A DNA stretch of 64,000 bases, taken from contig CP075495.1 in the NCBI GenBank assembly GCA_021613535.1, forward strand, positions 806,001 to 870,000, given 5' to 3'. The stretch comes from Adineta vaga (taxonomy: Eukaryota; Animalia; Rotifera). How positions within the stretch are numbered: position 1 is the first letter of the stretch; the number at the start of each line of letters is the position of its first letter. A program made the translations under genes and the position numbers. This document shows, piece by piece, positions 1 to 64,000 of the stretch. A model generated the notes under the pieces. The model ran no database searches, was not told the origin of the DNA, and worked only from the letters and a program-made list of their open reading frames with translations.

Positions 1-252
1 TGTTATTGATAGAGAAGATTCTTGAATGAACGGGAAGTGATTTTCAATTAATAAAAAAAAAAGAAGAAGAAACGTTTTCTTTTCTTTTACAGAATAATTA
101 CAAATCGTATGAAAATATTATTAAGACGATGTTTGTCAATCTCGACTTTCTTTTTTATTACCTTTTCATGTTATCATTTAGTTTAAAATGATGATGATAA
201 TGAACGGAAAACTTATAAAACGAAGAGAAAAAAAAAGGAGTTAAAAATAAAT

Positions 253-742
253 TTAATCTTGTTTCCATGGAAAATATTTTCCTTCTGGATCTTCTTCTAA
301 AACTTGTTCAATAGCATCTGGACAAATAATATTTCCTGTATCACCATCAAATAAAAGTAATGTTGGTATTCCTGAAACTTTGAATTTTTTTGATATTCGT
401 TCTTTTTTTCTTCGTTCTTGATAATCTAATTTTAACCAAGGCATTTTTCGATAATATTCATCAAATGATCGTTCATCATGATCTGAACTAATAAAAATAA
501 TTTCGAAATTTTTTTCTTTCGAATATTTTTTATAAAAATCAATTAATGTCGGAGTAAATCCACAACATGGTGAACACCTAAAGAAAAGATATTAAACAAA
601 CTATATTAATCATAACTACATACCAAAGTGCACTAAAATAAAGACCAAAGATTTTACCACGATATTTCTTTTCACTAAAATCAACTAATTCATTTAATCT
701 GTTATAAACATGTCCTTCGAGGTATCTCCCGACACCGGCCAT
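253..742 (-). CDS. Nucleoredoxin/tryparedoxin-like thioredoxin, copy 1 (exons 742-624, 577-253)
   Basis: Spliced: MAGVGRYLEG...GLYFSALW|CSPCCGFTP...FEIIFISSDHDERSFDEYYRKMPWL...VSGIPTLLLFD...FPWKQD; 46-nt GT-AG intron splits the Trp codon of WCxxC. Confidence 0.9.
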
Positions 743-1057
743 GATCTTGTTGACAAAAAAGTAAAATATGATGATTTTCTTCTTTCGTTATGTTCTCACG
801 TCTTTTTTTTCTCGTCTCCTGCCTTGATCAAGTATAAGACGAGAGAGAAAAAACGAACGAACCATGATTTAGTTAGAGATATATTATTTGTCCTTCTTCA
901 TATTATTTTTTTATTCTATTCATTGAGGTGAATGATATTATTCAGAATAATTATATTGGATTTATCTTATCATTATTTTCTCTAAAATATTATTAAACAA
1001 TGTTTCAGTTATTTCTATTTATTCAATATTTTCTTTTATATAAAAATGATAAATAAA

Positions 1058-1568
1058 TTATTCATCAGATTTCCATGGAAAATCTTTTCCTTTTGGATCT
1101 TCATCACTAATTTTATCACATGCATCAGCACAAAGAACTTCTCCTGAATCTCCATCGAATAAAATTAATGTTGGATAACTTTCAATTTCCAATTTTTCTT
1201 CTACTTTTTCTTTTTTCTTCTGTTGTTTAAAATCAAATTTTAACCAAGGCATTTCTTTATAATAATCATTAAAAGATTCTTCATCTTCATCTGCACTCAT
1301 AAAAATAATTTCAAAATTTTTCTTTTCAGCATATGTTTTATAAAATTTGCTTAATTTCGGTGTAAATTCACAACATGGTCCACACCTATAAGAAATATTT
1401 CCTTAATTTTCAATTTCATATAAAGAAAAAAGAAAAGAACTTCACATACCATTGAGCACTGAAATATAAACCAATTGTTTTTCCTTGATATTCTTCATCA
1501 TTAAGATCGACTTTTACATTTGATTTATTGAAAATATTTCCATTTAAAAGCTTTGCAATACCAGCCAT
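1058..1568 (-). CDS. Nucleoredoxin/tryparedoxin-like thioredoxin, copy 2 (exons 1568-1450, 1385-1058)
   Basis: MAGIAKLLNG...GLYFSAQW|CGPCCEFTP...MPWL...FPWKSDE; intron at the same position as in copy 1. Confidence 0.9.
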
Positions 1569-1827
1569 GAAATTTCTTTTCGATTTCAATGTACCACTAA
1601 GACACTTCGAACATCGATAGTGAATGATATTTTATACTACACAGTTCCGCCCTTTCGTCATGATATAATAAATAAAAAAACAATTTTACTTATATTTTGA
1701 TACAGTTTGTTTTATGTGGGCGATGTTAATTTTATGGTCAAATGAAAATATATAGATTCAATAATATTTTTTTTTGATTTAATCGAATAAAAATATATCA
1801 ATCGATTTGATTTTATTTATTAAGATA

Positions 1828-2361
1828 TTATATTAAAATACATGATGATTCATCTTTTTTATCTTTTGAATCTTTCCATGGAAAATGTTCACCTTGTTTA
1901 TCACGATTTTGAATTTGATCTCTTGCATCATTACAAAGTATATCTCCTGTATCACCATCGATTAAAATTAATTTTGGAATACCATTGACTCCAAATTTAT
2001 TTTCTAATTCTTCTTTCTTCTCTTGATCTTTATAATCTAATTTTAACCAAGGCATATCTTTATAATATTCATCGAATGATTCTTCATCACTATCAGAACT
2101 TAAAAATATAATTTCAAAATTTTTATCTTCAGTATGTTTTTTATAAAATTCAATTAATTTTGGTGTAAATATACGACATGGTAGACACCTAGAATGAATG
2201 AAATGAACAGATTACATTATCTAAAGTACAAAATTAACGTACCAATGAGCACTGAAATAAAATCCAAAAACTTTTCCTTTGTATTTCTCATTATTCAGAT
2301 CAATTTCTTGATTTTCTTTATTCAAAATATGTCCATCGAATAATTTTGCAACACTTGCCAT
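1828..2361 (-). CDS. Nucleoredoxin/tryparedoxin-like thioredoxin, copy 3, with C-terminal CaaX (exons 2361-2243, 2188-1828)
   Basis: MASVAKLFDG...FYFSAHW|CLPCRIFTP...MPWL...VNGIPKL...ESSCILI*. Confidence 0.9.
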
Positions 2362-2817
2362 ATTATGTATCTATGATAATCAAGAAGTAAAGTAGAATAA
2401 TAACATATATTTTGTCTTTGCCATAGTCACACGTTTTGTTCTTTCCTCTCATTCTCTCTTTTGATACTAGACGAATATAAAAAGAAAAGAAAAGAAAAAA
2501 GAAATATTTGATATGTTTAGAGGAATATGATATACATTCTTATTATTTTGTACTATCAATAGAAATAAAGTAAACCTATTGAAAAAATAATTGCTTGGTT
2601 CGTTAGATGAATACATTCGATCAAATAGGATTCATATAGAAAAAAAAGCTCGAAAAACAGAAGAAATTTATCGAACGAATCGCTTCAATAATTATAATAT
2701 TGAAAATAACGTTAGAATATTTTATAATTACACGTAAGAGAAAAATATCTACGATTATGATGACAAGGTAAAATATAAATACTCGATACAGTCCATGTAA
2801 TTTGCACATATATCAAA

Positions 2818-3570
2818 ATGGGTAAACTTGATGGACAAATCGCGCTTATTACTGGAGGATCAGATGGTATTGGTCTTGCTATAGCTCAAGAATTTGTTGC
2901 CGAAGGTGCTTATGTATTTATTACTGGACGTCGACAGGAAGTTCTCGATGCTGCAGTAAAGAAAATTGGTCATGAACATGTAACAAGTATTCAAGCTGAT
3001 GTTGTAAAATTAGATGATTTAGATCATGTAATGAAAGTGATCGAAAAACAAAAAGGAAAAATACAAATTGTTGTTGCTAATGCAGCAATTTTTAGTCTCG
3101 CACCAATTGAATCGATTACTGAAAAATCTTTTGATGATCAATTCAATATTAATGTTAAAGGTGTTCTTTTCACTGTACAAAAAGCTCTACCAATCTTAGA
3201 TGATGGTAGTTCAATTATTCTTATCGGTTCAAATATGTCGATTAAAGGTATAGCAGCATCGAGTGTCTATAGTGCAACTAAAGCGGCTGTTCGATCATTT
3301 GCACGATGTTGGTGTGTAGATTTAAAAGATCGTCGAATTCGTGTCAATACACTTAGTCCAGGTCCAACATTGACACCCATGTTACAAAGTATTGGTAGTA
3401 CAAAGGAAGAATCTGAAAAAATTCTTGATTCAATGGCAACAAATTCATTAATGGGTCGTATTGGTCAACCAGTGGAAATTGCTAAAGCAGCTCTATTTCT
3501 TGCATCGAACGATAGTTCATATATAACCGGTATTGAACTTTTTGTTGATGGTGGATATGCACAAATATAG
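2818..3570 (+). CDS. Classical short-chain dehydrogenase/reductase, bacterial-like, intronless
   Basis: TGGSDGIG cofactor motif, YSATK catalytic motif, RIRVNTLSPGP, C-terminal GIELFVDGG; 250 aa. Confidence 0.92.
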   Translation: MGKLDGQIALITGGSDGIGLAIAQEFVAEGAYVFITGRRQEVLDAAVKKIGHEHVTSIQADVVKLDDLDHVMKVIEKQKGKIQIVVANAAIFSLAPIESITEKSFDDQFNINVKGVLFTVQKALPILDDGSSIILIGSNMSIKGIAASSVYSATKAAVRSFARCWCVDLKDRRIRVNTLSPGPTLTPMLQSIGSTKEESEKILDSMATNSLMGRIGQPVEIAKAALFLASNDSSYITGIELFVDGGYAQI

Positions 3571-3792
3571 ATTTTTACATTTGATAGTTAGTATAATAGA
3601 TCATCGGAATTTGACGGTGTAATTTTTCGTAGAAATCTTATTAGATAATAGTAATAAATTTATTGTTAATTAAAATGATTTTAAATAGTTTGTTCTACAA
3701 GATTCTGTCTGAATGAATAAGGAAGACAACTATAAAAATGAAAGAAAATTTGTCTCTCAAAACAAATAAATAATTCATGTCTAAACATAGAT

Positions 3793-5298
3793 TTAATTTC
3801 CAGGTTTAATATAATTTAAAACACATCCATCAGCTGGATAAATTGTTGGTAAATACATAATTTTATCCATATTTGATCGATATGCTCGTTCAAAATTCAT
3901 ATCTGTTAATAATGAAATAAATAACATAATATGATTCATTGCATATCGTTGACCAATACAAGCATGTGGACCAGCTCCAAACGTAAGAAAATTTCGATCA
4001 TATTTCATATGTTCCATTCGATCAGGACTAAATCTTTCTGGATCAAAAATTTCTGGTTGAGGAAAACCATTTCGATTAGCACTCCAAATACTTGGAATAA
4101 TTAAAGTACCTTTTGGTGCTGTATAATCATCTGATATTTGTATTGGTTTATTTGCAACATGAATTGCAAGAGTAGCCGGTGGACGTAAACGTAAAAGTTC
4201 TTTCATTACTTGCCATGTATATTTCATTTGTGTTAATAATTCAGGTGTTATAGGTGCGAGTGAATCAGGACGAAGTAATTTCTGTTCTTGACGAACTTTT
4301 TCAAGTACATCAGGATGTTTACTTAATTCATGAATAGCAAATGTTAATGAACTTGTTGAAGCATCTTGTGCAGCGAATAAGAAATCTAATGTAATTTTAG
4401 CTATTTCTTCATCAGTACTATGTAATGGTGTTGGTTGATTAGTTTTCTTTGCTTCATCAATTGTTTTCAATGTTGAAACCATCCAATAATCTAATAAACA
4501 TGTTGGTTCAATATTATCTTTTGACATTCGTTGTTTACTTTGATAAACAATTGATTTTAATGATTGACGAATTGATTCAGCAGCACGTACACCTTTATAA
4601 AGTTGTGTACCTGGAAAATAAATTGGTGCTGCAAACATTCCACGTGTTAAATTTGTATAATTAATTTTAAATTGTTCACGAATTTGTTCATTTATATATG
4701 GACCAATAAAAACTGATAAACTTGTATTAATATTTAAATCATAAACTAATGGTCGCATTTCAATTCCATTTGTCGAATTTTGACTTAATTCACACCATTT
4801 TTTCATATGGTTTCTAATAGCTTCTTCTTGAATATGTAGATATGTTGAAAGAGCTTTTGTTGTGAATAATGGTAATAATGCAATACGTAAAATTTTATGT
4901 ATTTGACCATTCATAAATGCAATATTATCATTTCCTAATAAACGATTTGCATTTGGATGTAAAACTAATGGCATTTCAGCTGAACATCGTTCAAAAATCT
5001 TTCGACAATATTCACTATCAGCAATTAAAACAAAAAATCTTCCAATAATACTATTCCAACTTAATTTTCCATAATCCATTTGTCCATGCCAAAATTCATA
5101 AGGTGCTGATAACATATGAAGAATACCACCAATAAATGGAAACGTTAATTTTGGTCCAGGAAGTGAACCACGTTTGGACAAATATGTTAATTGTTCATAA
5201 ATATATGCAAATAAAATACCAAAGAATATAATTGATAACCAAATACTAATTGTCCATGATTCAATCATGGTGAATGTTGTTAAAACAATCGATATCAT
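3793..5298 (-). CDS. Cytochrome P450 of the CYP710/CYP61 (ERG5) sterol C-22 desaturase type
   Basis: I-helix DFLFAAQDASTSSL, ELLR (ExxR), FDPERF, heme motif FGAGPHACIGQRYAMNH, N-terminal TM anchor; probable ATG at 5298 just after a polypyrimidine-CAG acceptor (5' UTR intron). Confidence 0.88.
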   Translation of the reverse strand: MISIVLTTFTMIESWTISIWLSIIFFGILFAYIYEQLTYLSKRGSLPGPKLTFPFIGGILHMLSAPYEFWHGQMDYGKLSWNSIIGRFFVLIADSEYCRKIFERCSAEMPLVLHPNANRLLGNDNIAFMNGQIHKILRIALLPLFTTKALSTYLHIQEEAIRNHMKKWCELSQNSTNGIEMRPLVYDLNINTSLSVFIGPYINEQIREQFKINYTNLTRGMFAAPIYFPGTQLYKGVRAAESIRQSLKSIVYQSKQRMSKDNIEPTCLLDYWMVSTLKTIDEAKKTNQPTPLHSTDEEIAKITLDFLFAAQDASTSSLTFAIHELSKHPDVLEKVRQEQKLLRPDSLAPITPELLTQMKYTWQVMKELLRLRPPATLAIHVANKPIQISDDYTAPKGTLIIPSIWSANRNGFPQPEIFDPERFSPDRMEHMKYDRNFLTFGAGPHACIGQRYAMNHIMLFISLLTDMNFERAYRSNMDKIMYLPTIYPADGCVLNYIKPGN

Positions 5299-5609
5299 AC
5301 CTGAAAACGAAAAAGAAAAAAAAAAGCGAAAGTAATGCAAAATCTGTTTATATAAGAACAAAATTTCAAGTGTGCATTATTCAACAAACGAACAACCTTG
5401 AGTAACTTTCTCGTTAGTCGTCGATTTTTATTTTTTTTTCTCGGCAAATAACTTGTTATAGATGCGTGCAGCCGAGCACAACATGCAATTGGAAAAAAAA
5501 GAGAAGGCAATACGATCGATGTTTGTTATGTCTAATACCTGTAATCAAGGTATATTCTATTTATGAAATAAGGCAACGTACAAGAGAGAGAAAAACACGA
5601 GGAAGAATA

Positions 5610-6824
5610 TTATTTATGAGAATAAAGTTGACATGAAATGTTCAGAGGTAAATCATATCCATTGACAAAAATATTCCATTTAGTTTTCGGTATGTGTTGA
5701 AAGACTTGTTTTAAACGATTTGAAAGATTTAATTGTGAAACACGTATGAAAATATGTAAAATTCGTTCAGGATATTGTTGATAAATATTTGCATAAATTT
5801 CAGGATCTTTTTGAAAAATATCACCAAATAAAATATATTTTCGAGAATGTGTTTGTGTAAAAAACATATGAAGAATATGTGTTTTTTGTTTTATAAATGA
5901 TTTTGATTGAAAAAATTTAAAGAAATTTATATCAAACCATGAGAAATGTCTCATATGATATGAACCTAAAGGAAATTGTTCATAATCAAGAAATTCACGT
6001 AAAAATGGATATAATTGATCAGGTGATGCCGTTAAATAATGAAATGTTGCATTATAAATTAATTTATAATGTCGATATCGTTCTGACATACCAGGAATAG
6101 ATTGATATTTACCAGAAAATGTATTACGAAGTATAGAACGAACACTAGTGACACCTGTTATTTTAATTGTATCATCCTAAAATTCATTATATATTCATTA
6201 AAGAAAATCTTCTTTTTCTTCTTCTTCTCTTACAATATCACTAATAATTGATATTCCATTATCATCACATAAGAATATTTCACCTTTTGTTCGAATATCT
6301 CGATTTATTGTTGATATAAAATATTCAACATGTCCATCGGATATACGAAAACGTTGAACATCATTATTAGATAAATGAAATTGTTTTTTAAGTAAACCAT
6401 ATGCATCTGTTTTAACACATAGATCTAATGATAAACCATTTAAACATAATGATTCATATTTCTTTCCACTTCCAGTAAAATATGCTACACGTTTTTTATT
6501 TACATCATTAACAACAGTTGATAATGCTGTTCGAGCTAATTTTGCACGAAAACGATTTTCTTCAAAATACCAACCTGAAAAAAACAAGAAAATTCTTCTT
6601 CTTTTTTTGTTTTCTTAAAGAAAAATTTAGAATTAACCTTGAGTATAGAGAATCCAATCATTTGAAGGATGTATATTATCTATTAATGTAGTTACATTTG
6701 AATGATATCGAAATGCAACAGATGGAAGAAGAATTAATTGTTTTTCTTTGGTATAAAAAAGACTTGAAATAAGAATCGATTGATTAAATAACAAATAGAT
6801 TATAAAATAAAGATAGTTTTTCAT
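5610..6824 (-). CDS. App1-family phosphatidate phosphatase (exons 6824-6638, 6574-6234, 6176-5610)
   Basis: Splicing restores GISIISDI|DDTIKITGV (DxDxT), then FHYLTASP, YILFGDIFQKDPEIYANI, YPERILHIFIR; N-terminal signal peptide. Confidence 0.85.
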
Positions 6825-7096
6825 GATTTGTTTTTCTTCTGTATATATGATATAGTACATATATATATATATCTTTGAAGAAAGAGAAAAACAAGATGAA
6901 TTTACGTATTAGATTACAGAAGAAAAGATGTCATGTCTCTGTAACAGATCTTTATTATCGTTTATGAAAATATATATTTGATTACCTTGAAAATAATTTT
7001 TAAATCAATATTATATATTGAAATATTGAATTTGATTGATACTATAAAAGAAAGAGAGAGAATCTTATATATGTACAGTTTATTCATAAAACGAAA

Positions 7097-10000
7097 ATGT
7101 TATTTCGATTCATTTTTCTAGTATTTTTATCGACAAATGCTTTACCATTAAATGATTTGTTTCCATTTGGATCTGAAAGTAATGATTCAATGATATATCA
7201 ATCATCATTTAATATCAGTAGTGGTCCTTTGGATTTACCATATATATTTCCATATTTTGATGATTTAAATACTCAAATTTCAATTACAAATAATGGTTTA
7301 TTTGTTTTTGGATCAATATTGAATAGTTATTCATATTATACGCCAAATCGATTTCCTTTACGAGATGGTAGTTCGATTATTGCTGGTTATTGGCATAATC
7401 ATATTTATAATTATATGAATGAGACTAAAAATCAAGTCTATTATCAAATCTATAGTAATTCATCTGCATCAAATTCAGCAATGAAAGTCTTTATGAAAGC
7501 AAGTGATTATGTTCAAAGATATTTTCCACAACAACGTTTATTTCAACCTAAAATGGTGATTACAGGTACATGGTATTATATAAGTTCATCTGAATACAAT
7601 AATACAGATAGATTAAATAATACATTTCAAATTGTTTTAACTACGAATGAAGATCTTAGTTTTGTATTTTTACTCTATCATGAACTTCAATGGGGAAATT
7701 CTGATAATTATTCGTATTATTCAATTCAAGCAGGATTTAATAATGATCATAGAAATATATCAGAATTACTTCCATATTCAGGTACAAATGAGATCATTAA
7801 ATTAGCGAATGAAAGTAATGTTAATGTCCCAGGATTATATGTTTATCGTGTCGATGCGCATGAGATCAATGCAGGTGGATGTTTTGAAAATACATCAATA
7901 GTTTCATTTCGTCCTCGAATAGGTTCACAACTTGGTTCTACAGTATTGAATATCTATGGTCCATGTTTTACAAATCAAAATAAGATTAAATGTCGATTCA
8001 ATACATTACCATTGAAAATTGTCGATGGATTTATTATCGATGAATTTCGAGCCATATGTTTAACACCATTTGTATCTATAGATGGATCAATAGTTGTGGA
8101 TATATCTATTGATAATGGACAAACATTTCTTTCAGCAGGTAGTTTTAATTTTGTTTCTGCTCAACTTGATTCGAGTGAAGTTAGTGTTGAAATGGAGAAT
8201 GGTCAAAAATTACCTAATGCGGGAGAATATATAACTCTCAAATGGCGTTTTACTGATATAATCAAAAACACATTTCCAAATGGTACAATTATTGATGTTG
8301 AATTATGGAAAGTAAATCTCAATAATCAAGCACAACTACAAAAAAGTGATTTACCTGAGATATTGGCATCAAATTTATCTCTTCATAATTCCGTTCGTGT
8401 TCGAATACCGGAAGGTATATCAACAGGGTTTATTCGAATCGTTGCGCGTTATAATTCATATATCTATTCTGGATTAAATTCGGATCTATTAATTATAAGT
8501 AGTTCACCAGTTTCAGCTGCAGAATCATGTCAAAATTGGTCAAAACAAGAAGTTGAACCATCGGCATGGAATAGTAATGGTCTTCTTCCATGTCCAATGT
8601 CAACTGATCAAGCCAAACGAGCAGGTTTCTGTTGTTACGAACCAGAATCACATTGTTACAAAGGTAGTAAAAATCCAAACAATTGTTGGCTTCATCAAGG
8701 TCGTCCGGAACGTAATGAATCATCCGCTGTTGAATGCTACATATCCAAATATTCGAATAATCATGGTGCTAGTGCACAATGCTGTTATGGTGCCGATGGA
8801 ATGATCATTACACGTGGTCAAGGTGCAGGAACCGATGATCGATATGGACCAATAATATCGCCTGTCAAACATTTTTTTCATGATATTCTTCCATATTTAC
8901 AATGCTGTATAATAAGTACAGATTCAGAAACATGTCATACTTACATGAAATATCGTCCACCACGACGAGGAAGTAATACAATGGGTGAAAGTGGTCGTAT
9001 GTGGGGTGATCCACATTTCGGTACACTTGATGATTTATCGTATACATTTAATGGTTATGGTGAATATACTTATTTAGCCATTACGAATAATTTTGCACCA
9101 CTACCAGAGTTCAATGCAACAAGTCAATCTTATGTATTTATGTCACAAATACGAACAGTTCCAATTGCAGTATCAACAGGTAATGCTACAGTAACGACAG
9201 GTTTTGCTGCTCGATCTAATGATGCAGAAGCACAACCAATAAGTTTAACAATTTCATCTCGTCAACAGATTGTTTTACATCGTAATAATACAATTCTCGA
9301 GTTTGAAGATAATATCAATGCATTCACCTTTCCTGAATTGATTATAACTCGACAAAATGATCAAAAATATATATTTTCATGGAATATTGGTGTGACAATT
9401 GTTATAAAGATTATTCAAATGACATCACCATCCAAGAAATTCATTCTCGATATTAGTGCTTCTATTTCAGGAAATTTTCGTTACAAAACATATGGATTAT
9501 TAGGTACATATGATGGTAATAAAGATAATGATCTTCGAAGTCGTAATGGTACTGTTCTCAATAGTAATTCTTCAATTGAACAAATTCATAAAAACTTTGG
9601 TATTACATGGGCTATTGATCCACAAACTTCCATGTTCTCTTATGAGCCTCATGAAACAGCTCAATGGTTTCGTGATCAGAATGATAATTTCATTCCATCA
9701 TTTGCGCAACTATCATCAAATAATTCTTCTCATCGATTGACTTGTGGCATCGACGCAACATCTCCAGAAACATCGTGGACTCCAGCTGAACGAACATGTT
9801 ATTATGATTTATCAGTTACAAATGATCGTCAATTTGCTAGGGAATCTTTAGCAGCAGGTAATGAATTCAAAATAATGAAAGCTCCTTCATCAATCTATCC
9901 TGTATTTCATTCATCACTTCCTTTGATTATGAATTTAAACGAAGGTGATTCCGTTAAATTCAACGTTTCGGTCTCGAGTGATAATCCAACACACAGTATT

Positions 10001-10240
10001 ACCTTATCAACAATTCATTTACCTCGAAAAGCAACATTCATCGTGTCTACTCATACTTTCATCTGGACAGCGATTAAAGGTGATGATTATCTTAGTATTC
10101 AAGCTCATGATCAAACAAATAATCTAACAACAAAACATGATATTACTTTTCATGTCACACCATTTCATCGTAGTAACAGCAATGATGTCAAAGGCATACA
10201 ATTACTCATACTAATTCTTACTTTTTTCATTATTTTCTAA
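7097..10240 (+). CDS. NIDO-IPT/TIG-AMOP-VWD cell-surface protein (SUSD2/Mesh-like), intronless
   Basis: Signal peptide; NIDO (NTFQIVLTT, ESNVNVPGLYVYRVD); IPT (GSQLGSTVLNIYGPCF); AMOP (LPCP...AQCCY...YRPPR); VWD with WGDPHF autocleavage motif; hydrophobic C-terminus (GPI-like). Confidence 0.88.
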   Translation: MLFRFIFLVFLSTNALPLNDLFPFGSESNDSMIYQSSFNISSGPLDLPYIFPYFDDLNTQISITNNGLFVFGSILNSYSYYTPNRFPLRDGSSIIAGYWHNHIYNYMNETKNQVYYQIYSNSSASNSAMKVFMKASDYVQRYFPQQRLFQPKMVITGTWYYISSSEYNNTDRLNNTFQIVLTTNEDLSFVFLLYHELQWGNSDNYSYYSIQAGFNNDHRNISELLPYSGTNEIIKLANESNVNVPGLYVYRVDAHEINAGGCFENTSIVSFRPRIGSQLGSTVLNIYGPCFTNQNKIKCRFNTLPLKIVDGFIIDEFRAICLTPFVSIDGSIVVDISIDNGQTFLSAGSFNFVSAQLDSSEVSVEMENGQKLPNAGEYITLKWRFTDIIKNTFPNGTIIDVELWKVNLNNQAQLQKSDLPEILASNLSLHNSVRVRIPEGISTGFIRIVARYNSYIYSGLNSDLLIISSSPVSAAESCQNWSKQEVEPSAWNSNGLLPCPMSTDQAKRAGFCCYEPESHCYKGSKNPNNCWLHQGRPERNESSAVECYISKYSNNHGASAQCCYGADGMIITRGQGAGTDDRYGPIISPVKHFFHDILPYLQCCIISTDSETCHTYMKYRPPRRGSNTMGESGRMWGDPHFGTLDDLSYTFNGYGEYTYLAITNNFAPLPEFNATSQSYVFMSQIRTVPIAVSTGNATVTTGFAARSNDAEAQPISLTISSRQQIVLHRNNTILEFEDNINAFTFPELIITRQNDQKYIFSWNIGVTIVIKIIQMTSPSKKFILDISASISGNFRYKTYGLLGTYDGNKDNDLRSRNGTVLNSNSSIEQIHKNFGITWAIDPQTSMFSYEPHETAQWFRDQNDNFIPSFAQLSSNNSSHRLTCGIDATSPETSWTPAERTCYYDLSVTNDRQFARESLAAGNEFKIMKAPSSIYPVFHSSLPLIMNLNEGDSVKFNVSVSSDNPTHSITLSTIHLPRKATFIVSTHTFIWTAIKGDDYLSIQAHDQTNNLTTKHDITFHVTPFHRSNSNDVKGIQLLILILTFFIIF

Positions 10241-10623
10241 ATAAATATATATTCTGAAAAAGAAACCAATATCATAATATTTACATTTCATTGTAATCTG
10301 ATATAGAATAGAAAAACAGAAGACTTCCACTTGATATTGAATGTAAACGTACGAAAATACAGTTCTCCTGGTACAATGAATCAAATAAAAGAAATTCTTT
10401 ATGAAAAATATCTTCAAAATCATTTGATTTATCTTATATTTCTCTTTACAATCAGCTGGTAAAGAAAAAAACTGACAAAGATCACTTTTACATATTTCTA
10501 AATAAAATTTTCAAAAAAAAAAAGATAACAATTATTAACTAATTGAAATACGATAATAGGTTTCATTAATATTATTATTTGCAAATAGGTTTATAATAAT
10601 AATATTAATGAATTTTTCTTCTT

Positions 10624-10800
10624 ACCATTTTGTTTTGAGTATGTGTAACATTGACCACTTACATGGTGTCATTTGATTTTTTAATGATGGATGAACTTTA
10701 TTACTACATAATGGATTATTTGAATTACATTGATAACACCAACCAGCTGAACCTGATCGAACTAAAATAGTACATTTTACAATTAATGATAGAAAAGTAA
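10624..10800 (-). pseudogene. Degenerate Ly6/three-finger exon
   Basis: Hydrophobic leader, then WCYQCNSNNPLCSNKV...TPC/SGQCYTY ending at a GTAAG donor; needs two frameshifts; no downstream exons recognised. Confidence 0.4.
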
Positions 10801-10922
10801 ATTCCTATAATTACCTTCTACTATGAAAAATATAATTAAACAAATTGTAACGACTAAAATTTTCGACATAAGTCGATTTTCTTTCTGTTAACATGTATTT
10901 AATTAACAAATATATATTTATA

Positions 10923-11160
10923 TTAATTGACAAAATGAATTTTCTTTTTCGTTTTACTGTTTGGTTTTTGCCATTCAAGTGTTGATGCACCATCGTCAGT
11001 ACTCCAGTCTTTCTGAAGTGTTTAAGTGCTGTCTGAAAGTCACCTTTGGTAGTCCATATATTTTTCGTCGGATCTTTTGTGGCACCATCATTTTCTAATT
11101 GTTTTATCAAACCAACAAAAGGATTGATTTCACTCGTTCGTAGTGCAACATTGATTAAAC
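10923..11160 (-). pseudogene. Exon-like fragment resembling a bacterial polymorphic-toxin C-terminal domain
   Basis: After a TGTAG acceptor: KQLENDGATKDPTKNIWTTKGDFQTALKHFRK, then in another frame STDDGASTLEWQKPNSKTKKKIHFVN*. Confidence 0.3.
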
Positions 11161-11634
11161 CTACAAAAGTTGAGATTTTCAATGTTTATGTGGAAAGAAA
11201 AAGAATATCGTTTAAACAAATAGAAAACTAAACGTCGTAAGTAATCGTTTCATTTTAAATCTCAAACAAATGAAATGATAATAGCAGTTGCGAAGGATTT
11301 ATATAATATTTTTGTAGTATGGGCGTACTATAGACTGACCTTGAAGATAATAATAGGCTTAACTATACATCAAAATAAAGACTGAGAGTAGATCCACGTA
11401 CTCATATTACATAAAAGCCGGGTGTTTGAGACATAGCTACGCAACTTGGTTCCGGAATGCAGTTTGTGTGTATTTTGAGGCTTGTTTCAGGCAAAGTTTT
11501 GATAGAAACTATCGAATAGATTTATAACTTAAAAGAACAGAATACACGTATTAAATAGAACTTTATTTTTTGATAAAAAATAAATAACTCCAAACTATCA
11601 ATCATATTTCTTTACAAATTTTGTATTTTGAATA

Positions 11635-13291
11635 TCAACTATGCAGAAAAAATGATTCAATCAATCGAAATAAAGGAAAAGTAATTCCTGTAAAAATAAA
11701 TGTACATAGAAATCCTAAATCTGGCCCTTGTTCTTGATTATTTGTAGATAATGCTGTTGCAATAGGACCTTGGTACCATTTTTGTGACATACCAAGACTA
11801 AATCCAATAATTCCAATAAAACCAGAAAATATTGCAGCAAAACTAATTCGTAAATCTTTTCGATTATTCCACAAATTAAAATTATAATTTTCATATGAAC
11901 AACGTCGAAAGATGAAATGTTCTTCTAATAGAATTGTTATAAAAATTGAAACAAAACATAAACAAAGACTCATAAATGATACCAATGATTCATTAAAATG
12001 ATCTTCTGAAATAAGAGCTAAAATAACATAAAGAATAGTACTAATAATAGCATAGAATATTCGTGGAATATGTTGAAATATGGGTGCAATGACTTGAAAA
12101 GATAATGAAGAAGAATAAGTATTCATAACATTAGTTGAAATTGTTGATAAAGAAAAGAGAAGAAGTAAAAATTTACCAAAAATACCTAACGATGAAACAG
12201 TTGCACCTAATAATCCACCTACATTGTTTATTTTATAAGCATGAGCCCAATTTTCATTTGTATAAGTTCCAATATAAACAGCTGTACCAAGAAATTGTAA
12301 TGGAATTATTCCAACAAAATTTCCAAGATAAGTAAAGAGAAAGATTTTCATTTGACTGGAATTTTCCGGTAAATAAGTATTATAATCAGCTGCGACAGAA
12401 CTCCAACTCAATGGATTTGCAATACATAAAGCACCAAAACTGATTATACTAAAATAATTCCATTTATTCTCTGAAATTATCTACAAATTCTTTGATTAAA
12501 ATATTTTAATAATATTTCAAATAAAATTTTACCTTTTGAGAATATTTTATATTTTTAACACTACAAATAGCAACAATACAAAATGCAATAAATATTGGTA
12601 TCCAAGAATATTGTTCATAATGATGAATCCATTTATAACCAACAAATGAAACAATCAAAACAATAAGAGAAATAATAATAATTCCAAAAGCAATAGATAA
12701 TTGATTGTCAAATACAACACGCAATGCTTGAGCACTCGTGATACTATAAATCGCTGACCATCCAAGTCCAGAAATAATTACACAAAATCCTATAATTGAT
12801 GCACCATAATAACCCCAACTATAACGACCAAAAACCGTTGTACGTAAACCAGATGCTGGACCAAAACAAGAAATGATTGCTATTGGAATAATTCCAATAG
12901 AATTGAATAGAAATATCGTAAAGAATGATTGATATAAAGTTAATTTAAATATAGATGGACCGAGTATTCCAGTAGTAAAACATGGAATGTTGATATTTGC
13001 AGAAATCTTAAAAAATAGATAAAGTATAGAAATATTTGATTTGTATTTTATAAAATTATATACCCAAATAATTGATTTACTCAGAATAGAAGAATCAATT
13101 CGTTCTTCAGGAAGAATACGTTCAATACCACGTGTTTCAACACCAGTAAGATCAAGTTTTTTGATAAATCGTTCTAATCGATTGAGTTTTGAGTTTGATT
13201 GTGTATAAGATGGATTTTGAATACTTTGATAATCAGTATTTTGATGAACAGAATTCAATGGCAATTCTGATGATTGTTCATCTTTTGACAT
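11635..13291 (-). CDS. Purine-cytosine permease, NCS1/FCY2 type (exons 13291-13064, 13006-12533, 12480-11635)
   Basis: GVETRGIERILPEER, W|ISAN, FGPASGLRTTVFGRYSWG, SWSSVAADYNTYLP, LEEHFIFRR, GMSQKWYQGPIA, DLGF; about 12 TM segments; 57-nt and 52-nt GT-AG introns. Confidence 0.9.
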
Positions 13292-14501
13292 CTTCTTATC
13301 AACCAAGATGATTAATCAAACCCATAAAATAGAAAAGCGATGAATGAAACTAAACTAGTAGAATTAGTCAAGCGTTAATTATCACATGTGCGCCAAGGTA
13401 ATGAAGAGAAAAACATTGATTACATTTGTATAAATGACTAAAAGTAAGAAAAGTATATTCTTTGAATAACGTTGATTATTGATGCATTTTTCTTTTTCAC
13501 TTGTGCACATGAGTCTGTGGATATAAATGTATAATCATATTACTCAAACTCGTACACCCTTCGTTTTTTTCGAATTCCAAAAAGAATGGTTTAGCTGTCG
13601 TATAAACAATATCTTGACATTTACTTATACTAAAACTAATCTCTATTTGATAAAATTCAATAACTGAAAAGTTTCATCTATTCGTAATTGTAAAAACAAA
13701 CTGATTTGCATTAGAAAATAAACTAATTTATTCAGATTAAATTTATCGAATCCAAGAAGTATTCATTGATTATGTTATATTTATGCTATTGTACTACCAT
13801 TATACAAAATAATGATCAACATCATATACATTTCTTTACATCGTGTAATGCTAATCATTGGTTACAAGATAAATTTTTCTATTAAAACTAAGATTAGTAT
13901 TTAGTATAGATTGTATCTAAGTACATGACGATTTGAATGATAAATAGACATATCTCTTTAATCAAGTTTTGATAAAAATTTAGTCTAGTAAGTATCTGAA
14001 TCAATAATTGTTTCAATCAAATTCAAAAATACAATTTTATTGGAAGATTTGTGTTTATTAAAATTATCTGTCGCAGAAATTCTACGCTTTTACTTCTCAG
14101 TTTGTTCCATCGTAGTTCGAGTAAAGTGAGTGTTTGTGTGAAAGAAGAAGAAGAAGTGTTCCCCACACTTTATTCACTTGATGAATATTAGTCAGATGTT
14201 CAACTCCTGAAACTATAATGAATAGACATGTTTGCAATTCAATGTAGAGTTTATTATATCTCTTGAGAATGTGAATATGAATCTCCTCTCACCTTCATCA
14301 TATGAAACTTGTTTTATTCGAATGAGACAAGTCTTTTGCTTTTAAAAAATAGAAAAATAAAAATTCTTTTATCCGATATCGATGGTAACTGAAATAATTG
14401 TTACTCGTTTTCTTCTTATCTTTCTTTTGTCGGAGAAACATTTCAGAAATATCCATTAATGATTCTATATTTCATCTGTATCAATATATGCGAATTAAAT
14501 C

Positions 14502-14672
14502 TTGAGGAATGTGGATCATTTATCGATTTGAAAACCTCGTAGATCCTATTGTGAGCTAATTTATTTTACTGACAAAGAAATGTATATGAACACAATAGAA
14601 TTGATCGTAATTGTTTGCTCATTCCGATCTTTCTGTTAAAAAGTATTTTTATCTGCATATTATTCGAGTATA
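14502..14672 (+). repeat. Left arm of an ~170-bp inverted repeat (partner 18361-18531)
   Basis: Core AATTGATCGTAATTGTTTGCTCATTCCGATCTTTCTGTTAAAAAGTATTTTTATCTGCATAT matches the reverse complement of the right arm exactly; outer part diverged. Confidence 0.85.
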
Positions 14673-15110
14673 ATTCAAATGAAGTAACAATCAACGTTAA
14701 TAATCTTGTGTTAAATTCATTCGAAATGACTGAAATTCATACTATGCATTTATGTATAAATATTAATCGAGTATTTAAACAAATACTTTTTCTCCATGTA
14801 TATAATTTACAATTTATTAAAATGTTAAATAGAAACAAAAATATTCATTAACATGTATTCAAAATCATTACGCATAATTCATTCTTCAAAGTCAGATCAT
14901 TTTTAACTAAAGTTATCTACAATTCATATGTCTATTCTTTGTATCAAGCGAAAGCACTTTCTATAATTGAATGATGTTTCAATATGTAACAAAAAAGAAG
15001 TTTCTTTTCAATAGAAAAACATTCGACCTTAATGAAATAGATTTTTATTTAATAATAGAAAAAAAGAAAACGTTTTCTTCAATATAATTTACTCGTACAT
15101 CTTAGTTTTC

Positions 15111-18060
15111 TTATATTTCTTCGGTGGTTATTTGAGTACTCGCTTGAAGTTGTTCCGACATCATTGGATATTCTTTGATACGATTTAGTAAACTTTGAAT
15201 AGATTCTAAATCATCACGTTCACCTTTTCGTAAATTCTTTTGGATATTTTGTATATAAATATGTTTAGTTACAACAAGTTGATCATATAGTTTTGAATTA
15301 AAAGTATTAAAAGCTTTATTCTGATTAATCCACATTTCATCATTAGTCATCTGTTCTAAATATGATAAAAATAAATCTTCACCTGGTCCGTCATACGTTT
15401 GAAGAAGATAAAAAGATAAATGTGCACTTTAACAAAGAAGTCTTTCAATAAAATTTGATATTTCATTTGGATGATATATTGGTGGATTATTTGAATAATG
15501 ATATTCTAAATAATATAAAATAGGAAAATGTTTTTTTGAATTACATGAACATGTTTGACATTTATTAGAAAAATCATGTAATGAATCAGATAAAATCCAA
15601 AATTGTTCATATTGTTTAGATTGACGATGACATGAATAACGTAGAGCAAAATTAGGTCCAAGTGATTTTGGTCGAAGTTCAATTGAAGAAAATGAAGTAG
15701 AATATCGATATAAAATTTCTTATTGTTTCAAATATTGGACGAATAATTTGTTTGATTTCAAAACGAATTAATTCAACTTGAGAAGATGATTGAATTTTAA
15801 CTAATTCTGGAGTTTGAATATTATCGTGATTAAAAGTTGAAATATTCATTGGAAAAACTTTGATTTGATTTAATTCAAATTTTGAATAAGAAAAATCATA
15901 ATAAAAATGATCTTGTTTTTGTTTTTGATTAATTTCTTTTAATAAGTCATTTAATTGATTCCAATTACGTTTATTTAAATAATCATTTGAACAAATAATT
16001 CTTTGAGATTTATTTTTAATTAATTGTTTTTCCATTAATTCATCATTTTCATTTTGTTGAAAAGAAAATTCTTTAGCATTGATATATTTAAATCCTCATA
16101 TTTCTAATTGATTAATAAAATCAGTTTTAGTTTTTAAACTAGTTAAATGAAATAATAAATCATCTATTATTCTTTTTAATTTTGTTTGATTTTCTTCGGA
16201 TAAAAGTTTATATTTATTTATTTTATCATAATTATTTGTTTGATGAAGATAAATAATTAAATTTTGAATTTCACTTTTCTCTTTATTAAATTAATTTTCT
16301 AAGGAAATTAAAATTCGTTTTTTGTTCATTCAATTGTTTAGGAAGGTATTTGTCAAGTAAATTTGATGTTTTTATATCAATTATTGTTGTTAACATTTGT
16401 TTTCCAAATAATAAACGAAAAAAATATTGTTCAATTATTTCAGATATTTTTATTTGAATTGGAAAATAAAGATTTGATTGAGAAGATGAAGATAAAGAAT
16501 GTTTAATTGCATGAAGAAAATATATTATTGGTCAATGTATATTTGATCGTTGTTGAATATCTTTAATTGAATTATAAATATCAATAATTGTTTTTTGTTC
16601 AATTAGAAAAGGAATATTTGAATAAATATAAAAAGATGAAATTTGTTCAATTGAATATTTATTATTATCATTGAATTTATTATCATTTTTAAGACATTCA
16701 CATAAATCATTGAGTATTTGATCAATTATATCGATTTGTTTAGTTTTTAATCTTAAAAGTAATACAATTTCAATTCCATAATGAATTTTTCTAATAAAAT
16801 CTGTTGTTAATTGTTGAATATTGCTCAATTGTTTTTCATCAAGTTTTGTTTGTTTTGTAATTGATGAATAATAAAAAAAGACGAGTATTTTCATCAATTA
16901 AATAAGGATAATTAATAATTAATGAAATACCAGAAGATGAAGTCAGATTAGATAATAAACTTAAACGAAGATTATTATCAAATTTAAGAAATTCTAATAA
17001 ATTTTGAAATTGAATTTTATAACCTCATTTAATAAAACAATCTTTTACATTTTGTTTTTCTTCTTTAATTAAATCCAAATAATTTTCATTTGATTTAATA
17101 ATTGTATCATTAGAAGTATTATAATAATCTACGATCGAACCATTTGAATCAATAACTTTTCTTTGAATTTCTATCAAAATTTATTAAAGAATTAATTAAT
17201 GAATCTTCATTTTGGTTTCTAAACCATAATTCACCTTCAAAACAAAGACAATTATAAATGTTTAAAAGAAGATCTTTTGCATAAATTTCTCGACGCCATT
17301 TCTCAGGTAATTTATTAAATCCATAAATAGCAGCAGTTGTATCAGTATCATCTCCAAGATTAATTCCATCAAGAACACCTTTTTTAAACGAATCTTCGTC
17401 ATTCCAAAAAGCCCATAAAGCAGCTTCAAGTGCTTGAACAACATAACCTTTTCCTCGAATTCCATCATTATAATCACCACGCTTTTTAAATGATCCTTCA
17501 GCAATGTTAATAATATCTTGATGAAGTTTATCATTTCTAAACCAATGTTGATATTTTAAATGAAAATCTTTATCAAGTAATTCTTCTTTAGTTTTTCCTT
17601 GAAGCGCAGCAACAATTACAGCTGCATAATATCGACAAGCATCAATTGCTTTTTTATCTCCATGTGTTATTTGTGCACTTAAACCAGAATATAAAACAGC
17701 TTTTTCAGGTATTTGATAGAAAAAAAGTGGAACTGGTGAAAGACGCATCAACGCTCCATTACCAGCGACCCCTTCTTTACTACAATTAACATCAAATAAT
17801 TGAAGATATTCTTCATTATTTAATCGATCCATTTCTTCAATTGAAATTCCACATTTTTGTGCAGCATTTTTTTGTTTTAATTCAAATTCTTGAATTGATT
17901 GTCTTGCTGGTTGACCAATATTAAAACAATGACCAGTTGATGACATATATCCATAACGATACCACCATTTATAACGTACTAATTGATCATATGGATTAAA
18001 ATCATGACAAGCAATTAACGAATTTGATAAACAAAGTGCCATTGATGTATCATCAGTAAA
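15111..18060 (-). pseudogene. ADP-ribosylglycohydrolase (ARH/DraG family) fused to a stonustoxin/MACPF-like region, decayed and 5'-truncated
   Basis: FTDDTSMALCL, GNGALMRLSPV, ITHGD, LGDDTDTTAAIYG. Downstream, across frameshifts and stops: RKVIDSNGSIVDYYN...NLLEFLKFDNNLRLSLLSNLTSSSG...DFIRKIHYGIEIVLLL, and a Cys-rich CQTCSC...H tail. Confidence 0.7.
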
Positions 18061-18360
18061 CTTCATGTGAATTAAATGAATAAATTTGAATCGATAATGA
18101 TCACACTGAATGAGGAAAAACTTTGGATTTTTATTTCACTATGAAAAGTTTACTTTGCATCTCAAACATACGTAAAAGTGAAATCAATTTTTACTAGCAT
18201 TCGTAGTACATTGGATCGACTCGGATCTTCATTCAATTTGTTTTAACTTCCGTAATTAATTTATTATCATGAAGATATCATATTGTTGAATTTCCTTGTC
18301 AAACGTTTCATTTCTATCTCAAATGTTTGTAAGTAATCAACTCTAGATTTTGTGCTTATC

Positions 18361-18531
18361 TATACTCTAATGATATGCAGATAAAAATACTTTTTAACAG
18401 AAAGATCGGAATGAGCAAACAATTACGATCAATTCTGTTGTGTTCATATACATTCCTTTTTCCAGAAAAATACCTTAACTCATAGAGGGACCTGCGAGGT
18501 TTTCAAATCGATAAGTGATCTACATTCCTCG
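18361..18531 (-). repeat. Right arm of the inverted repeat (partner 14502-14672)
   Basis: Reverse complement aligns to 14502-14672. Confidence 0.85.
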
Positions 18532-18651
18532 ATGATGAGAGAACACATTTTTATTTCGATGTGCTGAGTATCGTAAAGCCGGTTCCGTACCAGAAATTAG
18601 TTTGAATCTATTCCCAAAACTGGCTCTTTTCTTGATACGTGTAGCATTTAG

Positions 18652-18990
18652 ACAATTACCTCTTTACAACCCTATTCAAACAATATCAGAGGACAAAGTG
18701 TACATCATTTGACTGATGCCTTACAATTCAATAAAGTAGTCTTTAATCATTCTTCATCTTGTTTAGACACTTACCACATTATATCTCTCACGAAATCGAA
18801 TCGGAGATCAAGGAGCACAGAATTTGGCTATTGCACTACGAGACAATACTGTACTTTTCATTCAATCTGATCTTTCCTACTCAGTTATATATATTTTCTT
18901 GTGCAGACACTCACACTACTAAATCTTTGGAATACTGACATTGGAGATCGAGGGGAACAGTATTTTGCTAATCTACTCCAAGTCAATAAG
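18652..18990 (+). pseudogene. Three 84-nt ribonuclease-inhibitor-type LRR exons (NLRC3-like), upstream part degenerate
   Basis: Exons 18652-18735, 18767-18850 (TLTTLYLSRNRIGDQGAQNLAIALRDNT) and 18907-18990, each 28 codons and bounded by AG/GT. Confidence 0.7.
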
Positions 18991-19391
18991 GTAGTTTTCA
19001 TATCCTTGTTATTTATATAAAATATTCATGACTATTTTGTTCTTTTATAATATTGTCTTAGAAGGACTTCGCTATAACGAGGAATATCAATATGTATATT
19101 GTCAAGATATGAATTGAGAACATGGATGAATGTTTATATTTGAAATTATTGAAAAACTTGAGCTTACTGGTGTTGAAAGATGTGCATTTATTTTTACAGA
19201 AATTACTTTTCCTTTATTTTGATTGATCGGATCTAATATAAAATAGAAGAGAAATATTTGTTGTTATAGCTAAAACTAATTAAATGTGCACGTTTTAAAT
19301 AAAGAATATCGATTACATGAATGTCAATATTTTGATTTTATATAAAACATTTTCACTATATTATATTCTCTTCATTCTTTTTTTCTCAATC

Positions 19392-19916
19392 ATGTATATG
19401 ACTACTTTCTCATTAATCTTATTTATCGGTATAAACGATTTTTCTTTTTCAAAACATGAAAATCGTTTTTTGTTTTCTTCATCTTAGGAATTATTTCTTC
19501 GATAAATACATTGAATTGTTATTCATGTTTAAGTCGAGGAGAACACACAACTGATTGTCATGATCCATTGAATATCAATGGAACAGGAATTACAATCGTT
19601 TCTGTAACAACTACAGATGCAATTTGTACTGTAAGTGTAAAAAAGAAAGAAGATAAAACTAAAGTTTACTATTTATTTGTAGAAAATCGTTGGTAAATTG
19701 AATAATAACGAAAGATTTTCTCTACGAAAAGGAAGTTTAACTGGTTGTCCAAATGGATTGAATAGTAGCGAAATCGTTGGTAATTTAACTGATTTACAAG
19801 TAACTAATTTAAAGATCTATTGTTGTAATAAACATTTCTGTAATCATGGAGTAAAACGAGAAAGATTTCATTATTTTTTGTTGTTTTTTCTATTCATTAT
19901 AATGTATGTTATTTAA
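19392..19916 (+). CDS. Ly6/three-finger (quiver/sleepless-like) GPI-anchored protein, 3 exons
   Basis: MYMTTFSLILFIG|IISSINTLNCYSC...DCHDP...ICT|K...GCP...YCCNKHFCN plus hydrophobic tail. Confidence 0.82.
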
Positions 19917-20017
19917 TAAAAGAATGATATGAAAAAGCGACAATATTAGTTGAAATTTATTTTGTGTAGATTAAAAAGAAATAAGGCAAAGAAATTGAAA
20001 GTTTTGAAATGTTCTAT

Positions 20018-22148
20018 TTATTGAACAGTTGAAGTATTTTCTTTATGTAAATTTGTTTCAGCATTAATTTTCCGTTCAATATCGGCACAATATTTTTCTG
20101 GTACACCAGCTCGACTATAGAAGAGATAATATTGATTTTTTAAGAAAATAAATATTCAAAAATGATTTACCGTAGTTCTTCAAGTTTTTGTGTTTTAATT
20201 TGATCGAGTCGAACTCGACGTAATCGTGCTTCTTCTTCTCGTCGTACTCCTTCTTCAAAAAATTCTGCACGATCAACAACTTTTTGTTTTTCATGTCGAA
20301 CAATTTGTGCACGTAAATCATCAGCAAATCGTTGACGTTTTGAATTCCGTTGTAAATCTTCCATACGTTCTTTTTCTGCTTGAGTTAATTGTGCTCTAGA
20401 TATTCATTATGTCTTATATAAATGAAAGAAAATCATTGACTTACTTAAGTACACGTTCAAATTCAGCTCGTTCACGTGCTGCTTCAACAGCTAAATGTTG
20501 TTCTTTATTTTTAATTTGCCATTCACGTGCTAATCGCATTTCTTCTTCAGTTTGAGCTTTTTTTATTGTTTCGAATTTTTCTTTCTCTCGCCATTCACGT
20601 TCACGACGTTCTTGTTCACGTTTTGCTCTTAAGGCATCTTTATCCGCTTGTAAATCTCGTGCACGTTCTTGTTTAGCACGTAGACGAGCAACTTCACGTT
20701 CTTTTTCCGAACGTTTACGTTCAGCTTCAGCTTCTTGTGCGGCTTCACGTGCTGCTTTCGCTTTTTGAAATTCTAAAACAGCTAAATCAGCTTGACGATC
20801 CTGTTGTTTACGTAAGGCACGTTGTTCATCAATGTCACGATTTGCTTTCAAAAGTTCCGTCTAGATAAAAATCAAAAAACAAGATCGATTTATTCCAAAG
20901 ACAAATATTCTTACCGCTAATTTCTTTTGAACATTTTTTCGTTTACTATATTCTTCCCAATCTTTTTCCTGTAATTTCTGCATTGATTCAAGCATTGCTG
21001 CATTTTCATGTTCACGCATATCTTCACGATAGACTTTTTCTTTTTCATTTTCTTCAATTTGTTTTAAAACCATACTCGCACCTCTAAAATAATAAAAAAA
21101 GATGAAGAAATATTCAATCAAATGATTTACTCTTTAATTTGATAATGTCGTTTCTTTTCGATTTCTTCTTGAATTTTAATTGCATTAAGACGTTCAATTT
21201 CCATCATCATATCTAAACGTTTACTTTCTTCTTCCATTTCTTTTTTAATTTGTCGTTTTTCTAAAACTTGTGCATCACGAATCGCATGACATTTAGCATT
21301 TAAAACTAACTAAAAAGAAGACAATAAATGATTATTATTTAAATAAATCAAATCAATACAAACTTCATTTAAATGTTTAACTTCATCTTCTTGTTCTTGT
21401 CGAAGTTCATTGGCACGTTTTAATAAATATTCTGCTTCTTCTTTTGCTTCTTGTTCAATATCATCCAATGGTTCATTCTTTTTACGTTGTTGATCATATG
21501 CTTGCATTGTTTTCTTTCGACGTTCAAGTTCTTCCTTGAAAAAAAAAACAAACAAAAACGATGCAATGAAAGAAATGATTATTAAATTTAAAGAATTATA
21601 CTTCAATCCATTGTTGATTTCGTTTACTTTCTTCAACTTGATATTCACGTACATCTCGAGGATTCGAACGAACTGCTTGAGTTAAACGTTGATAAGTGTC
21701 ACCATTAATTATCACAGAAGTACAAGATGGATCTTCAGGTACACTTAATTGAAAAATAAAATTCATATTTTTTTATCAAAATGAACAAAAAAGAAACTTT
21801 ACATAATATCTCGAATAAGATCTTTAGTAATATGTCTAACGAATTCTTTTTTTACTGGACCAACTTGTCGTGTAATACATGATTGTGCTCGTCTAGCATT
21901 TCCATCATCTATAAAGAAAATATTTCATCTACAAAACAATGAGAATAAATTTTACCTTGAGTAGTTTGTCGTTCAGCTCTCATCTTTGCTGCTGTTGCTA
22001 CTCGATGTGGTGTTCCGAAAAGAGTTTCATCAACTTCCGATTGAGCATTAACAGTTCGATAACGATAATTATTTCCATTACGTCTTACATTAGCTGATCC
22101 AACACCATTTCCATTACGTGAACCACTTGATACTGATGCAGGAGACAT
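20018..22148 (-). CDS. CFAP45: Cilia- and flagella-associated protein 45, multi-exon
   Basis: RYRTVNAQSEVDETLFG, EQEDEVKHLNE, NAKCHAIRDAQVLEK, DALRAKREQERREREWR, EFFEEG, GVPEKYCADIERKI; long coiled coil. Confidence 0.88.
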
Positions 22149-22422
22149 ATTCTTTTTAGATTTTAGAAAAGAAAAGAAAACAGACAATGTTTTATTCACA
22201 TATCGCCATTACTCTTGTTCATTACCTATGGCAATGACCTCTATTGAATAAAATGAAAATTTTCATTAATTAGAAATTTCTATGAAAATTAATTCAATGA
22301 AATTCTTAAGAAAAAAATTCGTTTTTTAGAAGATCAAAAAAAAATTTGACTGATAAGAAAATGAGTCATTATAAGTTGGAAGTATATATCGACATCATTT
22401 TAAATATTATTTTATCAAAGTA

Positions 22423-23108
22423 ATGAGTGTCTTTCAACGTTTATTTGGTGGTTCAAAGAATGGTAAAGGAGAAAATCTTACATCTGATGAAGCAATTCAA
22501 CGTTTATCAAGTGTTGAAGATATTTTAAATAAGAAACAAGAATATTTAGAATCACAAATTGAAAATGAAAAAAGTAATGCATTACGTTGTTCGAAACAAG
22601 GAAACAAACGAGGAGCTTTAATGGCATTAAAACGAAAGAAAAAATGTGAAAATACATTGAAACAAATTGATGGAACATTAACAACATTAGAACTTCAACG
22701 TGAATCATTACAAAATGCTAAAAGTAATATGGAAATTTTACGTGTCATGAGATCTGCTGCTGGTACTTTGAAAAAAACTCATGATAATATGAATGTTGAT
22801 GATGTTCATGATTTAATGGATGATTTAGATGAACAAAATACTTTAGGTAAAAAATAAATGTAAATTTTGTCTTTATGTTTTGTGATAAAACTTTTCTCTT
22901 TTTAGCAAAAGAAATCGCCGATGCAATCTCGATGCCCGGATTAGGCGCATCAGATTTATACAATGATGCCGATTTAGAACGTGAATTAAATGAATTAGCT
23001 GAACTTGACGATCATGATCAAGATGTTTCACTTCCGGATGTACCAATACACAACAAAATCAAAGAAAAAAAAGATCCAACACGAGAACTCGAAGATTTCG
23101 CCATGTAA
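22423..23108 (+). CDS. CHMP4: ESCRT-III Snf7/CHMP4 family (intron 22847-22905)
   Basis: MSVFQRLFGG, EAIQRL, NKRGALMALKRKK, QIDGTLTTLELQRESL, VHDLMDDL...EIADAIS, LERELNEL. Confidence 0.9.
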
Positions 23109-23375
23109 TTACGATAAAAATAAACGATATATTTTTTGTGATACTTTATTTCTTTTCAACAAAGAAAAAAAAATCCGTTTATCTTTTTCATCATATAAGA
23201 TAATAATTAGTCAATATTGAATATCTTCTCTCAATGAGATAGATGTCGGTAGATGATAATGATTCATTTCTATTGCTTCTTTCGTATTGATGGATTAAAT
23301 TGTCCATTCTTCTTTCTTTTCTTTTTGTATTTTTTTCCCTACCAAATCATTTTCTTTTTCTTCATCGAACGATAA

Positions 23376-24342
23376 ATGCACGCACATTTTGCTCCTCCAC
23401 TTCAGGTTTGTTTTTCCCATGAAAGAAAAAAAAGAAGTTTTTCGTACAATTTACATTCCATCATTCAAATAGGCAGCCGTTGCAGCGGTTATGGCTCTAT
23501 CAAATACATCATCAGCTTCATCAACATCGGAAAGTCATGCATTAACACCTATTCATCAAACAGCAACTAAAAATGAATGGATGGAAGCGATTGAACAACC
23601 AACATTTAGAACGATCATCATTAAATCGTTTGATTATTAATTATCTTATCACTGGTAAACATATGAAGATTTTCTTTTCGATCGAAATCAATGTTTTCTT
23701 TTTCTTTTTTGCAGAAGGATTTAAAGAAGCAGCAGAAAAATTTGCAGAAGAAGCTGGAATGTCAATTAACGATATTGATTTAACATCAGTTGAAGAACGT
23801 TTAAAAATACGTGAAGCAATTGAAAATGGTAAAATTCAAAATGCAATTGATTTTATTAATAAAAAAGCACCAGAATTACTTGATCAAAATCGACAATTAG
23901 CATTTCATTTAAAGGTTATTTGTTTTTATTATTTTTTCATTCAATTAAATTTAATGAAACATTTTCTTTTTAGCAACAACATTTAATCGAATTAATTCGT
24001 TTGAATTTAATTGATGAAGCTTTAACTTATGCACAAATTCATCTTGCAGAATTTGCTGAAGATGAATTGGAAATGCGTCAAGAATTAGAAAAAACTATGG
24101 CTTTATTAGTTTTTGATAAACCATTAGAATCTCCTTATGGTTATTTAATGCAATTATCACATAGACAACAAGTTGCTAATGAAATCAATAGTGCACTTCT
24201 TATTGATCAAAATGAACAATCGGAATCGGATTTATCGATGTTAGTTCGAATGGTTACGTATATGCAAGACAAATTAGATAATAAATCATTACGTTATCCA
24301 AAATTAATCGATATTGCAACAGGAAAATTAGAAGATTGTTAA
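23376..24342 (+). CDS. GID8: GID8/TWA1 (LisH-CTLH-CRA) CTLH complex subunit, 4 exons, one apparent +1 indel near 23583
   Basis: LNRLIINYLIT|EGFKEAAEKF, ERLKIREAIENGKI, PELLDQN..L.FHLK|QQHLIELIR, LEKTMALLVF, RQQVANEINSA. Confidence 0.88.
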
Positions 24343-24447
24343 CGAAGATTTTCTTTCTTTTTTTTTATGTATATGTTTTGTTTTATGATTGTTTCAAAGA
24401 AACATTGATTTATTGGGAACAAAAATTCATTTCTTCTGATAACAACC

Positions 24448-24810
24448 ATGCGTTAGTTCTTATCTTTGAGAGATAAATCTTGATGTTTCTCATCATCAAA
24501 TAGACAGTCAGTCACACGGATTGAATATAATGGCGTATCAGACACAAACTGTTTATGAAACTAGTTTTCTTGTACCGGCACCAGTTCTTGTTTATCAAAC
24601 AACAGGAAATTGTCCAGCTTGTGGTGTAAGTGATGATTGAAGAAGAAAAATAAAATATGAATTGAAAAAGTTTTTCTTTAGATCGGATCTTTACAATCAG
24701 AAATGACATGTTTGGGTGTATTTTGTTGTATTGTTTTCTTTCCACTTGGACTTATTTGTTTGTTTCTATTACAAGATCAACGATGTTTACATTGTGGATA
24801 TTCAACATGA
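24448..24810 (+). CDS. BRI3 (brain protein I3)/LITAF-like small membrane protein, absent from the ORF track
   Basis: Spliced: ...VLVYQTTGNCPACG|IGSLQSEMTCLGVFCCIVFFPLGLICLFLLQDQRCLHCGYST*; CxxC-hydrophobic-CxxC layout; alternative ATG at 24530. Confidence 0.8.
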
Positions 24811-25019
24811 TAAAATATTTATTAATGTAGTTTTTTTTTCTGAATAAATTCATTTTGATCAGAGAAGAATGTAATACAAAATTCTTTTGTATAGTACAAG
24901 AAAAACATAATGCTTTAGGTAGAAATGAGATCTTTGATATGCATACTGTTATTTTACATGTACTTATCCTCTCGATTCAATCGTGTACGAAAGAAGTATG
25001 ATAATATTCTAACGAATGT

Positions 25020-25150
25020 AAACTTACCAACATACATTTCCTAAACAAACAAGGACAGATATTAAAATGGTTGTCTGCAACCAAAGTCGTCTCGATGCTA
25101 AAGATGAACTGATACGTAAACGACCAAAATAATCATTATTAAGAAAAATG
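25020..25150 (+). mobile_element. Possible 3' remnant of a reverse-transcriptase (Penelope-like) element ORF
   Basis: DIKMVVCNQSRLDAKDELIRKRPK*SLL resembles RT-element C-termini as recalled; short and degenerate. Confidence 0.25.
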
Positions 25151-25662
25151 AGTAAATTATTATAAAACCTATGGCATAAAGCCAATATATACGGTCATCT
25201 TTATTCTATTTTAAATATAGAAGGAAACAAAAAACAACATTAACAATTGATTCCAAACGAACTAATTGTCTTTTGAAAAAATACAAGTTCATTAATTTTC
25301 AATACTGTTGTTGATATAGATGTCAGACATCACATGGCGTAAAGATATGTTTTCGAAAGAAAGAGATAAAGTTAGACAAGCATCTCATACTCTTAAAATA
25401 ACTATCGAAAGAAGAGAACAGGCATTTGCTTCCCTTCGCCTATAGGGTGCACCGCCAATGGTTCGTCTGTCTTAGTTACGATTTAAATACCATCATCGCA
25501 TTAGTCACTTCGATAATTTTTGGTCGCCTGCATTGAGTGTTTTCTTTCTTCGTCAAACACAAGTTTTACATATACGTATATACATACACATTATAAGTGT
25601 GTTGCTATCCATATCCAAACAAACAATCAGAACTCAACATCGCACACGTGAAACTTAAAAGA

Positions 25663-26502
25663 ATGAAGTTTATTATTAGTCTACTGTTATGTTCGTTCGC
25701 TGTATTGGCATTCAGATTGCACATCAAAACTTATAATCTATTATATGGTCCATTTCATGTGAATTTGAATAATATTTATTCTTGCCATCAACAATACATG
25801 GATGAGTCTTATTGGTCGTTCTATGCTGAATATTTAGAACTCGAATTAGGTGAAGATCAAATTGAAGATGGACCATTACTATATACATATCATTATTTTC
25901 ATCCTTACCGAAACCCATCTGGTGTATTTCGAAAGGTGAAAAAAATAGAATCAGATAGTTCCTTTACTAGATTGTTCGAGTCAGGTTTGAAAATGAAGGT
26001 GAAAATAAGCGATGGAGACGAACGTGAAATCATCTTGGATATATTTTCATTGAAATTATATATTAAATTACCAACCATTTACTCATCTAAATATCATTCA
26101 CGACACTCTTATAGATTCCATTTGTATTCAATAGATACTTTGAGATGTATCATGCATAAGTTGAATGAAATAAAACGATCCAAAAATCCTACATGGATCG
26201 ATAAATTACCGTACGTTTCATACATTGAAGAAATGTATTCGAAAGATCCGACGACATTCAATGAAGCTATAGTAAGAAAATGTGGCATTTTTATTGGTTA
26301 TTTATATAAGCCACGTGGTGAATTAGTTTAACAGTTCAACTCTAGTAATCTCTATGAGATTCCATCTAAAACTGCATTTAATTCAAGTGACTCATACAGT
26401 CAACAGTTCTTTTTATTCGTAACTGTTCTTCTCTTTTTGGTAATATCACTTGTGGTAACACTCAAAACTCTATCCAATTCTATGGAACGAAACAATAACT
26501 GA
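25663..26502 (+). pseudogene. Uncharacterised membrane protein with an in-frame TAA at 26329-26331
   Basis: N-terminal hydrophobic leader; the frame continues past the TAA into a TM helix FFLFVTVLLFLVISLVVTL, ending at TGA 26502. Confidence 0.5.
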
Positions 26503-27464
26503 AAAATGACACCAAAAGAAACTTTAGTAAGTTACTTACAAACGAATTCTTTTTTTCCTCCAATGATCACGAATATTCTTGAATAAATCTAATATACTAA
26601 CACATATTTAATAATATCATTTGTTTAATAATAATCAAATACGTAGGTAAATCATTATAAGATATCGATCGTTAGACGAGATGATCGAGGGAAAGGATAT
26701 TCAAGTAAATTCAATACAGATACATCTATTAATTCTGAGCACATTTATAATCAAGGTGTATGTTTCGTAAAATAAAAATGTGTACAATCAAAACTTTGTA
26801 GAGATTGGAATGAATTACTATGATTGGATTCGTGGGCGAAGATTGACACGTTTGATTGTGAATGATATTCAATTTTTGTAATCGTGAATAAGATACTTTC
26901 GTACGAATTAATTTTGACGATTGAAATCCAAGTATCTTTTGCGATGGTTGTAAAAGTCTCGTATCGGAATCAATCAATCCGAGTAATTTATCGAATTGAG
27001 CTAAAAATCCATAGCTATTTTAAATTGATTATTGATTTAATTTGTTTATCGGAAATAGAAAAAATCATTTTATAGATGAAAGGCTTTGGAAAAAACTAAC
27101 TTTATAATAATCTTCAACAATAATTACTAAATAACATTCTTCAAATTCATCTTGATACTTCGAATCTCAATTAAAATTTTCGAGAAGATCGAATATTTGG
27201 TTTCTCTGTTTATTCTTCATGTACTATTATTCCATTATTATTTCGTATTTCTTTTTGTTTTCGAAAAAAAAGTTCATTTCAATTTGTTAACTTTAAACAT
27301 GAAAACTAAATCTGATCTAGGTTTAAAATAGACTCAAATGAATATCATCTCAGTACAGCTTCTTTTCATAGATAAAAATCTTGTTTATCAATTAACTTAA
27401 ATCTTCTTAAAACTAAAGTAACAAAATAGAAATTTTTCATTCCATTCTATTTCTATGTTCACAA

Positions 27465-28377
27465 ATGATATCAAACATTTTTTTTCTAACTAATTTTACA
27501 TTTACAATATTCATATCGACAATTAGTTTAATTATTTGTATTTTAACAATTTCGATTATTTATCATAATCATCAATTTCATTCAATAAATAATCTTCTTC
27601 TATGTAATACTTTCATTGGCAGGAATATTATATTCATTAGTTTCAATCTTTGGATCAATATCGGGTTTTCATGAAGATTGGATATTATCTTCTACACTTT
27701 GTTCATTTCGTGCTTATTTATTTAATTTAGCTATTGCCGCACTTTGTCATTCGAAATCTTTACATACAATAAGTCGATTATTATCTACAATTTTTTATAA
27801 ACATCGATATTTATTAACACGGCGTGCACATCGAATCTATATTCTTCTTACTTGGATTATTTGTATAATCATATGTATTCCGCCGTTCTTTATCGATGGT
27901 GGTTATGCTTATGAAAATGAATCGCGTAGTTGTGTTGTTTCAAGTCATATGTATTTCTTAGCGTTGTATATTTCAATGGTTTCATGTTTTATTCCATTTC
28001 TTATTATTGGATTTGTTTATATTGCCATTCTAATACATGTTCAACGTTCGAGTCGACGAGTTGAAGTTTCGATGAACGGAAATATGATGCAAAAAAGTAA
28101 ACGTGAGGTGAAATTAATGAAAAAAATGCTTATTCAAACGAATATTCTTCTCTCTGGTGGACCCATCTTTATATTTCTTATCTTTTGACATATGATTATG
28201 AAACGTTCAGCACCTGAACCTTTATATCTATTAGGTTTTACTTTAATGATTATCGTAGGATCATTAGTACCAATAGCTCAATTTCTAATGAATAAACAAT
28301 TAAAACAATTTATTCGTCAATATTTTCATCGACGTCAAACAGCGATAACAATTATGAAACCCACTCAACAAATATAA
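27465..28377 (+). pseudogene. Rhodopsin-class GPCR copy 1 (frameshift near 27612, TGA at 28186)
   Basis: 7TM layout: NNLLLCN, LCSFRAY, ISRL, YENESRSC, KREVKL, PEPLY; TGA aligns with TGG (Trp) in copy 2. Confidence 0.8.
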
Positions 28378-29123
28378 TACCTCGCCTATTATCTCAATTT
28401 AAATAACAAAAGAAGATACAAAATCGTCCATGACTTTAATGTAGTTTTATACCGAAGAACATCTTCTCTTTTGATGATTTTCTTTTTTGTGTATTTGAAT
28501 TGTATCTACAGTTGAGAATGAGTAAAAGTAGAATATATTTATATATCAATCACACTTTCGCCCTAGGTTTGTTCTTAAAAAGACCAATTGAACATATTAT
28601 AACAAATAGCACAGAAAGAAAGACTATCATTCTACGTCAAAGAAACTTTGATCAAGCTTAATTTGTGGCACTAAAATATCGTTGTCATTACTTTTTGAAT
28701 ACATCTATGTAAATTTGTTTTTGATAATAATATCGTAGGTGGAAAATATTATTTTGCGGATGAAAGTCTTAGTTGTGGAAAGTTAAACAATGATTACTAA
28801 ATGACACTCTACAATCTCAAGTGACATTTTTTTATAATGACTTAATATTACTATTTCATCTATGTTTTATCAATGAAAATCTCAATAAGATATTCTTACT
28901 TAATGTCTGTCGGTTTTAAAGATTAAAAACTAATCATCATGAAAATGAATTGCGTATTTTATCAGACAAAAGTTGAATAGAAATCCATTATTTTCATTTA
29001 TCAGAATTTGATTTATTACACTTTCACGTAAAAAGAAAATAATTCCCATCTTAAAAGAATAAACTTTGAAAAAATCTCTCCGAGACAGAAATTTATCATT
29101 CCATTCGATTTCTATGTTCACAA

Positions 29124-30036
29124 ATGCTCTCAAATGATTTTTATATTATTAATTCTACATTTACAATATTCATATCAATAACTAGTTTAATTATTAGTCT
29201 TTTAACGATTTTAATTATTTATCATAATCATCAATTTTATTCAATAAATAATCTTCTTCTTTGTAATTCTTCATTCGCTACAATTTTCTATTTTTTAATT
29301 TCAATCTTTGGATCAATATCTGCTTTTCATAAAGATTGGATATTACCTTCTACACTTTGTTCATTTCGTGCCTATTGTTTGAATATAGCTATTGCCGCTC
29401 TCAGTTATTCGAAATCTTTAGATGCAATAAGTCGATTATTATCCACTGTTTTTTATAAACATCGATATTTATTAACATATCGTGCACATCGAATCTATAT
29501 TCTTCTTACTTGGATTATTTGTATAATCATATGTATTTCTCCGTTCTTTATCGATGGTGGTTATGCTTATGAAAATGAATCGCGTAGTTGTGTTCATATC
29601 AAGTCATATGTATTTCTTAGCATTGTATATTTCAATGGTTTCATGTTTAATTCCATTTTGTATCATTGCATTTGTTTATATTGCGATTTTAATACATGTT
29701 CAACGTTCAAGTCGACGAGTCGAAGTTTCAATGAATAGAAATATACTTCAAACTAGTAAACGTGAAATGAAAGTAGTGAGAAAAATGCTTATTCAAATAA
29801 ATATTCTTTTTGCTGGTGGACAAACCTTTCTCTTTCTAATCATTTGGCATATGATTACGAAACGTTCAGCACCTGAACCATTATATCCATTATGTCTTAC
29901 TTCGATAACTCTTGTAATCTCAGTAGTACCGATTATTCAAATTATCGTAAATAAAAAATTAAAACAATTTATTCGTCAATATATCTATCGACATCAAACA
30001 GTAATTAGAATTATAAAACCTATTGAACACGCATAA
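29124..30036 (+). CDS. Rhodopsin-class GPCR copy 2 (one +1 indel near 29596, possibly a sequencing error)
   Basis: Close paralog of copy 1, about 1.66 kb downstream; ORFs 29124-29738 and 29554-30036 join into a full 7TM protein. Confidence 0.75.
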
Positions 30037-30385
30037 TTAATAACAGATCTTTTCAATTGAAGTAACGAAAGATGTTATTAATAAATAAAAGCAAATTTCA
30101 GTACGATACAAAATCGTCCGTGACTTTAATGTACTTTGTATAAGAAAGAACACCTTCGCTTTTGTTTGTTTTCTTTTTTGCGTATTTCAATTGCATCTCT
30201 GTTTGTTGTAGATGTTTTTTATTTAAATAAACTTCTATGGTAACAAATTAGCAAGGACATTAATTATAAGTTTTGAAAAGAAGTCTAAATAAGTTTGATT
30301 TTATATAATAATAAAAAATAATTAAATTAGAAAGAGAAAAAAAGACACTTGTTTCAATCTCTGAATTCTTTTTCATTTGTAAAGA

Positions 30386-33300
30386 ATGTTTCGTTTGATT
30401 ATATTCTTACTTTTGTCTTGTGAGTTTCTTGATGGTATACATTTCAATGGTGGTACTATACGTTGGGAACCTATTAATCCAACTTTGAATTCAAGTTCTA
30501 TTCCTATAAGTATTATTCAAACATATTCTTGGACTTATCCAACGATATCTTGTGCAACTGATGTTCCTATATCAACTCCTGGTCGAAGTGGATCAAATAC
30601 GAGTCTAATGTGCGTTACAGATTGTACAACAGATGGAGGTTATTCAGCAAATCCTGTAGATATTTTAACTGATTGTCAAACAGTGAATACAGCATTAGGT
30701 ATGATGACAAGTCAACGATCAGTTAATATTAATTTAACAGCTGATGCACATTTCTATTTGGCTTATGTTGGATCTGCTTGGTTACCATTGAATAATCCGA
30801 CGGAAAATGGACTTGAATGGTCTATTGTATGTTTTATTGATCTTCGTATGAGACCCGATGGAATTATTAATACACCACCTGTTGCAAGTGTTGTTTCTCC
30901 ACAATATGCAATTGTTAATCAAACAACTCAAATAACAATTCCAGTTTCAGATGTAAATGCTGGTGATGATGTACGTTGTCGATGGTCTATTTATAATTCT
31001 GGAAGTCGACGACGACGCCGACGTAGTATAAATGAAGATGAATATAATAATCAAACATATCAAATAAAGACAAGTTCAAAATCAATTAAAGACTCAGAAA
31101 CTGTTCATATACGAGTACGAAGACAATATTATAATTGTTGGAATTGTTATTCTACATGTGCATATAATTGTCCATGTAGTTGCTATTCTTGTATGGGTAC
31201 AACCTGTTCTGGTTCACAATGTAATTCAGCATCGGGTTGTTCAGTTGGAACTACAACTGTTGGAACTACAACTGTTGAAACTCCGGGTACATTAAAATCA
31301 ACTTCATCCTATTCTAATCGACAACCAATTGATGAATGTGGTGGTATTTGTTTCCCAAATAGTTTACCTACAGGTACAACATTATCTGGATGTACAATAA
31401 CATTTACAGGTCTTGTACCTAATACTTGGTATGGTGTTTCTGTTCAGGTAAAAATTCTAATTAAAACATTTATTTATTTATTCTTTTTTTTTTCCATAGG
31501 TTGAAGATTTCATTAATAGTACAAGTAATACATCGATGAGTTCAGTTCCTGTTCAATTTTTGATCTATGTTCAACCTCAACCAACATGTGGATTAAAACC
31601 AATTATTCTTCCATTAACCGGTTGTTTAGATGTTCAAGTTGGTGTTTCGACAAGTTTCGATTATCAACAGTGACTTTATGCAATCCAGCTGTATCCGATA
31701 TTACAGATCTGTCAATTGTTAATAGTATATCTGGAATGAATGCAAGTAATCTTATAACTTCATCGATTAATGCATCGATTTCTTATATAACATTTACTTG
31801 GATACCTCAAATCAATCAAGTTGGATCACAAAAACTATGTGTTATCGCTTCGACTGAGTAAAAACAAACATTCATTTCTTCTTCTATATCAAATTTTCTT
31901 TTCCAATTTTTGATTATTAATAGAGAAAAACTTTCATCTTCGATCTATTGTGTAACATTCAATGTTATTTCATCAGGTATACCTTGTGTAACAACAACAA
32001 CGACGACTACATCGACAACAACAACAACAACGACTACATCAACAACGACAACGACTACATCAACGACATCAACAACAACGACTACATCATCAACAACAAC
32101 AACAACAACGACTACGTCAACAACGACAACAACTACATCAACAACAACAACAACGACAACATCAACAACGACAACGATTACAACAATGTAAATATTCTTC
32201 ATATTAATTAAAGGAACCTATTTAAGTGCTAAGTAGAATAATATAAATTCTAAGTAGAAAATTCAATATTTTCTAAGTAATTTCTTTAATACAGATCTAA
32301 GTAAGAAAAGATTTTTTGCTAAGTAAATTATTTAAATTCTCAGTAAAAAACGACACATTTTCTACACAAATTATTATAAATTAATAGGTAGATATATAAC
32401 TTTTGCTAAAGTAAAGAAACAGAAATTTCCAAGTAAAAACTACAACTTGAATAGTTAATCGATTAATAAAGCTCGTGTTGCTTTTCGTGGTCGTCCTCGC
32501 TTTCTTTTTTCACCCACAGGTACATCCTTCGCTATTGAAGATGGTTTATAATACTTTAATCTAATTTCCATAACACTCGTTATCTTTTCATAGTCACTTT
32601 TATTTAACAATATTTTTTCTTTTTTAACTTACCAAAAATTTTAGTCACTTAAAAATATTATTTCTCTTGAGCATTTGATGAATTCACTGAGCATCTAATT
32701 GTTCTACTGAGTATTGATATATTATACTTAACAATAATCTACTTAGCATTTAAATAGCAGACTTAATTAAATAGTTTGTCAATCAAATGAATTTTATTTT
32801 TAGGACTACGACAATATCTCCAAGTAAAATAATCTTTCGATATGATTTATCAAATTTTTCTTTATTTAGAACAAAGTATCAATTGGCCATTAATTGTAGG
32901 TTTATCTCTATTAGCTCTCTTACTTTCTCTTTGTTTCTGTTGTTGTTGTCTCTATTGGTTACTATTGTAAGTAAAACTAATTTTCATATTTCGATCAGAA
33001 ATTTTGAAAAAACTCTTTTCATCTCTTTGTATAATAGAGCTCCAGGTAGTAGACGTCGTCGTCGACAAAGAAATCAAGAGAATAACGCTGAAAAAGATAC
33101 ATTTATACCCGAAGTTGTATTGAAGAAATGTCCGTTTCTTCGTCGGATTTTTCATATTAAAAAAAAGAATAATAATGATTCAAATTATGATCTATTAAAG
33201 ATGAATTACAGTGTCGGAAATATATCACCAACAGATTTACGATTAACTACTGCTTCTCCTCCGATCATTCAACAAAAAAATATCAATAATCGTTCATCGA

Positions 33301-33500
33301 TTATACAACAAGATGAATCTGTTCTTGTCAAAGAAGAAATTCTTCAATCATTAACAGAATTCAATGATCCACCTCGAACATCAAATGCAGTTCAAATAAC
33401 TCGAGTTCCACGACGAAGTACGACGACTCGAAAACAACCTTCCATGTATCTAATACCAAAATTAATAACTCGGAAAGTCGACCATCGAAAAGTAGCGTAA
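30386..33500 (+). CDS. Type I cell-surface protein: HFNGGTIRW...NTPP...DVNAGDDVRCRWS domain, furin sites, Cys-rich insert, Thr-rich stalk, TM and cytoplasmic tail (about 6 exons)
   Basis: Signal peptide; RRRRRRS and RVRR; exons about 30386-31447, 31500-31857, 31924-32187, 32803-32822, 32870-32966 (TM), 33038-33500; one indel near 31660. Confidence 0.7.
31991..32187 (+). repeat. (ACA/ACG/ACT/TCA)n coding repeat, poly-Thr/Ser mucin-like stalk
   Basis: About 65 consecutive Thr/Ser codons. Confidence 0.95.
32213..32762 (-). mobile_element. Non-autonomous Mutator-like (MULE) element in an intron, 550 bp
   Basis: 9-bp TSD TTAATTAAA (32204-32212 and 32763-32771); TIRs GGAACCTATTTAAGTGCTAAGTAGA / GTCTGCTATTTAAATGCTAAGTAGA; subterminal CTAAGTA repeats; internal 32571-32455 encodes MEIRLKYYKPSSIAKDVPVGEKRKRGRPRKATRALLID*, like a SWIM-transposase C-terminus. 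Confidence 0.85.
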
Positions 33501-34674
33501 CTGTAATTAAACTTTCACGTCATTCATGAATATATATTTTTATTTGTAATCTTTGTATCTACGTTCTTTTGTTTACGTTAGAAACAAAACAAAAAAGTCA
33601 TTTGATTTTTTTCTTCTTCGTCCTTCTTATTCATTTCAAATTGTTTAATATGTTGTTAAGTCTTTTTTTAGCTTTCAAATAGTAAAAAGAAGAAATGTAT
33701 AATTATATAAGATTTCATTTGTTTGTTCGATGACTATACAACCTTCATTTAGTGCAAAAAAATTCCTCTTAAAAAGTTCATTTCTTGTTTGAGGATTAAA
33801 ATACATTTAAAATCAAACTCGTTTTTTGTCCACGTGAGATGAAATTTCAAGGTTGTTGTTTTTATTTAAAAAGAAGTTCTAAATTTTTTTTCTTCTATTA
33901 TAAATGAATACTACGTGATAAAGGTAAATGCACTCGGAATGATAAGAGAAATTAAATGAATATTATATTAGATCGGTGTATTTTACTAAACTATTTCTTA
34001 TTTGATTAGAAACGAAAAAAAAATAGATTGATTTTATATCAACATCGTCCGATTCTAGAGAGAGAAAGAGAGAAGAAAGAACCGTTACTAGGGTTGTTAT
34101 ATGATTTGTTGTAACGACAATTAAGAAATGTTGTCAATCGGACAACCAACGCTTTTTTTTTTCTCTCTCTATATTTAACAATTGAGAATCTATATATAAG
34201 AGAAGAAGAACGACGGTCGCATAGCATATTTGTCTAATACAAACAGTAACGAAAGTTCAATCAACTATAAGGTAAGAATTGATGGTATCGTTTTAGTGTT
34301 GATCAATTAAGAATTTCTTGAATAGAAAAGAAGATTTTACGTCTTCTCTTCTGTCGATCGAGCTAATTAAGTTTCTTTTTTCTTTTTTTCTTAAATAACA
34401 TTCACAATAAAAGAATTGTCGTTACCGTAAGATGTAATTTTCCAATCTTACTTTTCATAATTTCTTCTCACTCACATTCACTTTTGTTAATGTATGTGTC
34501 AAATGAACAAGAAGAGAATATAAAGTATACGTTCACAGTTCTTCTAGTACATAATAAGAGATCTCTTAGCAACAGTTTATTATCTTTCTTATATAAACAC
34601 AGAAATTGAATATTTTAATGCAAATAACAGAGTTCATTGAGTTCTTTTTTTTATTATTTTAGTTCTAAATCAAG

Positions 34675-35403
34675 ATGTCTCACGCTGAATCAAGTCGACT
34701 TGCATATAATCGTTTTTTAGAATATGAAAGTTCTATGAAAAATCATGCATATGGATACAGTCGACCTTATAATCCAACACCAATTGGTTTCTGTGCATTT
34801 TCTTTAACATTATTTGTTTATTCATTTTATATGGCTGGTGCAACTGTACCAATAACAGCATCAGCTTCAATTGCTATGGGTCTTGGTCTTTTCTATGGTG
34901 GTGTTATTGAATTAATTGCTGGTATCTTTGAACTTCGTATAGGAAACAATTTCTATGCTTTAACATTCTTTTCCTATGCTGGTTATTGGCTTGGACTTGC
35001 TGCACTTTATGTTAGTGGTTCATTTGCATTTATGACACCATTTGCAGCTGATACAGTTGCATTTTACAATGCAATGGGTGTTTTTTATCTTGCCTGGACC
35101 ATTTTTACTTTAGCTATGTTGATTTCATCAATTCGAACAAATGTTATTACTGTTATTTTCTTCTTCTTCTTACTATTAACTTATATTTTATTCACTGCAA
35201 GTTACTTCCGTGAAGGTCATTATGATTTACGACGTGCAGGAGGTGCAATTGGTATCTTTACTGCAGTTATTGGTTGGTATAAAGCATTTGCAAGTTTACT
35301 TATTAAAGGTGATAATGCTTATTTTGAATTACCTTTATTTGATATTTCACGACGATCAGCCGAACCAGTTGGAAGTAAAGTCGTCGAAACTCGTGCTAAA
35401 TAA
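34675..35403 (+). CDS. GPR1/FUN34/YaaH (AceTr, Ady2/SatP-like) acetate/carboxylate transporter
   Basis: NPTPIGFCAF (NPAPLGL variant), FYGGVIELIAG, GNNF...FFSYAGYW, 6 TM; CDS intronless, 5' UTR intron about 34272-34662. Confidence 0.9.
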   Translation: MSHAESSRLAYNRFLEYESSMKNHAYGYSRPYNPTPIGFCAFSLTLFVYSFYMAGATVPITASASIAMGLGLFYGGVIELIAGIFELRIGNNFYALTFFSYAGYWLGLAALYVSGSFAFMTPFAADTVAFYNAMGVFYLAWTIFTLAMLISSIRTNVITVIFFFFLLLTYILFTASYFREGHYDLRRAGGAIGIFTAVIGWYKAFASLLIKGDNAYFELPLFDISRRSAEPVGSKVVETRAK

Positions 35404-35787
35404 AGAACAAGAAGGAAAAGACATATGAACTAATCAGCTTTTTCTAGATATTCGTTTTTCTTTTACAAATTTTGCTGTTGACCTACTAACACTAATCCAA
35501 AACTATCCAATAAAATAAACCCGCATGTTTGTATCGTATGAAAAGAAAAGAAAAAAGAACTTAAAATTTTATTATTACAAATTAAAATAAAAAGAAGAAA
35601 AGAATATCGAATGCATCAGCTGCATGAACAAATACTTTGATTCTTTAGAAAATATATTATCTCATTGATAAAAAATGTTCTTTTTCCTAATTAATAAAAC
35701 ATCTGTTTCCTATAATGATATTTTATCTATATAAGACCGTGTATTAATTCTTGTTTTTATGCTATTCATTCTAAATAAAAAAATAAG

Positions 35788-35988
35788 ATGCGTTTTACAA
35801 CAATTTTTATCTGCGCTCTCGTTTGTCTTTTGGTCGTTGGAAGCAACGCTGAAACAAATACTGATGCTGCTCAACCTGCTTCAAACAATAATAATGCTCA
35901 AACCAATGACAACTCAGCCCCGCAAAATGTTAATCCTGATGCATTCGCAGGTTTAATGGACTGGCTCAATGATGGGTCTGACAAATGA
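35788..35988 (+). CDS. Small secreted acidic peptide, paralog 1 (66 aa)
   Basis: Signal MRFTTIFICALVCLLVVGSNA; N/D/Q-rich spacer; amphipathic FAGLMDWLNDG; TATA box upstream. Confidence 0.75.
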   Translation: MRFTTIFICALVCLLVVGSNAETNTDAAQPASNNNNAQTNDNSAPQNVNPDAFAGLMDWLNDGSDK

Positions 35989-36735
35989 TAGAAAACCTTT
36001 TTTTTTCTTTCGAAACATTTTAATGTTGAAGTTTGAAGAAAAAATTCTTTCATTTCTTGATTTCAATCTTTATTCGAATAAACATAATCATAAAAGATTG
36101 AATTGATCATCGAATTTGCAATTGAATTATTAAAGATAAATATCATAACGAATAAGATATACACTATCATGACTTTATAAGATAATCGAGTTATACGATC
36201 TTTTAATATATATATAGTTTCACATGTGTATATCAATGTTGTTAGGATTGAAGGAATCAATGAAAACTAAGATCTATACTAGCTGTATGTTTATGTTTTG
36301 TTGTCCTATACTTTACTGTTGATAATCATTATATAAGATAAAGTAAAATTTTCGGATAACAAATGTTCTCAATTAAGTCTTAATAGATCATCATGTACAT
36401 TTATTACATCATATTAATAATTTATATTTTATATACATTTCATTTCTTCTAAATTACTTCTAATAAGAATATATTAATATATTAAAATCAATCTCTATAA
36501 TAATGATTAAAAGATACAATAGAATGTATCCGCTGCATAACATATTAACAATCATTACGACGATATTTTTTTGTTTCACATGTCCATATCATGTGACTCC
36601 AAGACCTCCATTCACAGATAGCATTCAATATAAACAAAGAAAACATCTGTTTCTCAATCTATTAATGACTTTCTATACCCATATAAGATCGTTGAAAGAT
36701 GATTCCATACAGATTTATCTTTGAAGAGAGACGAG

Positions 36736-36948
36736 ATGCGTTTTACAACAATTTTTATTTATGTTCTCGTTTGTCTTTTGGTCATTGGAAGTACAGTCGA
36801 ATATGTTAAAGCTGACAATCAAGATACAGCCAACACTGATGGTCTTACCAATACTGATTTAGATGGTGATGTTCCAAAAGGTTTACAAGAAGAATTGGAA
36901 AACTGGCTTAAAGAACATCAAGGTTTCATTCAACCAGATCCAAATTAA
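36736..36948 (+). CDS. Small secreted acidic peptide, paralog 2 (70 aa)
   Basis: Signal MRFTTIFIYVLVCLLVIGS; amphipathic LQEELENWLKEH; upstream region homologous to that of paralog 1; AATAAA downstream. Confidence 0.75.
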   Translation: MRFTTIFIYVLVCLLVIGSTVEYVKADNQDTANTDGLTNTDLDGDVPKGLQEELENWLKEHQGFIQPDPN

Positions 36949-37073
36949 AGAGAAGTTTTCATATTCTTTCTTTTCATTATGTCTTCATCAATAACCAGAA
37001 TAAAACGACGAGAGATGAATCATATATCTCAAAGAATAATATATAGATCAGAATATTTTGGTTATTTATATTT

Positions 37074-37919
37074 TCAAGAAGAATTCGATAAAATATGATC
37101 TTCAACAATGACTGTTCCATCATTAAATAAACTAATTCTCATATTTGGTCGATATCCACAATTTTCTCCATGATATCCTAATTGATTACTAAGAATTCTC
37201 GTTGAATTTACAAACATATCAGTTGATCGATGTGTATGTCCATAGACCCATAATCGAACAGGATCGATACAATATTCTTCTAAATCATTGATATATGCAT
37301 GTTCATGACCACGATCAATATCTTCTTGTAAACATGTATCACGACGAGAAGGTGCATGATGAGTAATAATAATAATATGTTCATGATTTCGACGTGCTTT
37401 TTCAATTTCTTGTAATAACCATGTATGTTCATCTAAATGCCATTGATTTGTATCATTAACAGTAAGTTTTCGTCGTATTTTCATATTATTTTCTTGAATT
37501 TCTCTTTCAATTTGATGATAATCAGCATGAGATTGTTCGATATGACTCGCTATGTCTTGTGGTATATGTGACCAAAGAATTGTTCCAAGTATTCGAACAT
37601 TATTTGGAAGAAGATAACTATTTTTTTGTAAAAAATGAATACGATGATTAAGTTTATTCAATTGTCGAAGTTGTTCAAGACGATCTTCATATTCTCCACT
37701 ATAGAAACAATGATTTCCTGCAACATAAAATATATGTTCAAATCTTTGACATTGAATAAGAAGAAATCTTTGTAATGATGGAACATCTGGTCGACCAATA
37801 TCACCAGCAAGTATTAAACATGATGCAACAACAGGAAAATTCGAAAGATCTCGATCATTATATTCTAAATGTAAATCACTCATTAACATTGTTTGAAAAA
37901 TCGGTAGTGGATTTTCCAT
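37074..37919 (-). CDS. Calcineurin-like metallophosphoesterase
   Basis: SDLHLE, LAGDIG, GNHCFY, THHAP, YGHTH, SNQLGY motifs. Confidence 0.9.
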   Translation of the reverse strand: MENPLPIFQTMLMSDLHLEYNDRDLSNFPVVASCLILAGDIGRPDVPSLQRFLLIQCQRFEHIFYVAGNHCFYSGEYEDRLEQLRQLNKLNHRIHFLQKNSYLLPNNVRILGTILWSHIPQDIASHIEQSHADYHQIEREIQENNMKIRRKLTVNDTNQWHLDEHTWLLQEIEKARRNHEHIIIITHHAPSRRDTCLQEDIDRGHEHAYINDLEEYCIDPVRLWVYGHTHRSTDMFVNSTRILSNQLGYHGENCGYRPNMRISLFNDGTVIVEDHILSNSS

Positions 37920-38260
37920 TGTCAATGGATTCTAAAAGAAATGATAGACAAAGTTGAAATAATCAAATTCATTTATCAATAAAGTATATTTTGAGAAGAG
38001 AGATGTTCTAACTAATGGAAAACTATGGGACTGTGATGTCGCACTTATACAGAGATTGACAATTCTCCCTAAGTTTTGAATGATATGAACTTAAGCATTG
38101 ATTTTCTATTCGTCTTATAATCTGAAATGCTAGAAACTATAAGCGATCAATCATGATTTATTTCATTTATATCTAAAAATCTTTTATAAAGATTATCAAA
38201 GAAAGTTTTAAGAGAAAGTAATCTTTTAATGATAAGTGAATATACATGATGGTTTTCCGT

Positions 38261-39028
38261 CTAGTTGTACATAAGAGGATGATGCATGAATCTTTGGTAA
38301 AGTACCACTAATTTTTGATGATAATTTTTGAGTGAGAGTGGGAATTGGTAATGAATGAGCATCTTTTTTGGTAAGCTAGTATAGATAGAAATCGGATCTT
38401 CAGTCGTAATCGGTGGATGATCGTATTTACATATTCGACATAGAATCAAATCTCTAATCCATCGCCAACTGAAGAAGTCACTAACAATGCCAAATCTTTT
38501 AAGTATACGAGTAGTTATACACCCAGTAACAACAATTATAGTTAAGAAAGCAACTACTCCAGCAAGAGTAAAAACAACAATACGTAAAACTTTATTTTCA
38601 TCCGATGGACAGGTTTCAAACAATAAATAATCATATGATAATAAATCAGTATTATTTGTTTGATTAATTAATTCATAATTTGATGATTCAGAATAGAATA
38701 TATTAATAATCGATGTATTTGGTTGATTATTAAATAGAAGACAATATTTTGATGGACATAATTCACTGCATTCATTGGAAAAGAGAATATTTAATGGAAT
38801 ATCATATGAAATAATATCAAAACATTTCGCTGATTGTTTAATAACATAATTTTGTATTGGATATTCGATTTTTTTATCAAAATCAATAGGAATTAATTGT
38901 ATACATTTCATTGTTGTTATTGATTGAAAAGCAAATGAAATATCTGTACAATGTTGTACAACAAAATTATCACAAGTTTGTCCATATTGTATAATAAATA
39001 TGATGAAGAAAAAAAAAATATATTTCAT
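38261..39028 (-). CDS. Uncharacterised type I membrane protein with Cys-rich ectodomain
   Basis: Signal peptide, 8 Cys, TM VLRIVVFTLAGVVAFLTIIVVTGCI. Confidence 0.6.
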   Translation of the reverse strand: MKYIFFFFIIFIIQYGQTCDNFVVQHCTDISFAFQSITTMKCIQLIPIDFDKKIEYPIQNYVIKQSAKCFDIISYDIPLNILFSNECSELCPSKYCLLFNNQPNTSIINIFYSESSNYELINQTNNTDLLSYDYLLFETCPSDENKVLRIVVFTLAGVVAFLTIIVVTGCITTRILKRFGIVSDFFSWRWIRDLILCRICKYDHPPITTEDPISIYTSLPKKMLIHYQFPLSLKNYHQKLVVLYQRFMHHPLMYN

Positions 39029-39344
39029 GTTTGAAAGATAAAATATGTGTTGTCAATCGAATATATTCACGTGGATATATATCGGTAGTGAATGCATCAT
39101 TGATTTTATACTCGGAGAATATCATGGAAGTAAATAAAGGTAAATGATATAAGTTTAATCTTTGATTTTATCATAGAGAAAAACAAACATGTGAGTTATG
39201 AAATGTTTATGTTTATCTTAGAAGAATATTTGATTCTTAGACTCGTGATATATCGTCGTGCCATTATGGCAGAACGAAAGAGAGAAAAAAATAAAATAAG
39301 ATTCACACGTCAGTTCATTGTTAGAATAAAGGAGAGAAACAACG

Positions 39345-39905
39345 ATGGGAAATCTATTTTCTATCGATGAAGATAATCGATCGAATAGTAATGAATCAGT
39401 TACAAAAAGTCCAGGAATTCCAATTGAAGCGACAAAATTACGAAATGAAGCACGCCAGCTGTTGTTAGAAGCGAAAATAATTTCTAAACAATCACAAGAT
39501 GAATATCAATATGGTTGTCGAGCAAAAGCAAAAGATTTATCGAATAAAAAGATATCGTTATACGAACAATTAAATAGAAAAAATGAACAAGCAGCAAATA
39601 TAATCTTTGGATATTATAATAACAATCGTGCGAAGAATTCAATTGATCTTCATGGTCTTTATGTCGATGAAGCATTGAAATATTTACAAGAGAAATTAGA
39701 TAGATGTCGCTTGGAGAATATTTCTGAATTAACCGTTATAACAGGAATGGGAAATCATTCGACAAATGGTATAGCAATACTTCGACCAAAAATCGAAGAA
39801 TTTGTCCGTAAAAATGCATTACAAACAACTTTCTATTCTGGACATGTTATCATTGATTTGTCATCAAATATTCCTCGAACTACAAATGAATGTATTATTT
39901 TATAA
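39345..39905 (+). CDS. DUF1771-Smr domain protein with N-myristoylation and CaaX signals
   Basis: MGNLFS; helical AKDLS...NEQAA..IF; IDLHGLYVDEA, VITGMGNHS..G.A.LRP; ends CIIL*. Confidence 0.88.
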   Translation: MGNLFSIDEDNRSNSNESVTKSPGIPIEATKLRNEARQLLLEAKIISKQSQDEYQYGCRAKAKDLSNKKISLYEQLNRKNEQAANIIFGYYNNNRAKNSIDLHGLYVDEALKYLQEKLDRCRLENISELTVITGMGNHSTNGIAILRPKIEEFVRKNALQTTFYSGHVIIDLSSNIPRTTNECIIL

Positions 39906-39925
39906 ATAAAAGAAAAGATTTTATT

Positions 39926-41653
39926 CTAAATATAAGATTCGAACATATAATCTTTTAAATACCATCGATGAATTTGTGCTCGTGTTTTTGGATTAGAAAA
40001 ATAATTTGATTTTTTACGTTTACCTACTAAAGATTTATGTTTGACATCCGTTATAACTAGATTTGGTATAGCAAGTCGAATAGGATAACCAAGACGAGCA
40101 AGATATGTAAAAATAAAATCATATGGATCATTTTTATTTGTATTTAACCAATGAAGAATGGGTTCGAAGGTATTTCGATGGAAAACACCAGCAAATGATC
40201 CATAGGTTTTCGTTCCGATATTTCGACATGAACCATTTTCTTTTGCGGAGAATTTATCGAGAATTTTCCATCCTTGTTTCCATACAGTTGCACCGAGCAT
40301 AAGAATTCCACCTGTTTGATAATCTTGTAAATGTCCTCCACAACGACTTTCATTTAAAAGATGATGAAGACGTGAAGCGAATTGACGATGTGGAATAGCG
40401 TCAGATTCAAGAATAAAAACTCGATAGAATTGAGTTTTTAAAGCCATTTCAAAGAATCGAGTCATGGCTAGACGAAGACCCATAGCGCCGTGCGATAATC
40501 GTTCTGAAAGAGAACGATTCGGAGTTGTTTGTGCATCGAAACGTTGAACTGAAAGGCCATGTTGATGAAAAGCATTGATTAATTTAGATAAATGATGATC
40601 ATACTCTTTAAGAGTTATAACAAATGTCGGAAGGGAAGTCAAATTGAACGATTGAATGATTGGTAATGAAGGACATTCGGAAATATATCGTTTTTGAGGA
40701 TAGATTTCTTGTTGAATTATTGGATTTGCTACACAACTATTATTTGTTAATATAATTGGAAGAATTGGTCTTAATCGTAATGTAACTTGTCGATGAAATT
40801 GATAGAAATATTGAGGTTTTTTCAATGGATGAACCATTGCTGCACGAAAATATTTGGTAGGTGGTGATTCAGGAAATTCAATTTGCAATTGTCGACGTTT
40901 ATTATATTTATAACGAATAAGTTTCATTGAATTTGATACTGTTGATAGAACTCGTCGAAATGGAACAATGGCTGGTGTACATGATAAACCATCAGCATAT
41001 TGATAAATACATCGTCCTAATACTGTATCTGAATGTTGTGCAACAGTTAATATTCGACATTCATTGATATGAGGACCAAATTTACGAAGTGTTTCTTGTG
41101 CAATAACATAACCCATACCTAGACAATACGGTCCATGAAGATCTAAATATTCTCGTTCTTTAGATTCACCAATACCTGGTATACCAACATAACAATGACG
41201 ACATGTCATATGTTGTATCATCAGAGTTAATAAATTAACATTAACATACGTATCAGCATCGATTAAGATGAAATAATGATAATCTAAGAGATGATTTTGA
41301 AAAAAATATGACCAAATTGCAAATGTTTTATTCACTGGAGGATAATCATTATCAATAACAGGTAGAGAAATGATGTTATTATTAGGAAATGTTTGAGTAA
41401 GATTATGAGATGAAATTCCAACAAAATAAAAGATATCATACGGTAACAAGGGAATCCAAGTATGTTGAGAAGCATTAACTAAAGTTATCATATGCTGCCA
41501 ATCTGCTTGAATACCCAAAACAACTCGAAGTTTTGACGAAGAAACTATTGGAATCGCTTGAGTAGATTGTTCATGAAGAATAATATGTAATAGAAAACTA
41601 TTCGAGAAGAGAATAATTATTAGAAAGACATAATGACGTAATTGAAGTACCAT
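39926..41653 (-). CDS. Two-domain glycosyltransferase: GT31 (chondroitin synthase/fringe-like) plus GT25-like, intronless
   Basis: N-terminal TM; DNDYPPVNKTF, LIDADTYVN, YCLGMGYV, HSDTVLGRCI, HPLK; second domain VITL...RFDA...GAMGLRLA...VFILESDA...GSFAG...PNLVI. Confidence 0.75.
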   Translation of the reverse strand: MVLQLRHYVFLIIILFSNSFLLHIILHEQSTQAIPIVSSSKLRVVLGIQADWQHMITLVNASQHTWIPLLPYDIFYFVGISSHNLTQTFPNNNIISLPVIDNDYPPVNKTFAIWSYFFQNHLLDYHYFILIDADTYVNVNLLTLMIQHMTCRHCYVGIPGIGESKEREYLDLHGPYCLGMGYVIAQETLRKFGPHINECRILTVAQHSDTVLGRCIYQYADGLSCTPAIVPFRRVLSTVSNSMKLIRYKYNKRRQLQIEFPESPPTKYFRAAMVHPLKKPQYFYQFHRQVTLRLRPILPIILTNNSCVANPIIQQEIYPQKRYISECPSLPIIQSFNLTSLPTFVITLKEYDHHLSKLINAFHQHGLSVQRFDAQTTPNRSLSERLSHGAMGLRLAMTRFFEMALKTQFYRVFILESDAIPHRQFASRLHHLLNESRCGGHLQDYQTGGILMLGATVWKQGWKILDKFSAKENGSCRNIGTKTYGSFAGVFHRNTFEPILHWLNTNKNDPYDFIFTYLARLGYPIRLAIPNLVITDVKHKSLVGKRKKSNYFSNPKTRAQIHRWYLKDYMFESYI

Positions 41654-42171
41654 AATTCTATCTTCTTTTTTGTCGTATCATTGAATTCTTTCATTACGAT
41701 AATAGATGGCTTTTGTAACTGTCATCATCAGTGAAGTGAACGTTTATTGCAACTACACATTTACCGTTCTATTAAACAAATAATAACATTTAGATTTGTC
41801 TTTTCTTTATACTTTAATGGAAATAAAAGAAAAATGTAAAGACATGTTACTTTTCTTAATCAAACAAAGCCTTGCGAATGAAATTCAATGTTTGTTTAAT
41901 TATTGGTTCATTTATTATGCACCGAAGAAAATTGATTAGATTCATTGCGTAGATTATTTGTGAACGAAAAAGCATACAAACGAGTATTCTTGAACAATGT
42001 TGGTTGAAGCAAGTACAACAAAATCAACGATCATCATCTTTAAGTTCTTTTCCAATAGAATCACTATTTCGAACGGAATCTGTATCTTCAATTGGTACTA
42101 CCAAAGAATTTTGCACAGAAAATGAAGATAAGAAGAAAAGTTTATCAAAAAAAGTATAAGAACATTTTTCA

Positions 42172-42962
42172 ATGAATAATTTCAAGTTTTAAGGCGTTCG
42201 CTCAGCTATCTTTGTTCAAAAGATTGGAAAACAATCTTAATTAATACTATTCTTGGAGCTATGATAGGTATTTACTTTCTATGTAAAAGATCGTTGTAAG
42301 TTTCTCCTTTGAAAATAGATAATCTAATATCTTTCATTGATTTCTGAAAAACATAGCTTCTTTAACAGCATCAATCGTAACTATAATGACCAGTAGCAGT
42401 GATAGTTTATCAACGAGTTCAATTTCCAGTACAACTTCGACAACTCCTGAAAGTAAACGATTTTCTTCTCTCATTTATAGTTTGGCGTCAATGGTAATAC
42501 AGTGATAACATTTGATGATCTCTCATCTGCTATAGCTGTACCTACTGGATATAATAATTTCAACTGGACAAATGGAAATACTCAAACAAAAGCTGTTAAT
42601 ACAAGTGGATATTTTACAGAAATTGTCAGAAACCCTAATTCAGTTATGAATCCAAATGCAAATCCATTAACAATGACTATCGCGAACAGTAGTCTTTTTA
42701 CTTTGTATATTCATTATTAATAGCTGCAGCATGGTACGATAATTTGAACTTAACAGTCACTGGATATAAATCCAATGTATTAGTTCTTGCAAAGTGACAC
42801 TTTTCTTATTAAAGTGTTTACTGTATCAAATATAATATTTAGTGGATTTTCTGGATTAGATACTGTGATATTTTCCATCTTGAGGGTGGAACAAAGAATG
42901 CTGGTGTTACTGGAAGTGAAGGAGATTTTTCCATGGACAATATTTGTTTATCTTTTACATGA
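42172..42962 (+). pseudogene. Membrane-anchored protein with ITFDDL...GYNNFNW...AAAWYDNL...MDNICL beta-domain, frameshifted
   Basis: TM plus S/T linker, then ITFDDLSSAIAVPTGYNNFNWTN...SGY, AAAWYDNLNLTVTGY, FSMDNICL across several frameshifts. Confidence 0.55.
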
Positions 42963-43115
42963 ATATTTTCATTCATTTTTCGGATCTCATGAAAGGACTT
43001 TATTTATTCTTTTAATGATCAAATGATTTTCTTATCAAGCAGATGAATTTATGGAATATTTCGTGATTAAATGAAGTAATCGAAGTTCTGTTCGTTCAGG
43101 GTTGATATTGATAAC

Positions 43116-44198
43116 TCAATTAAGCTTTTTGTAAAAAACGCAACCAACCAAACACTTGTGTATATTTCTACACATTCTTTCCTGACAAATTATCAACTGC
43201 ATAGCAGGTTCACCATTTTGCATGGAACGAGCTTTCACATTATTACCGGATTTATTAACACTACTAGGATTCGAATTTTGATACGTATAAATCCAATCTT
43301 CTTTACATGGACTGGAACATTTACTTCTTTCTGTTACAAGATTTTTCCATTTCCCTTTATCGTCAAGTCGTTTTCCATTACTGCTAAGTATTTCGAGATC
43401 GAATTTGTAGATCAACATAGCGTGTCTGCCTTTGAACGAGCTATCTTTCGTAGCAAACCAACTGTAGCAATCATCATGAGAAGGATTTAGGTAAAATGCA
43501 CCACGATTAGCAAGATCCGATGGACCTTTAGATATTCTCGGACCCATTCGCATTATTCTCTTGGCCTTCTTCCAACTCGTTGCATGATACCAATATTCTG
43601 ACTCATTTTCATTATTGGCAGAAAGATTTTTTAGCTGGGCAAGTTCAATATCAGCTTCAGACATGATCCTCGTTGTGCTTCTGTTCGTGGTTGGCATCGA
43701 ACAAAATAACTTTTTCTTTGCTTTGATTTTACCCAACTATTTTTGCGATGTCTAATCGGATATCTTGAGTATGTCGCATATGTAACACCCGTAGTTACAT
43801 TTAAATTTGTTGTTTCTACACTATTCGTACTAAAATATTAAATCACATTAAATGTAAGAACTTATTTGTATCGGTGTCATCAAGCATCATAATAGAATAT
43901 AAAATCTTACGTATGATGACTGAAACCCACTGGTTCTGTCTGGCCATATGGTATTTGTATTCTTGATTCATTACCGTTAAATGAGATCTTTACATCTATC
44001 TCATCGCCTGTCTGATGTTCAAATGCGACTGGAGAAGTGCCAAACTTAAGTGTAATTCTGGTGGTATTGTATGTTTGTTATTTGGTGTTGTATCATCAAA
44101 TATATCAATCTCCATTGGAGATGCATCATCTAAATAAACGAATAATTAGATAATTATAGAGTTAAGAGCAAAAAAACTTACTGTTAAGATTTTGCATG
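43116..44198 (-). pseudogene. ADP-ribosyltransferase-fold (DUF3990-like) protein; catalytic-like exon intact, 5' exons frameshifted
   Basis: YWYHATS...SDLANRGAFYLN...W...MLIYKFD...DWIY...AMQLII fits the H-x-T / D-x-x-x-G-x-F-Y / Q pattern. Confidence 0.5.
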
Positions 44199-45662
44199 TT
44201 GTTTTCGCGGATGTGCTTCAGCAATATGGCGATGTGTCTCAATTTCGTCGTGTTTATATATTTCTCATTACAACCCATTTTTTGCTGTTCTGTTTGCTCA
44301 AGGGTTGCTACAATATTTTTGCAACAGTTTTACTTTGTTTTCTCCGCAAAAAAAATACACTTTCTATGAAACAAAGCAGACGCGCAGTGCACGAGACTTC
44401 ATTGATAAAAAAATGAGTTGTGAAATCATGAGTAATGTATGTTTAACGATTACATAAAACAATGTAATATATTCGAATCATACAATGGTCTCTTCGAATT
44501 CTTGCTGAATTCAAAAGAAAAAAACCAGTTCATTTTCGAGTGAAATTATTGAGTCTATGGGTTTTCGGGCCTTTATTTATTATGCAGCATATTAACTGTT
44601 AAAAGCACGTGAAGATGCAAAGATTCAGCTTCTTCAGGATTAGTTGTATATGAGAGTATACGTATAAAGAAGAGTATTTGTCTGTTTATTCGTTATCCAT
44701 TCATTTCCTGTAGTAGCTAGGGTCACCAAACTTTCCATGACATTTTCGTATGTACAGGAAAAAGTCGAAAGGAAGTGGGAGACGGATGCCGGTCGAAATT
44801 TAACCCTATTTCTATTTGACTCATTTGATCGATCTTTAGAGTATCCATCTATTACTACTTTTTCACCCTGGTCTGGTTGTGTTACATGAAAGTGAGGACG
44901 TTTCACAAGTAATATACTCTCCCACTACCCGATATTTGATGAACTATAGCGCTTTATTATGGACGTGTGTGATTTATACACTACTACCATTATATTAATA
45001 AACAATTGTGTTGAGACAATGATGGTCGTAGTGTTATAAGCATGTCGGGTCAGTGTCTGATGAGAGGGTAGAAATCGTGAGAGAGAATGATAAAAATGGT
45101 TAGTAGCAGGAAGTGTATATAAGATTGTTTATCTTTATTGAATAGAAAAGTTTGTTTTGTCTAGACCCATATACCCAGGGTTGTATGAAAAATATCGTTC
45201 CTTTTTTATTTTGAAGACAGAAAGAATTCAAAAAGACCATAGAGTCATTCGAATATATGTATTCTGATTTATTTCATAGTTCAACAGGCCACATATTAAA
45301 TTATCATGTTACTATTCAAAACCAAATATATCGATTGAAGTATAGAAGTGATGTAATGATCCACAAGACTTGAATGCATTTAATAACCAATGATTCATGC
45401 AAGTAATCTTCTTTATTATAGTATGATTTACGAGCGTTTCATTGTAGTCGTTGTATATCATAATATTGTTTTGAGTTTAGTTTTTGGTCACAAAGAGCAA
45501 CTCGTCGTTTTGTATATTCGAATATACAGTACTTCATTACAATATGAGGCTATATTTGTTGGATAACTAGTTTCTCACATAGTGAAGAAAATTTCTGCAT
45601 ACTTGTACTGAAATAAAAGTATGATTTTAACGATTTTTCAACAGATAATGCTTATTATAATT

Positions 45663-45750
45663 TCAGATCGACGAATACGAGATCCGTATACAGCTGTATG
45701 TCTTTGTGTATAATCATGAATATATACGATCGTGTCGTTTTGATCTTGAA
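45663..45750. mobile_element. Tiny degenerate inverted-repeat element (MITE relic)
   Basis: AGATCGACGAATACGA...TACGATCGTGTCGTTTTGATCT imperfect inverted ends, loosely related to the termini of the 46141 element. Confidence 0.3.
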
Positions 45751-46140
45751 ACCATCGTGAGGAATATTCAATGTATATGTGATATTCAATTATTGATTAA
45801 AATAATTAAATAGTTAATTTAAAGAAAGAGAAAAGATGAACAGAACACAAGTCGACAAATATGGAATTGACATACACCCATGCTTTCTATTGTGACGCAG
45901 TCATTGAAAAATAGGCAATATGGATACCTGTAAACAATAACATACGCTCACGATATGGCTGCAATACAAAGACACATGATACAATAGAAATCGTCATTAT
46001 ATTTTTGATTTATATAATCTAAGGCGTTCGTCTCAACACATTGAAAGTTTGATTGGACTTTTGAAAATTATAAATATCTTTACTATAGTTTTATCTCTTT
46101 GTGATGATGTTATAATACAAGAAAAAAACACGATGAACTA

Positions 46141-46420
46141 CCCAGGACGATGCTTCGCGGGTACGGATACGCACGGAACCTGCCGGAAATCACGCCTTTC
46201 CGTGGATATTCCGGACAGTGGAAGCAGTATTCCGATCGGAATTTCTCGGGCTGTTCCGGTGAATTCCAATCGGAATTGTCGGAAAACGACTGGAACTTAC
46301 TGGAAGTTAGTCAGAAGCAAGCGGAAAAATCGAAAAATATCTGGTTCGGAATCCTGCTTCCATGAAATTGCCGGAATGTTCTGGTTCCGGCGGGATCCGG
46401 CTCGGATTTTTCGACCTGGG
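46141..46420. mobile_element. 280-bp GC-rich MITE, CCCAGG...CCTGGG termini with TA duplication (CMC/EnSpm-like)
   Basis: TA|CCCAGGACGA ... TCGACCTGGG|TA; many internal CCGGAA/TTCCGG repeats; GC far above flanks. Confidence 0.8.
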
Positions 46421-47514
46421 TACCGAAACGGCAAAAAATGAAGAGAATAAACCAAAAATAAAATATAATGATTCTTCTTGTGTTACATTCGTATTTCTTA
46501 TCAATTAGTATAAAAAATAGTCGAGAAATCATAAGACAAAAAATAATGTTGATTATGGAGTAATGTTACATCCATCGCTTATTTAGATTGCGATTTATTT
46601 TGTATTTAAACACCATCAACTGAGTCTAGGTAGATATCTTGTAGTCATTTATCGGCGTTCTTTCGATTTTCCACACTCGGCTGATCGATTGTCCGTCTCA
46701 CATCGATAATCTAATGTGAAACTAAATCTTTTCATTAATCGATGTTGTCGAACCTACTGGAAACTTCAAATAGAACATCAGATTAGAAACCATACTTATT
46801 GAAGAATAGTATTTTTCGATGAACATAGAGATAGGCTGCTCGGAATAATACAAATAGAGTTCGATGATGCTCACCTAGATTCAAATAAAACTAGTAATTT
46901 TACTGTAAGCAAAAGCTTCACTCAAAAGAGCATATTATATTTCACTCTCATCTATATCATCAAGATCAATTTGAAATGAAAATGTATAATGGATAGACTC
47001 AACTAAAAACGTGATTGAAGAATCATTGCTTTTCAGTATTTATCTATCGTACACAGTTTTTACCTGGATGAAAATCATTTATTCAAGTTCGATTCCACAA
47101 CAACATTACATGACATTCAGAATTCGATCGAAGATAAACAGGAGTTTCTATTATATCATTTGATTATATAATTGAATTCTATAATCCAGTTTATAAGAAA
47201 TATTTCAGACTTAGTGATACTTATTTACATCAACGACGTGCATTTTATTCTACTGAACAAATGATAGATACAGAATCAAAGACTACTATACCAAATCCTA
47301 TATTAAATTAAAAGTTTGTTGTTTTGAAATCAATAAAAACAATTACACATCCTCACTCACACCCTCAAGATAATATTCGTTTCTATTCGTTCAATATCTT
47401 GAAATAGGATGACTGCTCCAACTGCGTCGCAGTTACAATGCATTTCATCCCTGTAGTCATATTTCTCACACCATTCTTTCCCTACGATATCGATTCAATC
47501 TTTATTTTGATTAT

Positions 47515-48612
47515 TTATCCTTCAGTACAATCAATACTAAATTTAGTCCCATCAAAATCCATCGGTGTATCATCTCCATACATTTCTATTTGATTAATTA
47601 AAGTTTCAATTTGTTTTAATCTTTCAGTTGAATAATTTCTTTTGTCAAGAAAGTTCGTTTTATTCAGCAATTTTTTTGACCATGATAAATAATTTAAACT
47701 TTGTCGTGAATCTTCAATTGATGCAAATGCTTTTTGAACATAATAACTTGCAATATCTTTTGTTAATCGACTCAATAAATCTAATTCATGATCAAACATA
47801 AGAATTTTATCGATATAATTCAACGCCCAATCGATTTGAGTTAATAAATTACATGTAAAAACATAGATCGCATAAATATGTCTATTGTCGAATATTTGTG
47901 GTACAAGTCGACGACCAAGTGCACCTGTCGTAATCATAAAAATAGTTGTATTAGAATGTGATAATTGATTAATAAATTTCACACATGTATCGACTTTTGA
48001 AAATGTAAATAGAATCTGTTTTTGTTTATCATTCATTTGATAATCTTTCATTGTATTAGCAGAGAACGAACCGATTAAATTATCGATATCAAGATCTTTT
48101 CCATAAGAATAACGTGCAACTATATCGACTGAAGCTGTGGTATTAAAATAATGTTTTAATTGTCGATTATTTTGTGGATAACCAATATAAGCATCAAGCC
48201 AAATAATCACATGATCAGATATTGCTGGAAAGGAGTTGGATGGGTGATGTACATGATCATTCATGTAAAATTTACTTTCTTTTCTTGATCTGGATAATAA
48301 AATTTTTGTATCAAATTGAATTTTAGTAAATTGTTTATATAGAGAACGAATTCTTAATCTATAGAATCGAATAGTTTTAAAATAAGAATTCGATTGAATT
48401 TCATTAATATAAAATTTATCCAAAATAATATATTTATAAAATCGTGAATCGAAGATTTCTAATAGATATTGATTCATATCAATACAAAAATAATTACTAA
48501 TTAAATCATAAATAATTTCAACATCTAACATAAAAGATTCGATTTGTAATACAAATGTTTGATACATAAAATCAACGATAAATTCAATTGAGGAACATTT
48601 TTGTAAAGCCAT
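47515..48612 (-). CDS. PB1/beta-grasp-like N-domain plus pseudo-receiver domain protein (in-frame intron 48275-48225)
   Basis: N-term IEFIVDF...IYDLISNYF...LLEIFDSRFYKYIILD; receiver-like strands IIWLDAYIG, IFMITTGALG, IYAIYVFTC; helical C-terminus. Confidence 0.65.
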   Translation of the reverse strand: MALQKCSSIEFIVDFMYQTFVLQIESFMLDVEIIYDLISNYFCIDMNQYLLEIFDSRFYKYIILDKFYINEIQSNSYFKTIRFYRLRIRSLYKQFTKIQFDTKILLSRSRKESKFYMNDHVHHPSNSFPAISDHVIIWLDAYIGYPQNNRQLKHYFNTTASVDIVARYSYGKDLDIDNLIGSFSANTMKDYQMNDKQKQILFTFSKVDTCVKFINQLSHSNTTIFMITTGALGRRLVPQIFDNRHIYAIYVFTCNLLTQIDWALNYIDKILMFDHELDLLSRLTKDIASYYVQKAFASIEDSRQSLNYLSWSKKLLNKTNFLDKRNYSTERLKQIETLINQIEMYGDDTPMDFDGTKFSIDCTEG

Positions 48613-48904
48613 TTGTTTGTTAAAAATAAAACACGTTATGATAGAAAAACAAGAAAAAGAATATTCTCGTTTTTTTGTTGTTCTGTTCTCTATTGGAAAA
48701 TATTAGCCTTTTTTTCTTTCGTTCTTCCGTCTTATGTCGTCGATAGGATGTTTTTGCTTGTTGGAAATCTTTTTTCTTTTCTTTTTTTTACCTAAACGGC
48801 AGATATCTCTTGTTGGTATTTATTGATGAGATGAGAAATCTATATTCAATCTCATCTGAAGTATCAAGACAATCAGAACAAAAATTCTTTTCAAAAGTTC
48901 AACT

Positions 48905-51900
48905 ATGACTGATACGATAATTGAACATATCAATCATCCAAAACGTCTTTCATCTTCAGCTCCTAATTTAGTTAAATTTAATTCAACAACAACATTTAGT
49001 GATGTTCGAACTTATATTGAAAATGATAATGATGGTTTTTTAAAGGAATATGATTATGATGTTCAAATCTATAATAAAGACGTTGGCATGTATATCATCT
49101 TTAATGACAAATATATAGAACAATATCGTCCATTTGATTTAATTCTTCCAACAACAACAACAAAAGAACAATTAATGTCGAATTTAATTAAATTAAAAGT
49201 TATTTGGAACAAGAAAATTATGTCGGAAGCAATTTCAAGTATATTGAAGGAATTTATATTTAGAAAACAAACTTGTTCTTCGAATTTTTTAGATCCTTTA
49301 GGTGTATTTCCTTTGCCACAGATGACACCAAATCAAACTATGTCCAGTATTTTAGATGTATTCAATTCTGAAATGCCTCCAGTTATAAATTCATCTTTGA
49401 CAACGAATTTTATCTTATCACCATTATGTGATTTACTTGATGATCTTGAAGAAAATGATCGTGATGTTATGAATACAACAGACATAGGTAATATAATTAT
49501 GAAAGAAGATTTCATTTTTGTTAATATGTACAAATATTTTTCATTTAATTAGGATTTAATAATATCACTGATAGTAAGTCTTGACTTCAATAATCATTAT
49601 GATGATATCTTTCTTATGTACGATAGATGGTTCAGATACAACGTCTTTGCCTTATATTAGCAGTGGGACTGTAACTCTCTCTGACCTGCAAACAATAATG
49701 GAAATAAATGATTCAGATTCATCTATACCAACTCTCCTGTTGCTGATTGTATGTGATCTATTTTCGATGATCAACCATTATTTATGTTTGTTTTTAGATG
49801 TTGAAAAAAGTATTCAACAGACTGTCCAGGTAATTAAGCCAATACACAATCAATTAGATGTCAATATTGATGATATTTCATCAACATTCAGTAAATTGAA
49901 TTATGAAAATATTTCTTCAATCCTTCGTTCATATTTTAATATCTTTTCTAGAAGAATCAGCGTCGAGATTTATTCAATGTCGATTGAAAAATTTAGGCAA
50001 TACTTGTTATTTAAATGTTATTTTACAAATGTTCGCTCATACACCATTGTTAAAGGATTTGATTGTTCAAAGTAATCATCGTGAAACATGTACGTATATT
50101 TTTTCGATTTTACCAAAATGAAACTAAGTTGGTACTATTTAGGTCGACGAAATCCTGTTTGTGCCTTTTGTTTAATCGTACAAACATTAAAAGACATGTA
50201 TAAGATGTCTGAAACCAATCAAAATTATGTATATGCACCGAAATCGTTCCAAGATAAATTGGAACTATTGTCATCTCAATTCAAGGGAAAGATGCAACAA
50301 GATTGCCATGAACTTTTAATGAGTTTATTCAACAATATTGATGAACCATCGATTCTATCTAAAGCTTTTGGATTTTATACTCAACGTATTATTCGTTGTA
50401 ATCGCTGTAACAATGGATCAAATCCATCAGAACCTCAAATGATAATCGAATGTAATTTATCTAAAAAACCCTGTGACCTGGTCGATTGTCTGAAATAGTT
50501 ATTTTGACAAGGAATTGTTAAACAATGACGATGTATATATTGTCCAACATGTCAAAGTAAACAGAATGGGAATATTCGAACAGAAATCTGTTCATTACCA
50601 CCAATATTATTAGTCTCATTGAAACGATTTGTAAACCATCAAACAAAACTTGTTTCTCCAGTGACCTACAATGAAATCTTACATTTTGATGACAAATCGT
50701 TGATAGATGGTACTGATGAACAAAAGACATATCATCTCTATGCATTTATTATTCATATTGGAAATGATCTCGACAATGGTCATTATATTTGTTATGTTAG
50801 AAATGAATTGACCAATGAATGGTATGAAGCCAACGATGACTCGTTTCAGAAAGCTGAAAATGTATTTGACAAAAGGGAATCTGTTTATCTTTTATGTTAT
50901 ATACGATCAGATCTTAGTAAATTTGTGATTTTTGATCAATCGAATCTTACAAATACGTCAGGTATATAGCAATTGTCTAAGTTTTGTAGTTTTTTTAAAC
51001 TTATATTTTCAGATATACAAACCAAAGATCCATTGGATGAATTAAAGAAGAAAGTTAATTTTGATTTTTGTGAAGATATTTATCCTTATCAAAGACGTCA
51101 AGGAAAATGTGATGTCTTTGGAGAATTGGGTTCAAAACAGTAATATATTCTCTATGGATACGGAGTTATTACAAAGAAATGTTGATTTTTTATTTAGACT
51201 GAAACAACCAAGTTTTCTCTGGATCAAAGGAGAATTAAGTAAAGTACGCAAACCTAGTTATCCAAAATTAGAGGTAAGCTATTTTATTGATTACATTGAT
51301 AAAACAATCTTTTACTCTAGATAAGCATTCCTGTTGACTTTCAAAAATATAAATGGCTATTAAAAATAACCGTTGTTACAGAAATGAGTGGAAAGAATGG
51401 TATTTATTATTTACAACATGAGAAAAAATTCTTGGGAGATGATTCTCGTCGATTTGATGGTCCATTACTTAATTCAATCGAATTCGAAATAATATTTGAA
51501 AATTCGGGAAAACTAAGTTTCGTACCACTTTTTCATTCCAAACATCAAATAGAGAAGGTATTCGGAAAGGTTGGTACGAAAATCAGTTCACCCGAAGATT
51601 CTTTAGACGATATTTATCAGTAAGATGAAGTTTACTGAAACTATAAGTAATAAAATCTTTTTTTTCTCTGATATAGATTGCTTTTATGTGTTCTTAATGA
51701 AGGAAATTTAGTTGAAGCAAAAATTCTTGCATTAATACCATTTTATAATTCTTTTATGAAAAAATTTGTTTCAATGGAAAATTCCAGCGTATTAGTAACT
51801 GCGAAAAATCAAGGAATTGATTTAAAAAATTTCCAATTATTTTGTGAACTTTATATTGAAGATCATCGATTAAAATATTGTATTTCAAAATGTGCATTAC

Positions 51901-52172
51901 AAGGTTAGTAAGACGTTCTTTGCATACGATTAAAATATTGGTATATTACAGATAATGATGGCACGAAAAAGCAATCAAAACGAAAAATAGAAGGATCAAC
52001 AAAAGAAATTCGAAAGAAACGGAAGTCGTCGAATTCTGAAAAAAGTAAACAAGATGAAAATGAAGAAATTGAAATTGAAGATGGCGTATATCCAGTACCA
52101 AGGTACGATGATTACAAATACGAAAAAATCTTTCTATTTCTTCTTCCATTTAGTGATGATTCAAATGAATAA
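48905..52172 (+). CDS. PB1-like - USP deubiquitinase - Rel-homology-like domain - NLS fusion protein, multi-exon
   Basis: USP Cys box LKNLGNTCYLNVILQ (Cys codon 50005), QQDCHE, His box HIGNDLDNGHYICYVR, WYEANDD; exons 51013-51139, 51198-51273, 51321-51619, 51677-51903, 51952-52102, 52154-52172 give the RHD-like region and KRK...RKKRK; two compensating indels at about 50495-50541. Confidence 0.75.
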
Positions 52173-52481
52173 TAATCTTTTAAATCTTTTTTACGTCAAA
52201 TTGTGATGATCGAGTGTCGTTTTTTTTCCTTCTGTTCAAGTCTTATTATTAGTAATTCGAATAAAATCATCATAAAGGTTTTCTTCTACATAATTTTAAA
52301 TCAAAATAATCACTTGAAACATCTATCAACAAATCTTATGATTCATTCAGTAAACGAAATTCGATCTATTTTTTCTGCAAATAAATAGAATTTGTAATGT
52401 GATCATGCAATAAACTGTTTCTTTCATTTATACGGCAGAGAAAAAACATATTCTGAAAAAAGATCAAATCATTACTTGATC

Positions 52482-54695
52482 ATGTCGCATCAACGAAATT
52501 TCAAAAATTTACCTGTTGAAATTTTCCATATTCTATTTGATTACTTTTCAACACAAGAAATTCTTCGTACTTTTCTCAATATTAGTGATTATTTAAATGA
52601 TATTTTAAATGGTTATTCAAATTGGTCATTGAATTTCAAATCGATTTCACGAGATGATTTTGATTTTATTTGTCATCAAATTCAACCAGAAAAAGTCATT
52701 TCATTAACAATTTCTGATGATTGTGATACACCAGGTCAATCGGAATTATTCTTTTCTCGATTTCAACTTGAACAATTTGTTCATTTACGATGTTTGAGAT
52801 TGATAAATATTGAATTTGAATCATTAGAACATATTTTCACCAATTTACATAAACTAAAACAAATGAAATCGTTTTCATTTCATATTAATTCTATTACATA
52901 TAAATATTATGATAAGAAAATTAATTATTGGAGTAAATTAAAACGACTAAAGCCAACGATTCTCCATTCGTATGCACAAGTCATACCTCATTTAGATCGA
53001 TTAGAAACAGATAATCATACTGTTATATCACGTTTACCATCAATAAATCTTCGTTCTTTAAAAATATGTTTATTTTCTGCTAAGAAACTGAGAAGTATTA
53101 TGAATAAATTACCATATCTTAATTCACTTGATGTATCCCTTCAATTGACAAATGGAAATGATATGAATATTGATTTTGAATCATCTAAATTGACTCGACT
53201 TCACTTAAAAATCTATGGTGAGTTTGTCCCTATATGAGATTTTGTTTTATTCAAGTAATACTAATCTATTTCAGGTCATCAAGTGCAAGTATCGATGAAT
53301 CAAATGGAACAATTCCTTTCAAAATTCTCTTGTTTAAAATATCTTAAATTGATTTTAAAGGGTAAGGATGATCTTGTTGATGGATATCGATGGGAAATGT
53401 TAACAAATTCACTTGTTACATTCGACTTCAAATTTCATGTCGGTTATCGTGTATCACACGATTCTTTTCAAACATTGTTTTGGTTAGAACACAAACATTG
53501 GTATGTTGATTCCCAAAAGAATTGTTTATTCACAATACCTTATTTCTATCCTTCTGATATTACTATTAATACATATTCGTATCAAGCAGTTAACAAAACG
53601 GCTATAAAATATGTAACTTCAATAACCATTGATGATATTCCTAAAGGAATATCTTCTTATTTTACACATGTGAAAAAGTTGTGTCTTAATCGGTCATTTA
53701 CTCATCAAGACATTTTCTTTCTTGTGTCATTGAAACATGTAGAATCTTTATTATTATTTTCAATAACTGATCTATTAAAATTTCAACCCTATGAAATAAC
53801 ACTTCCTAAGTTATCTGAATTAATTATTGAAAATACAATCAAATTCGATGATATTATGCAAATGAAAACTACTACACAAATAAAACAAATTCAAATATTA
53901 AATGTATCAATAGATCATGTCAATTCACATTTCATCTTAAAAGGATTATTTTATTGTTATCCTCATGTCAAACATCTTCGAGTACAATTACCACCTTTTA
54001 TTTCCGTGAAGACATTCATTGATAGTCTTAATATATTTACATATACATCAAATATTTCCTTTTTATCACTTGATCGTTATCCAGATTTCGATTATGTTAT
54101 TGAAAACTCTAAACGACGTGAATTGTCATATCGACTTAAACGAAGTAAATTCTCATGTGGACTTAAACGATCATTCAACAATCTTATTGGAAAAGATTCT
54201 CATTTTTGGATCGCACCACAGGTAAAGCTTTTTTTTCTCCTAATAGAATTCAATGCTTTGTTTTCTATTTAAAAGCACTTACAATCATATTCAACTGTAC
54301 AATGGCCATCAGGATTCGAAAATTCTCGACTAATTATAGAATCTTTTATTTCTGAAGTCGAATATTCAGAACCTTTGTTACAAATACTACGTGCAATAGC
54401 ATTCATTTGTATAATATCTATGCCTTACTTCTGCAAGTTTAATCCTACAGTTGTTCCATTTTCATTCAATTATTTCATTCTGAAGATATTTATAACATTT
54501 TGGTATGTTATTTTATTCATACTTGCATTAATGAACTTTCTTATGTGTAAAAGAATTTTTAATTGGATATGTTATAAGTTACCTTCACGAATTCGCTCGT
54601 TTATTCCAGTTTTTTGTATTTTTATATGTTTTGCATGTATTTTTAATCGTGATCTATTTACGATCATCCGTCAACTATTTGATTTTGTTTTTTAA
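52482..54695 (+). CDS. F-box/LRR-like protein with C-terminal TM segments, copy 1 (3 exons)
   Basis: F-box LPVEIFHILFDYF; Leu-rich repeats; DGYRWE; hydrophobic last exon. Confidence 0.8.
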
Positions 54696-54719
54696 TTGAA
54701 CAAACTAATAAATATCCAT

Positions 54720-55700
54720 AGTTGAATGTGAATGATATCTTCATACATTGTTTAGCAAATGTATTGATGAATAACACGTTAAAAAAAACTAATTTCTCAT
54801 CTTTTATGCATTTATATCGATTTATCTTGATTCAGACTATCGTCGAACTTGTCTATGATCACAACTTTATCACTACTACCACGGTCAGACATCTAGCTTA
54901 TGCGTTGCAGAATAATATCGTGAGATAAAAGATCATTTTATTTCTCTAATATAAACAATTTTCATTATTATCTTATATTACAGACACTGTGATTACATTG
55001 AATCTCTATTGGAACTCTCTCAACTCAGATTTGATCATATGTTTAGTTCCAACGTTACAAAATAACATGGTAAAGTGAGAAAAATAAATATTCTTCTAGT
55101 TGCTTATGTTTTTCAACTCGAATTCTTCAGCATAGACATTAACAAGTGTTGACCTTTCGGATAATATGATCGATACAGATGGACACTGCACTATATTTAG
55201 GTGCGGCTTTGTAGATGAACACGGTTCGCGAATATTTTACTTTCATAGAATGAATATCAATTGAAGAATCAATATAGACACTCATCACTCTAAATCTCGA
55301 TGACAATAATATCGGTATATGCAGCATTTATCACAAATGTTAAAGATAAATACAATAAGAACTTCTGAAAAATACAGACACTTTCTACACTTCATCTTGC
55401 TCGTAATATACTGGTAACAATGAAGGACTACAATATCTATTGCAAGCATTACTCGAAAACAGTATGTGAAAATCTTCTGTAAATTATATTCGAGTTCTTC
55501 ATAACTTTAAGACACTTACCAGACTTGGTCTTGGATGGAATGAAATCGATTCTCACGTTGAACAACTCAGTAATTTATTGAAGAAAAATACAGTTAGTCA
55601 ATTTCATTCTTGATCTACTGATCAATTTATCAATCTGTTTCGATATATAGACATTAACTATATTTGACCTTATCACGAATAACATCGGTAATAAAGTAGA
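54720..55700 (+). pseudogene. Array of decayed ~84-nt LRR exons
   Basis: Repeated AG|ACACT...AAT...|GT units (TLxxLxLxxNxI) with stops and indels. Confidence 0.6.
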
Positions 55701-55952
55701 ATTTTCACTATGTAATTCAATATTAGTTATTTATGTCATGTTCTGATTTTGACACTCAAGAAACTGAGATTTCCATTCAATAGAATCTATGTTGAACTGC
55801 CACCAAATGTCGATGACATTAAAGCGAGTGACAATTCTAAACTTAAATGAAAATTGTTTCATAAAAAAAAGATTGTAGCTGTCATGCTTACCAATGACGC
55901 CATCAACTAACTATATATGTTTTAACAAAAGATAAGAAGTCATTTTAAAATC

Positions 55953-58083
55953 ATGTCACATCAACGAAATTTCAAAACTTTACCTGTTGAAATTTTCCAT
56001 ATTCTATTTGATTACTTTTCAACACAAGAAATTCTTCGTACTTTCCTTAATATTAGTGATTATTTAAATGCTGTTTTAAATGGTTATTCAAATTGGTCAT
56101 TGAATTTCAAATCGATTTCACGAGATGAATTTGATTTTATTTGTCATCAAATTCAACCAGAAAAGGTCATTTCATTAACAATTTCTGATGATTGTGATAC
56201 ACCAGGTCAATCGGAATTATTCTTTTCTCGATTTCAACTTGAACAATTTGTTCATTTACGATGTTTGAGATTGATAAATATTGAATCTGAATCATTAGAA
56301 CATACTTTCACCAATTTACATAAACTAAAACAGATGAAGTCATTTTCATTGAATAGAATATCTATTGATTCTATTGAATCAAAACGATTAGAGCAAATTA
56401 TCTTTGATTCTTTTGTGAAAGTCTTCCCTAATCTATATCGTTTAGCGATCGGTCATAGTTCATTTCTAGAACATTTATCAATACCAAGAGTTCGTTACTT
56501 GAAAATAACAATGTGTTCTACCGATAAACTAAAAACTATTCTGAATGATTCGCCATGTCTTCAATCGTTATGCACAAGTGTATACTTAGAAAATAAAAAT
56601 GATATGAATATTGATTTTGAATCATCTAAATTGACTCGACTTCACTTAAAAATCTATGGTGAGTTTGTCTCTATATGAGATTTTGTTTTATTCAAGTGAT
56701 ACTAATCTATTTCAGGTCATCAAGTGCAAGTATCAATGAACCAAATGGAACAATTCCTTTCAAAATTCTCTTGTTTAAAATATCTTAGATTGATTCTAAA
56801 GGGTAAGGATGATCTTGTTGATGGATATCGATGGGAAATGTTAACAAATTCACTTGTTACATTCAATTTCTACTTTGACATTGGCCATCCTGTAATACTA
56901 AATTCATTTCATAACTTTTATTGGTTAGAAGATAAACATTGGCATGTTCGTTATCAAGATGGTATTGTATTCACGACGCCTTACTTTTATCTTATTCATA
57001 TGAATATAGTTGATCAAAAATATCAATTGTATTCTAAAATGGCTATAAAATATGTAACTTCAATGACGATTTATGATATTCCTAAAGGACTATGTTCTTA
57101 TTTTACGCATATCAAGAAGTTATCTCTTACTGATTCATTTTTGCGTCAACAGATTTCTCCTCTACTTTCATTTGAACATGTAGAATCTTTATCGTTAATT
57201 TCATTCAATGATTTATTAGAATTTCAACCCTATGAAACAACACTTCCTAAGTTATCTAAATTAATCATCAAAGATGCAATCAAATTCGTTGATATTATAC
57301 AAATGAAAACTACACAAATAAAACAGATTCAAATCTTGAAAGTAACAATTGAACATGAAGATTTGATATTAGAAGGGTTATTTTTTTGTTTTCCTCTTAT
57401 TAAATATCTTCAATTATCTTTTCAAAAATCGACTTCTGGAAACAACATAATTCATACTATTGATACATTTATTTATACATCAAAATTTTCAATTTCTTCT
57501 CCTGATGATAAGCTCGATTTCAGTTATGTGGTGAAAAACTCTAAACGACTTCAACCAAGTGAATTCACATATCGAGTTAAACAATCAAACAGACCTCAAT
57601 CGATAGTTTGTCATTGGTGGATTGTGCCGAAGGTAAAATGTTTCATTAGATAATAAATCAAATCATATTTTATTCTTTTTAAAGACTTTTCAATCATATT
57701 CAGCTGTACCATGGCCGTCGAGCTTCAAATATTTTCATCGATATACAAAATTTTTTTTTTCTCAAATAGAAAATTCAATATTTGGTAAAATCACTTTGAC
57801 GCTTTCCAGCCAGTATTGTTCGATATCAATTATGGCGTCTTTAATGTCATTTCTCGATATTAACTCAATATTAATTCAATATTTCAACCCTATAAATTGT
57901 GTATTAATATGGTTTAGTATTCTAATACTTTTTATAATCATGACCAATTCTTTATTCAAAAGTGCTATTGCTTGGATATCTTACAAATTCCCTCCTTCAT
58001 TTCGACCGATTATTCCAGTCGTTACTATCTTATATGGATTTTGCAATTTGTTATTTTTATCGAAATCTACTCCGATCAGCTGA
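55953..58083 (+). CDS. F-box/LRR-like protein with C-terminal TM segments, copy 2 (3 exons)
   Basis: Tandem duplicate of copy 1, offset about 3.47 kb, same exon structure. Confidence 0.8.
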
Positions 58084-58375
58084 GTAGCTGTTTAACTTCA
58101 AATATTACAATAAGAAAGAGTGAAATTTCTTTGTCATTATAACTCAATGTGATTATTGATTTCTAGATATTATACACTTTTTATTTGCACAGGAAATGAT
58201 ATCTATCATCTTGTGAAAAGTATTATTAATTAATATAAAGTGTAGAAGAATCTTTTGTCTTTAATGACTACGCAGAGATTATTGTATCTTTATTTAGACA
58301 CTACGAACACTTATACTTCAAAGTATAATGAGAACACTGATGATCTTCTTGAATAAAAAGAAATATTCCAATGTT

Positions 58376-59423
58376 TTATTCATTTGCAATACTATGAATA
58401 CCATAAAGAACACGTGCGGATGGAACATGTATTTTTGCTCGATCAATATTTTCACTTGAATCATCAAAATAAATTGCTGGATCGATTGCCCGTAGAAAAG
58501 GTGTTTTATCTAATCCACCAAGGAAATGAGTTTCATCAATATCAAGATTCCATTCTTTTAATGTATGAAATACTCGTAAATTGGCGACATCATTACGAGC
58601 AGTAACGAGAAATGTACGAATTCGCCATCGATTTTCTTCATCTAGAGCTTGTCGTACTCGTTGCAATTTAAGAGCGAAAGATTTCATAGGACCTTTGGGC
58701 AAAGCAATTTGCCCTCGATCTTTTTCAAATTGAAAAAACGCTTGTAAACCTTGTGATTTAGCAATTCGTTCTGCTTCATCAGAAAAGAGTACACCATCAC
58801 CATCGAATGCAATACGAACTTGACCATCTGGTCATTGTGATCCATTCGAAGATGTTGGTGCATAATTTATCGCCGAAAGATCGTTTTCAGTTGAACTATA
58901 AGAAGAATTAACTAAAAGTATTTGATATTTTATAAACTTACTTCGATCGCATGATAATCGGTAATGGTTCACTAATGGCACTACAAACTAAACCAGCTGC
59001 AATGCCATCAAACATTTCCGATCCTGATAAAACAGAACGTACTTGTTCTTCTTCTGTTGAAAGAAATAGATCACATTTCTAAGCTGGAAGATAATGTGTA
59101 ACATCTGTTCCACAGGTAAATGACATACGCGTAATACGAAGTTTATAATATTCAAGAGAATAACGTACTCGTTCTCATGCTTCACTATTATTACGTGAAA
59201 CAAGAACAACTTCGACTAAATGCTTTCCAGCGATCTCATTCAAAGCTAAAAATGATTGAACTAATGGAAATCCAACACCAGGTTTCAACGGAATCTTAAC
59301 TCGATCACGTTGATGAGCTTTATATGTTTCCACTCCTTCATGTTTCCATATCTCATGAGATTCACTACAATCAAATAATGCTGTTGATGTAATACAAACA
59401 ACTAGATCGAACGCAGGTGACAT
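58376..59423 (-). pseudogene. 5'-nucleotidase (cN-I/NT5C1 family) with three in-frame stops
   Basis: STALFD, PLKPGVGFPLV, VEVVLVSRN, VRIAFDGDGVLFSDEAE, GPMKSF, LVTAR, FLGGLDK, YFDD; stops TGA 59177, TAG 59081, TGA 58834; one 46-nt intron. Confidence 0.85.
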
Positions 59424-59967
59424 ACTATTTGACTGTTTTTTTCAGAGAACACAAACATTTACTTGGAATTTTTTTCTTCCAACTTCGATTTTTTTTCTCT
59501 TCCTTCATATTGAACTTTTACAAGAAATTGTCAACAAATAAATCACACAAATATCTGAATATGTATTAAAATTTCAAGCATACTTTCATAAAACTAAAGA
59601 AATAATTTCCTATCATAGTATTCAAGTTGTCATGTCGATTCCATCGAGCATATAAAAACAATTATTTTAACAGTTAAGAAAAAAAAAATTATTTAATAAA
59701 TGAAAAAACTTTTTCTACTGCATATTTTCTCTATGTTCACATCGGACGGCATGAAAACTAGAAGAATAAAAATACATTTTCTTCTTTATCATTTAATTAA
59801 TAATATGTAACTATGTCGCCAATTGAATGCTTTTCTTTAGTTTGTTCAACATCATCCACAGGTTGTTTTTTTCTCTCTCATTTGCGCGAAGAATAATTTG
59901 ATAATACAAAAGTTTTCTATATATCTATTTAGATCAATCGAGATATTTGTTAACTAATCAAACAGAG

Positions 59968-61255
59968 ATGTCTGTAATACCAGGTATACATTTCTTTTAA
60001 TATCCGTCTGATTGTTTTCTTAAACTTCTTCGTTTTAGCTGAACAACCTCGAGCAACAGCAACAACAGCAAATACAGCTGATCGTCAAAAACGGCTCACC
60101 CATCAAATTTCCATTGTTGTATCAACATTTTTATTTGCCGGATTAGTTGCATATCCTATTTACATTATCCTTCAGAAAGAATCAAAATCCGTAACAATAA
60201 CACAACCAACATTATCAACATATAGAGAATTATCCGATTCAAATTTGGATATGTTAACATGTACTTGTAGTAATCCAGCAATATCTTATAATAGATTTAT
60301 ACAAATTCAATATACATTACATCAAGTATGTAACAGTAATTTTGTTCAATCAAATTGGATTTCTCATTTGGCTATATTAACTGGATCAAAATTTTGGGCA
60401 GATTTTCGATTAACAAGTTCATCATCATTTCAAACATTATCAACATTTTGTAATTTAATAAAAAATATTATTGAAGATAGTTTAATGCAATTCTATTCGA
60501 ATTCATATATGAGTTTATATATAACATCATTGTCAATATTTCAAACACAAATTCAAGGAATAATTTCACAATTTATTTTCTCAACAACAAATAGATTTTT
60601 ATTATCTTTAGAAATGATTATGAATACGATACAAAATAATGTTTTATTATCTGCTCTACGAACAAATTATTTACAAATGAGCAATAATAGTCAAATTTAT
60701 TCATTACCACAAACTTATGGTAATTGTAGTTGTTCTACGACATCAAAATGTATTATTCCATCAGCTATTTATGGTTATCCATCTCCAACGATTCAATCAT
60801 ATATACCAGGTTTCTATCAAGGTTGTTATATTATTGATGCATTATTACAATCAAATTTACAATGTTTATTCAATCAAACTTGTTTAAATAATTTACAAAG
60901 TTATTTAGATTCACCACCGTCAGTACCAGTCACACCTTTGAATTCATCGATATTAATCCAATTCAGTCCAAATACAAGTATTCATATGCTTATTAAACAT
61001 TTAATGGTAGAAACTTGGAATAGTTCGATAACTTATGATAGTTATTATGATGCATGTCAACCAATGCAATGTACTTATAATATAATAGCTGAAAAAGAAA
61101 GAATCTATGTTACAACAATGTTAATTGGTTTAATTGGTGGTTTAATTGCTATTTTAAATTTTATTATTCCACGAGTGGTCAAATTCTTTGTCTATCTTGG
61201 TCTCAAATCAGAACCAGCAGTTGTTCGAACAATGACAGTTATTTCAAGAAAATAA
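59968..61255 (+). CDS. Two-TM protein with a large Cys-rich extracellular loop (exons 59968-59983, 60039-61255)
   Basis: TM1 ISIVVSTFLFAGLVAYPIYIIL; CTCSNPAISY, LHQVCNS, NCSC, GFYQGC, YYDACQPMQCTY; TM2 LIGLIGGL. Confidence 0.75.
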
Positions 61256-61394
61256 TTTATGAACAAAAAAACACACACTTTATTTCATGCTTTCGCTTCA
61301 TTGAACTTAAAAAACGCTTTTGCTTTTTGAATATATACTTTATTTATAAATAAAAGTCATTTGCTTATTGTTTCTTATTAACATATCGAATTTC

Positions 61395-61800
61395 TTTAAC
61401 TATTTTGACAATTTAAGTTTTTATCAAGTCCATCAAAACTTTTGTAAATTGTTGAACATATTATAGAACAACATAATAACCAAGGAGTTAATCCACCAAG
61501 ACTAAGTTGTGTAATAACTAGACCATATGCAAAATTATAAACTGAATGATGACAATAATTATTTGAAGTTGAATCATTGAACTGTACATGAAATTTAACA
61601 CTAAATATCCAAACACAACCCTATAGAAATACAAAGACAATTCGAATTGTTTATTCTCAATTCTATTTATTTACAGTTATTGTCCATGCAAAGAAAAACA
61701 TGAACAAGATAAATGTTATACAGGAAAAACATGCAATACATGCATAATCTCGTCTTCTCCTGTCTTCTTTATTGTAACAACACCAAACTTTGCATATTAA
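61395..61800 (-). pseudogene. 3' exons of a TMEM272-like membrane protein; 5' part missing beyond the transposon
   Basis: FILFMFFFAWTIT|GCVWIFSV...NYCHHSVYNFAY pattern. Confidence 0.5.
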
Positions 61801-61814
61801 CTACAAATAAATAT

Positions 61815-63086
61815 GGGTGAATTGCAAAATTATTGTACCGTTTGGGGTAAAGAATCGACGAAAAAAAGTTTTTCGATTTTGAACTCGATCGGTGCTGTTT
61901 TTAGTTGTACTATATGAGAGGAGAAAACGTATAAATTTCCCCGACTACTGTATTTAGTATAGCTCTGATATACGAGAAACATTAAAAAATGCATTGAATT
62001 ACTATGCTCCTGTTGGATCGGAAAATGGCTTAAATATTAGAAATTCGCAGAATGTGCAGAAAATACTTCAGTTTATATATAGAAACCACTTAGGTCATAT
62101 CACTTGAACATCATTCAGAGTCAAGTTTAATGAAGCGCAATCATACAAACTCTCTTCGTGCATTGTTCTTTATATGAAATCCCTCAGTTAACATGTGTGA
62201 ATTATAAGAAATAAATTTTAGTGTACTAGCACGTGCTGTGATGGTTCCTTAAACAGAACATCAAGTGATATGTACTGTGTGTACTTCAGCGTTAGTTTTG
62301 TGCTAACAATGAACAGAAAAATCTAAACTAACAGTACCTTAGAATCTCGTATGACATTTTTACACTATTTGCTCGAATTTCGTACAAAAGATACGTTTTC
62401 TAATGGCAATATTTTCAACAATAGTCCACTATAACTAGCAGATAAAATGATAAAAATTTCAGTTCAATCTGCTTTAGTTGATAGGAGTTATAGAATAAAC
62501 AAAATATAAAATCTCGTGTGACATTTAGTGTGACAACTAGATTTTTAGATTTTACTTGATGTTTCTGTTTTAACACAAGTAAGTGAAATGTTTTCATTGT
62601 TTTACTGGTTTTATTTCCCACTCATAACCTTCCATTTAAAGCGTGTCCGACAGATTTTGAATATCTTGTTACATCGCAAAGACGTTTTTAAATTTCGTGT
62701 GACACTATATTGACTTTAGATAATACACATAGTATTTGGAAAAAAAACGTAACAAACTGTGATGAAAGAACGAACCAATTTAATATTAGCCATGTGCATA
62801 CTGCCTACTATAAATGTCAACTAGTTTGAAAATTCAAATGATAGGAAATGGGTCAGTTATAGGTCATTTTCTGTCCATAGGTGGGAGCAGGAATCAGTTA
62901 TTTTACCCTTGTATATGCAGTATCTCAGGATTGGCTAGCGATAAATTCCTGATTTTTTGTGTGGTAGTGAGCATCAACTAGAGTAACATATTCAGAAATT
63001 TTCATAAAGATTGATCAATAGGAACGCGAGTTATTCACGTTTTACTAATATGGCTACGAACGGTACAATAATTTTGCAATTCACCC
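61815..63086 (-). mobile_element. 1272-bp TIR DNA transposon (Sola-like) with decayed transposase
   Basis: Perfect 28-bp TIR GGGTGAATTGCAAAATTATTGTACCGTT; ATAT on both flanks (AWWT-type TSD); minus-strand relic LDFS...EVHTVH. Confidence 0.8.
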
Positions 63087-63285
63087 ATATATATCACAAT
63101 CCAGTGAAGACATGAAAAGTTTCCAACTTATTCATTGTAAGGCTGTCGTCGCAAAAGTTCTCGAATTCATTTTTTACTTTTCTTTGTAGTAAGATGAACG
63201 AAATTATGAGACGAAGGAAATACTCGAAGCTACACTACCGCCCTCGCGTAGAAATATTATTTATTGAATAAATTTTTTCTTATTA

Positions 63286-64000
63286 TTAGGATTTCATCTT
63301 TGTACGTTCGACGTTTCTTTTATAGGTTTGACGATCGGGATGTTCCGAAGATAATGATTGTTTTGCAATTTCCAAAGCATCTTGAAAAAATAAGGAAGCT
63401 TCGGAATAATTTTTCATATTTTCATGCATCAAACCAACGTTATTATAAATTGGTGCTAGATCAGGATGATTAGAAGGAAGTGATTGTTGATTAATTTTAA
63501 GTGTTTTTTTATAATATAAAAGTGCATTGCGATAATCGCCCATATTGTAATGCATATTACCAATGTTTCCGTAGGATTTACCCAACTCTGGATGATTCGA
63601 TGGAAATGATTTTTGAACAATCTCTCGAGCTTTTTCAAAATACGGAAGAGCTTTTTCATATTCACCTATTGCACCATAAACTGTACCGATGTTGTTATAG
63701 GATGTTGCCAAATGAACATGAGTACATGGAAGTGATTGTTCACGGATTGCAAGAGCTTTTTCATGAAATGAAAGTGATTTTGAATAATCACCCATGTTAA
63801 AATATACCAAACCAATATTGTTGTACGATGAAGCCAAATTAGAAGGATTAGAAGGAAGAATATTTTTATAAATAGCAAGTGATTTTTCATAGAATTCAAT
63901 TGCTTCTTGATATTTTGCTTGCCTATTTCTGATTGTACCAAGTTGGTGATAAAATGATGCTTTCTTACCTTCATTCTTTGTTTCAGCGAGTAGCATTTGA
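63286..64000 (-). CDS. TPR-repeat C-terminus (kinesin light chain/nephrocystin-3-type 42-aa repeats); gene runs off the window
   Basis: Repeats of LP.NHP.LA.SYNNIG.VY..MG.Y.KAL..Y.KAL.I. Confidence 0.9.
   Translation of the reverse strand, partial: QMLLAETKNEGKKASFYHQLGTIRNRQAKYQEAIEFYEKSLAIYKNILPSNPSNLASSYNNIGLVYFNMGDYSKSLSFHEKALAIREQSLPCTHVHLATSYNNIGTVYGAIGEYEKALPYFEKAREIVQKSFPSNHPELGKSYGNIGNMHYNMGDYRNALLYYKKTLKINQQSLPSNHPDLAPIYNNVGLMHENMKNYSEASLFFQDALEIAKQSLSSEHPDRQTYKRNVERTKMKS

Follow-up and report, generated by a model that had tools for sequence, protein, structure and literature searches.

Rel/NF-kB transcription factors have as their hallmark a two-part domain, the second half of which makes the dimer, and their recognition loop carries the signature R-x-R-Y-x-C-E. 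In the IkB/NF-kB system, a partner that does not bind DNA contacts the Rel homology domain (RHD) and its nuclear localisation signal (NLS) through ankyrin repeats. PB1 domains, which are carried by kinases and scaffolds, come in two types that meet in heterotypic pairs. Paired plant NLRs, a sensor and an executor such as RRS1 and RPS4, are encoded divergently from a short common promoter, have a homologous N-terminal interaction domain and duplicate as units.

Here, we analysed a divergent gene pair (genes A and B) of the bdelloid rotifer Adineta vaga, located in a 64,000-nucleotide stretch of contig CP075495.1 (positions 806,001 to 870,000), which we call the window. The pair resembles the plant NLR pairs in these four respects, but its proteins are unrelated to NLRs, lack NB-ARC and belong to an animal lineage; any parallel in function is hypothetical. 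As in IkB/NF-kB, a partner without a DNA-binding domain (gene A) is encoded beside a Rel-like factor (gene B). Unlike IkB, gene A is devoid of ankyrin repeats, contact would be made between two PB1-like domains, and other rotifer pairs have a Rel-like domain on both partners. The rotifer N-domains co-occur in two types, as in heterotypic PB1 pairs. They differ from PB1 domains in being missed by the Pfam PB1 model, in being always N-terminal and encoded by promoter-sharing gene pairs, and in that their fusion partners are Rel-like, USP or WLD domains, not kinases or scaffolds. The rotifer C-domain, as modelled in a paralogue (P0030), can be overlaid on the N-terminal specificity subdomain found in the Rel homology region of NF-kB, Rel, NFAT and TonEBP. 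Most family members have a loop motif reminiscent of the Rel recognition loop, and a basic cluster comes after the domain, as does the NLS in Rel proteins, but the rotifer proteins lack IPT/TIG and a Pfam RHD match, carry a PB1-like head and, in gene B, have an inserted deubiquitinase.

Organisation and transcription of the locus

Gene A is a single open reading frame (ORF) of 365 aa (stop included) at 47515–48612 on the minus strand, and gene B spans 48905–52172 on the plus strand, with its start ATG at 48905. The distance between the two start codons, given as about 290 bp in an earlier note on this sequence, measures 292 bp. Both genes are transcribed: RNA-derived contigs cover each of them, and the same RNA runs contain both. 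For gene B, these contigs give seven GT..AG introns and a stop codon at 52170–52172. The features are:

47040–47308, plus strand: second beta-type N-domain exon, a frameshifted relic directly 3' of gene A (profile matches in two frames; three-frame translation)
47515–48612, minus strand: gene A coding sequence, comprising an alpha-type PB1-like domain, linker, WLD domain and helical tail (ORF; RNA contigs contiguous over 47470–48403)
47578–48216, minus strand: WLD domain of gene A (residues ~133–345), no Pfam family (conserved block in the gene A alignment)
48313–48594, minus strand: alpha-clade PB1-like N-domain of gene A (N-domain HMM, E 4e-28; tree)
48613–48904, no strand: intergenic region of 292 bp, presumed bidirectional promoter (sequence; gene B RNA contig begins by 48844)
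48905–49487, plus strand: first coding exon of gene B (ORF; RNA contig 48844–49217; putative 3' end at a GT donor read from the sequence)
48905–49231, plus strand: beta-clade PB1-like N-domain of gene B (N-domain HMM, E 4e-29; kept in A. ricciae and Rotaria orthologues; tree)
49952–50089, plus strand: USP Cys-box exon (PF00443 positions 1–37; 3' end from the RNA joint 50089 to 50143, 5' end from public model P0017)
50143–50961, plus strand: USP core exon with the His box, frame broken at 50494–50538 (PF00443 positions 47–139 and 156–254; RNA joints at both ends)
51013–51139, plus strand: Rel-like domain exon 1, holding the recognition-loop-like motif (RNA joints; Rel-like domain HMM; family alignment)
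51198–51273, plus strand: Rel-like domain exon 2 (RNA joints; family alignment)
51321–51619, plus strand: Rel-like domain exon 3 (RNA joints; Rel-like domain HMM, E 1e-12; hhalign against family group 1)
51677–51903, plus strand: Rel-like domain exon 4 (RNA joints; Rel-like domain HMM, E 1e-14; 44% identity to A. ricciae)
51952–52172, plus strand: C-terminal tail (exons 51952–52102 and 52154–52172) with a lysine/arginine-rich NLS-like stretch and the stop codon (RNA joints; translation)

The relic shares 47–52% identity with the A. ricciae gene B N-domain. Two TTGGAAA sites (48693–48699 and 48761–48767) lie in the intergenic region; in a k-mer search of the intergenic regions of the pairs, A-runs dominated and TTGGAAA was conspicuous only post hoc. 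No match was returned by an Rfam scan over 44500–49000 or by the PADLOC and NCBIfam scans. The family genes are currently annotated as hypothetical proteins, and a literature search found no description of the alpha/beta PB1-like/Rel-like gene family.

Genes A and B share a PB1-like N-domain

BLASTP found no similarity between the N-termini of genes A and B (E 0.65–2.3). Profiles built from orthologues only were aligned by hhalign with 87.8% probability (E 3e-6); the real score was 33.9, whereas 200 column shuffles reached 19.8 at most. Deeper clade profiles reached 97.5% (E 8e-12), and clade-specific HMMs each picked up the other clade. The common N-terminal pattern noticed earlier thus reflects true homology, as its profile score lies above all 200 shuffles. 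In a tree of the N-domains, two clades separate: alpha, with gene A, and beta, with gene B.

The PB1-like and Rel-like folds were read from an AF2 model of the alpha-clade paralogue P0030 rather than from genes A and B. Residues 1–85 of this model have pLDDT values above 92 and a b-b-a-b-b-a-b topology. An all-against-representatives search gave the PB1 domain of NBR1 as the best structural match (Z 12.3, rmsd 1.6, 81/86 residues), and the PB1 domains of MAP2K5, MEKK3, Cdc24 and Par6 scored Z 10–11. The P0030 domain has the beta-grasp topology and size of known PB1 domains (NBR1, p62, Par6/aPKC, p40phox/p67phox, MEKK3/MAP2K5), and PB1 structures are its top matches, with Z 10–12.3 and rmsd 1.6–2.4 over ~80 residues. 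Plain ubiquitin-like domains ranked below, at Z 8–9; of the PB1/ubiquitin-like folds asked about in the earlier note, the P0030 model is PB1-like.

The Pfam PB1 model matched neither gene A, nor gene B exon 1, nor any of 20 family proteins, and a genome-wide scan with PF00564 gave 13 matches elsewhere, none of them at family loci. In PB1 domains, which dimerise front to back, the acidic OPCA motif marks type A and a conserved basic residue on the first strand marks type B. Members of both rotifer clades have an acidic cluster between strand 3 and helix 2, presumably at the position of the OPCA motif (strand 3/strand 4/helix 2). Basic residues in the strand 1–2 hairpin occur more often in the beta clade. 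Because both clades have the same acidic cluster, no clear-cut acid/base complementarity is apparent.

A Rel-like domain without the dimerisation half

The C-domain of P0030 was modelled with pLDDT values of 80–96 (AF2). Its residues 155–352 match the N-terminal RHD subdomain of p65 (6ggr_A, p65 residues 19–186) with Z 11.0 over 139 aa, followed by RelA/c-Rel (Z 10.8), p52 (10.3), p50 (9.3) and TonEBP (9.0); every other fold family stayed below Z 8.2. Foldseek likewise placed NFAT, p65 and c-Rel on top, and the atlas neighbours concur. Sequence identity to Rel proteins is 12–15%. The structural matches end at p65 residue ~186–190 and so cover the N-terminal, DNA-contacting half only. The IPT/TIG dimerisation half is absent, with basic and low-complexity tails alone after the domain.

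Pfam RHD_DNA_bind has no match in the family proteins, a Pfam RHD scan of the A. vaga genome, run without a positive control, gave zero matches anywhere, and a PDB sequence search with the Rel-like family profile returned noise and no Rel protein. As the Pfam PB1 and RHD models had no match in the family and the PDB profile search found no Rel protein, the assignment to PB1 and Rel is based on fold and short motifs. The two family groups of the Rel-like domain align with each other at E 2e-11, and the C-terminal exons of gene B align with the family domain with 77.9% hhalign probability (E 1.8e-5, 121 columns). The Rel-like domain that had been proposed for gene B is thus supported indirectly, through its family and the p65/NFAT-like paralogue model, the link of gene B itself being moderate. 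Where the Rel recognition loop sits, most family members have R-x-x-Y-x-[S/C]-[D/E] in the family alignment; in gene B and its orthologues, R, C and D are retained and Y is not. Basic NLS-like clusters directly follow the Rel-like domain in gene B and several paralogues.

Gene B carries a USP domain with an interrupted frame

The exons of gene B were searched singly, with the public models P0017 and P0016 standing in wherever a full-length protein was required. P0017 departs in detail from the first coding exon given here. The USP domain reported earlier for gene B was recovered, with PF00443 matching three exon pieces, and the A. ricciae orthologue has a full-length PF00443 match (157 bits). 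In this assembly, the USP frame is interrupted: 15 conserved codons at 50494–50538 are read in frame +1, frame 0 being closed there by three stops. The region contains two compensating 1-base shifts, both within short A or TA runs, and is skipped by the public gene model. A real break would leave the Rel-like part of gene B untranslated. When compared with A. ricciae in their own frame, the shifted codons are conserved, and downstream of the break the exon frames are open, the sequence is conserved and the RNA splicing is correct (GT..AG).

Gene A carries a rotifer-only WLD domain

Orthologues of gene A were found in bdelloids only. Its WLD domain has at least 101 matches in the A. vaga genome, part of them at the head of ART/TPR-type proteins, and in two look-ups the nearest atlas clusters were rotifer-only hypothetical proteins. 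By these matches, WLD is a large rotifer-only domain family. A PDB sequence search with the WLD profile returned noise only.

The earlier note had described a receiver-like fold in gene A, with T/G at the phospho-Asp position. This assignment, which implies a flavodoxin-like (b/a)5 fold with an acidic pocket, found no backing: gene A has zero Pfam matches at E up to 1, receiver (PF00072) and ankyrin included, and ankyrin families are likewise missing from its nine relatives (Pfam). The sole model, a single-sequence AF2 prediction, has a pLDDT of 43, too poor to use; a structure search with it returned just generic three-helix bundles in the tail (residues 273–346).

Head-to-head pairs recur in bdelloids

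Recurrent head-to-head pairing, one of the checks set out in the earlier note, is present at 9 of the 11 loci examined, in two bdelloid families. The nine clear pairs with N-domains on both sides (the window, L015, L020, L017, L031, L032, L035, L036 and L037) span Adineta vaga, A. ricciae, A. steineri, Rotaria and one metagenome contig. L033, an alpha gene on contig 4, was left out, its partner being N-domain-like by eye but scoring only E 0.1. According to the tree, all nine pairs (9/9) consist of one alpha and one beta gene. They are not nine independent events, since a small number of ancient duplications gave rise to many of them. Rotaria has kept the pair but not its neighbouring genes.

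The beta gene of the pairs always has a Rel-like domain, the alpha gene either a Rel-like domain, as in four other pairs, or WLD. Most family members have no USP domain by Pfam. A word-indexed protein search with P0052 found three close relatives only, and one with gene B exon 1, restricted by its length window, found none. By the matches obtained, the family is so far bdelloid-specific. This recurrent two-gene layout suggests a lineage-specific Rel-like regulator that would probably act as a heterodimer.

Discussion

We slightly favour a model in which genes A and B belong to a family of divergent alpha/beta pairs specific to bdelloids, whose partners would pair via their PB1-like domains and whose Rel-like domain would bind DNA. 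The two genes would be co-expressed from the common 292-bp promoter region, and their products would associate by way of the two PB1-like domains, alpha with beta, each a beta-grasp of ~90 aa. Because the Rel-like domain lacks the usual dimerisation half, the N-domain is the obvious dimeriser, and PB1-like pairing may substitute for the missing IPT half. DNA would be bound by the Rel-like domain of gene B; gene A, without a DNA-binding domain, would be a regulatory or adaptor partner that connects the factor to the large family of WLD-domain proteins. The presence of a Rel-like domain on both partners in other pairs suggests that the ancestral logic was closer to a heterodimer of the p50/p65 type than to an inhibitor and a factor.

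The pairs could instead simply date back to an ancient inverted duplication of first exon and promoter, with linkage persisting through the common promoter and the PB1-like domains each binding different partners, for instance canonical PB1 scaffolds or proteins of the ubiquitin pathway, and not one another. The 13 canonical PB1 matches elsewhere in the genome offer such partners, and the shared acidic cluster suits this reading, but it leaves the strict alpha-plus-beta composition of the clear pairs, kept through several duplications in Adineta and Rotaria, and the missing dimerisation half of the Rel-like domain unaccounted for, and we think it unlikely. That the Rel-like beta-sandwich no longer binds DNA but protein, in a cytoplasmic ubiquitin-signalling module of PB1 scaffold and deubiquitinase, seems distinctly improbable. 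The USP domain and degenerate loop motif of gene B and the lack of a Rel signature by HMM would fit; against this, most members keep the motif at the position of the DNA-recognition loop, NLS-like clusters follow the domain in gene B and several paralogues, and USP is a minority feature of the family.

The earlier reading, with gene A as a pseudo-receiver sensor that holds gene B inactive until release in the manner of IkB/NF-kB, draws on the pairing of a protein without a DNA-binding domain with a Rel-like gene and on alternating strand and helix elements at residues 138–265 of the low-confidence model. We judge it very unlikely: receiver and ankyrin matches are missing even at E up to 1, the abundance of WLD copies, some heading ART/TPR-type proteins, fits an adaptor domain better, and with a Rel-like alpha partner in four other pairs inhibition is not the general logic of the family. 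Gene B might also be a decaying pseudogene in this genome, leaving the pair non-functional here, as the three in-frame stops, the two 1-base shifts and the detour taken by the public gene model would suggest. Yet the exons downstream remain open, conserved and correctly spliced, the shifted codons are conserved in their own frame, and shifts in short A or TA runs are what consensus errors would give; decay of gene B is very doubtful.

Returning to the favoured model of PB1-paired subunits, we suggest an extension of it tentatively, as a reading that is possible but unlikely to hold in full. PB1-like domains may have replaced the Rel IPT half in bdelloids, yielding a two-gene, promoter-sharing, obligately heterodimeric Rel-like system. 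In some pairs, this one among them, the alpha gene would have swapped its DNA-binding domain for WLD and the beta gene would have gained a deubiquitinase, and the system might be wired to the greatly expanded WLD/ADP-ribosyltransferase/TPR family as a stress or immune pathway peculiar to this lineage. According to reviews, A. vaga has no canonical Toll-like receptors (PMC8609888, PMC6043800).

The family appears to retain the DNA-reading half of Rel alone, with a PB1-like module at the N-terminus, and the head-to-head arrangement of its presumed subunits has survived duplications as well as the split between bdelloid genera. Should the subunits indeed be joined by their PB1-like domains, Rel dimerisation would have been solved independently here, and the pairs would be an example, rare among animals, of obligate partner genes linked by a common promoter. 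To our knowledge, little is known about the immune and stress pathways of bdelloids, and the locus provides a concrete entry point into bdelloid signalling.

Structure and transcription of the gene pair

The window corresponds to G000:C2:806001-870000. Gene A and gene B are divergently transcribed, with 292 bp between their start codons, in agreement with the separation of about 290 bp given in the earlier note. Gene A encodes an alpha-type PB1-like N-domain followed by a C-terminal domain, WLD, and gene B encodes a beta-type PB1-like N-domain, a USP domain and a Rel-like domain, here called X. Matching public proteins came from bdelloid rotifers only (Adineta, Rotaria).

47515–48612, minus strand: gene A, single ORF of 365 aa
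48905, plus strand: start codon (ATG) of gene B
50090–50142, plus strand: gene B intron (RNA joint)
50962–51012, plus strand: gene B intron (RNA joint)
51140–51197, plus strand: gene B intron (RNA joint)
51274–51320, plus strand: gene B intron (RNA joint)
51620–51676, plus strand: gene B intron (RNA joint)
51904–51951, plus strand: gene B intron (RNA joint)
52103–52153, plus strand: gene B intron (RNA joint)
52170–52172, plus strand: stop codon of gene B (RNA contigs)

The RNA contigs were taken from four runs that are catalogued merely as probable RNA; the presence of spliced joints identifies them as RNA. They span both genes, showing that both are transcribed. The gene A mRNA crosses 47984–48310 without splicing, and all seven gene B introns are of the GT..AG type. 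P0017, the database model of the window's gene B (48905–54272), omits the region of a frame break and pieces of the USP domain; unlike this model, the RNA contigs are unspliced across 50550–50957 and support continuous USP exons. P0017 also merges gene B with F-box/LRR-like ORFs downstream (52476–54272), whereas the RNA places the stop codon at 52170–52172. Gene B exons were searched singly, with P0017 and its A. ricciae orthologue, P0016, as full-length stand-ins.

The USP domain previously read in gene B was recovered as Pfam UCH matches in three pieces, with both the Cys box and the His box present, and the A. ricciae orthologue gave a full-length UCH match. At 50494–50538, 15 USP codons are read in frame +1, with three stops in frame 0. 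Compared in frame +1 with A. ricciae, the codons are conserved. The two 1-base shifts that bound them, located in runs of AAA and TATATA, cancel out, and the exons downstream of the break are all open, conserved and correctly spliced. The stretch lies outside the RNA contig coverage. The frame break seems more likely to be an assembly error than a sign of decay.

Homology of the two N-domains

Pairwise BLASTP between the N-termini of gene A and gene B returned nothing significant (E 0.65–2.3). Profiles were built from the gene A N-terminus with its Rotaria and A. ricciae orthologues only (alignment A3) and from the gene B N-terminus with its orthologues only (A2; two A. ricciae copies, Rotaria). 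Aligned with hhalign, they matched over 47 columns (87.8% probability, E 3e-6). In a local re-run the real score was 33.9, above the reversed profile (10.3) and above all 200 column shuffles of A2 (median 10.9, maximum 19.8), so the match is not due to composition. Larger profiles of the alpha and beta clades, with about 40 sequences each, aligned at 97.5% (E 8e-12), and an HMM built from either clade recovered its counterpart (gene B, for instance, was found by the alpha HMM at 1.4e-5). Together, the profile alignments, the shuffle control and the cross-clade matches establish that the N-terminal pattern described in the earlier note reflects real homology.

Recurrence of the head-to-head arrangement

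In the 100.8 Mb, six-contig A. vaga assembly, the joint N-domain profile (A4) identified seven copies that are intact and three that are broken. In a library of 1.84 billion proteins it retrieved 83 representatives, in which the N-domain is always N-terminal; a cadherin among them is a false positive. Every named family member is bdelloid. A tree of 103 N-domains resolved two clades, alpha, which includes gene A, and beta, which includes gene B.

The earlier note had named an absence of recurrent head-to-head pairing as grounds for abandoning its proposal. The N-domain HMM was run on all six frames of every fetched locus, and any second N-domain directly upstream on the opposite strand was counted as forming a pair. 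The arrangement does recur: nine clear pairs were found, and each of the nine combines one alpha with one beta member. HMM scans of the loci and proteins distinguished three domain layouts.

Head-to-head pairs detected with the N-domain HMM, with their layouts
Window, A. vaga: alpha-WLD + beta-USP-X
L015 and L020, A. ricciae (two copies), 270 bp apart: alpha-WLD + beta-USP-X
L017, Rotaria magnacalcarata, about 1.7 kb apart: alpha-WLD + beta-USP-X, with X beyond the fetched stretch
L031 and L032, A. vaga contigs 3 and 6: alpha-X + beta-X
L035, Rotaria sp. Silwood2: alpha-X + beta-X
L036, A. steineri: alpha-X + beta-X
L037, Logan contig: alpha-WLD + beta-X

A fourth A. vaga locus, L033 (contig 4, G000:C4:13954799-13957493), carries an alpha-PB1-like + WLD gene of 249 aa and probably also has the alpha-WLD + beta-X layout. 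The first exon of its head-to-head partner matched the N-domain profile only at E 0.1, and the locus does not count as a clear pair; later exons of that partner contain the loop R-M-R-Y-K-S-D and gave strong Rel-like matches (E 1e-12 to 1e-21). At L034 (contig 1, G000:C1:14561705-14562683), the reading of a beta-type N-domain is divided between two frames, and weak matches to Rel-like exons come after it; an upstream alpha partner was not found there, and the locus is possibly a decayed orphan beta copy. L038, a 4.4-kb metagenome contig, is too short to judge pairing.

The entire block is collinear between A. vaga and A. ricciae, so conservation of the pair between these two species says little by itself. 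Between Rotaria and the window, the pair alone is common to both. The nine pairs stem from a few ancient duplications of the whole pair and, having been duplicated as a unit, do not represent nine independent events.

Predicted folds and the Rel-like domain

P0030, a Rotaria alpha-N + X protein of 358 aa, was modelled from alignment A5 (93 rows). The pLDDT averaged 77.9, with values above 92 for residues 1–85, below 50 in the linker (91–144) and mostly 80–96 for residues 150–345. The model was aligned against all 48,161 PDB representatives. The best match of the N-domain was the PB1 domain of NBR1 (Z 12.3, rmsd 1.6 Å, 81/86 residues), followed by the PB1 domains of MAP2K5, MEKK3, Cdc24, Par6, PKC/p62 and p67phox (Z 9.8–11.2); ubiquitin, SUMO, UBX and RBD domains scored below PB1 (Z 8.2–9.1). 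X superposed on the N-terminal subdomain of p65 (Z 11.0, rmsd 3.2, 139 residues, chain residues 19–186) and on RelA/c-Rel (Z 10.8), p65 (10.5), p52 (10.3), p50 (9.3) and TonEBP (9.0), and non-Rel folds were absent among its matches with Z ≥8.2. In an independent Foldseek search, the highest-ranked structures were NFAT, p65 and c-Rel, along with PB1 domains. The ESM-atlas neighbours were rotifer hypothetical clusters, then PB1 proteins.

X is a beta-rich domain of about 200 aa. Homology between its two main groups is clear (hhalign 97.3%, E 2e-11, 173 columns). The C-terminal exons of gene B with their orthologues aligned to group 1 (77.9%, E 1.8e-5, 121 columns); their alignment to group 2 was weaker (E 6e-4). 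The matches of X are confined to the N-terminal, DNA-contacting half of the Rel homology region; an IPT half is absent. In alignment A8, R-x-x-Y-x-[S/C]-[D/E] is retained by most members in the opening part of X, the position that holds the R-x-R-Y-x-C-E recognition loop in Rel proteins; gene B keeps the R, C and D and is missing the Y. Basic clusters directly follow X, including a lysine/arginine-rich stretch in the gene B tail. The PB1-like and Rel-like readings, both anticipated in the earlier note, are thus supported by a predicted paralogue structure; since PB1 and RHD sequence profiles do not detect the family, we use these terms rather than assign its domains to PB1 or RHD.

WLD had no sequence match in Pfam, NCBIfam, PADLOC or the PDB. 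In the A. vaga assembly it is matched at 101 or more places (for example G000:C5:5559513-5560154, C2:4656473-4657165 and C6:13039335-13039679), some in small tandem groups and some opening ORFs of 600–1300 aa. The nearest atlas clusters are rotifer-only, one of them with ADP-ribosyltransferase domains. An ART-plus-TPR ORF lies near one WLD match (L032, 5155–6834).

Candidate promoter motifs and surrounding sequence

TTGGAAA occurs in the window's intergenic region at 48693–48699 and 48761–48767, and also in those of L015, L017, L032, L033 and L035. Between paired genes its density is 2.2 per kb against a background of 0.41 per kb, and for GTTGGAAA the count is 7 in 5.4 kb, with a background of 0.1 per kb; the motif was chosen post hoc and the counts include orthologous promoters, which are not independent. 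NFAT and Rel half-sites have GGAAA as their core.

Directly 3' of gene A and facing it, 47040–47308 (plus strand) holds the remnant of another beta-type N-domain exon, frameshifted and spread across three frames. It shares 47–52% identity with the N-domain of A. ricciae gene B, and the collinear A. ricciae block contains nothing equivalent. The segment at 46138–46424 (G+C 0.40 against about 0.29) is a dispersed repeat, about 285 bp long and without an Rfam match, of which at least 60 copies at 68–97% identity are distributed over all six contigs. A short non-autonomous element has probably inserted here, between gene A and the conserved gene next to it.

A possible paired Rel-like system in bdelloids

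A. vaga is described as being without canonical Toll-like receptors (PMC8609888, PMC6043800), and one of these reviews states that rotifer immune pathways have not been reported so far. The literature searched yielded nothing on a rotifer PB1-Rel family, an absence that is not proof.

The earlier note had proposed two proteins docking through their N-domains in the manner of IkB and NF-kB. The underlying observation is genuine and reaches further than was then supposed: two homologous PB1-like heads from distinct clades, a short shared promoter region, transcription of both genes, a Rel-like domain of the DNA-contact type without its dimerisation half, and persistent alpha/beta linkage. The alpha and beta heads may heterodimerise and so supply the dimer interface. 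Gene A could, in one version of this mechanism, inhibit gene B as IkB does NF-kB; we rate this version lower, because both partners are Rel-like in other pairs and the receiver fold once read in gene A is unproven. With WLD in place of a DNA-binding domain, gene A may be the regulatory or adaptor partner of gene B, the beta subunit that bears the USP, and the alpha-X/beta-X pairs would behave like heterodimers of the p50/p65 type.

What the first reader, a model, noticed from the sequence alone, without database searches (positions are those of the whole stretch)
51013..52172. Hidden divergent Rel-homology (NF-kB-like) DNA-binding domain fused behind a deubiquitinase
Seen only after splicing six short exons: FCEDIYPYQRRQGKCD...WIKGELSKVRKPSYPKLEISIP...LKITVVTEMSGKNGIYYLQHEKKFLG...YQLLLCVLNEGNL...GIDLKNFQLFCELYIED...CISKCALQDN, then bipartite KRK...RKKRK. 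Known: NF-kB p50 reads LPGASSEKNKKSYPQVKI...[21 protein letters not shown] and MDLSVVRLMFTAF, with an RxRYxCE DNA loop and an NLS after the RHD. The motifs occur in the same order. No IPT dimerisation domain is visible and the DNA-contact loop is altered (RRQGKCD). NF-kB signalling is normally controlled by separate DUBs (CYLD, A20); a USP-RHD fusion in one chain is an architecture I do not recognise.
Basis: partly seen in the sequence, partly recalled or inferred. Interest (0 to 1): 0.85.

Follow-up and report, generated by a model that had tools for sequence, protein, structure and literature searches.

The report
Deubiquitinase fused to NF-kB-like domain
A rotifer (Adineta vaga) gene joins a ubiquitin-removing enzyme to a very divergent copy of the DNA-reading half of NF-kB in one transcript, a layout I found in no paper, although the NF-kB likeness rests on a predicted structure only.

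Summary
One RNA-like contig links the USP exon to them.

The window lies on Adineta vaga chromosome 2. Full-length orthologues exist in A. ricciae. Exon-conserved copies exist in two Rotaria species and one unnamed bdelloid.

Every sequence-level test for a Rel homology domain (RHD) failed: Pfam, PDB sequence and profile searches, and the ESM Atlas feature search.

An AlphaFold2 model built on a 13-row alignment has moderate confidence (pLDDT 60.8, core 70-86). Its structural neighbours are:
- Foldseek: the 24 best PDB hits are all NF-kB/Rel N-terminal domains.
- ESM Atlas: the best shape matches are rotifer-only clusters, one carrying PF00554.

No dimerisation domain follows the module. The recognition loop is altered. 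A basic NLS-like tail follows.

Caveats: this haplotype has two 1-bp indels and three stops inside the USP, while another allele reads through. The gene evolves fast (dN/dS about 0.7-0.9). The scan has noted DUB-Rel-like genes elsewhere in this genome.

Verdict: a real, novel architecture. Homology to the RHD is probable, not proven.

The parts
48905..49531 (+). First coding exon: N-terminal region of about 210 aa with no Pfam family
   Evidence: ORF. No Pfam hit. Colinear with the N-termini of the A. ricciae orthologues P0006 and P0008. RNA-like contigs cover 48844-49217. The 3' border of the exon is not confirmed.
49963..50961 (+). USP (PF00443) catalytic domain: Cys-box exon up to 50089, intron 50090-50142, then the rest including the His box
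   Evidence: Pfam UCH: E 5e-9 (Cys box), E 2.5e-9 and E 2.2e-22. Catalytic Cys (NTCY), His (GHY) and the ND motif are visible. Intron 50090-50142 is seen as an RNA joint.
50492..50538 (+). Frame-shifted stretch inside the USP finger region of this haplotype, with stops TAG 50496, TGA 50505 and TGA 50526
   Evidence: A DNA contig of run X6 (depth 57 against about 95 in total, so probably one allele) lacks one base at 50492 and has an extra G after 50538. That gives an open frame which matches the orthologues.
51013..51139 (+). E1: first strand and the altered 'recognition loop' region, with an invariant RR pair
   Evidence: RNA joints 50961/51013 and 51139/51198. Conserved in all seven bdelloid sequences. 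This stretch has low confidence in the model.
51198..51273 (+). E2: WIKGE...SYPKL motif exon
   Evidence: RNA joints. 71% identity to Rotaria. The phase-0 intron after YPxxx is at the same place as in a divergent A. vaga RHD gene that weakly matches PF00554.
51321..51619 (+). E3: central beta strands of the Rel-like domain
   Evidence: RNA joints. 100% identical to P0001 510-608. hhalign against the second exon of the RHD-like gene array gives P 0.011.
51513..51608 (+). A. vaga-specific 32-aa insertion within E3 (loop)
   Evidence: Absent from A. ricciae, both Rotaria species and the Logan species in alignment A5. Transcribed as exon.
51677..51903 (+). E4: helix plus the last strands of the Rel-like domain
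   Evidence: RNA joints. 42-45% identity to the other bdelloids. This is the best-modelled part, pLDDT 74-86.
51952..52102 (+). E5: basic/acidic tail with a bipartite NLS-like cluster at 51966-52025
   Evidence: RNA joints. A basic cluster lies at the same place in A. ricciae and both Rotaria species.
52154..52172 (+). E6: last six codons and the stop
   Evidence: RNA joint 52102/52154 in X2. The A. ricciae proteins end with the same residues. The public model P0001 instead runs on into the next genes, which the RNA does not support.

Best explanation
The gene at 48905-52172 (+) of this Adineta vaga window encodes a bdelloid-rotifer-specific ubiquitin-specific protease. Its C-terminal 230 or so residues form a very divergent, stand-alone version of the N-terminal (DNA-reading) half of the Rel homology region. 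No IPT dimerisation half follows it. It ends in a basic nuclear-localisation-like tail.

Inferred mechanism: the tail takes the protein into the nucleus. The Rel-like module then serves as the targeting domain, binding either DNA or chromatin as a monomer, or a Rel-family or IkB-like partner. The USP removes ubiquitin from proteins at that site.

Shown: the splicing, the single transcript, the USP catalytic motifs, and conservation of the architecture and exon structure across bdelloids. Predicted: the Rel-like fold. Inferred: nuclear location, DNA or partner binding, and the substrate. The family evolves fast and is often broken, as immune-type gene families are.
For: - Splicing and linkage: GT..AG joints appear only in the RNA-like runs, and one contig runs from the USP exon through E1 and E2 into E3.
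- Species and public model: A. vaga UJR24549.1.
- Orthologues with the same architecture: A. ricciae P0006 and P0008 (803 and 800 aa), with a conserved head-to-head neighbour gene. Rotaria sp. Silwood1 and Silwood2 and a Logan contig have the same exon borders.
- USP: Pfam UCH E 6e-48 on P0006, with intact Cys, His and Asp motifs.
- Fold: AF2 model pLDDT 60.8, pTM 0.61, core 70-86.
- Foldseek: the top 24 PDB hits are all Rel homology N-domains, best E 1.3e-3, probability 1.00.
- Atlas shape search: three rotifer-only clusters at TM 0.57-0.61, one with PF00554 in 14% of members, and an arthropod NF-kB cluster at TM 0.53.
- Link to divergent RHD-like genes of the same genome: same intron position and phase, and hhalign P 0.011, colinear.
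- A basic cluster directly follows the domain in all species.
Against: - No sequence method links the domain to RHD: Pfam at E up to 10, PDB phmmer and profile searches at E up to 10, and Atlas features.
- Only one of five AF2 models reached pLDDT 60. The first attempt, with 3 rows, gave 35.5.
- The loop that would read DNA is poorly modelled. It keeps only an RR pair, not RxRYxCE.
- dN/dS between the two A. ricciae copies is 0.86 in this domain and 0.65 in the USP, which is close to relaxed constraint.
- This haplotype's USP has three in-frame stops.
- The DNA run X6 also shows an extra A after 50870 that would break the frame before the tail. The RNA contig shows no net indel there.
Confidence: 0.6

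Rival explanations
1. The tail is a generic Ig-like beta-sandwich, for example a substrate- or partner-binding domain of a USP. It has no common ancestry with Rel proteins. The Rel-like model arises because AlphaFold2 fitted a shallow alignment to a fold it knows.
Against: Two different aligners both rank Rel N-domains first, with no other fold among them, and over 134-150 residues against about 100 for generic sandwiches. The helix after the fifth strand and the whole extent of the RHD N-domain (p65 residues 19-190) are covered. The best Atlas matches are rotifer clusters that include PF00554 carriers. The intron position is shared, and hhalign gives P 0.011 to RHD-like genes of the same genome.
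Confidence: 0.27
2. The locus is a decaying gene. The tail is no longer under selection in A. vaga, and the transcript is non-functional and subject to nonsense-mediated decay.
For: There are three in-frame stops in the USP of this haplotype. dN/dS is 0.65-0.86 between the A. ricciae copies. A reverse-transcriptase-bearing insertion lies inside the USP region of Rotaria sp. Silwood1. The A. steineri model stops after E1, and no later exons were found.
Against: The other allele in DNA run X6 is open across the indels. Open exons with conserved borders and motifs persist in Adineta, two Rotaria species and another bdelloid. Both A. ricciae copies are full length. The gene is transcribed and correctly spliced.
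Confidence: 0.1
3. USP and tail are separate genes or alternative products. The fusion is an artefact of annotation or contig assembly.
For: The public model P0001 is plainly chimeric: it runs on into the downstream F-box/LRR genes. The contigs laid are assemblies, not single molecules.
Against: Intron 50962-51012 is spliced in frame from the USP His-box exon into E1 in an RNA-like contig. There is no stop or start signal between them. Independent gene models in A. ricciae and Rotaria join the same parts.
Confidence: 0.03

Closest known systems
NF-kB/Rel N-terminal Rel homology domain (Pfam PF00554; RelA, RelB, c-Rel, p50, p52, Dorsal/Gambif1)
   Different: There is no significant sequence match. 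The recognition loop is not RxRYxCE. No IPT/TIG dimerisation domain follows, so dimeric kB-site binding is not expected. The domain sits behind a USP instead of at the N-terminus.
Divergent RHD-like gene arrays of A. vaga (for example C2:4.30-4.33 Mb; earlier scan notes s1-494275, s1-494321, s1-508285)
   Same: Same genome. One exon weakly matches PF00554 (E 0.036). The intron after the YPxxx motif has the same position and phase. The next exon aligns colinearly at P 0.011. According to the earlier notes, some have only the DNA-reading half and a degenerate DUB-like head.
   Different: An HMM of this family does not find the array exons. Here the head is a USP with a complete catalytic triad, and the gene is single-copy, not in an array.
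Separate DUB regulators of NF-kB (CYLD, A20, USP7, USP11, USP15 etc.)
   Same: A deubiquitinase is functionally coupled to Rel proteins.
   Different: In those systems the DUB and the Rel protein are separate polypeptides. None carries a Rel homology fold. No homology beyond the USP domain was tested or seen. The nearest solved USPs by sequence are USP36 and Ubp8-type.
p53/Cep-1, NFAT/TonEBP and other p53-like beta-sandwich DNA-binding domains
   Different: They rank below all NF-kB-class chains. They lack the helix placement and the motif order seen here.

Membership tests
Rel homology DNA-binding domain (PF00554) | Significant sequence or profile match to the family model or to solved RHD chains | tested here: not met
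   There is no PF00554 hit at E up to 10 on the exons, on the public spliced protein part, on the orthologues or on the paralogues. No RHD chain appears at E up to 10 with phmmer or with profiles A3, A5 and A6.
Rel homology DNA-binding domain (PF00554) | RHD N-domain fold, with RHD chains as nearest structural neighbours | tested here: met
Rel homology DNA-binding domain (PF00554) | Recognition loop RxRYxCE that contacts the kB site | tested here: not met
   The alignment shows an invariant E-Q/H-R-R followed by a variable stretch. The Cys-Asp five residues later is present in Adineta and Rotaria Silwood2 but lost in Rotaria Silwood1 and the Logan species. The loop is modelled at pLDDT below 50.
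Rel homology region (NF-kB/NFAT) | IPT/TIG dimerisation domain (PF16179) after the N-domain | tested here: not met
   Only about 50 residues of charged tail follow the domain before the stop. There is no PF16179 or TIG hit, and none in the six-frame genome search.
Rel homology region (NF-kB/NFAT) | Sequence-specific DNA binding | not testable with these tools
   This needs EMSA, PBM or SELEX. The domain is basic: pI 8.6 in A. vaga and 9.1 in A. ricciae.
Ubiquitin-specific protease (PF00443, peptidase C19) | Match to the UCH model over the curated cut-off | tested here: met
   Window exons score 36.5, 37.6 and 80.3 bits against a cut-off of 23.9. Orthologue P0006 scores 164 bits over profile positions 1-254.
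Ubiquitin-specific protease (PF00443, peptidase C19) | Catalytic Cys box, His box and Asp/Asn present | tested here: met
   The N-T-C-Y, G-H-Y and N-D-D motifs are read directly in the translation and in P0006.
Ubiquitin-specific protease (PF00443, peptidase C19) | Uninterrupted reading frame in this window | tested here: not met
   Stops at 50496, 50505 and 50526 lie between two 1-bp indels. A second allele in DNA run X6 is open.

The most novel reading that the evidence does not exclude
Bdelloid rotifers have built a lineage-specific signalling family in which a monomeric Rel-derived reading module is welded to a deubiquitinase. This gene would be the member that still has a working USP. The module delivers the enzyme to kB-like DNA sites or to Rel or IkB partners, so that recognition and ubiquitin removal happen in one polypeptide. 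This is a fast-evolving, possibly immune or stress-linked, alternative to the CYLD/A20-type control of NF-kB.
Probability: 0.25. Interest if true: 0.85.

Novelty: new variant of a known kind. Interest (0 to 1): 0.66.

Why it matters
Rel homology domains are known as N-terminal, dimeric DNA readers that separate enzymes regulate through ubiquitin. A Rel-type N-domain without its dimerisation half, placed behind a catalytically complete USP and conserved across bdelloid genera, would be a new use of this fold.

It would also give a direct handle on two questions. One is how an animal group without recognisable canonical NF-kB organises Rel-type signalling. The other is where the degenerate DUB-like heads come from that other scan notes report on Rel-like genes of the same genome.

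Separately, the public annotation of this locus is shown to be a chimera of three genes.

Tried and rejected
- Pfam on single exons, on the public spliced part and on orthologues gave nothing but UCH.
- PDB sequence and profile searches gave only chance hits: HA2, Fab and a racemase.
- ESM Atlas feature search gave no usable hit.
- The exhaustive phmmer with E3 returned a Calx-beta adhesin (P0002) and a repeat protein (P0003). I rejected both as repeat-summed or low-complexity chance matches.
- The search for homologous proteins with the tail alone found nothing. It worked only with a USP-plus-tail alignment.
- The metagenome scan for relatives found none.
I left that step out.
- The first AF2 run (A. 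vaga target, 3 rows) gave pLDDT 35.5 and I discarded it.
- PF00554 and PF16179 six-frame searches of the genome found nothing, but the controls did not ring either.
- An HMM of this family does not detect the RHD-like array exons, and the first array exon is not significant in hhalign.
- The idea from another first-stage note, that the head-to-head neighbour shares an N-terminal domain with this gene, got no BLASTP support (E 0.6).
The joined tail was used only as a part of the public protein (P0001:442-735) or of the orthologues, by reference.

Full report
**Where the window is**

The window is AT-rich (26-34% GC) and has introns of about 50 bp. It lies at C2:806001-870000 of a 100.8-Mb genome in six contigs. 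The public protein that matches it exactly is Adineta vaga UJR24549.1, I4U23_005924.

**The observation**

A three-frame translation and the sequence itself show a multi-exon gene on the + strand starting at 48905. It has:
- a USP Cys box near 49990;
- the rest of the USP up to 50961;
- six short exons: 51013-51139, 51198-51273, 51321-51619, 51677-51903, 51952-52102 and 52154-52172.

All six have GT..AG borders and matching phases.

I laid the contigs of four public runs on 47400-52400. All six introns that border or separate these exons, plus 50090-50142, appear as exact GT..AG joints in the three RNA-like runs. None appears in the DNA run. One 669-nt contig (X2 record 10) goes from the USP exon (50635-50957) through E1 and E2 into E3. 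The tail therefore belongs to the USP transcript.

The public gene model (P0001, 1294 aa) is a chimera:
- It skips part of the USP.
- It runs from E5 into the downstream F-box/LRR-like genes.

The RNA joint 52102/52154 supports E6 and the stop at 52172 instead. So does the identical C-terminal end of the A. ricciae proteins.

**A defect in this haplotype**

Between about 50492 and 50538 the USP frame is shifted, with stops at 50496, 50505 and 50526. A contig of DNA run X6 has depth 57 against about 95 in total there, so it is probably one allele. It lacks one base at 50492 and has an extra G after 50538. With those two changes the stretch reads as a normal USP zinc-ribbon region that aligns with the orthologues.

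X6 also shows an extra A after 50870. That would end the frame before the tail. The RNA-like contig over that place has no net indel, and the window's frame is the one conserved in A. ricciae. I take this as an error or a variant and leave it open.

**Relatives**

- An exhaustive phmmer search with E3 against 1.8 billion representatives found only the A. vaga protein and a Rotaria sp. Silwood1 fragment.
- A profile of USP plus tail then found two full-length A. ricciae proteins (803 and 800 aa), a truncated A. steineri model, fragments from Rotaria Silwood1 and Silwood2, and a Logan contig.
- I fetched the loci and read the exons by coordinates. E1 to E4 (E5 too in both Rotaria) are present with the same borders in both Rotaria species and in the Logan species, at 31-50% identity.
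- The divergently transcribed neighbour gene is conserved next to both A. ricciae copies at 49% identity. These are therefore orthologues, although the USP-plus-tail region is only 36-37% identical.
- A. vaga has a private 32-residue insertion in E3, at 51513-51608.
- In the A. vaga genome the gene is single-copy.
- A profile search finds two distant paralogues of the tail domain, on C6 and C1. The C6 paralogue has no USP within 1.5 kb. The domain is therefore a module of its own.

**Is it a Rel homology domain? Sequence tests**

By sequence, no. The following searches all failed to find RHD:
- Pfam at E up to 10 on exons, the public spliced part, orthologues and paralogues;
- phmmer and three profiles against all PDB chains at E up to 10;
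- the ESM Atlas feature search.

**Is it a Rel homology domain? Structure tests**

The joined tail was used only by reference to parts of public proteins.

- The first AlphaFold2 run (A. vaga, 3 rows) was useless, with pLDDT 35.5.
- The second run used A. ricciae P0006:552-770 as target with 13 rows. It gave one model with pLDDT 60.8 and pTM 0.61. The core reaches 70-86 and the stretch around the putative recognition loop is below 50. The other four models scored 35-46.
- Foldseek against 350,542 PDB chains: the first 24 hits are all Rel homology N-domains (RelA, p52, p50, c-Rel, RelB, Gambif1). The best has E 1.3e-3 and probability 1.00. p53-family chains, interleaved with further NF-kB chains and NFAT, and CP2 follow.
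- The Atlas shape search puts three rotifer-only clusters first (TM by query 0.57-0.61). One of them has PF00554 in 14% of its members. An arthropod NF-kB cluster scores 0.53.

The match covers the whole RHD N-domain (p65 residues 19-190). Mapping the model's elements to the sequence gives the order that I know from Rel proteins: a strand, then the loop, then the Y-P-x-x-K/E-I strand, the V-T strand, the C-V strand followed by a helix, and the D-L...L strand. That last comparison rests on my own knowledge, not on a tool.

**A second line of evidence**

An earlier scan note (s1-494275) pointed to an array of divergent RHD-like genes 3.43 Mb further along the same contig. I fetched it.
- One first exon weakly matches PF00554 (E 0.036, profile positions 1-45).
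- An ankyrin ORF lies beside it.
- That gene has a phase-0 intron directly after its Y-P-T-I-R, and the next exon starts with I-P. This is the same place and phase as E2|E3 here.
- hhalign of the tail alignment against eight array copies of that second exon gives P 0.011, with the alignment where expected. The first exon is not significant, though it is colinear.

This is weak, but it is independent of AlphaFold.

**What is missing**

- No IPT/TIG domain follows.
- The genome search for PF16179 and PF00554 found nothing, though its controls were silent too.
- The RxRYxCE loop is replaced by a stretch that keeps an invariant RR. A Cys and an acidic residue five positions after the first Arg are kept in Adineta and Rotaria Silwood2; the Logan species has neither and Rotaria Silwood1 keeps only the acidic residue.

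**What follows the domain**

A basic cluster follows the domain directly in every species. It is bipartite in Adineta and SV40-like in Rotaria Silwood1.

**Evolution**

I compared the two A. ricciae copies codon by codon, exon by exon. dN/dS is 0.65 in the USP, 0.86 in the Rel-like domain and 0.72 overall (Nei-Gojobori).

Breakage is also frequent:
- the broken A. vaga haplotype;
- an insertion bearing reverse-transcriptase sequence inside the Rotaria Silwood1 USP;
- the truncated A. steineri gene.

This is a fast, birth-and-death type of family. Against pure decay stand the open exons, the conserved borders and the conserved motifs across two bdelloid families, together with transcription.

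**Reading**

The most likely explanation (0.6) is a nuclear USP whose targeting module descends from the Rel N-domain. It would work as a monomer on DNA, chromatin or a Rel or IkB-like partner. Three rivals remain:
- an unrelated Ig-like sandwich that AlphaFold shaped like RHD (0.27);
- a decaying gene (0.1);
- a false fusion (0.03).

**Literature and the scan**

I found no paper on rotifer Rel homology domains. A. vaga immunity is described as uncharted in PMC6043800. The scan itself has noted DUB-like heads on Rel-like genes elsewhere in this genome (s1-494321 and others). I did not check those notes, except for the array used above.

Noticed in passing
window 47515-48612 (-): A 365-aa single-exon ORF is transcribed divergently, about 290 bp from the USP gene start. 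It has no Pfam family and is covered by RNA-like contigs. It is conserved head-to-head beside both A. ricciae orthologues at 49% identity. BLASTP shows no shared N-terminal domain with the USP gene (E 0.6).
   Followed up: partly
window 52476-54272 and 55953-56678 (+): These are tandem near-identical F-box-like/LRR-like genes; the first 100 residues of the two copies are almost the same. There is a weak LRR_14 hit (ORFs). The public model P0001 wrongly fuses the first of them to the USP gene.
   Followed up: partly
window 50492, 50538, 50870, 49148: Allelic or assembly indels appear against DNA run X6: -1 at 50492, +G after 50538, +A after 50870, and an in-frame +CAA after 49148 that is also seen in an RNA-like contig. 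The first two decide whether the USP is open.
   Followed up: partly
L015 (G000:C6:5964456-5967677), about 640-2000 (+): A paralogue of the Rel-like module lies behind a different N-terminal region of about 110 aa, with no USP. A second paralogue is on C1:4772366-4772536 (L017).
   Followed up: partly
L018, L023, L019, L024 (G000:C2:4299000-4332000): An array of divergent RHD-like genes lies on the minus strand. At least eight copies of the second exon are present. One first exon hits PF00554 at E 0.036, and an ankyrin-repeat ORF lies at L019:9367-9957.
   Followed up: partly
L008 3614-8552 (Rotaria sp. Silwood1): An insertion of about 5 kb with reverse-transcriptase-like coding sequence lies between the USP Cys box and the rest of the USP. 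The public model P0005 fuses part of it to the USP.
   Followed up: no
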